Of a stretch of 64,000 nucleotides of DNA, positions 1-64,000 are shown in pieces. The DNA lies in the NCBI RefSeq assembly GCF_028641065.1, contig NC_073379.1:20894001-20958000 (forward strand). The letters are read 5' to 3'. This DNA is from Leucoraja erinacea (Eukaryota). The notes beneath the pieces were generated by a model that was given only the letters and a program-made list of their open reading frames with translations, had not been told where the DNA came from and did no database searches. Both the position numbers and the translations under genes were made by a program. The number at the start of each line of letters is the position of its first letter. The first letter of the stretch is position 1.

Positions 1-579
1 GAGTGTACAGATGCATGTCTTTATATTGTGCAACAAATGCCTGCATACAGGTCCACAGCTTCAGATTTATTTTAGATAACTATTTGGGATTGAAGGGGTT
101 ACATCCCAGATACTTTCGTGCTGCACTCACCAGGATCACTGACATTTCACTGCAGCAGAGAATTCACTCAGACCTCTGCATCATCACTTCCAGAATCTCT
201 CATGGACTAATAACCTCCACATCCTTTATGTCTCCTTATTGCTTGGTGACAGGATTTACAGATATATGGTCACCTCCTGTTTGATTGAACAACACACAAC
301 TTGATCCATTCACCACTTCTATTGATCCCTGTACTATTTTTGTGTTGTCAGGTAGTCTATCTGACATTGGATTTAACTGAGTTGCAACACTTTGTCGGTG
401 TAACATTAGGTAGACTGATGCTACAAGCTACAAATTCGCCACAAACCCCTTGAGCCCATCACTTATTCAAAGTTGTTTGCAATCTCAGCAATCGAATCCA
501 TTCAGACTTGATTCTCAGCTCTTGCATCCATCTCTGAATTAAAATGCACTCCTTTCCCTGCCCATTTACGATATGATAG

Positions 580-1000
580 GATAAAACTGTATTCATCTCA
601 GGAGGGAAAATGATCTGTTAAGCAGTCATAAAACATAGCAAAATACATGAAACATGAAATTAAAGTGACAAGTGGAACATCCAGGATTAGGGATGTGCAA
701 AGATTGGGGAGTGGGGGGGGGGGGAGAAGGGAAGGGGTCGGTCAGCTCCACAACAAAAGGGGAGGAGTTGTACAGTTTGATAGCCACAGAGAGAAAGGAT
801 CTCCTGTGACTTTCTGTGCTGCATCTTGGTGGAACCAGTCTGTGGCTGAAGGTGCTCCTCAGGTTGACCAGTGTGCATGGAGGTGATCTGTATTGTCCAA
901 GATGCTCCGCAGTTTGAGGAGCATCCTCTCCTCCAAGACCACCTCCAATGAATCCAACTCCGCCCCCAGGATGGAGCCAGCCTTCCTGATGAGCTTGTTA
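580..1000 (-). mobile_element. Rex1/Babar-type LINE 3' fragment
   Basis: Minus-strand translation KLIRKAGSILGAELDSLEVVLEERMLLKLRSILDN...RRSFLSVAIKLYNSSP resembles the Rex1/Babar ORF C-terminus. Confidence 0.7.
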
Positions 1001-2645
1001 ATTCTGTGGAATTATAATTATGAGAAATTCTAAAAAAATAATTTATTGATGATGATTATTCCAAGGCTTTGCCTTCAACACTCCTTATTAGTTTGCAGAC
1101 ATTGAGGCTCTTGTTGCTTCGATGCCATCCAACATCAAATCATTTACTGGGGAAATTTATGTTGGATGCAAGTAAAGATTTCATAAAAATAAAGGATCAA
1201 CACTTGGAATCATTATTCAGCTTAGCTATTGGTAACGTTAAATGTATTTAGCAGTAACTTAGATATTTTCTATTCTCAATGAATGAGCCAATTCAAATTA
1301 ACACTGTTTCCATCTAATTACCCTGATGAAATGAACATAATAACCCAAATAAACATGAGCTGGATTCTTCCATTTTCTTTCCCAAGCCTAATGATGAAGT
1401 AGAAGTTGATGTTAACATCAAAGTGTTCTCTAATTACTATTGTCACATTTAAATGACATGGACAACCTGAATAAGAAAGGTTTGGAGGAATAAGCATCTG
1501 GCACAGGCAGATAGGGCTATCTTGATTGGGGCATTGGGCTGACATGGATGAGTTGGGCTGAAGAGCCTGTTTCCTTGTTACGTGGGAGGAAACTGGAGCT
1601 CACAGGGATCTGCATGTGGTCACAGGGAGAACATGCAAACTCTGCACAAATAACACCAAAGGTTAGAATTGCAGGAGCTGTAAGGCAGAAGTACAAACAG
1701 AATTGCTGCACTCTTAACACTTGCTCAACGGGAAAGCAGAGGGCTGGTTTAATATTTCAGCCATATCACAGTTGTTTGTCACTCCAAGGTCAGGTCAGCC
1801 CTGAGCATTATCAACTTGTTACTCACTGGGTCAGTCAGGAGAAGACCGACCAACTCACCCCACTCATTGTTTTGCAGGTTAGCTATGAGTTGATTTCCCA
1901 TTTCGCGAGATGGTATTTTGTAAATAGTTTTTAAAATATGATGTCAGTCATGATGAAAAATTACATTAAAAAATAACCAGAATTGCTTTTCAGGTAGAAG
2001 TTTATGTGCATGTGTCATTGTTCAAGATTCAAAAAATGGTAGTACATTTAATATGAAAAAAATTAAATCAGGAAGCAATATGAAATTCTGCCACCTTGAC
2101 CTTTACCAACACAATTAAACCAAAAATCTCAGACCCAGCAACAAAAGGTGCATTCATTAAAAGAACTGCGCTTCAAACACATTTTGAACAATGAAAATCT
2201 TCAGCATCATCATTCTTAATACGCAGGCAACCACTATAGTGAATCCATGATCAGCAAGGTCCCTACGTACTGATCACTGTTTCTTGCTGAGGTTGGTGCG
2301 GTGATAACATCACCTTGCATCAGTAAATTATGCCTTGGACACTTTCACACCCAACAAGCAGTTTAACAGGAATCCCGAAATGGAATCTCGTGCAAAATTA
2401 TCCATCTTGATAATTACCAATAAAATAGTAAGATTAAACGAGAATTTACCAGTTTGAAGTTTGATCTTTATTTTATGAGGCGTTACGATGAGGAATTACG
2501 TGAAGAAGCCCGTTCAGCCGCACGTGCGTCAATCTTCAAAGAGGCGGTGTGAAATCACAGATAATAATAGTGACTGAAGTATGATAGTAAGATGAAAGAA
2601 GACTAGAACTACCAGATGATCTTAATAACGGCTGGGAATGGAGGG

Positions 2646-2758
2646 CACATAATCCCTCATCGTAACTCCTCATAAAATAAAGAACTAACTTCAAACTGGT
2701 AAGTTCTCATTTAATCTTTCTATTTTACTTCGGAGTCACGTGAGTGACTACATGAAGA
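2646..2758 (-). repeat. Internal complementary region (ICR) of DIRS copy 1
   Basis: Complementary to both element termini, which are joined through ATTTTA (2722-2727). Confidence 0.9.
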
Positions 2759-2909
2759 TTTCAAAGTTCTGTGATTTCATGCCATGAGAAACAGACTTAA
2801 GTTAAGCGACTCTTGATTACTCTATTTCAAGACCGACTCATAAAGCAAATTGGAGGAAGACATAAAAGACCATTCCTTATGCTTGTAGCGAGAATGTATC
2901 TTTCGCCAT

Positions 2910-5170
2910 TTTATGCTATAATTAATTTAAGCAGAGCAGTAGGGGTGTCAGGTCTCAAAATAGTTCAAGACATACCCAGGGATTTTTCGTTATGTGGGGA
3001 CACAAATATACAACAATACATCAAGGTCACCAAGAGACTTTGAGACATTGAGCTAACTATGATTGTTAGTTACAAAAGACGTTATAGGAACCTATCTGCT
3101 CAGGTTTTGTCAGGTGTTAAAACGGAGTTGAGGTACACAATGTCAATCTCCCATACTGCATTGTACTTGTCCTGGGAAACCTTTGTAACAGATGTCCTTT
3201 ACAAACTCGATATCCGAGGTGAACCCAACAACTTGGACCTCGTTAGCTTCAGTAAGTCTGATGGAAAGCCCCTTGGCACAGTTAATGACCCAATAATTCA
3301 ATATAGTCAAAGACCATTTAAATGAACTGCAATAACTCAGAATCTGTACCATTTTAAATACAACATGAGCATTAAACAAACGCTTCCCATCTGAAGCAGC
3401 AGAGTACCGCTTTTTGGCACCATTCCAGCACTGTGAATACATACAAAAATAGGCGTGACAACCCAAGCCGTAAGCAGTCTATTGAGAATCTGTAGAACAT
3501 ATATTAATTTTATCATGCAAAAGCTGATCTCTCAAGCCACAGGCTGAACCAGCAAGTTGCGTTTAAAAATAACCTTATAATGTTGCATTATTATTATTCC
3601 TGACCAATCGGGAATCAAACTGCTTAGGCCAATTCCACAGCTGGAACCTAAAGCGACTCGTGATGACTCTATTTCAAGACCGACTCATAAAGCAAATTGG
3701 AGGAAAACATAAAAGACCATTCCTTATGCTTGTAGCGAGAATGTATCTTTCGCCACTGTTATGCCACACATTTGTGCAACCTTTAATTAGTATGAAAACA
3801 ATATATCTAAATTTGGTGTTGCATTAAATCAGAATTTCATAAATACTGCGTGGACCATCATCCATTCTGTGTTGTCATTGATCTGTACTTAATCTAATTT
3901 GCCACTGGAGTATCATTATGTACCTTTTACAGGATCTTTTCCCTGATTGCACCCTTGTGCTTATCGTATGCCACATCTTAGTGTATCAACATGAAGTTGA
4001 GCATGCACCTATGCATATTCACTCAATCACTCTTTAACCCATAAATGCACTTAGGGTCTATAGATAGTTGATACCAATACTGAAGAGTTAATAACTCATT
4101 ACAAATCTCCTGCACCTCCAACTAGAGATGACATTTGCATGTTCCCACCTTAAGCCATAGCATCTTTTTTGCAATATAATGACATATTTATTGATCAACT
4201 ATTGGAGCAATGCTGAATACTGTTTCTCCATCATAGTGGCTTTATTAGCTTCAGCTGGCAATAGCAAGTTGTATTATCAATTACCTTCATGACCCTTATT
4301 GTTTGTCATTAAGCATGCTGTCAGTTCTCCCACTTGCTGCATCACATCTATTACATTGCCAGTTAGTCTAATGAATAGGAACTCCTTTATAACCACAAGG
4401 CTGTTCCAGGTTTCTATTGATTCCAATCTGTTGCCCAGGGCGGATCACAGGCCAACTATCCATTTGATAACAACCTAATTTTCTGGATAGGAGAGAACAA
4501 TCCCTCAATTAGCTTGAGACTGAGTGTATTTTAGCCAAATACAGCATCTAAAATATAATGTAGACAATACATCACAAGTGTTTTTGAACTCTGAGTAGTC
4601 CTTTGAATGATTTATTGTTATCATACTGTTTAAATTGCCTCATCATAACAATGCCTTCAAATATCTCTGATGATCATTGTACATGGAAAACCCTATGAAA
4701 TCAGTTTGTTCACCCTTCTTTCATAATGAACAGGCCACACCTGCCATCATTTCCAGTCTGCCCTGAACGGCAACTCTGGCCCAGTTCCAATAATTCTCAC
4801 ATGTCCCAAGACAACTCTTGCCATAATTCTGACCTTGCCTTGAAAGACAATTCCCATATCTCCGAGCCTGTCCCGAAGGCAACCTGGCTAAAATACGGGA
4901 CCTGGCTCAACACTCTTCTGGCCAAATTCCAACCTTCTTGGAATACTAGTATTGTCCAGTTACCTGGCTAAAATGCCTCTGAGTAGATGACAATGTCTCA
5001 ATTATTTGTGTATTGCCCAACCAATTGTAAATCTTACCAACTTGTTCATGGTCACTTAGTTGTAGAGTAACTCTGGTCAACTTTAATGCTGCTACCAGCT
5101 TCAGTGAACCGCTTCCTGCCGATGAAGCTGTGGGGTGTGTTTTCCCCTACACTATGAATCCTTACTCGTT
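2910..5170 (-). pseudogene. Heavily decayed DIRS gag/RT/MT/YR remnants
   Basis: Fragments KYNAVWEIDIV (YR N-terminus, ~3140-3170), FYVFPPICF and LIPDW (MT, 3600-3755), QLIS*GF and DHQRYLK (RT, ~4655-4710), HPTASS (gag, ~5120-5140) align by eye with the ORFs of the second DIRS. Many stops and deletions. Confidence 0.7.
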
Positions 5171-5804
5171 GTTGGCCTAATTGGTCCAACAGTTTATGTC
5201 TCGTCCTTCAGGTTTTGCCTGTGGAATAGGTCTTACCTGAATAGAAGATTCGGCAGGTGGCTCTAATGTCCCCTGATAGTGGTGTTCTCTGCATTGTGTT
5301 GGGATGGCAACCTTGCTGCCAGGAATCGTACCTCCGACATGTGTCCTTCATCCCTTGATGTATGCTCCATGCTATACCCTCAGCCTCAGTATCAGATTTA
5401 CACTGACCCGGCATGTTCTCCTCTTCCATAAGGGAGACATTAAGCAGCCCCACTACAAGGCGCTGCTGGCATGGCCTCTCCAACAGGCCCACCCTTTAGG
5501 GTTAGAAAATGCCCCGGTAAGCTCACCTCCTCCACTAGGGAGACATCATGCAGCCCTTCTACAGGTGCTGTTGCCATACATTTAAGCAACCCTATGCAAG
5601 GTGCTGCTGATGGCCTAGAGCAATAGGCCGGCACTGCCATAGATTCGGCAAACCCATTATGCAGCCCTGTTACAAGGAGCTGTTGGCAAGGGCTCTCCCA
5701 TCTGCCCAACACTGCCATATATCCTGGTGTTAGGGCGTATCTATCTTGAGCCTCCTCTCAATAAGTCTCCATCCTGGCAATTCCACATTATTAATTTTTT
5801 GCCC

Positions 5805-6450
5805 CTGAAGGAACCCTCCCGGCACTGGGACTGACCACTTGGGTCGATTTACCCCATATCTTGGGGACCTCCGCAGTCTGGGCACTGCATAGTTGGTGGA
5901 TTTCCCCTCCCCCGGGAATCCCAGCACCCTTATATATTACTGGAGGGAAAACCCCTACCGGCACCAGGGCTCACCGTTCCGGTCCGTTTAACCCCTTACC
6001 TGGGGACCCCTGCTGTCTGAAAACCGCATAATTACTGGATTCCCCAACCCAGGAACCCCAGCCTCTATATGTATATCGGGGAAAATCCTCCCGACACCCA
6101 GCATATATATTTATATCGGGGGAAACCCCTCCCGACTCCCGGTCTACTGGAGGTCCCTTCCATGGGAATCCCAAGATTAACATTCATATCGGAGGGAAAA
6201 GCCCTCCCGTCTCCCGGTGTACTGGAGGTCCCATCCCCGGGAAACCCCAGCATTCATATTCATATTGGGGGGAAGCCCTCCCGGCACCCGGCCTGCTGGA
6301 GGTCCCCTTCCCCGGGAAACCCCAGCATAAATCTTATTGTCAGAGGGAAACCCCTCCCGGCACCCAGCCTGCTGGAGGTCCCCTCCCTGGGAACCCCAGC
6401 GTCTCTGTGCCTATCGGAGGGAAACCCTCCCGGCACCCGGAGCGCCTGGA
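5805..6450. repeat. GC-rich ~75-bp tandem array inside DIRS copy 1
   Basis: GGAGGTCCC recurs at 6149, 6224, 6298 and 6374 (74-76 bp period). Longer ~139-bp and shorter ~40-bp variants lie to the left. Confidence 0.9.
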
Positions 6451-7709
6451 AGCCACTGACCCCCATCAGCGACCGGCTTCCGTGACACCCGACAAACCCA
6501 GCTACCCACTCTTGGCGGCAAGAACCGGGGTTTCCCCACAGCCCATAGCTGGTTCCCTCGTCGGGCCTTGCGAATCCTCCGGCAGGAAGCCTCTGGAACA
6601 ATAGGTTCCTGCAAGGAATAAAACAGGTAAGAAAACAAGCTTACCTTGAGTTTAAACTTACTGGGCTGGAGGAGCTCCTGCTCTGCAACCGGTCGCCTGC
6701 ACCAATACATCTGACGTAATGACGCACGTGTGGCTGAAAGGGCTTCTTCACGTAGTCACTCACATGACTCCGAAGTAAAATCCTGAAGATTTCATTCAGT
6801 TGGATTACACTATGGCCTTTCCTATCTCTCTCGAAAATGGGTTCAACTTCTTCAATCCACCTCGTATGCAGCCTCAACAGCCCGTTTTTTAAATTATTCT
6901 CCTTTTTTTGAACATTTCAAATCCAAGCCTATTCAAGTGCTTCCTTTGTGTAGTCATCCTGTAGGTCTGAGCAAAGATAGGATCTTTGAGTCTGAGTGAT
7001 CATTTTGGGGCCGACGAGTTTCATCCCGTTTAAACCTCCAAAATCTTTGCTTTCATTTGCAAAATCCCAATTTGCAGGAAGACAAAGAAAAGTGTTTTAA
7101 CATTCCTTTAACTTTTATTTTGGTCTTTTTTAATAAAAAATGTGAATGGATAATTGGGGATTATCTGCAGAGGGAGAGAGGTGCCAGATGCTGGTGGGAT
7201 GAGCTCCGATATATTATTTTCAATTATTCTTATTGCCACCAATATAAAGAACTAATCCATGAAGGATTTGAGTCCAGCTACAACATATCACGACAAGATA
7301 GCAAGGAATTAACTGGGTTTGAATGCATTATGAATCTATTCCATCTGTGGATTTTCCCCGTCCCAGTGTCTCTTCAATCGTTGACTCACTTTATTATTCA
7401 GAACATTGCCATTGTCCCTGCGGAGGTTCCAGCACCAGGATGTTAGAGTCAGAATTATGAACAATCAAAATTTTAATTGATATATTATTATTTGATTGTT
7501 ATAATATCTTAAAATCCTTGACCTTGAAAATTTAATTATGCCCATCACCTCAACAATGGAACACTAATCTCATGCACTAATATGGATTTTTGTTTCTAAT
7601 TATGTTTTTGCACTAATGTCTGCAAGGTGTCTATTCAAATGGTGCCCTCTGTTATTACTGCACCACACTTCTTCTTCAGTACGTTATTCTCATCTTTACA
7701 GAGTACTGA

Positions 7710-7912
7710 GTTCTCCCCGTGACCTGAATGGGTTTTCTCCGAGATTTTTGGTTTCCTCACACACTCCAAAGACGTACAGGTTCGTAGGTTAGTTGGCTTG
7801 GTAAATGTAAAAATTGTCCCTAGTGGGTGTAGGATAGTGTTAATATGCAGTGATCGCTGGTCGGCGCGGATCCGGTGGGCTGAAGGGCCTTGTTCTGTGC
7901 TATATCTCTAAA
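7710..7912 (+). mobile_element. V-SINE (HE1-like), 5'-truncated
   Basis: V-domain-like GTTCTCCCCGTGACC...TTTCCTCACACACTCCAAAGAC and tail TATCTCTAAACT. Confidence 0.8.
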
Positions 7913-8278
7913 CTCTCACACTGCAGAGTAACCATGGGACAAGACAGGTCCATCCTCTACACATCTCACACAGACATCACTAACACATTCCCTCATCTTG
8001 CAGTAGAAGATTGGACATTAGCCTCTCACATAGTAACTGGCCCCAGAAGAGTCCACGTCGCAGGGCTGGAAACTGGAAGTATCCCGAGCTAATTCAGCTA
8101 CCACCATCATCTATTGCAACAAGTGATGGCTCCCACTGTTTGCGCCGGAAGCTTGCGTCCTTTTTAGGACGGACGATGACAGCGATGTTAACATTTGAAA
8201 CATGGAAGATGGACACGAAAGAAGAAGAACATAATAACCATAGAAGGACTGAATTTAGCTGTGGGAGATAATGTACTG

Positions 8279-8572
8279 GACAGCACGGTGGTGCAGCAGT
8301 AGAGTTGCTGCCTTACAGCACCAGAGACCCGGGTGCAACCCTGACTATGGATACTGCCTGTGCAGTGTTTTTACATTCTCCTCGTGACTGTGTGGGTTTT
8401 CCCCGGGTGTTCTGGTTTCTTCCCACATTCCAAAGATGTACAGGTTTGTAAGTTAATTGGCTTTGGTTAAAAATTGTAAATTGTCCCTAGTGGGAAGGAT
8501 AGTGCTAGTGTTCGGTGATCGCTGGCCGGAGGACCAAATGGTCAGTTTCTGATCTGTATCAATAAACTAAAC
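8279..8572 (+). mobile_element. tRNA-derived V-SINE (HE1-like), full length
   Basis: A-box TGGTGCAGCAGT, degenerate B-box, central V-domain-like segment, (CTAAA) tail. Confidence 0.85.
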
Positions 8573-9411
8573 ACTGTTCTTCACCTCCATGGCAAACGTG
8601 ATGTGTGGAGTTTCTGGAGCCCACATTCTTCCTTTCCCCTCACTCAGCAGCTACTGTATATTCACTTCCTTCCTTACTTTGGCACTTTGGAACTTTGGCA
8701 CCAACAACAACACTCCATTCCTCTCTTTCATTCCTGGTGCTCTAATTACTGGGCTAGAATCTCAATGCTACCAAGACCCTGTTGGAATTGGATGAACAAA
8801 GAACTCCTCCAAATGGGTCTTGTGTTGATCACAGCTAGAATGCATCTTTGAGATTTCCATGTCCTGGCAGCACAGACACGTTGCACGATACATTGGGAAT
8901 ATTTCAGCTTTCAGTGCAAGTTGAGACCACTCAGACCATAGGTTACAGCTCTATCAATACCATCAACAACTTATTTTTGCACAAACTATCTGCCGGTTGG
9001 AATTCAGCAGGTTGAGGAGAATCTGTGGATGGAATGGAGTGGATGTTGTTTCAGGTCAAATCCCTGTATCAGGTCCTAAACTCAAGGGATTGAACAGCAT
9101 CTGAGGATGGAAAGGAATGGTTTATATTTTGGCTTGAAATACTTCATCCAAACCCAGATTCATCCTTAGTGCAACACTAGCTACTGGTTAATACGTTTCG
9201 AGAACCATGACATTCACCATCAAGACATTTTTCTTGTGATTTATATTGACAAGCAGATATTACAGATATTACGAAGCTAAAGAAAACAGAAAATTCTGGA
9301 AGTACTCGGAGGGTTCAGCCACATCTGTGGGAAAAGAAGCAAAGATAATGCTTCAGGTCATTAGATCTACTTAACATTTCCAGCATTAGATCTACTGAAT
9401 ATTCTAACATT

Positions 9412-9710
9412 TGGGTGGCACTTTGGTGCAGCGGTAGAGTTGCTGCCTTACAGCGCTTGAGACCCGGGTTCAAACCTAACTATGGATGCTGTCGGTACAG
9501 AGTTTGGGCATTCGCCCTGTGACCACGTGTTTTTTCTGTGGGATTTCCGGTTTCCTCCCACACTCCAGAGACGTACAGGTTTGTAGGTTAATTTACTTGG
9601 TATAATTGTAAATTGTCCCCGGTGAGCGTAGGATAGTGTTAATATACGGGGGTCGCCGGTCGATGTGGACCTGGTGGGCCAAAGGGCCTGTTTCTCTAAA
9701 CTAAACTAAG
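9412..9710 (+). mobile_element. V-SINE (HE1-like)
   Basis: Same consensus, B-box GGTTCAAACC, tail CTAAACTAAACTAA. Confidence 0.85.
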
Positions 9711-9789
9711 TTGTCATCTTCTCCCCCATATCCTTCAGTTCACAGCCCCTGCAACACAACCAGTGAGGTGACATTGTTATGAAGCAATG

Positions 9790-9857
9790 TTAGACTGAGG
9801 TGAAGTCATCTTCTGGTACATCTTCTAGGGGACATTTTGTCAATGGTGGAGTGAGAC
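9790..9857 (-). CDS. Tentative terminal coding exon (GLTPPLTKCPLEDVPEDDFTSV*)
   Basis: CCAG acceptor, protein-like acidic C-terminus ending in TAA, not recognised as a repeat. Gene not identified and the pyrimidine tract is weak. Confidence 0.25.
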
Positions 9858-10014
9858 CTGGCATATGTGCATTAACAAGAAGCCCAGTGATCTTCAGCTC
9901 ACCCTGTTGTACCTTGTGAGGACAGGAATTACATTTCTGCATTGCTCCATTGCAGAGCTGCCAACATTGGGTGAAAGGTGAGAGTGATAAATTGCGAGGG
10001 AGTGCACGGTGGGT

Positions 10015-10045
<31 letters not shown>

Positions 10046-10454
10046 GGGAGGGTAGGAAGCTTTTGCATTTCTCAGCTTCAAATTGTGGAATCTGGTGCAT
10101 TCTTCTAACTTAAACTTGTTGCAACATTTATGCTTCAAATTGGATTAGGTGTGAATAAGGTTAGGCTGAATTAAATTTCTAATTACATTCCACATTAGAG
10201 CCTGATCAACAGGTGCAGCACATGAATGACCTTAGTATATTCATGTATGGAAATCAGATAATAATTCATGCTGTTATGCATATATAGAGAAACAAAAACA
10301 TAGAAACAAGGCAAGAGGAGTCAGACTTCCATCACTATTCTGCACAAATAAATCAATTAACCTTACCCTTTGACTATAGTAACAAGATTAAAATAATGCC
10401 ACATATTCAACCGTATATGGTTCAATGAAATTAAGATATATATGTAAAAAATAT

Positions 10455-10712
10455 ATATGGAAACAGGCCCTTTGGCCCACCAAATCTGACACCGACCATA
10501 ATCTACCATACACCAGTTGTATCCTGCACGCCAGGGACAATTTACAGAAGCCATTTACCTTCTTTCAGATGTGGGAGAAACCGGAATTTCCACAGTAAAC
10601 CATGAGGTCATAAGGAGAATGTACAAATACTGTACAGACAGTAATCATAGTCAGGATCCAATCTGGGTCTGTGGTGCTGCAAGGCAGCAACTCTACCACT
10701 GCGCCACCGTGC
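10455..10712 (-). mobile_element. V-SINE (HE1-like)
   Basis: Reverse complement of the SINE consensus (GCAGCAACTCTACCACTGCGCCACCGTGCC). Confidence 0.8.
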
Positions 10713-10835
10713 CACTCTATTAATTTTTTTTCTGTAATATTTATTATGATGACACGTCAATAAAGATGAACACATGATTCTGATTTCTGTCTTTATTTGG
10801 ATAACACACATCTCCAGTCATTGTATTTTAATGTT

Positions 10836-11150
10836 TAAGAAGGAACTGCAGATGCTGGAAAATCGAAGGTACACAAAAAGCTGGAGAAACTCAGCGGGTG
10901 CAGCAGCATCCATGGAGCGAAGGAAATAGGCAACGTTTCGGGCCGAAACCCTTCTTCAGACTGATTGGGGGTGGGGGGGGGGGGGGCGGGGACAAGAAAG
11001 GAAAAAGGAGGAGGAGCCCGAAGGCTGAGGGATGGGAGGAGAGGGGGACTGAGGAAGGGGAGGAGATAGCAAGGACTAACAAAATTGGGAGAATTCGATG
11101 TTCATGCCCCCAGGATGCAGACTCCCCAAGCAGAATATGAGGTGCTGTTA
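10836..11150 (-). mobile_element. Penelope-like element 3' end/pseudo-LTR with hammerhead core
   Basis: Minus strand reads CTGAAGAAGGGTTTCGGCCCGAAACGTT, preceded by sequence resembling the PLE endonuclease C-terminus (HLIFCLGSLHP). Confidence 0.75.
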
Positions 11151-13231
11151 TATTATGTTATATTTAGCTGTAACTAAACACTCGTGACTCTTTCTCTCCC
11201 CTGCAGCTTTCCCTTGTGCTTCATTTGTCTGGATCCTGTGCAGAGTGTTTCTTTAAGAATTGATGCCTTTATCTGATCACAGTACAGCAGACCATCCTGA
11301 GCTGTGTCAGCTGAGCATAACTCTGCATGCATGATCTCGTTTTAATGTCTCTCTCTGGGTGTAAAGAGGGATGAAGTGGTTGAGGTTGTTTCTGAAATTA
11401 GATTAAAAGATGTGCAGAGTAAACATCCACAGAACATTCATACTCAATGATTATACGTTGCATGGAACAATAAAAACGCTGCTCCACAGGAAGAAGCAGT
11501 ATAACCATGGCTAACAAGTTTAGGAGAGTGCATGAAAGGATTAAGTTGAAACGGTTGCCAAAAGAAACACTAACCCTTAGGTTTGGAAGCATTTTGTAAA
11601 TCAGCAAGCTTTTACTAAGGAATTATAAAGAGGGAGAAAGAATTTGAGAGTGAATTAGTATGAAACGTAAGAACAGATCGGAATAGCTTCGCAGGAGTGA
11701 ATGTAGATACATGTCCTTATAAGTAAATATATGTCCTATATAAATCAGAGACAAGGGAAATAATAATTGGGAATAAGGAAATGACAGTGACATTAAACAA
11801 ATATTTTGCGTCTGCCTTCAGACACAAAGTACACAATGGAAATTGAGTGGAATCTAAGGTCCACGGTGAGTGAGGTACTTAAAGTAATTAATATTTGTGA
11901 AAAGAAATGACCAGGGAAATGAATGAGCCTTGGTGCTGACAAGCTGAGTGGATGGTGCTCACAGAGCTCCACTCTGAGCATAGAGCTGTTGGGCTCTCCA
12001 CCCTCCTGACACCTCACTCACAATTTCAAGCCAGGCCTGCCAACACATGACACCCTTAACATCACCCATTCCTTCTCTCCAGAGATGCTGCCTCTCCCAC
12101 TGAGTTACGGTACTCCAACATTTTGTGTCTATCAGGTTTGTAAGTTAATTAGCTTCGTAAAATGGTACGTTGTCCCTGGTGTGTAAGATAGTGCTAATGT
12201 GTAGAGTCAGAGCAGACTCAATGCAGGTCAGTGCAGACTCGGTGGGCCGAAGGGTCTATTTCCACACCGTATCTCTAAGGTTTCCTCCCACACTCCAAAG
12301 ATGCACAGGTGTGTAGGTTAATTGTCTTAGTGTATGTGTAAATAATCCCTAGTGTGTATAGGATAGTGTTAATGTGAAAGGATCGTTGGTCAGTGCGGAC
12401 TCGGTGGGCCGAAGGGCCTGTTTACGCGCTGTATCTCTAAAACTAAACGGATTAAAACTGAAATTTGCTGCCTGCTCCATTTAATCAAAGGGGAGCCTTT
12501 CTGATCTCCGGAAAATTGAGGACATCTTTTCTCCTTTCTGCCTCTGGAAACACTTGCTTGTGGTTTACTTTATCTCTTGATGGGCCACCACTTTAAGAGG
12601 TCAAGGGTCGGTGTTCATCAGGGCCAGTTGGCTTTGGTGGGTCAGCCCCTCACAATGGTGGACATTGTAGAAATGCACCAAGTGATATCAGAGCTAGCCT
12701 CCCATGTTGAGCTCTAGGGAAAGTTACTCGAGGGCCTGCTGTTACTCCCAACACTCATATAACATAAGCCTGTTGTAAGAGACCAGCAATCTTAAATTTA
12801 GGACCAGAGTGGCAACCAAACTCCTGCTACAATTCCACTTGTGACACTAAGGCAATAAGCGGAAGATTCAGTGAATTCTTATTAATTGATTATGCAGACG
12901 GGACCAATTCAAACAGATACATGGACAGGAAAGGTTTCGAGGTATATGGGCCAAATGCGAGCAAGTGGGGCACCTTGATTGACATGGGAAATCTGGGCCA
13001 CAGGGCCTGTTTCCATGCTGTGTGACTCTGTGACTCTATACAGTTAATCACCCATCATCTTCATATCTTTTATTCCCACTGTGCAATTTAGTTCTCATGG
13101 TATTCGATTTAATGCATGAATATTACGGGTTCGGCAATATATGCACATTTTCCCTGTGGTATTTCTGAAAGTTGGGTAACAGCCTTAAAATTGGTCCCAT
13201 TTGCATCACATTGGGCCAAGTGTTTGCATAA

Positions 13232-13522
13232 CGGCAGCATGGTGGCGCAATGGTAACGTTGCTGCCTTACAGAGCCAGAGACCTGGGTTTGATACTGACT
13301 GCTGGTGGTTGTCTGAGCAGAGTTTGTACGTTCTCCCCGTGACCTGTGTGGGTTTTCTCCTGGATCTCCGGTTTCCTCCCACACTCCAAAGACATAAATT
13401 GGCTAGGTATAATTTTAAATTGTCCCTAGTGTGTGTAGGATAGTGTAAGTTTGCGGGGATCGCTGGTCGGTCTGGACTCGGTATGCCGAAGGTGATGTTT
13501 CCACTCTGTATCTCCAAACTAA
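13232..13522 (+). mobile_element. V-SINE (HE1-like)
   Basis: Matches the window's SINE consensus from head to tail. Confidence 0.8.
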
Positions 13523-13979
13523 TTTGTATTTTTACACATAAACCATTGTGCAAAAGGCATCTTTCACTGACTCAGATTCCACTGATCAAATATTCCAGTA
13601 AGGAAGGAGGTTTGCTTGGCCTCCGCCACGTACAATCTATGTTGGAGGTGTGTGATACTCAGCTGGTCTCAGTTCCACACCCAGTGACAACATGATGTGC
13701 ACAGCAGCCATTTCCACACTAAACCAGTGCATAAAGGTGCAACCTGCAACTTTCGTTCATCATGGTAAAAAGAACAAAGACTAAACCCTATGGGAAACCA
13801 GCAAATAAGTAATGTCCCCCCAATGTGACATCAGCGTTCAGTTCAAAGCAGACTTATTTACTGCTGCTCAGAATATATTCACCAGTTTCATCACATGTTC
13901 TCTTGACAATTGCAGAATTTCTGTGATAGCCACCTCACTGAAAAGGTGTGGCGATGTCTGCCAGTGAATCGTGTTTTAG

Positions 13980-14283
13980 GTTTTAGAGAAAAAGCACCAA
14001 AACAGGCCCTGCCAGATCAATGCCAACCATTAATCACCTATATACTAGTTCTATGTTATCCCACATTCCCATCCTACACCCTAGGGGCAATTTACAGAAG
14101 ACAACTAATCAACATGCCTGTACGAGTTTGGAATATGAGAGGAAACAGGAGCATGGGGAGAAATCCTATATGATCAAAGGGAGAATGGACAAATTGTGCA
14201 CAGACAGCACCCGTAGACAGGATCAAACTAGGGTCTCTGGTGCTGTGAGGCAGCAACTCTGCTGTTGTGCCAGTGTGCCACCA
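13980..14283 (-). mobile_element. V-SINE (HE1-like), older copy
   Basis: Reverse complement of the SINE consensus, diverged. Confidence 0.7.
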
Positions 14284-14820
14284 TGTAGATGGTACAACTT
14301 GCTGCAACTGTGTGTTGTTGGTGGTGTGAGTGAATGGCTATGCATGAGGTGCCTATAAGCGGCAAACATGTTCTGTTAGGTGTTGAACTTGAGTGTTGTT
14401 GAAGCTGCACTCTACCAGTCAAGTGTTGAGTGGTCCATCACACGCCAGACTTGAACTTTGTAGATGATGGGCAGACTTGGGGAATTCAGAGTGAGTTACT
14501 CACCATAATATTCCTAGTCTCTGACCTACTTTTGTGGACGTATTGTATATCTGGCTATCACATTTTGGTTTCAATATGAGGAAAATAAACATGGGATTAA
14601 TGTAGAAGTAGGGGATTGGTATAAATGGGTATTTGATTGCTTGCAAGGAGATAGTGGGCCAATGTGCCATTTTTTGCATTGTATTCCAGTGGCAGCATGA
14701 GAATAGATTCTTCTGTCCATCTCTTCCATATTGACCAATATGCCCCATCTAATTTAGTCTAATTTGCCTGTGATAGACACATATCCTTCTGAACCTTTTG
14801 TATCCATGCACCTGTCCAAC

Positions 14821-15551
14821 TATGGGTGGAAATCCCGGGGGGTGACAGGGGGAACACGTCCCCCTCATGTTTTGAGTGGAGGGGGACAATCCCCCCCTTC
14901 CATGTTTTGTAATCTGGATTTTGAAATTTGCTGAAAAACAAATCTATTAAAAATCTCCGCTTTCCGTGAGACAGTGGGTGTGGGACTGATGATCGAGGGC
15001 GCCGATTGGATGAGAGAGATGTCGGTCAGCAGGCAGTGGGTGGGGCATAATGATTCAGCACAATGATTGAAGGAGGGAGGTGTCAGTCAGAGGCAGAAGT
15101 AGGGGGGTGGGATTGAAGATTGGGGTGATTGGAGTTGCTGGTGGAGCAAAGATCAAAGAGGGGAGTTTGAATCGGCCCGTTCGCGGGGCTTTTCATCACA
15201 CGGCACGGCTTAAAATTGGCCGCGGGATCTTCCATCGCCCCGCGGTCAAATTACTGTGTTGAGGCGACCGAGGCTCCCGATGTTGAAGCCCCCGCCGGGG
15301 GAAAGAAGATCCTGCGACCGGTTTTAAGCTCCGCCGGGCGATGAAAGGCCCCTCGAACGGGCCGATTGAAGCCCCATTATTCAGGGCGGACGAAGCTTCT
15401 GTTGCTAGTGTTTGGAGTCAGTCACCAACCATGTCAGCTCCCGATGTTATCATCCACAGGGCCCACGGCTAAAGCCTTGCGTGTGTGTGCGCATGCGGCC
15501 ATCAAAAAAGTGCCCCCCCTCCCCATGTTTTTATAGCGATTTCGGCCCCTG
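14821..15551. mobile_element. Non-autonomous hAT-like DNA transposon inserted in a CR1 3' end
   Basis: Imperfect TIRs TATGGGTGGAAATC / GATTTCGGCCCCTG. 8-bp TSD TGTCCAAC (14813-14820) / TGTCCAAA (15552-15559). Confidence 0.7.
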
Positions 15552-18261
15552 TGTCCAAATGTCTTTTAAAAGTTGTTATTGTACCTGCCTTCACCACATT
15601 CTCTGTCAGCTGGTTCAATTTCCCCCACCAATCTCCATGTGAAGTAGTTACACTTCAGGTTCCTTATAAATGTTTCCCCATTCACTTTAAACCTATACCG
15701 TGCAGTTTATGTTTCCCCTTCCCTGGGAGAAAGATTGAGTGCATTCACCTTATCAATGCATGATTCTCTAGCCTCCTGTGCCCCAAGAAATAAAGTCCGA
15801 GCCTGACGAAATCTCTCCCGCTAACTCGGATCCACAAATCCTGGCAACATGCTTTTAATCTTCTTTGCACTATTTCCCACTCAATGACACTTTTCCGAGG
15901 GTAACCAAAACTGCTCACAATACTCTAAGTGCAGTCTCACCACGTCTTGCACAAATGCAACATAATCTCCCAACTGCCTTGACTGCTGAAGGCCAATGTG
16001 CCAAACCATTTCTTCACCATTCTACCTACCTGTGACACACTTTAAGGGAACCTCTTTCACTATCTGATGGGGAATGATTTAATAATTGTTATATGGACTG
16101 AAAGAACTAATACAAGGCTGTACACTTTCAGCTTCAGTTCAATTGGCAATTGGCCCAAACCGCATGGTAAAATTTCCACTTTCCTTTCAGAATGGAGTTA
16201 TGTTTCAAGTTTCTATATAAACACAGCAACCAAATATACAATGGCCATTCTTCTCAGAACCTACATAATTGAAAACGTTTTTAGAGCTTATTTCTTTCAC
16301 TTGCATTAAAATATTCCAAGATATTTTTTTAGGAATTGCTTCCTGGCACAGTTTTAGAAATAAATATTAAAATCAATCCATCATTCCAGGATAAGAATAA
16401 AATCCATTGCAAAGTCACTTACTGTAACGTAAGACGAGTTAAAAGCCGTAGATTCCTGAGACATACAGCACAGAAACAGCCCCTTATGCCCACTGAGTCC
16501 ACATTGACCATCAGCCATTCATTTACACCAATCCTTCGCACATCCCTCCTTTTTAAAATTATCCCCACATCCTCATCTGCTAATCCAGATTTGACTATTC
16601 ACCTACACACCACAGGCAATTTACTGCCAAAAATGAACCTAACAACATGCATGTCTTTGGAGTTAAGAATTTAGCTGGAGCACCCAAAGGAGACCCACAG
16701 GGAGAACATGCTAACTCCACTTAGGTAGCACCCAAGGCCGGGATTGAATCCCAGCCGACAGCATGCAAGTTGAATTGGCAGTATTTCTGGCGTTACCAAG
16801 AACCAGACTTCAAACTCTGTTCACAGTGATTTGTTTGTCATATCCATAGAACTAGAAATTAGTGGCAAGAACAAATGGTTGAGAAACAAATCCAGAATAT
16901 AGGTGAATATTTAACTCAGAAAATAGCAGAGTTTGACTGGTGTTTTCCGTGCCTGCATTTACAGACGACTTCTGGGACTATAATAGGTGCATGGCTGGGT
17001 GGTCGAAAATCAGACTTTAAAGCAAACATACCAAAAAGAATATACTGGAATGTGCCGAGTCCAGATCCATTTAAAATGCTATTAGCATGACGATTGTACG
17101 AAGGTTTTTCTGTGAACAGATTAACTCTGAATATTTTTACTTAACCAAACAAGGGAAGTTTTATAATCTACGATCCATGATAATGACAGTCGTTGGGGTT
17201 GTTATATTGTCACAAGTGTGGAGATCAGGAAAGCTCATTCCACAATTACCATTCCGCATGGTAAATTTAGGACAATCGATACTCAGAAGATACAAGCAAT
17301 AACAAATCAAATAATTCTGGTATTACTAAGACTACAACCATTGAGTAGGACTGTTGATTAACTCTATGAGAGCTGCAGATGGGTCTAGTTTTCTGGGTAT
17401 GTTTTGACTTCGGGGACCAGTTGCATATCCATTACACACCTAAGATCTCCTCTGGTTCTGCATGTGGCTCATCAGTTGAAGGTTCCAATGAATGCCTGAA
17501 ACTCACTGGTCCCTAAATTGCCCCAGCACTTAGCAGACCACACCCACCCTCCAAACTCAGTGGGCTCCACACACTTCCCTGGAGTCTCACCGGGGCCTGG
17601 TTTTCCCGCACCCCTGAGAAATGCTGAGTTCATGGGAGAATTTATTATAATACCGTGTAACATCGTGAAGACAAAACAAATTAAAAGTGTTTTTTGGAAT
17701 TAATATGAGTAACATCCAGAATGCCTGCTAGTCTAGCATCAACGAAGATCTAAGTATGCCGGATTATCGGAGCTTTGGTCACCTGAAGAATGACAACAGT
17801 GGAGAAAAAGGTATTAAATTGCACTATTAATGAAATTACTTGATTTGGCCATTTATCTCCTAACTAGCTCTTGATTTTATGTGGGACTTCAAACCTCTTC
17901 CTCACTTATGGGCCATGGGCCGCATCTCCAATCTGTTTCCACTGCTTTGGCAAAATGGTCCACAATTGCTCTGTAGGGTTCTACACCTTACAATACTTGG
18001 GTCTAAGGATGAAATATAGTATGCAAGTTGATGTTTGCAGAACAACAAGTTCTTCCTGCTAATTAATGAATCTCCTGTGATCACTATGTTATCTCCAAGA
18101 GGTGAACCCAATGTTCATTCTGCCTGTTTCCAGGTGTAGTCTGACCTGTTGAGTATTTCCAGCATTCTTCATTTTTTTTTAAATTTTGGATTATCAGCAC
18201 CAGTGGTCTTTTTTTTTAAATTTTGTACACTCATTTAACTTCCCCTTAAATTATTCTGTGC

Positions 18262-18555
18262 TGTTGTAGCGGCACCTGTTGGTGCCTTAGGATAGTCAAA
18301 CCCTCGGATTGGCTACTCCAGTCACGTGGGTGCGGGGAGCGAGATTCACGTGCTTTTTGTCGAGTTCATTCATTCTCGTGCCACACTTGTGGATGCAACA
18401 TCATTTTGTTGGCTGTCTTATCGACTCGCATTCATTGTTTTACCGGTCGTAATAAAATTCATTGAATTAACTCACAGTCTCGACTCACCAAACTGTCTTT
18501 AATTCCTCCAAGGATTTCACAATGTTACTGGTCGATTACTGGTTCAGTTGCAACA
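18262..18555 (+). mobile_element. Solo LTR (Gypsy- or ERV-like)
   Basis: TGTTGTAG...TTGCAACA ends, internal AATAAA at ~18451, 4-bp flanks GTGC/GAGC. Confidence 0.65.
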
Positions 18556-18834
18556 GAGCTCCCCACTGGAATTCTCAGTGATGAATCCCTGTTCAGATTT
18601 TGCCCACAACTAGAAATTTATTTTCTGCCTACCCGCCCCCACTAACAAAAGGATCTCCAGGAGGCATAGCCTCGAGAAGGTGACGTCTAACATCGAGGAT
18701 CCCCAACCACAACAAGACCCCCTTCTTCTTGCTGCTCCAATTAGGCTGGAGTCCAACACCATCAGATGCAGGAACGAAGACTTTCCGACAACCATTCTTG
18801 AACTGACCTGCCGACGCAAATCCTACCTCAGCAA

Positions 18835-19140
18835 CAGAACATAGAAAATAGGTGCAGGAGGCCATTCGGCCCTTCAAGCCAGCACTGCCATTCATTGTGA
18901 TCATGGCTGATCGTCCCCAATCAATAATTGATATTATATGAGGCAGCCCCAGCCTGCCTTCTCCCCATATCCCTTGATTGCACTAGCCCCTGGAGCTCTA
19001 TCTAACTCTCTCTTAAATCCATCCAGTGACTTGGCCTCCACTGCCCTCTGTGGTAGGGAATTCCACAAATTCACAACTCTCTGGGTGAAAAAGTTTTTTC
19101 TCACCTCAGTCTTAAATGGCTTCCCCTTTATTCTAAGACT
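18835..19140 (-). mobile_element. CR1 LINE 3' end
   Basis: Reverse of RKNFFTQRVVNLWNSLP plus the CR1 3' UTR and TTTCTATG tail. Confidence 0.85.
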
Positions 19141-21929
19141 AACATGACAGCCCGCTGTTTGCCCACCATGGATTTGTTTCCTAATTGTGTTTTTGCACTA
19201 ATGTACTTTTTTTTTTGTACAGTCTATTTCTTCTCACAGCCTTGCATAATTTATATATATTTTATGTTTTTGTACATTTGTCTGTGTCTATGTGCCCATG
19301 ACACTGATGCATGCAAGACTTTCATTATACCTGTACCTCACCCAACTTTACAGCTGCTCATCTTTCAAATGAACTCTCGCCCTTTGTGTGTTTATGGGTT
19401 TATTAACCTCCACCAGTATTTTCAGTTAATTGTTTAAAATGGTAGCTTTCTTTGCCTACCATATTTATTCGAGCTATGCATAGTCCAACATATCCTTCTT
19501 ACCCAAGTGCACCATTTCTCTCTTACCCAAAGAGGAACTAATTCAGTGAGCACATGCCGATTTAGTTTACTCCTATTATCCTATATTTTGCTTGGTTGTA
19601 CCACTGCTATCACTACAATTTGTAGTAGGGCCATAGCCCAGGGTCCATCCTGCAGGTGGACATTGAGAAGCTGAGTCCTGTGGGGATACCCCTCAAACAA
19701 GGGAAGGTATATCACCCCAGGGAACCACATGAGTGGAAAGGATGTCTTGTTTGAAGATAGGTGTGAACACTACTGAGCTTGACACTTGAATGTATAGTGC
19801 ATGTCTTAAGTGTTTTTGCACTGTTTCACTTTATTTATTTATTTATTATTCCAAATTCTGAGATATATTTTAAAATTTGCTCTTCTGGCACAGCAAGACG
19901 TCTGTCAGTAAATGTTTCTACTTGGCCCATTCTAGACTGCAGAAGTACATGCTGAGGGAAGCACTAGAGCCAACATAAAGACTCTGTGGGAGAGGCCGAG
20001 AGTCTAGTGTTGTTCTGTTACTGGACATTGAGGGGCAGAGTCTGGGGGACACACCTTCAAACAAGGGAAGGGATATCACCCCAGGACCTCATATAATTGG
20101 CAAGGGCATTTTTGTTAAAGATAGGTGTAAACACTATTGAGTAAGATGTGATTTAATGTATAGACACTGAGAATGTATGAAGTGCTTTTTGCAGTTATTG
20201 TTTTGTATATATTTTTTATTCAGGATAAAGTTTATTTTTATTTTATTTTTTAATTGCTGTCACATGCAAGGATTGAAATTGCACTTCTGATTACCGAGTT
20301 AGTTCATGTATATAGTAAAAGCAGCATTCTTGGCACCGATTCCTGTGGTTTGCCTCCCATGTTTTACAATCTGAATAGCAACCATTAATCCCAATGTTTT
20401 TTGTTTCATCAATACTATTCATTCTGACTCTTCATCACTGTCAAATCCACAATTTGGCACTGTAACAAGTCTTTTTAAAACTTAAATATTTTTTATCTAC
20501 TGGATTATAATTGTCTAACATTAATCTTACTTCTTCAAAGAATTTAACATTGATTAAGCATGAATTTCCTTTTTAAAATCTGCAGTGTCTAATCTATTAT
20601 ACTTACAGTTTCCAAATATTTATTACTTTATCTGAATGCAGTCATAATATGAATGAGTTCTGTGAAATATTTGAATGGGAGGAAGCAAAGCAGTGATGAT
20701 GTTTATGAATTAAAAACTGACTGCAATGAGATGAGACCAAAAAAAAAGTCTACGCTAAATTGAACAGATCTACCAATGGGATAAAACTCAAGAGGTGTTA
20801 AAAAATAATTTGTATGATGCAGAACTATTTTAATCGCTCAAGGGAATGAAAGGTTTGCTTGCCAGAAGCAATCCTGCACAAAGAAAGAGATGATGAAAAC
20901 CTTGAAGGGAATAGATAAGCAAGACATAATCTTGAAACTTGGTGACAGTGAGAGTTGCCATTTATGAGAGACTGTCAGAGGTGTCCCTTTGGCTATCCTC
21001 ATGCTTCAATGGAAAGTCTGATGCTCAAGTCTACAATTTTCTTCTTTCGTTGTTACTAGTTTTCAAAAGGTTTTCCTAGGCCTGACCTCTCCATTTTTTT
21101 CACACTAACTGGAGGAATATGGACCAAATGCTGACAGTGTAGCTGGGACATGTTAGCTGGTGTGGGCAATTTGGGCCAAAGGGCCTTTTTCCACACTGCA
21201 TCACTCTGGGACTCTATAACTGTGACAAATCTAAAGTGTGGAGACGGGCTGATTTTCATCCCTGAATTTTAAAGGAAGAATGAGAACATTATGACTGATG
21301 TATCAGCCTGGGGAATGTAAAGAATATGTCATATCTGATAAATTGCATTGATTTGCTTTGAAAAGGTGATTAAAGTGGTGGTCAGGGAATATCAATGGCT
21401 GTTTGTTATATTCACTACCACAAGGTATTTGATGAACCCCTATTCATTGCAACGTTGTAAATGTCACATGCCCTACACCAGACGCTATGGTAAAATTAAA
21501 TTGCCACTCAAGCACCAAATTTGTCAATGGAGATTACTATAAAGTTAATTTCACGTGGATTATTTATGATACATAGGATGATTCCATCAAATTGGAGTGT
21601 GTGAACTATTCTGGACTCTACACGATAACTTGCCCTGTTTTATTCTCTCAGGGTCTTTCTGTATCCTGGACTATTTCAGGCAGATGGAATCAAGGGTGAA
21701 ACTATATCCAATCATCATTCTCTCACTCACTACAGCTCACCTCAAAAGATCTATGAACTAGTTCAGGAACATTCAAAGATTATTTTTTCTTTCTTTCCCC
21801 AAGGGGAAATCATTCTCATGGTCAGAAAATGTAGATGACTTTAGATGTGATATGTGAAAAATTTAGATGTGAACATTTAGATGTGATATGAGTCAACCAG
21901 TTAAGAGGCTTTTGAATAGGCACATGATA

Positions 21930-22400
21930 GTCATTGAGTCACAGAGTGATACAGTGTGGAAAAAGGCCTTTCAGCCCAACTTGCCCACACACCGGCCAAC
22001 ATATCCCAGCTACATTAGTCCCACTGGCCGGCATATGTTCCATATTCCTCCAAACTTGTCCTATCCATGTACCTGTCCAACTGTTTCTTAAACGTTGGGA
22101 TAGTCCCAGTCTCAACTAGCCTCCTCTGGCAGCTTCTTCCATCACATGTGTGGAAAAGTTACCCCTCAGGTTCCTTTTTTTCCCCTTCACCTTGAACCTA
22201 TGTCCTCTGGTCCTTGATTCCCCTACTCTGAGTAAGAGATTTCTTGCATCTACCTGATCTATTCCTCTCATGATTTTATATACCTCTATAAGATCACCCC
22301 TCACCCTCCTACACTGCAAGGAATAGAGACCCAGCCTACTCAACCTCTCCCTATAGCTCACACCCTGTAATCCTGGAAACATCCTTGTAAATGTTGTAAA
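21930..22400 (-). mobile_element. CR1 LINE 3' fragment
   Basis: FTRMFPGLQGVSYRERLSRLGLYSL...RGDLIEVYKIMRG...TRGH. Confidence 0.85.
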
Positions 22401-22927
22401 CGGAATGCAGGGATGTGGATTGCCTGCAGGTAAGTGAGATGAATTTAACTTGACATAATGTTTGGCATGGACATTGTGAGCTGAAGGGCTTGTTCCTGTG
22501 CTGTGCTGTTTTATGTTCTGTGTTCTAACAAAGCAGTCAGCAAAACCCCTAGGCTTTGCTGTTGACCAGGACTTGAAGATGATGAGGCAGTTTTTTCCCA
22601 TTTTAACATCTACATTTATTTAAGAGTTTGCTCAGACTAAATTGTTAATTTAGGATGAATATTATAATTTCAGATTCAATCTGTGCTATGAATGCATTAA
22701 AATTCATCAACAATGATGCCCATGAATCCTTGCGAAGCAGTCTCTCCAGATGACGTCAGAAGGAGTGAACCAAATTTGCCAGTACCCCAATGCATTTTCG
22801 TCATGTAATAATTTTCTGGGAGATGGTCATTGTCTATTGTCTATTATCACTGGCAAGGTCATCATTTATTGCTCATCAAGAATTTATTGCTCATCAGACT
22901 TGCATTACTAGGCCTGGAAAGGCAAAG

Positions 22928-23241
22928 ATGTGGAGAGTGGATGTGGGGAGGATGTTTCCAGTAGTGGGAGAGCCTAGGACCACAGGGCACAGCTTCAGAA
23001 TAAAAGGATGTATCTTTAGAATGGAGATGAGGAGGAATTTCTTTAGCCAGAGGGTGGTGAACCTGTGGAATTGATTGGCACAGACAGCAGTGGAGGCCAG
23101 GACGTAGGGTATTTTTCATGCGGAGATTGATAGGTTCTTGATTAGTAAGGGTGTCAATGATTACAGGGAGAAGGCAGGAGAATGTGGTTGAGAGGGAAAA
23201 ATAGATCAGCCACGATGGGGGAATGGACTCGAAGGGCTTTA
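22928..23241 (+). mobile_element. CR1 3' fragment interrupted by a Harbinger MITE
   Basis: RRNFFSQRVVNLWN motif; the tail resumes after 24012. Confidence 0.75.
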
Positions 23242-24009
23242 TGGGCCTGTCCCACTTAGGCGACTTTTTAGACGACTGCAGGAGACTCTGCAGTCGCCAC
23301 ATGGTCGCCACATGTTCGCGGGTGGTTGCCGGGGAGTCGCCTTCATGGTTGTGAGGAGTTCCCGCATTCTGGGAACTAGTCGCGGCCTCATTATGGTCGA
23401 CCCTTATTTTTCAACATGTTGAAAAATTAGCTGCGACCAGAATGAAGCCGCCATGAAGAGTGACGAGCATTCTCGTGCCATAGGTGCAGTGGTAGTGGGT
23501 TGCCAGGAGGTTGAAGATCGTCGTAGGTACTCGTAGGTTGTAGCCGGTACTGACTGGTGAATTTCATTGGCTCATTGGAGAAAAAAAACGTAAGCAGTAG
23601 TTTTCAGTACCAAGGATAATCGACCGGTAATGTTAATGTCTGCCGAACATCGCAGCCGTGTATCTCTAGCTTCTTAAAAGTTGTCTCCACTCCTTCTCCC
23701 CACTTCTCCCCCCTCCCCCGCTCTTTTAAAGGACTTATGTGATCCTTCCCGTACACAGTGCTTTCACTGTCTTAATTACAGCGCCAACCTTCCTGTTCAT
23801 TGCGGTGTGTGTCTGTATCACATTGGCTTTGCACCGTGTGAATTTCACTCAGACAGTGCTCTATCCGCTTGCCCTGTCCCCCACCTGCATAACGGGCTGA
23901 TGAAGGAATCGATGTGCGTGTGTGTGCGTTCCACTCTGACAGTCGCCGTTCCAGTCGCCGGTTTTGAGGCATCTGTTGGCGAAAAAATCGCCTAAGTGGG
24001 ACAGGTCCA
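23242..24009. mobile_element. PIF/Harbinger-type non-autonomous element (MITE)
   Basis: 22-bp TIR TGGGCCTGTCCCACTTAGGCGA / TCGCCTAAGTGGGACAGGTCCA, TTA TSD (23239-23241, 24010-24012), second copy at 34442-35185. Confidence 0.85.
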
Positions 24010-24314
24010 TTACTGTCTAATTCTGCTCCTGTGTCTTATGAATATTTGCAGTGAAGGTATTTCCACTGAACAGTTCCCTCATCAACTAAAGTGTGGCGCT
24101 GACCTCCCATCCACCTCATTGGAGAACTTTGAACATACTTTAATCGGACTCCAATGTTATATCTTTGCACTATATTTTGTACCCTTTAGCCTTTATCTTT
24201 GCACTGTGGACAGCTTGATCATATTCATGTATAGTCTACACTGGAATGCATGTAAATAAATGCTATTCACTGTATCTTGGTACACGTGACGATAATAAGA
24301 AACTAAATTAAACA

Positions 24315-25060
24315 GTAGATGGAAACAAAGTGCTGGAGTAACTCAGCGGCTCAGGCAGCATCTCTGGAGAAAAAGGATGCATGATGTTTTGGGACGGGAT
24401 CATTTTTCAGACCGAAAGTTGAGCGGAGGGAATTGGAGGTAAGAAAAGAACAGAACAAAGCAAAGCCGGCAACAGATGACCAAGGGAGGGTGGAACCTAT
24501 AATTGGCCTATTGTTGGCTGGGAATAGGTGATATCGAAGGGATACAAGGATGCAAGCAATGGAATTAGTAGGACGTCTTGGGTGTTGGATGGAAGTTGAG
24601 AGAGCGAATGCAGAAATCTTGAAATGAGAGAAAGCAACAGTCAGATTACTTGGTTATAAGCTGCACAATCAAAATATGACGTGCTGTCCCTCCAATTTGC
24701 GTGTGGCATCACTCTGACAATAAAGGATGCTAAGGACAGAAATGTCAGTATGGGAATGGGAAGGGAAGTCCCAATGTCTGGAAACCTGGGGATTGCATAG
24801 GCCAAGTGGACTGAGTATGTATTCAGCAAAAAGATCACCCAGTCTGCGCTGGGTCTCGCCGATTTAGGGGAGTTCACATTGAGAACAACAGATACAGTAG
24901 ATGATGTTGGAGGAGATGCTAGTGCACTTCGGCCTCACCTGGAAGGACTGTCAGTGTCCTTGCATGGAATTGAGGAAGGAAGTATAAGGGCAGGTGTTGT
25001 ATCTCCTGCGGTTGCAGGGGAATGTTCCTGAGGAGGATGTGGTTTGGGTGGCAAGGGAAG
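24315..25060 (-). mobile_element. Penelope-like element fragment (GIY-YIG endonuclease region plus pLTR)
   Basis: GTFPCNRRRYNTCPYTS...QSFQVR...SSNIIYCICCSQC matches the PLE linker and GIY-YIG region; pLTR at 24315-24420. Confidence 0.8.
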
Positions 25061-25729
25061 CTAAACAGTGCTTTTGAGGAGAAAGTTCCGGGATTTTGAT
25101 GCAATGACAATGAAGGAATGGTGATGTATTTTGAAGTCGGGATGGTATGTATGGTTGTGGTGTTTCCATGTGCCTATGGCCCTTGTTATATTTGGTGCTT
25201 AGCGAGCGCTGTTGGAAAAGCCTGGGCGAGTAAATGCAGTGGATTTTGCATTTGGTAAACACTACATTGCGTTCCAATGGTGGAGGGAATGAACATTGAG
25301 TATTGTGGATAGGGTACAAACCAAGCCAACTGCTTTGCCTTGGCTGTGGTCAAGTATCTTGTGCATTGTCAGCAGTGGACCCATCAAGGCAGGTGATGAG
25401 TATACCATCACATTCCTATTTTGTGTCCTTCAGATGGTGCAAATTCTTCATAGTTATAGAAATAGACAGCATGGTAATAGATCCTTCAGCATAACTCATC
25501 CATATTGACCAACTTCCACCTGAGCTCACCCCACTCTCAAGCATTTGGCCTATAACCTTTGAAGCTTTTCTCTTCATACCCCAGGGGAGAAATCATCAAG
25601 GCAGGTGAAGAATATACCATCACATTTCGACTTTGTGTTCTTCAGATGGTGCAAAGACTTCATTGATATATAAATATAATGCATGGAAATTGGTCTTTCA
25701 GTCCATCTCATCCATACTGTCCCCTCCCC

Positions 25730-26250
25730 CAGCCTATCCAACCTCTCTTTATAACTAAAGCCCTGCATTCCCAATGTCGTTCCAGTGAACAATGTCTGCA
25801 CCCATTCCAGCTTAATGACATACCTCCTAAAGCTGCATGACCAGATCTGCAAATAAGACTCCTAGTGTAGTCTCATCAGCATCTTGCACAGTTGTAACAT
25901 GATGTCCCAACCCTTGTACTCAATACCCTGACCAATGGAACAAAGATTGCAAAGAGTTTCTTCACCAATCAGTCTAGCTGCAGTGTCACTTCCAGGGAAT
26001 TATCTACTGTACTTGTATCCTGGATCTCACTGTCCTACAACTCTCTCTGGGGTCCTGCCATTTACCATGTGAGTCCAGCTTTGTCCTAACTTACCACAAT
26101 ACAACATTTTGCACTTGTCAGAGTTAAATTCCATCTGCCACCCCTTGGCCCACTTCCCCAGTTCATAAAGATGCTGTTGCAATCTTGGATAACTGTCTTG
26201 ACTGTTCACTACAGCGACAGTTTTAGTGTACTCTGCAAACTAACCATGCC
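25730..26250 (-). mobile_element. CR1 RT fragment
   Basis: LQQHLYELGKWAKGWQMEFNSDKCKMLY. Confidence 0.8.
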
Positions 26251-26439
26251 AACTACATACTGTTAAAGGAATGTATCCCGTGCCTGTGCAATCTGTGTGG
26301 CAGGAAATTTTGCCGTCTACAGCTTTCCTTCTTCTAATGGAGCAGCAGGAATGAGAGGAGCAGAGATGTAACACTTCCAATCGGCTCTGGTGCGCCACTT
26401 TCTAGGCCGTTTTCCTGCTCTTCACACTTGATACATTGA

Positions 26440-26597
26440 AAGGAAACGCAGGTGCTGCTTTACACCAAAGATAGACACAAATTGCTAGAGTAACTCAACT
26501 CGGACTGAAGAAGGGTTCCATCCCGAAACGTTACCTATTCCTTTTCTCCAGAGATGCTGCCTGACCCACTGAGTTAATCCAGCTTTTTGTGTCTATC
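26440..26597. mobile_element. Penelope pLTR-derived fold-back unit (partial)
   Basis: Inverted arms GATAGACACAAA...TTTGTGTCTATC around CTGAAGAAGGG...CCCGAAACGTT. Confidence 0.65.
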
Positions 26598-26913
26598 ATA
26601 CTCGATACTAGGATTTACAAACTTTTTCACATGAGCACAAGAGGTATGTGTGGGAAGGAACTGCAGATGCTGGTTTACCTCGAAGAAAGACACAAAAAGC
26701 TGGAGTAACTCAGCGGTACAAGCAACATCTGTTCTGTGCGTTTGCAATACTTATTGACAATTTCACTTGCCAATCTTTAACCAGAACCTCTCCCCCAACA
26801 GGAGTGGATGGATTCCTACCAATATGTCACTATTGAGCTGCAGGTAAACAGGAACGCCGTGCATATGGTTTATTGTACGAGTACATGTTAATAGCACTCT
26901 CGCTGATTGGTAA

Positions 26914-27682
26914 GTGGGCCGATTAGGAAAGAGGGAGATGCAACGAGACCTGGGGGTCATGGTGCACAAGTCATTAAAAGTAGGCATGCAGGTGCAGCAG
27001 GCAGTGAAGAAGGTGAATGGTATGTCAGCATTCATAGCAAATGGATTTGAGTATAGGAGCAGGGAGGTTCTACTGCAATTGTACAGGGTCTTGGTGAGAC
27101 CACACCTGGAGTATTGCGTACAGTTTTGGTCTCCTAATCTGAGGAAAGACATTCTTGCCATAAAGGGAGTACAGAGAAGGTTCACCAGACTGATTCCTGG
27201 GAAGTCAGGACTTTCATATGAGGAAAGACTGGATAGACTTGGTTTGTACTCGCTAGAATTTAGAAGATTGAGGGGGGATCTTATAAAAACTTACAAAATT
27301 CTTAAGGGGTTGGACAGGCTAGATGCAGGAAGATTTTTCCCGATGTTGGGAAAGTCCAGACCAAGGGGGGGTCACAGTTTAAGGATAAGGGGGAAATCTT
27401 TTAGGACCGAGATGAGGAAAATATTTTTCACACAGAGAGTGGTGAATCTCTGGAACTCTCTGCCACAGAGGGTAGTTGAGGCCAGTTCATTGGCTATATT
27501 TAAGAGGGAGTTAAATGTGGCAATTGTGGCTAAAGGGATCAGGGGGTATGGAGAGAAGGCAGGTACAGGATACTGAGTTGGATGATCAGCCATGATCATA
27601 TTGAATGGCGGTGCAGGCTCGAAGGGCCGAATGGCCTACTCCTGCACCTATTTTCTATGTTTCTATGTTTATATGTTTCTAT
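26914..27682 (+). mobile_element. Young CR1 LINE, 5'-truncated (RT C-terminal 220 aa open)
   Basis: RDLGV...LVRPHLEYCVQFWSP...RGDLIKTYKILKG...FFTQRVVNLWNSLP, with TTTCTATG tail. Confidence 0.92.
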
Positions 27683-27689
27683 AAAGTCA

Positions 27690-28225
27690 TAGAGTCATAC
27701 AGCATGGAAATAGGTCCTCCGGCTCAACTTGTCCATGCTGACCAAGGTGTCCCATCTAAGCTCATACCATTTGCCAGTCTTTGGCCCATTTCGCACTGTC
27801 CTTTTCTATCCATGTACCTATTCTAGTGTATTTTAAATGTTGTTATTATTCCTGCCTCAACAACCTCCTCTGGCAGCTCATTTCATGTACCCACCACCCA
27901 CTGTGAAAAGGTTCCCCCTCAGTTTCCTATTAAATATTTTCCCTCTCAGGTTGAATCTACAGTATGTCCTCTTGTTCTCATTTCCCCTTCTCTGGGCAAA
28001 AGACCCCATCTATTCTCACAATTTTATACAACTCTATAAAATCACCCCTCAACCTCCTGTGCTCTTAGGAGCTGACCTAGGTCCTTGCTTTCCAACCTCT
28101 CCCTATAGCTCAGATCCTCGAGTCCTGGCAACATCCTTGTAAATCGTCTGTGCACTCTTTCCAGCTTAATGACATCCTTCCTGTGGCAGGGTGACCGAAA
28201 CTGAACACAATGCTCCAAATGTGGC
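27690..28225 (-). mobile_element. CR1 3' fragment
   Basis: Similar to the CR1 fragment at 21930-22400, same orientation. Confidence 0.75.
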
Positions 28226-28251
28226 CAGTGTGCCGTTCCTGAGAGTGTTGT

Positions 28252-28389
28252 TCACACACAAACTAAAGGGCTCAGGATGGGTGCCAAATTTGGCAGGTTG
28301 GAGGCAGTTTCCTCAACAGATTGAGATTCAGCACTTTGTGCCCCGGTATCAACGACATCCCACTCGAGTAACAGTTCATCCCCTGGCAG
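28252..28389 (-). CDS. Tentative terminal coding exon (LPGDELLLEWDVVDTGAQ...LSPLVCV*)
   Basis: Acceptor GTGTTTTTTATGCAG, open to TGA, phase-compatible with one frame of the 35-nt exon at 29307-29341. Gene not identified. Confidence 0.35.
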   Translation of the reverse strand: MPGDELLLEWDVVDTGAQSAESQSVEETASNLPNLAPILSPLVCV

Positions 28390-29306
28390 CTGCATAAAAA
28401 ACACTTCAAATGTAATATTTACAGAACTCTTTGCTTGCAGCTCAAAGCGATGCCTATCCATGTCCTCCGGAGATGCTGCCTGATTTACTGCCACTCATGC
28501 ACTTGGTGTTCTGCGTGACATTACAGCCTCTGCAGTTCCCTGTATCTCCACCTGTCCCATTCTCCGCCACGACTGCTAGTTTTCTCAGTAACAGTGACAG
28601 AGAATGCACACGCCTCATAAGCAAGTGATGAATTCTGCAAATCGTGACTTTATAGTTTAACAACTATATCCTCCATATACGTCAGGCTTAGAACAGTAAG
28701 AAACTGTAAATATTATAAGCCCTGAGTACTCCAAACACAGGCGATAATTAGAGATGAAACCATTCAACTCATTTTTATTTTATTGTAAAACTGAATTAAA
28801 TGTGTGTTTCTTTTTGTCCGACAGCTGTTAGAAACTGTAAATTATAATTCTTAACAGCTCACACAACACAGGAATTAATAAACTGAGTCTTTGGACCTGT
28901 TTGGTATAAAACTCAATTATTTTTCCTTCAAAAATGATCCCGGTAAACGTCTACTTCACCTCTGAGCTCAATGTACTTTTTGATGTTTAAATAACAAACG
29001 TATCATAAAAGGAGTTAAAACTAATTTTTCTTGTGTTTTCCCTCTGAGTCAGGCATCAACTTTCTTTACTTCATAAACATGAAATCTTCCTGTTCATTAA
29101 AATGTACTGGCTTAGATATTTGATCTCCAATAAAACTGTTGTGTTATACGTGCTGTTTGATGAACCTGTACCTGTTGATCATGAAGCAAAAAAAGTCTCA
29201 GTTGTCAAAAATAATCATGGTGAAATATCTACGGGTGTTGTGAAATTTTTGTCCCTTTGCTCATGTGTTGGTGGGAATGGAAATTTACTGCCGCAAACTG
29301 ACATAC

Positions 29307-29341
29307 CTTTAGAGTGCATGGAGAAGATTTGCTTCTGCAGT
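29307..29341 (-). CDS. Tentative 35-nt internal exon
   Basis: Acceptor TTTTACTTTCATGCTATTCCAG and strong donor AAG|GTATGT. Two frames are open (LQKQIFSMHSK or CRSKSSPCTLK). Confidence 0.45.
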
Positions 29342-29592
29342 CTGGAATAGCATGAAAGTAAAAACGTACAGGATGATTTTACTTCGGAGTCACGTGAGTG
29401 ACTACGTGAAGAAACCGTCCAGCACGCATGCGCGACTTGAGCGTTCACGCAGTGCAACAGCGACGAACGGGAGCACAGGGCGCTCCCACTACAGCTTAAA
29501 AAAGGCGCACCATCAGGTAAGTTTATTCTGAGGTCGTATTTCGAAAACGTTGCTTTGCTTTGTGTACACCAGATTGAGACAACTGGAAAAAA

Positions 29593-30844
29593 ATGAGCAA
29601 AACAAGGCAAGCAAAAAAGACCGCCCCCCTCCCCCCGTTCGACTCCAACAGAGGAGTGTTCCATCAGTGGGGGGCGAGAGGTGGCAGGACCGCACACCCT
29701 GCGGTCAGCTATTTCTGACACTGAGCCAAGCCCAGTGCCGCTAGCGCAGCCTGAGCAGCGGGCTGGAAGTAAATCTACACGGAAGACAAACCGGCCGGTA
29801 ATGTCCGACATCTCCGACGAGGATGTCTCACCGCCCGAGAGCAGCAGAGGCAGGCACCTGAGCTGCATGGAGCGGCTCATGGAGCAAATGCTCCAGCGAG
29901 ACTTGCTTCGGGAGCTGGAGCAGTCTCGCCAAGGGAGTTCAGGCACTCCCACCACAGTGCCTCACAAGGCACTGGCCATCGCTTCTCCCTCAGCCGAGGG
30001 CAGCGTTGGCGACCAGGGCTGGGCTGCTCAAGAAGAGGGGTCACTGGCCGAAGATGTCGGGAGTACGCTTGGGGTACAGGACCAGGAAGAGCTGCTGGGT
30101 GTGGTCAACCGCTACGTGGCAGCTCCACAAGCAGTATGGCCATAAGAGCCAAAACTGGCGGCCAGCATAGACTACCTGTCCTTCAAACCCCTACAAGAGC
30201 GGGTAGTCAATGAGGCACTAGAGCTGTATTCGGCCCCAGAAAATTGCGCTTCGCTCAACGTGCCGGCCGTCAACAGCGAAATCTGGGGACACGTTGGGCA
30301 GAACATCCGCAACCAAGAATTAAAATTACGGCGGATTCTCAGGCTCCTGACGTCAGCAATTACTTCTTATGCTCGTTCTGTGGATGGGGTGGATATGACC
30401 ACAAACCAGCAAGATACATTAGCTCTGCTGTGCAACACCCAATACGAGATCAACAACCTCCATAAGGAGATAATAAGACCTGCCCTCAACCCGAAATTTG
30501 CAGGATTGTGCAAAACACCGGCCTCAGAAACACAAATCCTGCTCTTCGGTAAGGACCTCTCTAAAAAAGTGAAGGACCTGGAGGAAGAGTCCAAAACATT
30601 TGGCCTCATGAGGGCAGGCCCTGGAATGAGCAGACCCACAAAACCCAGACGGCAGTACCCCACTGTGTCCACCAGTCGACGTCAGCCTCATGGGACTGGT
30701 GAAAGCTCGGGGTCCACATACCATCCCCGAAAGCCTTTTTTAGGCCCGGGCATAGAGCGGACTCCATGGAAAATGCGCCACCCCCAACCAGCAGCACATC
30801 AGACAACACATCGTCCAATGAAGAAACAGAAGAAACACCCATAA
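29593..30844 (+). pseudogene. DIRS gag-like ORF1
   Basis: ORFs 29681-30145 and 30260-30844 are in frame across a single TAA (30143-30145). Motif PENCASLNVPAVNSEIW. The ATG at 29593 needs a 1-bp frameshift to join. Confidence 0.85.
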
Positions 30845-31980
30845 CCATGGAGGTAGGTGGGTCTGGTTCCTACCAGCATATAAAAAGTGGGGGATCCATA
30901 CTATCAGGGGGGAGATTACACCTGTTTGTGGAAGCATGGAGGTCTGTCACGAATGATAAATATATACTCAACAGCATTGTTGGATACAAAATAGAATTTG
31001 TTCAAGAAAACATGCCACCAGTTCAGCATCCACCCCAAAGGGTCTTTACCCTCTCAGTTAAAGAAAAACTAGAGGGTGAAGCAGAACTGATGAGGCTATT
31101 TACAAAGGGTATCATTGAGAAAACCAAACATGAACCCTTGGAATTTGTCTCAAATATATTCACTAAAACCAAATAAGATGGTGGATGTCGCATCATCATT
31201 GACTTAACTTCACTAAATATGTTTGTTAAGTATATACATATCAAAATGGAAACATTTATAACTGCCAAACAACTGATTTCCAAAGGATACTTCATGGCAA
31301 GCATCGACCTTAAAGATGCTTACTATTCAGTACCCATTCAAAAGGATCATCGCAGATACCTGAAATTTACTTGGATGGGACAACTATGGCAGTTTAAAGT
31401 GTTGCCTAATGGCTTAACATCAGTCCCAAGATTATTCACCAAGATATTAAAACCAGCCTTGGCAATATTAAGAAAACAGAAACATATTGTCATGGCATAT
31501 CTTGATGATATCTTAATAGTAGGCAAAACCATGGAATTGGCTAAATCAGCTGTGTCAGCTACCAAACAATTGTTTAAAACCTTGGGATTTGTTTTACATC
31601 CAGATAAATCTAAGTTGACGCCATCCACAACCATGGACTATCTGGGATTCACAATTAACTCAGTCCACATGTCTGTAACGTTGCCAAAAGAGAAAGCAGC
31701 AGAATTGGCACAAACATGTAACAATTTAATGGTCAACGATCGACCAACCATTCGACAAGTGGCAAGAGTAATTAGAAAAATGGTAGCAGCATTTCCAGCT
31801 ACACAATTTGGTCCTCTGCATTATCAAAACTTACAAAGAGCAAAAGTGCAGGTGTTAAAACGACATGCAGGACACTTTGACCGAGTCATGAAATTACCCA
31901 TTGAAGCAATATCAGAATTACAGTGGTGGGTAGGGAACATTTGGCATAGTTCCAGCCCTATCATTGTCATTAACCCAACA
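30766..31980 (+). pseudogene. DIRS reverse transcriptase
   Basis: SIDLKDAYYSVPI, LPNGLTSVPRLFTK, YLDD (31498-31509), YLGF. In-frame TAA at 31174-31176. Confidence 0.95.
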
Positions 31981-31989
31981 AATGACAAA

Positions 31990-32380
31990 GTTACAAATTA
32001 CAAAGCAATATGGCATGCCAAATATCGATCTGTTTGCATCCAGACTAAATCACCAGGTACCAATGTATGTCACTTGGGAACCAGACCCTGAGGCAGCAGC
32101 GATAGATACATTCGCGCTGGACTGGGGAAAATTCTTCTTTTATGCTTTTCCTCCCTTCTGCCTCATCAGTTGGGTACTACGCAGAATACAAATGGACTCT
32201 GCTTCAGGTATTTTGATAGTACCCGACTGGCCTACACAGCCATGGTTCCCAGTGGTCCTCGACATGGTCATCGAAACCCCAATGACTTTTCCCAGTAGCC
32301 CAGACTTATTAACTCACCCGGTATCAGGCATAAGCCACCCATGCCACGATAAAATTAAACTCCTGGGTTGCAAATTTTGA
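31990..32380 (+). pseudogene. DIRS N6-adenine methyltransferase-like (MT) domain
   Basis: IDLFASRLN...FYAFPPF...ILIVPDWPTQPWF, the established DIRS1 MT domain. It is out of frame with RT after a deletion. Confidence 0.88.
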
Positions 32381-33354
32381 AAAGACCGCTGCTGGGCCTG
32401 GGATTGTCAGACAGCATTATCAACATGATGACAGCATCCCACCGCATGTCCACAAGGAAACAATACTTGTCTAACATCAAGAAGTGGGAAAGATACTGTT
32501 CGAACACAGGAACCACATATTCGACTACTACAATAACCAATGTACTGGAATTCCTGGCAGGCCTTCACCACAATGAAGGACTCAGCTACAGTGCCATTAA
32601 TACAGCTAGAAATGCTCTGTCAGCCTACTTAATTCAGGCACCAGGACAACAGGCCATGGGGTCCCACCCGCTGGTGATCAAGCTCATGAGAGACATATTC
32701 AACTCTAATCCCCCCAGACCTAGGTACACCCAAATCTGGGATGTCAGTGTGGTCCTGACATACCATAGGGGATGGTCACCAGCCAGTCCCTCACCCTGGA
32801 ACAACTAACCCTGAAGACGGGCATGCTGATGGCACTTGTCTCAGCACAAAGAGTCCAGTCCCTCCATCTGCTACGATTGGTCAATATGGTTGTAACACCA
32901 GACCGTGTCTCATTTACCATCCAGGGGCTGGTCAAACAGAGCAGACCAGGAACATCAGGTCCAGTCATGGAATTCCGGGCTTACCCACCTGAACCACGGT
33001 TATGTGTCATGACCCACTTATTGAATTACATTGACACAACAAGAAATCCCCAAGGGAGAGAAAAAGCCTTATTGGGTCAGCCACAAGAAACCTCATGGTC
33101 GGGTGATGAGCCAAACTATTTCAAGATGGCTCAAGCAGGTGCTGAGAGCTGCTGGAGTAAATACTAACGTGTATAAATCTCACTCCACCAGGGCAGCATC
33201 CACATCGGCGGCTAAGAGGGTGGACGTGCCTATGGACCACATCCTGGCTACAGCGGGGTGGTCTAGGGAGAACACGGTCCAAACTTTTTATAACAAGCTG
33301 CTGGCAGAACCTGTATCGTTTGCAGAAAAAATATTAGAATCTGCAAATATATAA
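32368..33354 (+). pseudogene. DIRS tyrosine recombinase
   Basis: GLSYSAINTARNALS, SAQR, KQSR, HSTR (33181-33192), AGW, FYNK (Y at 33289). Two frameshifts near 32788 and 33072. Confidence 0.95.
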
Positions 33355-33499
33355 TTTAAGTTATTGTTTAATAAACACCATTATTGTTTTTACAAACAGA
33401 TTCATGGTTGATTACGATAACATACTTCCTCCCTCGAATGACTTCGGCAGCGAGTGAAGTATGAACTGTTAAACGGTTTGAAATCACAGAGCTTTAAAA

Positions 33500-33612
33500 T
33501 CTTCACGTAGTCACTCACGTGACACCGAAGTAAAATAGTAAGATTAAACGAGAACTTACCAGTTCGAAGTTTGATCTGTATTTTATGAGTAGTTACGATG
33601 AGGGATTACGTG
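33500..33612 (+). repeat. Internal complementary region (ICR) of DIRS copy 2
   Basis: Reverse complement of 29376-29412 fused through TAAAAT (33531-33536) to the reverse complement of 33759-33840. Confidence 0.95.
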
Positions 33613-33911
33613 CCCTCCGCTCCCACCCTCAATTATAGAGATCAACTGGTATTTAAGTTTTCCTTTTCTTTACTATGTTTATTTCAATTATTGTGTCTTT
33701 CTGTGATTCCACACTGCTGCTTTGAAGTATGTCGCGCATGCGTGCTGGACGGGTTCTTCACGTAATCCCTCATCGTAACTCCTCATAAAATAGAGATGAA
33801 ACTTCAAACTGGTAAATTCTCATTTAATCTTACTATTTTAATCTCTACCAGACATATAACCCAGGCACAGTGATTGCTACTCTACCCACAGAGTGGTTGC
33901 TACTTTACCCA

Positions 33912-34250
33912 CAGGAAAAATGTTCCCAATGTTGGGCGAGTCCTGAACCAGGGGCCATAGTCTTAGATTAAAGGGGAGACCATTTTAGGTTGAGGTGAGA
34001 AAAAACTGTTTCACCCAGAGAGTTGCGAATTTGTGGAATTCCCTGCCACAGAGGGCAGTGGAGTCCAAGTCACTGGATGGATTTAAGAGACTTAGATAGA
34101 GCTCTAGGGGCAAGTGGAATCAAGGGATATGGGGAGAAGGCAGGCATGGGTTATTGATTGGGGACGACCAGCCATGATCACAATGAATGGCGGTGCTGGC
34201 TTGAAGGGCCAAATGGCCTCCTCCTGCACCTATTTTCTATGTTTCTATGT
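33912..34250 (+). mobile_element. CR1 3' end
   Basis: FTQRVANLWNSLPQRAVE and TTTCTATG tail. Confidence 0.85.
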
Positions 34251-34403
34251 TACTACAATGACTTTTGTCATCCATATCTTAGGAAACTTTTGGCTCAACG
34301 CTCAAGTTACTGAGATGTTTCCACCCTGGCCTACAGTTCGCCAACTCCACAGTCTCTTCTTCCAATTGCACATCACATATCACAACAAAAGCAGAAATCA
34401 ATT

Positions 34404-35402
34404 AGGCGGCACGGTGGCGCAGCTGTAGAGTTGCTGCCTTATGGGCCTGTCCCATTTAGGCGACTTGTTAGGCGACTGCAGGAGTCTATGCAGTCGCCAC
34501 TTGGTCGCCACATGTTTGCAAGTGGTTCCCGGGGAGTCACCTTCATGGTCGTGAGGAGTTCCCGCATTCTGGGAACTAGCCGCGGCCTCCTTATGATCGC
34601 CATGGAGAGTAGCGAGAATTTTCGTGCTGTAGGTGGGTCGCCAGAAGGTCCTAGTGGGTTGTCAGGAGGTCGACGGTTCTCGTAGATTGCAGCCGGTGCT
34701 GACCGGTGAATTTCATTGGCTCATTGGGAAAAAAAACGTAAGCAGTAGTTTTCAGAACCAAGGATATCCGACCGGTAATGTTAAATGTCCGCTGAACTTC
34801 ACAGCCGTGAATCTCTGGCCTTATAAGTTGTCTGGCTTCTTAAAAGTTGTCTCCACTCCTTCTCCATCCTTCTCCCCCCTTTCCCCCCCTCTTTTAAAGG
34901 ACTCACCATACACTGTGCTTTAGCCATCTTAATTACAGTACCAACCTTCCTATTCATCACAGTGTGTGTCTGTATCACCTTGGCTTTGCACTGTGTGAAT
35001 TTCACTAAGACAGCGCTCAACCCACTTGCCCTGTCCCTCGCCTGCATAACGGGCTGGTGAAGGAAGCGATGTGCGTGTGTGTGTGTTCCACTCTGTCAGT
35101 CGTCCTTCTATTTTTTCAGGCGGTTGCCGTCAACTTGACAGTCGCCGGCAGTCGCATGAAAAATCGCCTAAGTGGAACAGGCCCATTACAGCGCTTGCAG
35201 TGCCGGAGACCCGGGTTTGATCCAGACTATGGATGCTGTCTGTACAGAGTTTGTATGTTCTCCCAGTGACCTGCGTGGGTTTTCTCCGAGACCTTTGGTT
35301 TCCTCCCACAGGTTAATTGGCTTGATGTAAATTGTCCCTAGTGTGTGTGGGATAGTGTTAATGTTGGCCGAAGGGCCTGTTTCCGCGCTGTATCTCTAAA
35401 CT
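34404..35402 (+). mobile_element. V-SINE split by a Harbinger MITE
   Basis: SINE head 34404-34441 resumes at 35189 (CAGCGCTTGCAGTGCCGGAGACCCGGG). Confidence 0.85.
34442..35185. mobile_element. PIF/Harbinger-type MITE, second copy
   Basis: TIRs TGGGCCTGTCCCATTTAGGCGA / TCGCCTAAGTGGAACAGGCCCA, TTA TSD (34439-34441, 35186-35188). Confidence 0.88.
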
Positions 35403-36107
35403 AATGGTGTGAAGGGGTGGCTCCTACACACAAGGTTCCTCTGGCAAAATCCACACAGATTGTTTGACAGAGCATCAAGCACCAATTAACGGAAATCAAA
35501 CCAACATTTCTCGAGGATTCATGACACGATTCTCCTCCCCTGCCTGCTTCAGGGTACACAACCTTCACATCCTAACAAAGTGATTAGCACAGACTGCACT
35601 AAAAATACGTAGCTATACCATGTACAAATTTCCAGCAGATCTGAAACCGTAGTTTCCCAACAATGATGCCAAATTTCACAAACTGCTTATTATAGAATTG
35701 CTCTTACTAAGCATCTATGTCTAATTTTATCTAGTTGTTACCATGAATAAAAAAGTTAATTGAACATATAAGGCAGCAGTCCGGTGGCAACTCCATGCTG
35801 CAACACTTCAAAATAAAAATAAAAATTGCTGATGGCAGTCATGCGATCGAAGAAAGTGTGAAAGAAGCGAGAGAGTAATGACAGCAACTTTCCAACATCG
35901 GCGGAAAATTGGATTAAATATTCCTGTATATGATTGAAAATCAAATTGCTGTGTGCTTTGCTTGCAGTCTTCCATGTTACTTGAAAAACACATTAAGTAA
36001 TAGGGGGTAATGTGAAGTGTGTGGTGGGCGTGACCATCTTATCCCAATGCGCAGAACTCACAGCCAGCTTCTTACAAATAAACTGTACGCATGTACACAA
36101 GTTTAGT

Positions 36108-36333
36108 TTAAGAAAGAACTGCAGATGCTGGTGAACTAAACTAAATCGCAGGTAGACACAAAATGCTGGAGAAACTCAGTGGGTGAGGCAGCATATATGG
36201 AGAGAAGGAATTGGCGACCATTTCGGGTCAAGACTCAGACTGAAGAAGGGTCTCGACCCAAAACGTCGCCAATTCCTTCTCTCCATAGATGCTGCTTCAC
36301 CCGCTGAGTTTCTCCAGTACTTTGTGTCTACCT
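36108..36333. mobile_element. Penelope pLTR-derived fold-back unit
   Basis: Inverted arms AGGTAGACACAAAATGCTGGAGAAACTCAG... / ...CTGAGTTTCTCCAGTACTTTGTGTCTACCT; inserted in a SINE (TTTAG)n tail. Confidence 0.75.
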
Positions 36334-36335
36334 TA

Positions 36336-36603
36336 ATTTAGTTTAGTTTAGTTTAGAGATACAGGCTCTTTAGCCCATCGTGTCCGCACCGACCAATGAT
36401 CCCGCACATTAACATTACTCTACGCAAACTAGGGACAACTTACCTTTATACCCAGCCAATTAATCACCACACAAGTACCTCTTTGGAGTTGGGAGGAAAG
36501 CGAAGATCTCGGATAAAACTCACACAGGTCACTGGGAGAACATACCTCAATTGCACGTGCAATTGAGATCGAACCTGGTCTCCGCTGCGCCACCGTGCTG
36601 CCC
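36336..36603 (-). mobile_element. V-SINE (HE1-like)
   Basis: Reverse complement of the SINE consensus. Confidence 0.8.
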
Positions 36604-37274
36604 TATGTCCATCATTGAGCACCCATCCATCTTAATTTCATACTCTAGCTTTTGACCATAGCCTAGTATTTCTTAGTGAGTCAAGTGCTGGTTTAGATAC
36701 CTCTTAAATGTTGTGATCATCCCAGCCTCCAATACTCCCTCGTTTGATGTTAAATTTGTGACAAATTGTGAGCATTCAGTGGGACAGGGTGAGGGGGGTG
36801 GTGATGCAAGTGTCATGTGTTAACAAGGCACACAGAATATAATTATTATAATTTCACCTACAGGTTTATCATCAGTTGTCAGCAGAAGGTGTGATGTAGG
36901 TTCACCGCTCCACTATTTAACAAGACAATTAAAATGATTGCTCTGGAGAGGGAGAGGGTGCAGAGGAGATTCACCAGGGTGTTACCTGGGATTTATTTTG
37001 TAAGGAGAGGCTGGATGGAAGGGGTTTGTTCTCCTGGGAGAGGAGGAGGCAGTGGGAGGACCTGATTGAAGTGGATACAAGATGATGAGAGGCATGGATG
37101 TGGCAGATAGTGGAAAACCTCCCTCACATAGCGGAGATGGTAAAACTAGATGGCAGAAGTTTGAAAGGGATAAAGGTTTAGAGGGATCTGGGGAGGAGTC
37201 TTCTCACTCAGAGGGTGGTGAGGTCAGGAACGCACAGCTTGAGGGGTAGTGGAGGCAAGGACGATCACAACATT

Positions 37275-38168
37275 TTTTTTTCTTTTTTTTTTTAAGATTC
37301 CTTTATTGTCATTCAGACCTTTCGCTCTGAACATAATTTCATGCCTGCAGTCATACATATAATAATAAATAACAAAACACACAATAAACACAAATTAAAA
37401 TCCACCACAGTGAGTTCACCAGGCACCTCCTCACTGTGATGGATGCAAAAGTCTTAAAGTCTCTGTCTCTTCCCTCGTTTGTTCTCCCTCTGCGCTGAGG
37501 CGATCCAGGCTTCCGATGTTGTGACCCCACCGGGTGATGGTAGGTCAGTCTCGCAGCTCAACCATGCTCCATAAACGGACTAGTTCAAACTCCGCGGCCC
37601 GGGGTGGTCGAAGCTGCCGAAGATGCCTCCCTCCAGTCCAGCGGATGCAGCTGTAGTTGCGGGAGCTCCGGAAAAACAGGTCACCAACCTGTGACCTGCG
37701 AGCTCCCGATGATGTAGTTCACTGGGCCTGTGGCCGAGCCCCGAATTCAGGTTTCTGCCGCCGGAACGCCAGAACGGCGCCTCAGCCCCGAAGCCCTAAA
37801 GCCAGGCCACCGCCACCGGAATGCTGGAACGCTGCCACAGCCCAAAGTCGGCCAGCCTCGCGTTGGTAAGTCCTGGCTAGCTCTGCCTCCAGAGCCTCGA
37901 GGTCAGTCGCAGTTGGAGGCCGCCAACTCCGCCATTAGGCCTCAGCGCAGACGGAGGCAGAGAAGGGGGATACGACAAGAAAAATACGCATTCCCCCGAA
38001 GGAAGAGACAAAAAATATGTTTCACCCCCCCCCACACACACACACACACATACACAACCTAATAAACTAAAATGTAACTAAAACAGGACAAAAGAAAACA
38101 ACAAAAAAAAGTAAAAACAGACGGATTGCAGGCGAGCCGCAACCGTCAACCGCGCCGCCACTTCCGGT
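37275..38168 (-). mobile_element. Non-coding GC-rich retroposon inserted in a CR1 remnant
   Basis: Minus strand starts CCGGAAGTGGCGGCGCG and ends AATAAAGGAATCTT plus poly-A. The 3' segment is related to 62400-62570. CR1 sequence flanks it (36955-37272, 38170-38300). Confidence 0.6.
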
Positions 38169-38483
38169 TTTAAGAGATATCTAGACCAGGACTCAACTCA
38201 CGAAGAGATGCTAGGCAATGGTCAAAAAGCTAAAATATGAAATTAAGATGCTCAAAGACGGTCATGGTTCCAATGGGCCAAATACCCTTAATTGTGCCAT
38301 GTCGATAGGTGAAAGATGAAAGAGTATATGGCCCATTCTTTGGAAAGTGAACCAAAAATGTCACACACGTGACCAGTAATATTTGACCTTCTACCCTAAA
38401 CAAACATTGTCAGCATAATATATAAAAACTTCACTTCATAACCACAAAAAAAAGAATTGTTAATGCAGTACAAAACAATATAC

Positions 38484-38760
38484 CTGTAATCCTTTCAGAA
38501 TTAGAAGAGATGTATTCCACATTTTTTCATCTGTTTGCTCACACACGTGACTAAGAATGGGCCATATAGCTGGGAAGCAAGTTTCTGAATGAAGATCTGA
38601 TTGACAAAGCCAACCCCAATGTGGGCATGCTGTGGACACTGTGAGTGTCTGGAAACATTTCCTTTCACCTGCCAATGCGATGAAGATCCTGCGATGGAGA
38701 CTGGGAATACAGGACTGGAGGTTTAAGAGTTGGTAAGCAGAAGACAATGAACAAACACTC
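38484..38760 (-). CDS. Tentative internal exon (SVCSLSSAYQLL...LLILKGLQ)
   Basis: 277-nt open stretch between a CCAG acceptor and CAG|GTATAT. Not recognised as a TE and the gene is not identified. Confidence 0.2.
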
Positions 38761-38934
38761 CTGGATTTGGATGAGAAATTATTTTTAAAAATTGACCGTA
38801 GAGTGACACCTTCATCTAATTCTGCTCACCACCCCCAAGATTCACACTCCTAGGGAGGGTCAGTCAGGGTGCAGGGGAATGGTGGAGTGGAGGGGGGGGG
38901 GGGGGGGGGGGGGGGGAGTATTCCTGTTTGTGCT

Positions 38935-39075
38935 TGGCCTAAATGGCTATTCGAGGGTCCAGGCAGCGACTTCCTGCCCTTCTTCTGGGCCTACGCCCAC
39001 GTGTCCCTGGAGAGGGAGTACATGGAGTCCAGGGGAACTCTGGAGTCCTTCCGTGAACCCTGGATGCCAGGTTGT
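38935..39075 (+). mobile_element. Tx1-like LINE 3' fragment
   Basis: FLPFFWAYAHVSLEREYMESRGTLESFREPW; a related piece lies at 51105-51215. Confidence 0.55.
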
Positions 39076-39699
39076 GGGGGGGGGGGGGGGGGGGGGAGGG
39101 GGGGGAGGAATGTGTTGTGGATAAAGATGACAACTTCATCATGTTATAATTGATGGATTAATATTTGCATACTGCCAGGCAGTTTTGATCTCTTCAGTAC
39201 TCTGTAGCTGTGATTAACTGAGTTTAATCTTCATGACAAGGAAAGAAAAAGGATTGACAGTCTGCCTTCTCAGGTCAACCCGCACCCATCTCCTGCACAT
39301 CCACTTACCGTGACCGACCTTGTACGGTCGCCGGGTCCAAACGGTTTACTTTGTGCAGGCTGCAGTCTTCGACCACCAGCCAGGGCAACAATGGGAATCT
39401 CCTGTTGTCCAGCAAGCCTGATCCTCCCCCTCTATCCCTGCCTCCCTCGCTCCCTGCCTAGTATTGCTTTGTACCTTCCAAGTTACAGCCCCTTCCTTCC
39501 TCGGTGTGTATTTAAGTCCAGTGACCAACAAATCTGCAATTCTTTGCAATGTGGGAGGAAACCGGATCGCCCAGAGAAATCCCACACAGTCCCAGGTAGA
39601 ACGTACACACTCCATACAGGCAGCACCCGTGGTCAGGATCGAATCCGGGTCTCTGACGCTGTGAGGCAGCAGCTCTACCACTGTGCCACCGTGCCACTC

Positions 39700-40050
39700 G
39701 TGACAAGAGGTTTATTCACCTGCTTGTGGACGGTGTGTTTGCCAGGGTCTGAAAGGATACAGTGGGCTGTGTCGAGGTTGAGCAGCTGTGCAACACAGGA
39801 CTCTGGACTTTGCAGGCTGGTCCTGGGGATGCCAACTGAGGCAAACATCAATTGCTGCTGGAAGATCATCAGCTGAAAGATGCGCTTTGGACTGCCGATA
39901 TAAGGGATATCCGCAAAACATTGCAGCCAACTGGCACATCCCGACGGGCGGCCGAGCGTGCTAAGGAACCACAGAAGTTCAGTGTAGCCACTGCAAAGGC
40001 TGAGTGGAGAACAACCACAGCCCTGGGTCATGGGGGACTGTGCCCTGTCA
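39700..40050 (+). mobile_element. Tx1-like LINE ORF2 C-terminal fragment
   Basis: EANINCCWKIIS.KDALWTA motif. Confidence 0.6.
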
Positions 40051-40321
40051 AACAGCTTCTCAAACGCTTCACTGATGCAGTTTGAGGCTGAAATGTTAGT
40101 GGCATTACTGCATTCTGAGGGTTGCTTGGCATGGTCAAAGGTCAATCCTGATTATATTTACTGTGTGTATTACGAATAGAGCATAATTTTAGAAAAATAA
40201 AAATTAGTGAGCCCTGAGCATTTTACTTTTGGAATCATAGCCTGTAAATGTTTGTCCTGGTACGATGGTAAATTTCAGGAAGCCCAGATGTCGCCAAAGT
40301 ACAAATCGCATTTCACTATTA

Positions 40322-40625
40322 GGATGGCATGCTGAAGCAGCGGTAGAGTTGCTGCTTTACAGTGCCATTGACCTTGATTCAATCCTGGCTATGGGCGTAT
40401 GTGTACAGAATTTGTACGTTCCCACTGTGAATGCGTGGGATTTTTTCTGGGTGCTGTGGTTTCTTCACACTTCCACACTCCAAATTCCGACAGGTTTGTA
40501 AATTAATTGGTTTCGGTAAAATTGTCCCTGTTGTGTATGATAGTGTCAGTATACAGGGATCGCTGGACGGCATGGACTCGGTGGGCCGAAGGGCTTGTTT
40601 CCGTGCTGTATCTGTAAAGTCTAAA
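40322..40625 (+). mobile_element. V-SINE (HE1-like)
   Basis: Full consensus from head to tail. Confidence 0.8.
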
Positions 40626-42278
40626 GTATTGCCCTGAAAAGGTTGTGATCATACGGATATAGTCGACCTCTCCTGATGAGACTGCAGAGGCTTAGCCTCA
40701 AGTGCTTAAGAGAAGTGCGCATGTCCATGGGGGCTGGTTTCACAGTGCCCAATCAAATCCTCCTCTCAGACCCGAACCCATGCTGCATTAGACAGTTCAG
40801 CCCAAAGTCTGAAATCCACTTTGGTTTCAAATTTAGTACAGATTTCATCTGCAGATTGCATACCACATAGACTACAGGCAAGAAGCATTTCAGACCATAG
40901 TTTGTTCCAAATTAACAACAGACTGAAAATGTTTATTATTTCACTGATGGAAGTATGGTTTACCAAAATATGTTGTACAGCCCACAGAGTCTCACATCTG
41001 TGCATTAGTCTGTTGCTGGAACTCCAAGATGTAATTTAATAATGGTACAATTAAACAAAACTGCAGCAGGTTATTATCGAAATTCAGACAAATGATAAAC
41101 AGAAAAACTTCAAACACAAGTTCCAAATAATCAAAGGTTAGTGAGTTAATAAGAGCCTGATTTCATGCGAAGGAACGCAGTCATGCAAATCAAATTAATG
41201 TTATTTCAAGCTTGTTTTTGAAGAGACAACTTTATTTATTGTGCCTGAGAATCTGCATCCACTTCAGTCCTGGCTACGGCAATTGTATTGACAGACCCTT
41301 TTTCTTTTCAGTCTAGTGCTTGAAGCCACGCACGTGACCTTTGCTCTGTGAAAGGTTAAATGGCATTGTTCTGCGGAGAAGGGATTTTAATCCAAAGCGT
41401 TCCCTCAGCAGCTCATCTACCTGCTCCAGCATCATCGACAACCTCAGCACAGCCTGGCATTTGACCCTGACCAAACACAAAGCGTTTTCGCCAGACTGCT
41501 GAGTCTGACACCAATACTTGGGAACAATGGCCATCTCTTCAGTTGTCAAAAGATCAACTCATAATCTGTCCTTCCTGTCTGAACCAACAAAACTGAGTAC
41601 CAGTTTTCCCACCACAATAAAAAAAAAATCCCAATCTTCACAACTGAAAACTGTCTCAAACCACCAAACGCTAGTGGGGAGACTATCTATATCTTTAGGA
41701 AAAAATGTAATCTGCAGACAAAACATTGTGAAATGCTCAGAGATTTAATTGCATTTCTGTGGAGGAACCTTCTTGTTACGTGGGAGGTTAACTCCCAGCC
41801 CTTTGAATACATCAGCGTAAATAGTCAGTGTTATTTTTGTTCAGTGAAAATTGTGAAAAATTAATTATCAGATCATCCAATTAAGTCAGTGTTGTTTTTC
41901 ACGATCTTAGGCTAATGCTACATTTCTTGTTGTGGATTCCATGACCAAAAAAACAATGGGAGCAAAGTAATTTATGAATTTTAATTTGATGGTGTAGTGC
42001 CAGTCATCTTTTACAACAAATTTTGATTGCAATTTTCAGAGACAACATTATAGTCACTATAGCAATGAATCACACATTTCCTTCAGTGTCAAAACACTCG
42101 CCTGCAGTACTTAGAATGCACAGCAATGCATAACAATCTTGTATGAACCTCATATGATGTCACTAAACATCAGGAAGCACACATTCATTTGCACTGGTTC
42201 TTGCACTTACGGGGATCGCTGGCCGGTGCAGACTCAGTGGGTTGGTGTTCCCCGCTGTATCTCTAAACTAAACTAATA

Positions 42279-42570
42279 GGGCGGCAAGACGGCGTAGATG
42301 TAGAGTTGATGCCTTACAGTGCTTGCAGCGCCAGAGACCTGTGTTTGATCCCGACTATGGGTGCTGTCTGTACGGAGTTTGTACGTTCTCCCCATGACCG
42401 CATGAGCTTTCTCCAAGATCTTCGGTTTCCTCCCACACTCCCAGGGGTACAGGTTTGTAGGTTAATTGACTTGGTATAAATGCAAATTGTCCCTAGTGTG
42501 TGTAGGATAGTGTTGATGTGCTGCAATCGCTGGTCGGTGCAGACTCAGTGTTGCTGAAGGGACTGTTCCC
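42279..42570 (+). mobile_element. V-SINE (HE1-like), preceded by another SINE tail (42210-42275)
   Basis: Consensus match. Confidence 0.8.
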
Positions 42571-42799
42571 ATTGTACTTGTACGTCATTGTACGTGCATA
42601 TGACAATATTCTCAACTTGATAGCTGCTGATGGATCATTGATCCAAAACCTTAACTCCACTTCATTTGCCAAACCTTATGCCTGATGCTGAACACTTTCA
42701 GCATTTTCTGTTTTTAATTTCAGTCACACAGGAGGCTTGGTTCCCCCAACCAACGCAATATTCCACCACTAACCCATAGCCCCCAACTGCACAGGCGCA

Positions 42800-43250
42800 G
42801 CTCATTTCCCCTCATCCCTAGCACTCTCTCCCCCTCCCCTTCACCCTTCCTCTTCTTTCCCCTCTCCTCATCCCCTACTCAATCCCAGCCTCACCTCTTT
42901 CTCTCTCTCCTTTTATCTACCCTCAGACACTCCCTCCCTCCCTCCATAACACCTCTCCCCTCCCTATCCCCCTCCTATCCCTCTATCCCCACTCCCTACC
43001 TCCCACACTCCCCCCTCTTCTACTCCCCGCCTCCTCTCCCTCTATTCCCCCTTCTCCCCCACTCTCTCTCCTCACATCCAAGCTCATCATTTCCCTCCCC
43101 TCCTACTCTCCCCCAACCCCTCCCTCACCTCTCCTTTCCCCTACCCTCAGTCACTCCCCACCTCCCTCAATAACTCCTTACCTCTCCCTACTCCCCTCCT
43201 CTCCCTCTATCCTCTATCCCCTCCCCCCCCCCCAACTCTCCCCCCCCAGG
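42800..43250. repeat. C/T-rich low-complexity tract within an unclassified repeat (42725-43881)
   Basis: Strongly pyrimidine-rich on the + strand, followed by a GC-rich segment that ends at the gap. Confidence 0.8.
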
Positions 43251-43881
43251 ATCTCGAGGTTGCCGCTCCTCTCCCTTCTTGCGTGCCCCGGAGGAGCATC
43301 AGCCATCGGTACGGATCCACGGCTCCAGCACCAGCAGCTACGCTGCGCCGGCGTGTGGGCGGGGGAGAGGGTGGTATCACAGGGGAGGGGGCAGGAGCCA
43401 GTGAAGGGGACCAGAGGGGAAGGGGCTGGAGCTGCTGGGGCGTTGTGATGGTGGGATGCTTGGGACTCACAGTAGGCCTGGACCCTCTCTTCCTCTGGGA
43501 TCAGATTCTCCGCTTTCCGTTTGGCGACATCTCCCGCAACTCGTCGGGCCGCGCTGCGCCGCTTCCGGTCCCTCCAGTTAGAGATCTCCGCCGGCCAACC
43601 TCTGCTCCAGTAAAGATGCGATGGCGCAGGAAGGGGCGGGTCGGCCCGCGGAGTTAATGGAGATGAGGCCAATCCGCGTGGTGCTGACTGGCAGGATAGA
43701 AGATCGAACTGTGCACGCGCAGTTTTAAAGATTTTTAAACTTCGTTAACTTTTACAATAGAAAAAGGAAAACCAGCACAGGAGAACGGTGAGTGAGCTGG
43801 CAAAAAATTGTAGCATTACTGCATACTGTTTTTGTGCAAATAGAAAAACCGCTCACACCAGACAAGCACAAGATCAGAGTT

Positions 43882-44059
43882 NNNNNNNNNNNNNNNNNNN
43901 NNNNNNNNNNNNNNNNNNNNNNNNNNNNNNNNNNNNNNNNNNNNNNNNNNNNNNNNNNNNNNNNNNNNNNNNNNNNNNNNNNNNNNNNNNNNNNNNNNNN
44001 NNNNNNNNNNNNNNNNNNNNNNNNNNNNNNNNNNNNNNNNNNNNNNNNNNNNNNNNNNN
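43882..44059. other. Assembly gap (178 N)
   Basis: Run of N. Confidence 1.
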
Positions 44060-45185
44060 TTGGGAATAGGTAGGAGAAGAGAGTATAGTGCTCAGATAGG
44101 CTGAACTTTGGATCTGCTAAGAGTTTTGAAGTTAGTATTTATCTTAACTTTCTTTCATCCTGTTTATTAAATGGCAAAGCAAGTTCCTTGCTGGTGTTGA
44201 CATAAGAGACCGCAGATACTAGCATCTCAAGCAAAACACAATCAACAGTCCAGGCATCATCTGTGGAGGGAAATGGACAGATAATGTTTCGGGTTGGAAC
44301 CTTTCTTCAGTCTAATGGAGTGAAGGGGAGAAAGCTTGTAAAGAGAGATAGGGGTGAGACAAAGGCTGGCAAGTAATAGGTGGGCATAGTTAAGGGCAGA
44401 TGGGCCGTGATTGTAACAAAAACAAGATGTGAAGTGGAGACAAAAGGGTTCCAGCAGGAGCAGACTCAGGTCTTTGGATTTTCAGCCTATTTAAAGGAGT
44501 TGCTGATATGTCCAATAATTTGCATTGAATCCAGTTCTATGGAGTACTACTGCAACGATAGCATTTAGGATCTAGGTTTGGAAAGTGTGTGCAGTAAGAG
44601 AAGAGGTTATTCTGGTTACTTGCTTTTTGCTTGTTGAGTTTGAGAGAGACCAGGTCGGAGGAAGCATATCCCATTTGGTGATGGAATTTAATGTCACCAA
44701 GTCATTGAGCATTCTTGAAGTGGAGATTGGTGGGTTTGTGTTTAGTACAAGTGTCAGGGGTTATGGGGAGGCAGGAGAATTGGGATGAGAGGGATAGATA
44801 GATCAGCCGATGGCAGTGTAGACTTGATGGGCCAAATGGCCCAATTCTGCTCCTATCACTTATGACCGTATGATACTAACCCATAGACAACCATAACTGG
44901 ATGAGCTTCAGCTTCAGTCCTGTTTCATTCCATTGGCCAAGAGTCTCATAGATAGTCTAGATAGATGTCTCACAAGGTGGCCGGCCCAAAGCTCAAAAGA
45001 GTGCAGAGGGAGTGGAGACTGACAGACAGATAGAAATGACCAGGAAGGTGGTACAGGACAACTCTGAATATCATCTTGCTTTCTAACCAATGTTAAATTT
45101 CAAATAATACAGGATTCTCCTGGGACTGCAGCCAGGAGTAAATCCTTAGCAATTAGCTGTGTGGGGCGGCACAGTGGTATGGTTG

Positions 45186-45401
45186 ACACAAAATACTGGA
45201 GTAACTCAGCAGGTGAAGTATCACCTCTGGAGAGAAGGAATGGGCGACATTTCGGGTCCAGATCCTTCTTCAGTCTGAAGAAGGGTCTCGACCCGAAATG
45301 TCGTCTATTCCTTCCCTCCAAAGATGCTGACTTATCAGCTGAGTTATTCCAGCATTTTGTGTCTACCTTCGATTTAAACCAGCATCTGCAGTTATTTCTT
45401 A
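45186..45401. mobile_element. Palindromic Penelope pLTR unit with two opposed hammerhead cores
   Basis: Centre TTCTTCAGTCTGAAGAA, ~88-bp arms, 16-bp TSD CACAGTGGTA(T/A)GGTTG at 45170-45185 and 45402-45417. It splits a SINE head (45163-45690). Confidence 0.8.
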
Positions 45402-46136
45402 CACAGTGGTAAGGTTGTTGCCCTCAAGTGCCAGAGACCCGTGGTTTGAACCTGTCCATGGGTGCTGTCTGTATGGAGTTTGTTTGTATCTTCTCTGCAT
45501 AGGTTTTCTCCGGGTGCACTGGTTTCCTCCCGCATTTCAAAGATTTGCAGGTTTGTAGGGTAATTGGCTTCTGTAAATTATCCCTAGTCTGGAGGATAGA
45601 ACTAGTCTAGTCAGTGGATAGAACTAGTGTAGTCAGTGGATCAGTGGTCAGCGCGGACTCAATGTTTCCATGCTGTACCTCTTAAACAAAACAAAAAATA
45701 ACATAGGAGGAAGGTTAAGAGATCAATGGCTGTGGAAGAACCTACAGCTGGAGATTCAGAGAGGAATTCCTGTAGTCACAGACATCACCCCCCACTGTAT
45801 ATTGCCACCCTGCTGCCAGTGTAAAGTGCTGTTGAGCATTACTCTCTGACTTATTCATCTTGAAGTAACTGTCCCCTTTTGCCAAACCATTTTTCACTCG
45901 TCAAACTGCCCTGACGCCAGTGTTGACCTTTTGTTATCTTTATCCTTTGCCCTAAGCTATGTTAAAGCTATCTGAATTATGATCACAAGCACAAAAATGC
46001 TCTCCCACTGATACCCCTGCCATCCATCCAGTTGAATTCCTTGTAAGTAAATTCAGAATTACCCCTCTACTGACCTCTCACTTTGTAAAAGAGTGTTGCT
46101 GAATGCCGTTTCAGAATTCTATCTCTTCCATAACAA

Positions 46137-46448
46137 TTAGTTTAGTTTAGAGATGCAGCGCGGAAACAGGTCCATTGGCCGACCGAGTTTGCGCCAACCA
46201 GCGATCCCCGCACATTAACACTATCCTACACACACTAGGGCCAATTTACACATACACCAAGCCAATTAACCTACATACCTGTAAGTCTTGGGAGTGTGGG
46301 AGGAAACCAAAGATCTGGGATAAAACCCACGTGGTTACGTGGAGAATGTATAAACTCCATACAGACAACACCCTTGGTCGGGATCGAACCCAAGCCACCG
46401 GCGCTGCAAGTGGTGTAAGGCAGCAACTCTGCAAAATCTTGCCGCCCT
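46137..46448 (-). mobile_element. V-SINE (HE1-like)
   Basis: Reverse complement of the full consensus. Confidence 0.85.
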
Positions 46449-47759
46449 TTTGACTGACACTATTCAAGTTAATAGAGGTGATTGGAACTTCATACTTTTA
46501 CCATTCCAGTCCTTTTCAATTTGTCAAAAACTTGCCTGCAGTCTACCTAGGACTGCTTGGAGGTCCACAATATGCACCTATCGCTGCAATTGTCTCAATT
46601 GTTGATCCTCATCAATCCACATTAGAATCAGAGTCATACAGCCTGGAAACTTGCCCCACCTTCCATGGTTGGCTCATATCCCTCTAAACCTTTCCTATAT
46701 ATGTACCTGTCCAAACGTGTGTTAAATGTTATTATAGCACCAGCCGCAACTACCTCCTCAGGCAGCTAGCTCCATAGGGTGTGTGAAAAGGTGACCCTCG
46801 GGTTCCAATTAAATCTTTCTCCTTTCGCCTTAAACGATCCTCTGGTTCTTGATTCCCCTACTTTGGGTAAAAGTGCATTTACCCGATCGATTCCTGTCTA
46901 TTTGATAATCAGATTTGATAATCAGTCTTAAATATTGAACCCACTCACAGTTATAAGAGTTGCTTTAACTAAAATTTCCACCAACACCTGCAATTTTTAC
47001 ACCTCTGTCTTGAGTGGAAAGCCGGTAACCTAAATATTCAATTACATCCCCTCTTTTTGTTGCCATCTCTCAGTAATAATCACATGGTGGTAAATTTTAG
47101 TTGGCAGTGCCTCCAACTAATTTATTTGATTCAGTCAACTTTTTGCATTGTTATATACTAGTAAAAACACATCTAAATTCCTTTCCGTTTGCTATCCTTT
47201 GCCTAATCTGTCTTTCAAATCCTCCATTTCCTGTTATTTTTTTCCTTCTTTGAACAGACACTCAACTTCCCATACCTCTGCCAAGCTAGATAAAACCCTC
47301 CCTAATTGCTGGAAAATCTACCCATGTAGCTACTGGCTCTGCTGCGGTGCAACCTGTCCATTGCTTCATTCCTCAAGACTGGTCTCAATGTCCAAATATG
47401 CAGAAGCCCTTCCTTACCTGCACCATATCCACAGTCACATGCTTATCTGCACTGTCCTTTCCATACCCAGAGTAGTGTGGGCACTAACAATAATCCATAC
47501 CTGAGGCGCTGTTTCTTCATCTCTTTCCTAACTTCTTACATTTTTCCCCCATCCTTTTTCGTCTGTATTTTGTATCAATTTGTGTCGTGTTGGTGTGGAC
47601 ATTGCAAAGGTTCGAATCACATTTTTCAAAATCTCCATGGCCACAGGATAAAGGCAGAGGACTGGTACATTGCTAATGATGCACTGTTGATGAAGGCATG
47701 TGACAAATAAATATAGATCAGTTTGTTTTACTTTAGCAATGGGCATGTTGCTTGAATCC

Positions 47760-48150
47760 ATTCTGCCCAATCCATCACTGGCTCTGACCTCCCCATCATC
47801 GTAGGGATTTATAAGAATCGCTGCCTCAAAAGGGCAGCCAACATCATCAAAGACCCCCACCATCCTGGCCACACACACATCTCACCAATGCCACCGGGAA
47901 GAAGGTACAGGAGCCTGAGAACTGTAACATCCAGGTTCAGCAACAGCTTCTTCCCTACAGCCATCAGGCTATTAAAGACTATAATCTCATAAGCACTGAA
48001 CTACAATAGACTATTATTGCACAGTTATTGTTTGTTTTTTTAATTTTTTTGTAATATTATTTATTATTATTACTTATTCTGTTGTGCTGCAGCAAGTAAG
48101 AATTTCATTGTTCTATCTGGGACATATGACAATAAAACACTCTTGACTAT
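47760..48150 (+). mobile_element. Rex1/Babar-type LINE 3' end
   Basis: AANIIKDPHHPGH...GRRYRSLRTVTSRFSNSFFPTAIRLL plus 3' UTR. Confidence 0.75.
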
Positions 48151-50749
48151 TGAATATAGTAAACCATCATAGCAGAGAACTCTCTGATCTATGGGCTGTA
48201 ATTTTGGTCCACACTGAACTGAACAATAAATGGTGTTGGAAAACCATCTATTCTGTCAAAGGCACACTTTGGCATACCCAAAACTTGTGGTTTTATAGCA
48301 CAATTGTCCATTTAGGAATGCTGCCATGTATTGCATTCCAGGCTGCAGGATTAAGTGCTGGGGGTCACGCTGAAGATCGGTGCAACCAATGCAGAGGTTT
48401 TCTGGGCAAGGACTACAGTTGAAGATTCTTCTGTCACTGGGCGCTGGACACCGAAGGGTTAGGTCACGTATAAAGTGCATTATTCAAAGAGACCACATTT
48501 GTACATGGAATGTATTAGCGTGAATGGCACAAAGAGAGTATAGCCTGGGCAACACCTTGAATGCAAAGAAAGCTGTGTGCTCTGTAGTGATTCCTGAATA
48601 CTTCATTGTTCCATTTCCATTGCATTTAACAAATCAAGCACCCTTGACTCTCTTGGGTATACATTTATGAATTAAGTTCATTTTTGGAAATAAAAAAGTG
48701 ACTTAAATCATCTGCAGACATATTTAGTTGGTGTCCTGATTCCTGAAAGTACTCCCTATTTTTTATGTTCCAGCGTGAAAAACTGTATGATAGGCACAAA
48801 ATGCTGGAGTAACTCAGCGGGCCAGGTAGCATCTCTGTATAGGTGATTTTTCGGGTCGAGACACTTCTTCAGACTGAGAGTCGGGGGAGAGGGAGACACA
48901 GAGATAAGGAAGTGTAAGGTGCGAAAACGAGACATCAAAGGGGATGGGCTCAAGTAAAATGTAGAATAGATCATTGTTAGCTAGGAGAAGGTGACAACGA
49001 AGCAAACAGAGATAAAATGTAATCGGGGACAGTCAGAATGGTCAGAGAATTAGGAAGGGGGAGTAAAACAGTGTGATTGCTGCCGTTTAAACACACATGA
49101 CGTATGTGTACACATTGTAGGTGTGCGCAATAAGAGCAGAAAGTAGTGGGTCTTATTGCAGTGTGGTCAAATTTCTAGACTGTGCACCAGCTCTACGTAC
49201 TCTAATTCGTTTGTAATATGCATTGAAAGTATCTTAAGTCTGGAGAAAACAAAGACTAATTGCTATTGAATAGACTTGTAAAACTGATTTAAGACTCACA
49301 TTAAAATTAATTAAAGACACATGCATCGTAATTGATCAGTTGGGATATAGGGAAACGTGTAATTTCAATCATTTTCAAGGTAATAAAATGTGTGAAAGGT
49401 ATGAATTATTTACATTTGGGGATAGATTAAAGCAATCTGTTTCTTGCTAGCCCTGGGATGAGCTTAAAATACTGCAAACCCAATTACTTCTTTGGCCACT
49501 TACTGGATTACAGTGTCAACCTTGTCTCCTTAACAAATGAGATGAGCTTCTGTGCAAAAATTTTGCGGGGATTGTTATTACCTTGGGACCAAGAGATAGT
49601 TAATGGAGCTCCCAAAGGGTATGCATATGTTTTGTACTGAAATTGAAGACCAGGGGGATGATTGAGAGAGATTGATTTGCGAGGTAACAGATAGATGTAT
49701 CAAATTGAGATCGGGAAACTAAAGTTAGAACAACTCTTAGCAGATATTCCTGATAAAAAAATGCTGGAAAGTTTGCAGAAAAATTCATGAGGATGATATA
49801 GGGACTCGATGGCTCGAATTATAATGAGAGTCTGAAAATACTGGGCCATTTTTCCCTGGAGTATAGAAGACTGAGGGGTGACCTTATTGTGATTAATACA
49901 ATCATGAGGGGCATAAATAAGGTGAATGGTCACCGTCTTTTCCGCGTGGTGGGGGGAGTCTAAAGTTATAGGGCGGAAACAAGGAACTGCTAATGCTGAA
50001 ATGTTGCGCAAAAGACAAAACGCTAGAGTAATCAGCAGGTATGACAGAATCTCTGGAGGACAAGGATTGGTTTGGGACCCTTCTTCTGTTCCTCCAACAC
50101 GTTGTGTTTTACTCACAACTGGAAGATATACGTTTAAGGTGGGAGGGAAAAGATTTTAAGGGGACCTGATGGACAATTTCCACACAGAGAATGGTGGGTA
50201 TGTGACATGAGCTGCCAGAGGAAGTTGTAATGGCAAGTATAATTGCTATGTTCGAAAGACGTTTAGACAGGTGTATGGAATGTTGTTCCCAGTAAGACCA
50301 TGACCTGGTCAATAGTGAAGACAGACACCCTTCTTCATATGTTTCGACCCCAAACTTCACCTATTCCTCTTCTCCAGAGATGCTGCCTGATCCACCGAGT
50401 TATCTAGAACTTTGTGTCTATCGTTGGTGCAAAACAGCATCAGCAGTTTCTTCTTACACATCTAGTCAATAATGTTGTTGATGTGCATGGAAGTGACTGA
50501 ATAGACCTAACAGTGCTTGAAAGCCCCTTCCACACAGGCAGCAGAGGTGAAGGGATGCTGTAACATCAGTGATCTCCATTTGTGTGATTTATTTTCCTGC
50601 CTGCTTCCTCCATTCTAGCTCCCCCTTGTGAACACGCACCACTTGTTACAGTATGTGTGGACTCCAAACAGGACCAACCAGTGCTCAATGTTCTTTTTGG
50701 TGCATGTGTCAATGTTGAAACTCTTCAGTGATGTTATAACGGTCTTTGA

Positions 50750-51670
50750 ATCTCTTTTCCTGTCCACCACATGTTTGTACGCCGTCACCATTAAGTAGTT
50801 ACTTTGCTATTTTGTTGCCTGGCATTCTTCTGACCATTTTTTGCCCACCAGATCTGTGATTCTTTCAGTAATCTGTAAATGCTGGAAAATTGTGTCTGGG
50901 ATGGAATCTCTGTGTCTGGAATCTTGTCTTGCCACTTGAAGTGAAGTATTCTGTACATGCAGATCGCGTGGGAGTGTTTGGGCAGTCCTGCATGTCTGGT
51001 GTACAATAAAGGCACGAAAGCAGAGGTGAACTGCTTGCTCCTCTTCCAAGCTTACGTCCGTGCCCAAGTGTCCCTGTAGAGGGAGCAAGCGGTGCCCAAG
51101 TGAACACCCTGCCCCTCTTCCGGGCTTACATCAGCGCCCAGGTATCCCTGGAGAGGGAGCACATGGTGGCACCTTGACCGCTTTCCGGGACTGCTCGGTG
51201 TCGCAGGGGCCTGAGCGCTTCACAGACAAAAGTAACAATGTTTTGGTTTGATTCTTTTTGATATACATTTATTTTTAGATAGATGTTCAAGTTCAAGTTC
51301 AAGTTCGTGTTTATTGTCACTTAACCAACTACGGTGCAGGGGTATCCTTATAGTAGAGTTTTCTCTTTGATTTTGTACCTGTAAATAAATGTACAGAGGT
51401 GAATAAAATGGGTATTACAACAGTTTGACATATCTTGACCTTTAGGCTGATCCCTCTTCATTTTCATACTTTAATGTTCAGTCTTCCAGAAGCAGAACTG
51501 TTTTTTTTTTAAATCCCGTTGTTGACTTTGTTTTCAAGGTTGACTGAACATGAGCGAGTGCTGCCCAGTATTGTGAACTTGCCCACCACTGAGAGTCTCT
51601 GACCATTCACAGTGAAGTTTGGTCCTATGGATGGTTCTATGGATGGTTCTATGGATGGTTTCTCATGCAT
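50750..51670 (-). mobile_element. RTE-type LINE fragments, interrupted
   Basis: VNGQRLSVVGKFTILGST and RILHFKWQDKIPDTEI. Confidence 0.65.
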
Positions 51671-51695
51671 TGCTTTTGGTTGAGCATCCCCTAAT

Positions 51696-51980
51696 GCCCC
51701 TGTCCCACTTAGGAAACCTGAACGGAAAGCTCTGGAGACTTTGCGCCCCACCCAAGGTTTCCGTTTAGTTCCCAGAGGTTCCCGAAGGTTTTTGTCAGTC
51801 TCCCAAATGGTCGAAAATGGTTTCTGCTTCTTCTATGTTCTGCCGATCATTTCAAAAAATTCTAAACCGTCCGCGACTAAAAATAGATTGCCGTTTTAAA
51901 AATCGGTAATTTTTTAGTCGAAGCCGGTTGCGATGCTAGTTGAAGGTGGTTGCCGGAGGTTGCAGGTAGTGGAAGGTAAG
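51696..51980. mobile_element. Truncated Harbinger-type MITE, related family
   Basis: TAA followed by TGCCCCTGTCCCACTTAGG, similar to the TIR at 23242; the other end was not found. Confidence 0.55.
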
Positions 51981-52354
51981 ACTTTCGACCAATAGGAAAG
52001 TGATGGTGGAAGGTTGTTTGTTGTACTGGAGGCCTGTGATTAGTTGTGTGACTCAAGGATCGATGCTGGGCCCATTGTTGTGTGTCGTCTATATCACTGA
52101 TTGGGATGGGAATGTACAAAGGATGGCAGGTAAGTTTGCAGATGTCACAAAAATAAGTGGTAGCATAGATAGTGCAGAGGTTTATTAAGAATTACACTGG
52201 CATCTTGTTCAGCTGGGCAAACGGGCCAAGGAATGGCAAATGGAGTTTAATTCGGATAAATGTAGAGTGTTTAATTGTGGGAAGTCAAACCTGGGATAGG
52301 TTACCATGAAATTAAATAATTTTGATCAGAATCATGCATCCAGAGAGTTTTAAT

Positions 52355-52678
52355 TTAGTTTATTTTAGTTCAGAGATACAGCGCGGAAACAGGCCTTTCA
52401 GCCCACCGGGTCCGAGCCGACCAGCGATACCCGCTATTGCAGATCAACACTATCCTACATCCACTAGGGACAATTTTTACATTTACCAAGCCAATTAACC
52501 TACAAACCTGTACGTCATTGGAGTGTGTGAGGAAACCGATGATCTTGGAGAAAACCCAAGCAGGTTATGGGGAGAACGTACAAACTCTGTGTAGACAGCA
52601 CCCATAGTCGGGATCGAACCCGGGTCTCCTGCACTGCATTTGCTTTAAGGCAGTAACTTTACCGCTATGCCACCATGG
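52355..52678 (-). mobile_element. V-SINE (HE1-like)
   Basis: Reverse complement of the full consensus. Confidence 0.85.
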
Positions 52679-53736
52679 CCGGCGAGGTTCCATGACTCTT
52701 ATCTTTGCCCTCTCTGGTTTGTTTGGCATTCAGGCCTTACTTTGCATCGAGAGAAGTGGATCTTGTCCAGCAGGGCCATCCCTTTCCTTGGCATCTGATA
52801 CCTATCAGTGTACAATCCATGCAGCTGAGCTCTTTCATAGTGCGTGTCATGGGAACAGCAAGAGCCATGTGGGGAATGACATCAAGTTGCTCAATGCTGC
52901 ACTGCTTTGAGATGTCCTGCAGTAGTTGCCAGAGAGAGTTTAATACCTCATTATCATGCGCAGCTACCTCCATGAACATTTACCTTGAAATCTTCTCCAG
53001 TTCAATTTTCTGTGATCAATAAACTGGTGAGAATTGCAGGTATCCACAAACTTTGTTTTAAAAAATCTTGAAGATATTACAGCTTGTTGTGTGAGATGTA
53101 CGAGTTGTTTTAATATACTAACCAATAATTGTGCTTAAGATCCTATCATCTTCAATACTTAATTTTAAATGGAATGCCATTTCCTCAGATAATTCAACAT
53201 TTAATAATTAAAAATGCTTCTTTTTAAATAAATATACACACATTTATTCATGTGTGTATATATTTATATTAAGGTATATGGACACACTGATCTGTTTTGT
53301 AGTAAATGCCTACTATGTTCTGTGTGCTGAAGCAAAGCAAGAATTTCATTGTCCTATCAGGGACACATGACAATAAACTCACTTGAACTTTAACTTGATG
53401 CAATGTATTTTATATATTATTATACGTTTATATATTTTAGCTTCTATCTGAATTTCATGTCTATTTTCCAATCTTTATTCAAGACATCATGAAGCTGTTG
53501 AAAATGTTTTTCACTTGTCTGTGAAAATATGTTGGTGAAAATTGACTCATTCTCAGTTGGGATGGAACCTGGGTCTCTGGCGCTGTAAGGCAGCAACTCT
53601 ACTGCTGTGCTACTGTGCCACCATGTGCTGGTTTGTGGCTGGTTGCAAGGCAGCCCCTGAACTGCACACCTGATGGAACTGGTGTTAGAGTGGAGAATGC
53701 CATTCCATGGACCAATGTCAGTGGCAAACACTGTCT

Positions 53737-54038
53737 TAGTTTAATTTAGAGATACAGCTAGGAAACAGGCCCTTCAGAACACTGCGTCTGCGCCGACCAA
53801 TGGTTCCCGCACATTAACATTATTCTACACAGACTAGAGAGAATTTACTATTTTACCGAATCCAACAAACCTGTATGTTTTTGGAGTGTGGGAGGAAACC
53901 GGAGCACCTGGAATAAACCCACACAGGTCATAAGGAGAATGTAAAATCTCTGTACAGTCAGCACCCGTGGTCAGGATCGAACCTGGATCTCTGGCACTGC
54001 AATGTAGCAACTCTACCGCTGCGCCACCGTGCTGCCCC
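53737..54038 (-). mobile_element. V-SINE (HE1-like)
   Basis: Reverse complement of the full consensus; an extra head lies at 53555-53625. Confidence 0.85.
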
Positions 54039-55599
54039 TAGTCACTACACTATGGATAGCAATATCCAGCCAATCCTGCAGAATGGTTTGGTCATTGAAT
54101 TTGCTGCTTCTGTTTTGCTGCTGTGCTTACTAAATATATTTTGATGACACATTTTGAAATGAATTTGCCTCTGTGGAATGAGCTGTACAACATTGCAACA
54201 CATCCGGCATTTATATCGATGCCTCCATTGCAAGAAAATCTCACTATCAACTATCAGCAAATAATGACTTGGAATTTGTAGAATTGGACTAACTGCCTAA
54301 ATCCATGTCTGCCTAAACCCATACCCAACTGTCCTAAACCTACCCAGTTTTTTATCTTGGACACAATCGACAAGACCTAGTCAGAACCTTGTACAATCTA
54401 ATGTGAGAGACCAGGAACAAACCCAATCTGAAAACATATTTGGCAGCAGATAAAACCTTTCTATTCTCTTTGAAATGTAAACACTTTCAAAAGCTGATAG
54501 ACATGAAATAAGTAATGACATAATATCAAAAAAATTACAAGCATTACAGCAAACCTATTTTAAAACAATATAGAACATTTTTAGTGGTCTTGCAGATATT
54601 GCTCCTAACCTGCAATCAGCTAGCAGACTCCCTCCCCACTGTAAGTTCTTGGGAATCTCAACAGAGTCCTGCTCTCATCTTTGGACATGTAGGGAATGCT
54701 GGAGAGGAATGAGGCGTTATGCTCAATTTCCACACATGAATAACCATGAGCTGAGGTCCCACTGAAGTGCCAGCTGCTTTTACTGGAGGACCTGCAGTTT
54801 CCTGCAACGTTCAGCCCGATATTTTATTTGAAAAAGATAGTAATATTCTTCTATTTCTGCAGAAAAATTAATGCTAACCATATGCCACTATATAAAACTG
54901 GAAAAAAAAATGAAATCCTCCCTGCTGCTTTGCATTAATACTTACAATATGTTTTTTTCATTAATATTAATTCGCAATTAGATATACAACCATGAATCTC
55001 ATTGTAATTCAGACCTTTGATACATGCATTTTAATTCAACTGAACAAGATTTTATTTAGGAATATTAAATATTTCAAAAGATTGGGTGATATATTATAGT
55101 GCAATGAATTGATAGATTGTTCTGATCAAATCACGATATCACAAAATATTGGCATTTAACTGATTAAACTGTTGTAAAATCAATGACCTTGAGCTGAAAG
55201 TAAGGGATGTAGTAGCGCACCTTAAACACTTGCCTTGCAAGTGCAAATGGTTTCAATTCAAATTGTTCTTATGCCTGATTAGCTCCAACATGAACAAAGA
55301 AGAGTAGACCCGCAACAGATGGGAAAAGTAGAATCCTAACGATTCACCCAAAAAACAAATAAGTGTACGGGAATTTCACTGCAGCATTCGTAGCAGCTAG
55401 CAATGGCTGTGGGTTCAAGTTTGACCTGTTATATCCATATAGTTGATGTTTCCTGCATATAGAGAGAGATTGCAATTCTTAAACCCCAGTGTCACAGATA
55501 TGCTGAAGTGTGCTGAATATATCTGCCATACACAGCAGTAATTCAGTGATGTCAAAAAAAAACAATCCTTTCAGAAGGATTGGCAAATTTTAGACATCT

Positions 55600-55893
55600 T
55601 AGTTTAGTTTAGAAATACAGTGCAGAAACAGGCCATTCAGCCCACTGACTAGCAATCCCAATACACAAACACTAACCTATACACACTAGGTGCAATTTAC
55701 AATTTTACTGAAGCTAATCAGCCTCCAAATCTGTATGTCTTTGGAACATTGCAGGAAACCGGAGCTCCCGGAGAAAACCAATGTAGGTCATGGGGAGAAC
55801 ATACAAACTCCATACAGACAGCACCCATAGTCAGGATCGAACCCGGGTCTCTGGCACTGTAAGACAGCAACTCTATCGTTGCACCACCATGCT
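55600..55893 (-). mobile_element. V-SINE (HE1-like)
   Basis: Reverse complement of the consensus. Confidence 0.8.
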
Positions 55894-55911
55894 GCTCATA
55901 TTTTTGGGGGA

Positions 55912-56842
55912 TTTTATTTTAATTTTTTTATTTTATTTTTTTTAGAAGTACAATAAATTACAATAATACACATCACATATATCTAAATACATTTGTTGTA
56001 CCACTTCGTTTTTCGCGCTTTAAAAAAGATAGAAATAAAAGAAGTACGGAAAGTGAGCAAGAATCATGAAGGTGCAGGAAAGTATTGGGAAAAGAAAGCC
56101 CCTTTGGGAAGAAGTTAGAGAAGGAAGTAAAGAAAGGAAATTAGACCCTAGAAAGAAAAGAAAAAAAAGGAAAAACAATCGCTCTATTGTAAAACTAAAC
56201 TACGCAAAAAAGGGTATACCAACCGTATTATTTTATTTTCATTTTTTTTTAATTTATTTTATACCCCCCATTACCAGATCCTGGTACCATTTATATTTTA
56301 AATTACTATTGCACCTTATACGTAATAGTTCCATAAATGCAGACCACGTCTTTTGGAAGTGGTCTGCTTTGCCTGCTAGGAGGAGTCTCATCTCTTCCAA
56401 GTGTAGTGTTTCGAACATGTTTGAAATCCATATTTTTATTGTTGGTATTGGAGCATTTTTCCAAAATTTGAGTATAAGCTTTTTTCCCATTATTAGCCCG
56501 TAATTAAGTAAGTTCTTTTGAAACACGTTTAATTCAGGGTTACCTACCGATATTCCAAAAATGATCCATTCTGCTTTTGGTACGTTTTGTTTTAAATAAT
56601 TTTGTGAAGATTTCAAATATTTTGTTCCAGAATTCTTGTATTTTTATACAAAAAACAAAAGAGTGTGCTATGGTAGCTTCTTGTGACTGACATTTATCAC
56701 AAATGGGTGAGATAGCTAGTTCTTGTTCCCAGTCTCTTTTAATACCATCGGTTGTAGGTATTTCTATATTTAAAATAATGTTGTATAAGTATGATATTAG
56801 ATTTGCTGATTCAGCCTTTGTCTTCATGGCTTCATCCAAGCT
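55912..56842 (-). mobile_element. L1-clade LINE 3' end with poly-A tail
   Basis: SPICDKCQSQEATIAHSFVFC (CCHC-like) ...KKLILKFWKNAPIPTIKIWIS; T-rich run at 55912-55943. Confidence 0.8.
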
Positions 56843-57519
56843 TCACCCATGGCTAAAAAAATTTTAATGACACTTTTGTCATTTACTTCAATATAATGTG
56901 TGCATTGTCTTCAGCTTTTTATTTACTGTCTTATTTCAATGTTGCAGATAAACCCAAACTACATTAACAGTGTATTGTATTGACATTGGTTTATTAGTGT
57001 CACGTGTACTGATACAGTGAAAAACCTTATTTGTGTGCTATCCAGTTAAATCATACTGTACATGAGTAAAATCAAAGATTGACACAAAATGCTGGAGTAA
57101 CTCAGCAGGACAGGCAGCATCTCTGGAGAGAAGGAATGGATGATGTTTTGGGTCGAGACCCTTCTTCAGACCAGTTGTAAAATCAAGTCGTGCACAAGTT
57201 TTACAAGTTTATAGCATTAGAGTTATAAAGAAAGTGCTGATAGAGAAACGTGCAATGTCCATAATGAGGTAAATTGGAAGATTGGGACTACACCCTATCT
57301 TCTGGCAAGACAGTTCTGTAGTCGGTGGGGAAAAAGCTGTTTCTGAATCTGTTGATATGTGCTTTTATGTTTTTGTATCTTCCCGGATGTCCTTCAACTG
57401 GCATTAATTCGTGTTTGAGTGATTAACAGATTTATCAGACCTCTTATCAACTGGTTTTTGGCCGTCCTGGTAAGAGTCAGTTTGGATGTTGGGTGTTCAA
57501 GTCACCGTTTAACACCATT

Positions 57520-59090
57520 TGCCCCTTCAATATTGTTACCAAGCCCAGGGAAATGTGTCTCTGCACATCTCTTTGTAAATGGACCGACTTCATCATCAAT
57601 AGACCACAACATGTACAAATTGGCAACATTGCTTTCACCTCGATAACCATCCGCATAGGGGCACTTCAAGGCTGCATGCATCAGTCCCCTGCTCTACCCA
57701 CCCTTTAACCATGACTATATAGCCATTCCAAATCCAACTTTAAATTCACTGATGACACCACGGGACGAATTACGGGTAATGATGAGTCAGGGCATAGGAG
57801 GGAGATCAACCTTCTGACTGAATGGTGCCAGAACAACCTTGTTCTCAATGTCAGCAAGACCAAACAGTTGACTGTTGACTTCAGAAAAACAGTCCAAGGA
57901 TCCCGAATCTGTCTTCATAGACGGGTTGGTGGTGGAGAGAGTCAACAACATCAAGTTCTTGACCATTCATATCTCTGAAGATCTGTGCTGAGCCCAGCAC
58001 ATTGATGGTTCACCAGACTGATTCCTGGGATGTCAGGACTGTCTTATGAAGAAAGACTGGATAGACTTGGTTTATACTCTCTATAATTTAGGAGATTGAG
58101 AAGGGATCTTATAGAAACTTACAAAATTCTTAAGGGGTTGGACAGGCTAGATGCAGGAAGATTGTTCCCGATGTTGGGGAAGTCCAGGACAAGGGGTCAC
58201 AGCTTAAGGATAAGGGGGAAATCCTTTAAAACCGAGATGAGAAGAACTTTTTTCACACAGAGAGTGGTGAATCTCTGGAACTCTCTGCCACAGAGGGTAG
58301 TCGAGGCCAGTTCATTGGCTATATTTAAAAGGGAGTTAGATGTGGCCCTAGTGGCTAAGGGGATCAGAGGGTATGGAGAGAAGGCAGGTACTGGATACTG
58401 AGTTGGATGATCAGCCATGATCATATTGAATGGCGGTGCAGGCTCGAAGGGCCGAATGGCCTACTCCTGCACCTAATTTCTATGTTTCTATGCAATCATA
58501 AAGAAATCCATCAATGCCTCCACTTCTTTAGAAGATTGAGGAGATTTGGCATGTCAATGCATACTCTCTTGAACTTCCACTGGCAGAGAGTCTATTGATT
58601 GGTTGCATCACAGCCTAGTTTTGCACCTCAAATGCCCAGGAACAAAGGAGGTAACAAGAAGTGGTAGACACTGCGTGGTCCATCACAGGTACTGATCTCC
58701 CCGCCATTATAAGAGGCACTGCCTCAAAAGGGCAGCCTGCATTATCAAGGGCACACACCACGCTCTAATTTCCCTCCTGCCATTCAAAAGAGAGTATAGG
58801 AGTCTTAAAATCATGACCGCCAGGTTCAGGAACAGCCTCATCCTGACAGCTGTCAAGCTCAAGCACCAACTAAAGTACGAATTCCAAACTATCTTGGTTG
58901 TACTTGGGACTAAGGGCTTTTGTTTGGTTTTACATCCAACAAAAGTGGTGTTGGCTAATTGTGCCTTTTTAATTTATGGAACTTTTGTGTGTTTATTACG
59001 TTATCATTCAGGATTGTGTTTGCAGGCCTGTTATGCTGCTGCAAGTAAGGATTTCATTGTTCTGTTGTTGGTACTGATGATAATTAAACC
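57520..59090 (+). mobile_element. Rex1/Babar-type LINE RT fragment split by CR1
   Basis: GALQGC, FTDDTT, EWCQNNLVLNVSKTKQLTVDFRK; resumes at 58493 (LHFFRRLRRFGMS). Confidence 0.8.
58008..58492 (+). mobile_element. Young CR1 3' end
   Basis: Nearly identical to 27180-27668. Confidence 0.92.
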
Positions 59091-61899
59091 AGAGGATTAG
59101 ACATCTATTGCCTTATAGATGCTTAATAATTGACACTTAAGGTCATGGTTTTCTGAGGAATAATTGGCTGCACAAAGAGGGGAGGGAAATTAAACTACAT
59201 TTCCAGTCATGTATTTGTGTCTGTATGTTGATGGGAGTGGGGGGATGTGTGTTCAGTTTCTATCAGAGTTAAAATGGAATTCAGTTTTAAAGTGTTCTAC
59301 TGTGGAATCAAATTTGAAAGGCGCCACTCACATCTATTCGTTTTTGTAAAGAAATATTTGAGACAAATTAGGAATTCTTTGCCCTTTTCAATTCTGGAAT
59401 TTGACCCCATCATTATTCATCCTCTAAACTTCAAAGAAATCCATCGCAACACAGGCTGAAGCTCTTAAATAAATCAGGAATCTCTGCTCCACTGTGAAGT
59501 TATGATACACCTTTGTGTTCTTTCTCATGCCAAAAAAAATAATGTTCTTACTTAAAACAAATAAGTAACTAGATGCCAATTGTGCCAGTAGTTCAAGTGA
59601 AATAAAGTAAGAGTTATTAATGGGCTAACATCTTTAAAAGAAGAAACAATGTGCCAGTAATAATCTTTTTATTTCAAATGTGTGTTAGGACTGCAATTAA
59701 AATTCTAGTTTAATTGGACAAGATTCCTTTTACTCTATTTATTGCTGTGTATTCATCTGCCAATCTGCAGATGAATACACAGCAATGGAATTGCTTGGAA
59801 TAAACTAATTTAATTCAATAAAGGCTTAGTTAAGCTAAAGTTGGGGTCATGATGTCAAGTCGCAATTTAAGCAAAAATCACTGCAGAAAAGCTTTAGTAA
59901 TGTTGGTGTGATTAACACAGAATAATCAATTTTATCCCTGGCAGGAAACCAATGGCAGACAATGGAAAGGAGTTGGAGTCCCAACAGATTGTAATCACTG
60001 GACATTGTCTGAATCATGCTCGTTAGCCTTCTTCACCTTTTCCAAACATGTGGCGGCCAAACTTAAGAGGAGATTTCTTCCATTCACGATAAGAAAGGTA
60101 AGGGGATTACAAGCCTGTGTAGCCCTTGCAGGGTTGTTGATCTGACTCCAGCGCAAAAGACATTATCTTCCAACAAAGGTAGCAATGCTAAACCAAGAGT
60201 CCCTCCGGACTGAGCAGACAGTGGCGCTACCCTCCCCAGTCCTTTCCTGCTGCAGGAGGTGATTAAATGTTGCTGCCTAGATTTTTTTGTCATTTGAGAA
60301 CAGTAAGATAATATGAATGGGCCACCTCGCTTGCCACGTGGTTCAGCAAAACTACGAAAAATCTTCCTCTGTAACATCTTTATACTATTCTTATAACAAT
60401 GTAAAGCACTTTGGCCAACGAGAGTTGTTTTTTTAAATGTGCTATATAAATACATGTGACTGACAGACTGTCTGACCTCATCCTCTCCTGATGACAATAC
60501 TCCTTTAAACTCTAAGTGTCTATCAATCCCAGCCTGGATCAAGACATTAAGAGCAGGAATTGATATGTTGGCCCCTCAAACCTGTGCCACCGTTTTGATC
60601 ATGGCTGATCTGCCCCAGCACCCATCTCCTCTTCTGTGCCAGTTTCCCTGAGCACTCAATTCCCTGATCTCTCAAAAATGTATCTACCTCCTCTTTAAAT
60701 AAATGACCAGCCTCCACCCCTCCTCCAGGATAGAGAATACCAAAAAATCACCACAGTGAAGAAATTCCTCCAGAGTTCAGTGTTAATCACGGTCTGTTTA
60801 ATGGTGTTCCTTTGATTGAAAATCTCCCATTTGTGGAAACTTCACAATATGTACCCTATGTCTAGGAGAAAGGTCCCGGCCTGAAGTGTTGACTATCCAT
60901 TTATATCTATAAATGTTGTTCGACCTGCTGAATTCCTCCACTAGACGGCTTTGCAGCATCCGCAGTTCCCTGTGTCTCAATATCCACTCTGTCCCTTTGG
61001 AATTTATGTATTCAAGTCAAGTCAAGTCAAGTTTATTCGTCACATACACATACGAGATGTGCAGTGAAATGAAAAGTGGCAATGCTCGCGGACTTTGTGC
61101 AAAAAGACAAACAAACAACCAAACAAATTACAAACAGAACTACAAACATTCAATAAGATTATTTGTCTAGCCTCCAGCTCTAACTTTTATAGCCATCGGT
61201 GCAAAGGAATATTTCATCTTCTCCCAGGAATTAAACAAATGGATCTCTAATGGAAGAATACTCTTTCTTAAATGGACCAAATACTCTAGCACATACTCTC
61301 TGTGTGACTTCCCCAGTTCTCTCAATACCTCTTTCTTATTTCAAACTCCACTCCCAAGAAATAAAGGGCATTGTACCACTTTACTTTGCTGCACCTTCGT
61401 GTTAACAGTGTATTTCATGCACAAATGACCTATCTGTATTTCACATATTTACAATACCTCCCCATTTTACACACAAGGTGCTTTTTGATTCCACCCTTTA
61501 AAACCTCAGACTTTCAAATATTAAATTCCATTTGCATAGTTTCTACCACTCTCTCGACCTTTCTATATCCTGTTGCTGAATATGCCACGCCCTGTCCCCT
61601 CTTCTAAGTTATGTGTGCATTTGAAGGCTTGAGCAACCAATAAGTCTTAAAATTACCTATTTATTCTTACTCCCAATCTTTAATGTGATAACCCATCATC
61701 AATAAATGTTCTCACAGCTTCCCCAGTGCTGTGAGCTCTTATGAACTAGCCTTTTATGTGATTTTATGCGTTTCATTCTGGAAATCCAAATTCACCATAT
61801 CTAGTGTCCTTGTATTGAATCTGTTATGTCGTCAAAGAACTCCAGCAAACTTGTCAAACATGCTTTACTTTTGTATAAGACTATGTTAACCTGGTTTAA

Positions 61900-62570
61900 C
61901 AAGTATGTGTTAACGTTCTCCGGTTTATTTTATGTGGACGGTGGGGGGGAGGGGGGGGTTGGAGGAAACCGTTTTTCAATCTCTTACCTTGCTGGTGATG
62001 CGATTATTTTCCGGATCGTATCTCCAGTTGCTCTGCGGACTAACATCGTGGAGCTGAAGGCCTTGCTTAAGGCTGACTTTGAGTCCCACCGCGGGGATGT
62101 GGACTTACCATCGGAGCCGATTCCTTGTCTGGGATCGACGCTCCACCTGTGTCCTGCGGACTTTAACATCAAGGAGCTCGCAGTCTCGGGTTGAGACCGA
62201 TGTCAGGAAGCTCCAAAAGCCGCATTACGTTTGACTTGCCCCGACCCGGGATAGATCGCCTGGCGCGGGGGAACTGCGACCCCCCCTGATGCAGGGGTTT
62301 GATCGCCCTGACGAGGAGGGCCCGCCGCTGGCTACAGGAGTAAGATTGTTAGTGGCCCCCGACTGCTGAAGGACAAAGAAGGGAGAGATTGAACTTTTTA
62401 TTCGCCTTCCATCACAGCGGGGAATGTGGAGGAGTCACTGTGGTGGATGTTCATGGTAAAATGTATTATGTGTGTTCGATTGCTTTTTATTGGTATGACT
62501 GTATGGCAAATCAAATTTCTCATATGTTGTAAAACATACTTGGCTAATAAAGTAAGGTTATGATTATTAT
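61900..62570 (+). mobile_element. Non-coding GC-rich retroposon with (ATGATT)n tail
   Basis: The 3' segment CCATCACAG...TCACTGTGGTGGAT is shared with the 37275-38168 element; AATAAA then a microsatellite tail. Confidence 0.55.
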
Positions 62571-62571
62571 T

Positions 62572-62830
62572 TTGCTTGGGTAGTTTACACCCCAGCGGTA
62601 TGAACATTGACCTCCGATTTCAGATAGCCCTTGCTTTCTCCCTCCTTCCCCTCCCCTTCCCAGCTCTCCCACAAGCCTACTGCCTGCACCTCTTCCTTTC
62701 TTTTTCCCGCCAAGCCCCCCCTCCCCCCCGACATCAGTCTGAAGAAGGGTCTTGACGCGAAACGTCGCCTATTCCTTTTCTCCATAGATGCTGCCTCACC
62801 CACTGAGTTTCTCCAGCATTTTTGTTAACC
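62572..62830 (+). mobile_element. Penelope-like 3' end/pLTR
   Basis: CTGAAGAAGGGTCTTGACGCGAAACGTC hammerhead-like core; related to 10836-11150. Confidence 0.75.
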
Positions 62831-63325
62831 TATGATTATGATGATTATGATTATGATTGATTGTATTATCCTTGGGCTGCTTGCAATGTCCTCCATTGTG
62901 AAGAATGATGCCATTGTTCTGAATTGCCAGTCATTTACTTTATTCCCCATTATTGCATTATTAGTACACGCAGGCACGGGCCGTGAGTAATTACTCAGGG
63001 GAGGCAGTCAGTCAGCTTTTAAAAAAAACTTAAACCGCGCATGCGCAGATTGTTCTCTCCATAAAAATAAAAAATAAATATAAAAACAGTAACAATTCAA
63101 TTTGCCCAAGACTTCCTAGGGAGAGTTGGTGGGAAAAATGGGAGCACAGGGAAAAGTTGAATTAGTTGTCTTCTAATTGAATGACAACACTTGTTCAAGG
63201 GACCAATTGGGGGGAGAGTTCCTTTCACAGCGTGTGGAGAGTCTGTGCCGGGGTAAAGTTGCAGGGAGAGCAGGAGTGTTGAGAAGGAGGGGGTCGGGGA
63301 TAATGCCAGTAACTCACTCACTCAC

Positions 63326-63439
63326 CGCTGCCGCAGCCCTTCGGGCGCAAAGCCACCGCACTGTAGCTGGGGATAGAAGCAGCTCGGGGAGCTGCGAGCG
63401 GCTGCCGGGACCCGACAGCAGAACTGGCCGCCACTTCAT
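63326..63439 (-). CDS. Tentative first coding exon (MKWRPVLLSGPGSRSQLPELLLSPATVRWLCARRAAAA)
   Basis: CpG-rich region, ATG with G at -3, 38 open codons, then consensus donor GCG|GTGAGT. Confidence 0.4.
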
Positions 63440-64000
63440 CGCCTTCTGCCGGCCCGCTCACCTCTGACAGTATTCTCCTTCTGAACTCCTCTCGCCTGCC
63501 GCTCGCTGACCTCGCTCATGTCAGCTGCTCCTGCAAATCCTTAAATTCCCACAGCTGAGTAACCTCAATCGCGCTGTCGGAATTTAAGGATTTGCGGATG
63601 CAGCTGAAATGAGTGAGGCCAACGAGCGGCAGGAGAGAGGTTTTTAGACGGAGAGATGCCAGAGGTGAACGGGGGCCGGCAGAGGAGCTGTATTTAAAAA
63701 CATCACCAAGAAATGTACTTACCACATCATTGCTACACGAGCTCCATTCTTCTCTCCCTGTTTACTACAATACACTTAAAATAATACCAATCCATATTTG
63801 AAAACCCTGCCAAGAAACTAGCACTGTACATGCACGGTAGGCTGCTGCAGCTGCACAGTGCTGCAAGGGCAGAATTTCAGCTGCCCTCAGCCCCGCTTGA
63901 AATTGACGGCTTCAGGCAGTGCTGACGGCACGTGGGCTGCACAGACCTTCAAGGGTTACAAGCGCTGTGGATGAAAGGCACGGAGAATTATGCCTACCTA

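What the first reader, a model, noticed from the sequence alone, without database searches (positions are those of the whole stretch)
2421..6781. Non-autonomous DIRS derivative: intact cis-termini around destroyed ORFs
Seen: the ICR differs from the element's own 3' end at about 8/82 positions, similar to about 6/82 in the DIRS at 29.4 kb, so the two insertions look comparable in age. Copy 2 keeps readable ORFs with a few lesions, while the ORFs here are barely recognisable and rearranged. Inference: this element was already non-coding when it last moved and was mobilised in trans by an autonomous DIRS. It would be a 4.4-kb parasitic DIRS family carrying new cargo, a poorly documented class.
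Basis: partly seen in the sequence, partly recalled or inferred. Interest (0 to 1): 0.7.

Follow-up and report, generated by a model that had tools for sequence, protein, structure and literature searches.

The report
Gene-dead DIRS parasite tracks helper's ends
This is one of well over a hundred copies of a jumping gene whose genes were already ruined before it spread, while its end signals stayed matched to those of a gene-carrying relative in the same genome, so it likely moved on that relative's enzymes and swapped its tail with it more than once.

Summary
Window 2424-6781 (minus strand) has complete DIRS1-type ends (ICR mismatches 8/82; copy 2 has 6/82). It belongs to a dispersed family ('N', roughly 150-190 copies by capture-recapture, 87-94% alike) whose copies share stops and frameshifts. 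The longest shared stop-free run on the element strand is 141 codons, against 474/692/331 in coding controls. Corrections: the body is mostly a colinear, decayed gag-RT-RNaseH-MT-YR, not new cargo (about 0.85 kb, including the 75-bp array, has no known source). The duplication and inversion are private to this copy. The target is ATT, not ATTTTA. Copy 2 is not the closest partner. New here: a coding DIRS family 'H' (about 55 copies, same age) shares the last ~360 nt at 86-95% while the bodies are only 40-60% alike. N and H moved from the same old to the same new 3' haplotype (AU p=0.006 against N monophyly). This likely reflects trans-mobilisation with repeated 3'-cassette exchange. Non-autonomous DIRS are known (TOC1, DIRS-N1), and this scan noted gene-dead full-length DIRS in at least six windows of other genomes.

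The parts
2424..6781 (-). Whole element: copy of non-coding DIRS1-like family N (family length about 4.7 kb; this copy 4,358 nt after a private rearrangement)
6637..6781 (-). 5' leader shared with coding family H: left terminus (6745-6781 pairs with the ICR), left ITR (6720-6762) and a splice-donor-like GGTAAG at 6640-6647 kept in N, H and C families (function untested)
5807..6451 (-). 75-bp tandem array (4 full units plus degenerate ones), family-specific; 3-6 units detected in 17 of 18 full-length copies; no match in H or C loci; lies where the 5' third of gag would be
5295..5765 (-). Three decayed copies of a ~106-bp piece of H-type gag (H positions ~470-720)
4480..4760 (-). Barely recognisable RT-core remnant (DHQRYLK-like stretch at 4655-4675); weak, colinear profile hits only; limits approximate
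   Evidence: E 0.005-0.6
3135..4324 (-). Decayed end of RT, RNase H, methyltransferase and N-terminal part of the tyrosine recombinase, colinear with coding DIRS, with stops shared across copies
2908..3135 (+). Private inversion: 228 nt of the family's YR remnant in reverse orientation; about 480 nt of YR remnant on either side is lost in this copy
2804..2916 (-). Private templated duplicate of 3651-3764 (MT remnant)
2646..2758 (-). Internal complementary region; circular-junction trinucleotide at 2722-2724
   Evidence: layout as in PMC3266345
2532..2645 (-). ICR-ITR spacer: 86-93% alike to family H, 55-60% to copy-2-type families over most of it; carries the H1-type haplotype (7 of 7 diagnostic columns in the cassette)
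2424..2531 (-). Right ITR and right extension, ending in ATT
29376..33840 (+). Copy 2: coding-type DIRS of another family (C), with a ~417-nt deletion in pol not seen in the 20 relatives fetched; shares only the outer ends with the element

Best explanation
The element is a copy of a full-length, gene-dead DIRS1-like retrotransposon family that was likely copied in trans by the proteins of a coding relative (family H) and likely exchanged its 3' end cassette with that relative during reverse transcription. Shown: (a) intact DIRS ends around a colinear but ruined DIRS body; (b) the ruin is shared by copies at unrelated sites and across a ladder of subfamilies; (c) one copy's empty site shows recombinase-type insertion at a 3-nt ATT; (d) a coding family of the same age shares the 5' leader and the last ~360 nt but not the body; (e) both families carry the same old and the same new 3' haplotype, in the same order on their own body trees. 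Inferred: an ancestor near the H lineage lost its ORFs long ago and survived many rounds of copying. N RNA would be packaged with helper Gag/RT, its ends rebuilt on the ICR, the circle integrated by helper YR. Template switching between co-packaged N and H RNAs just upstream of the ICR would replace the 3' cassette and keep the two compatible. The direction of exchange is not resolved.
For: Copy number and dispersal: 102 and 117 exact hits for two family 22-mers, 0 for reversed controls; capture-recapture 149 on contigs 1-23, about 185 genome-wide; unrelated flanks. Shared decay: longest shared stop-free run on the element strand 141 codons in 18 N copies versus 474/692/331 and 1083/334 in two coding controls and 1058/330 in 13 H copies. 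Shared stops inside homologous hits: 13 of 15 and 8 of 12 copies in YR; 11 of 14, 11 of 13, 9 of 10 and 8 of 9 in pol; a frame change near YR profile position 271-274 in 11 of 17 copies. Subfamily ladder with 16 starred branches among 43 bodies. Empty-site reads for copy L039 skip 4,639 nt with a 3-letter overlap (over 1,000 reads in each of two runs); the element with both ATT is 4,642 nt. Partner: 5 of 40 loci picked by the family's 3' motif had coding-type bodies. N-H identity is 0.86-0.95 from ~25 nt before the ICR to the end and 0.33-0.61 in the body. Body tree: N, H and C each 100/100 with an N stem of ~0.47; 3'-cassette tree: N and H interleaved, C apart 100/100; AU p=0.006 against N monophyly. 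H2-type ends are basal and H1-type derived on both rooted body trees. ICR-versus-end mismatch: N 5.8% (49 copies), H 5.4% (15 copies).
Against: The cassette is short (358 columns) and its tree poorly resolved (8 of 90 branches starred). The 7 diagnostic columns reduce to about 4 independent changes, because two are an ICR/terminus pair and three are one indel in a TAT repeat. The ICR and right extension are also ~95% alike to the far larger C families, so C proteins could have helped too. None of the 23 H loci examined has all ORFs intact; H's coding state rests on the shared-stop map. The 5' leader of new N copies did not switch to H1 type. No co-packaging, circle or family transcript was observed: interior RNA depth was 0-6, on both strands, without start or end peaks, in three runs of coded organisms. 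One locus (L143) joins a different coding body to the same cassette, so exchange is not exclusive to N and H and may include post-insertion recombination.
Confidence: 0.75

Rival explanations
1. Trans-mobilised parasite whose ends stayed like the helper's by purifying selection alone, with no exchange.
For: The ICR and right extension are nearly invariant across all three families, so selection on the ends is real. Old N copies have ITR variants of their own.
Against: The spacer differs freely between coding families (H-C 55-60%) yet is 86-93% alike in N and H, while the adjacent 3' UTR drops to 42%. Bodies are ~0.66 changes per site apart. The same derived haplotype appears in both lineages and N monophyly is rejected.
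Confidence: 0.12
2. The shared cassettes arose after insertion, by gene conversion or ectopic recombination between genomic copies, not during reverse transcription.
For: L143 has a foreign 5' ITR that does not pair with its N/H1-type 3' ITR. Tens of thousands of DIRS RT candidates exist in the genome (24,285 first-look candidates).
Against: Cassette type follows body subfamily in both N and H, which copy-by-copy conversion would not give. Conversion should mostly draw on the far more abundant C families, yet no N-bodied copy falls in the C cassette clade (0 of 54). A conversion in a master copy cannot be told apart from a template switch.
Confidence: 0.1
3. An ordinary autonomous DIRS that decayed after insertion, or copies spread by segmental duplication.
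For: None beyond the fact that every copy carries private damage too.
Against: Stops and frameshifts are shared across copies. End branches are ~0.025 against an N stem of ~0.47. Similarity stops at the ATT ends, with unrelated flanks.
Confidence: 0.03

Closest known systems
DIRS1-like tyrosine-recombinase retrotransposons (Piednoel et al. 2011, PMC3266345; passages read)
   Same: ITRs, two ICRs overlapping on a 3-bp junction, right extension, NTT (mostly ATT) at both ends, no target-site duplication; gene order gag, RT-RH-MT, YR; size 4-6 kb.
   Different: All ORFs are dead in the shared state of the family. The paper has no occurrence of 'non-autonomous' in its main text.
TOC1 of Chlamydomonas reinhardtii (PMC9940879, one passage) and zebrafish 'DIRS-N1' (name only, PMC5400779)
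   Same: Non-autonomous members of the DIRS order exist; the passage calls TOC1 a non-autonomous DIRS retrotransposon.
   Different: Recalled, not checked: TOC1 has split direct repeats rather than ITR/ICR ends and also holds a ~76-bp array. That DIRS-N1 is non-autonomous is read from the naming convention. No helper pairing or end exchange was seen for either in what I read.
Autonomous/non-autonomous partners that homogenise cis ends: grass pararetrovirus partners (PMC5491270, abstract and passages); soybean 'LTR swapping' (Du et al. 2010) and rice Dasheng/RIRE2 (Jiang et al. 2002), titles only in reference lists
   Same: The parasite shares non-coding regulatory ends with its partner, and region-specific recombination is the proposed cause.
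   Different: Those are integrase LTR elements or plant pararetroviruses. Here it is an ICR-type YR retroelement of an animal, and the exchanged block is the ICR-spacer-ITR cassette.
Degenerate Xenopus DIRS-like Repbase families (PMC9210276, passages)
   Same: 36 of 75 X. tropicalis family sequences are described as degenerate in repeats and/or ORFs.
   Different: They are read as degeneration, not as trans-mobilised families. Supplementary tables were not opened and may list comparable cases.

Membership tests
DIRS1-like superfamily | Inverted terminal repeats | tested here: met
   2489-2531 / 6720-6762, 88%; ITR variants co-vary at both ends across families
DIRS1-like superfamily | [quoted passage not shown] | tested here: met
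   junction at 2722-2724
DIRS1-like superfamily | Begins and ends with NTT; insertion without target-site duplication | tested here: met
   43 of 43 5' ends found by motif read NTT and 48 of 54 3' ends ATT (the motif search itself favours this at the 5' end); empty-site joint with 3-letter overlap for L039
DIRS1-like superfamily | gag, RT-RH-MT and YR homology in this order | tested here: met
   Present as colinear remnants; reversed controls give 0 hits. The RT core is only weakly detected
Autonomous DIRS1-like element | Intact ORFs | tested here: not met
   Shared stops and frameshifts; no Pfam hit
Non-autonomous (trans-mobilised) retroelement family | Many dispersed copies that share the disabling lesions | tested here: met
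Non-autonomous (trans-mobilised) retroelement family | Contemporary coding partner with matching cis ends | tested here: met
   Family H; 24 and 26 exact hits for two H 20-mers, 11 shared, about 57 copies by hand
Non-autonomous (trans-mobilised) retroelement family | Mobilisation by the partner's proteins shown directly | not testable with these tools
   Needs a retrotransposition assay
Cargo-carrying DIRS (snRNA capture type of earlier notes) | Foreign RNA or gene fragment inherited by the family | tested here: not met
   No Rfam match in 5 loci except one sub-threshold snoRNA score, E 0.12. About 0.85 kb including the array has no identified source

The most novel reading that the evidence does not exclude
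DIRS particles carry more than one RNA, and reverse transcriptase regularly jumps between them just upstream of the ICR. A gene-dead, full-size parasite thereby keeps re-acquiring its helper's current ICR-spacer-ITR cassette, in which the spacer is a family-specific recognition signal. The N/H pair would be a fossil record of helper-parasite concerted evolution in a tyrosine-recombinase retroelement, and would map the minimal cis parts to a ~145-nt leader and a ~360-nt tail.
Probability: 0.4. Interest if true: 0.7.

Novelty: new variant of a known kind. Interest (0 to 1): 0.5.

Why it matters
The DIRS replication model (ICR-templated rebuilding of the ends, circular intermediate, YR integration) is described as not fully proven, and the need for the ICR as untested (PMC5633606, passages). 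A family that lost every gene but kept moving shows which sequences are needed in cis. A named helper of the same age, with a sharp identity boundary ~25 nt upstream of the ICR, gives direct tests of trans-complementation, helper specificity and inter-RNA template switching. It also warns that repeat libraries may mis-date or mislabel such gene-dead but mobile full-length DIRS.

Tried and rejected
tblastx/tblastn of copy 2 against the element found only the ends; profile searches were needed. The 1,666 and 1,582 'first-look candidates' are not copy numbers; exact-motif counts replaced them. All 30 loci taken by the family's 5' 342 nt had N-type sequence and no gag hit within their 1.5-kb flanks. 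The idea that leader and 3' cassette were swapped together as one block across the circle junction was rejected, since new N copies keep an H2-like leader. snRNA cargo: none. RNA structure: window z-scores average -0.7 in two N copies and -0.5 in one H copy, with no consistent interior fold (20 shuffles, non-overlapping windows). Origin of the 75-bp unit: no hit in H or C loci; it was not searched against other repeat families. Short internally deleted copies (636, 1,030, 1,838 nt) each had their own breakpoints among the 21 two-ended loci examined; no mini-family was seen and none was searched genome-wide. Sequencing runs: no RNA holder listed; the RNA lay gave only scattered low depth and is inconclusive. 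Contigs of two other coded organisms run from both flanks 20-24 letters into the element; this hints at a shared insertion but is under the 31-letter bridging rule. Seventeen other window ORFs gave no Pfam hit. Literature: 8 searches found no paper describing a gene-dead ITR/ICR DIRS family with its helper or end exchange; most subscription papers and Repbase are not held, and two relevant papers were not available.

Full report
OBSERVATION. The element lies on the minus strand. Three inverted repeats give the DIRS1 layout described in PMC3266345 (passages): 5' end 6745-6781 pairs with ICR 2722-2758, 3' end 2421-2502 pairs with ICR 2646-2727, and the ITRs 6720-6762 and 2489-2531 pair with each other. 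The ends are ATT, so the strict span is 2424-6781. Copy 2 shares only the ends with this element, has RVT_1 and integrase-type Pfam hits, and lacks ~417 nt of pol relative to the 20 relatives fetched.

A FAMILY. The interior found 40 scored places at 87-95% identity. I fetched 39 with flanks; 17 had both ends within 3.5-5.2 kb and were aligned with the window copy, the other 22 being left out of the full-length alignment. Flanks are unrelated. Two family 22-mers have 102 and 117 exact hits with 0 in reversed controls. Overlap on contigs 1-23 (82, 98, 54 shared) gives about 149 copies there and 185 genome-wide, probably an underestimate because intact copies are caught twice. Four other coded organisms hold the family along its whole length.

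DEAD BEFORE IT SPREAD. Counting stop codons shared by at least 60% of copies per alignment column, the longest open run on the element strand is 141 codons (in the GC-rich array) in 18 N copies; the opposite strand has one of 217 codons in the same GC-rich region, with no Pfam hit in that region. Coding controls give 474/692/331 and 1083/334. Inside the stretches that still match YR and pol profiles, stops recur in 13 of 15, 8 of 12, 11 of 14, 11 of 13, 9 of 10 and 8 of 9 covering copies, and 11 of 17 copies change frame near YR profile position 271-274. The bodies form a ladder of subfamilies (43 copies, 16 starred branches, median end branch 0.025) on a stem of ~0.47. For copy L039, which sits in another repeat, reads from uninterrupted copies of that repeat skip 4,639 nt with a three-letter overlap; the element with both ATT measures 4,642 nt. 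That is the recombinase-type junction. At the 3' end 48 of 54 copies read ATT and only 10 read ATTTTA; the next two bases lean to A/T then T, as in the coding families.

WHAT THE BODY IS. DNA and protein profiles of coding DIRS align colinearly with the 3' half of N (end of RT, RNase H, MT, YR, 3' UTR), with no hit on reversed sequence. The ~106-bp triplication at 5295-5765 matches gag of family H. Weak colinear hits cover the gag end and the RT core (E 0.002-0.9). Only about 5780-6635, with the 75-bp array, has no match in the coding loci fetched. There is no snRNA cargo. The window copy's oddities are private: 2908-3135 is an inverted piece of the YR remnant, 2804-2916 repeats 3651-3764, and ~480 nt are lost; the three junctions occur in 1 of 70 N loci.

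THE PARTNER. I fetched 40 loci that had the family's 3' motif but not its interior motif. Five had coding-type bodies; four belong to one family, H, and one (L143) to another body. Twenty H loci were fetched, one overlapping an earlier one. Thirteen near-full-length ones give shared open runs of 1,058 and 330 codons. Two H 20-mers have 24 and 26 exact hits, 11 shared by my count, about 57 copies, so N outnumbers H about threefold. ICR-versus-end mismatch is 5.8% in 49 N and 5.4% in 15 H copies; it is 3.2% in 18 C copies, which I chose partly for long ORFs and so biased young. Between N and H, identity is 0.8-0.9 over the first ~90 nt, 0.33-0.61 through the body, 0.42 just before the ICR, and 0.86-0.95 from ~25 nt before the ICR to the end. 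The spacer is only 0.55-0.6 over most of its length between N or H and the C families (body values come from a forced alignment and are rough).

EXCHANGE OF THE 3' CASSETTE. On bodies, N, H and C are three clades. On the cassette, 54 N and 18 H rows interleave while 18 C rows stand apart at 100/100, and holding N together is rejected (AU p=0.006). Seven columns, about four independent changes, separate two H cassette types; N copies carry either type in full. On rooted body trees the H2 type is basal and the H1 type derived in both families. Two H1 loci also share part of the youngest N haplotype. A single old capture cannot give this; at least one further exchange is needed. The direction is unresolved, the tree is weak, and conversion in a master copy would look the same.

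MECHANISM. From the DIRS model (PMC5633606, passages: ends rebuilt on the ICR, circular cDNA, site-specific recombination; not fully proven), N needs only cis ends. Inferred steps: transcription from the left terminus, packaging with helper Gag/RT, ICR-templated end repair, circularisation, YR integration at ATT, with occasional template switches to co-packaged H RNA. None of these steps was observed; RNA evidence is inconclusive.

COMPARISON AND NOVELTY. By ends and ancestry it is DIRS1-like; it fails the autonomous test and meets the testable criteria of a non-autonomous family. Non-autonomous DIRS are in print as TOC1 and, by name, DIRS-N1. End homogenisation between partners is known for plant pararetroviruses and, by title, soybean LTR elements. 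Eight searches found no account of it for ITR/ICR DIRS, within a library that lacks Repbase and most subscription papers; supplements were not opened. Other papers seen as passages only and not used as support: PMC8498967, bioRxiv 2022.05.23.493040, PMC12477816. Earlier AI notes of this scan describe gene-dead full-length DIRS in at least six windows of other genomes, so the type recurs. What this locus adds is the named helper and the tracked 3' cassette.

VERDICT. Real feature; new variant of a known kind; interest 0.5.

Noticed in passing
L143:1030-5573 (element strand, minus of the locus): Chimeric DIRS: a coding-type body of another family (68-78% to C and H) with an N/H1-type 3' cassette at ~95%; its left and right ITRs do not match each other.
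   Followed up: partly
L178 and L179 (near-identical insertions on two small contigs): H-bodied copies whose 3' cassette shares an insertion and a substitution with the youngest N subfamily, a hint of flow from N to H.
   Followed up: partly
family H, alignment positions 143-3316: gag and pol lie in one frame with no shared stop (1,058 codons), as in one of the two C groups (1,083), whereas copy-2-like elements have them in different overlapping frames.
   Followed up: no
window 6640-6647 and 29515-29522: A splice-donor-like GGTAAG about 140 nt into the leader is kept in N, H and C although the sequence after it diverges; it may be a cis requirement.
   Followed up: no
family N versus H: N keeps nearly the helper's length (4,733 versus 4,798 core columns): apparent losses in gag/RT are offset by 5' repeat expansions, and short deletion copies seen here did not form families. 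This may point to a size constraint.
   Followed up: partly
L132, L134, L120: Two-ended internal-deletion copies of 636, 1,030 and 1,838 nt.
   Followed up: partly
window 7733-8530, 9415-9700, 10460-10715, 1546-1690: Several 76-82% alike interspersed repeats in both orientations, likely a SINE family (inference from size and dispersal).
   Followed up: no
genome G000: DIRS RT gives 24,285 first-look candidates; the superfamily is very abundant here.
   Followed up: no
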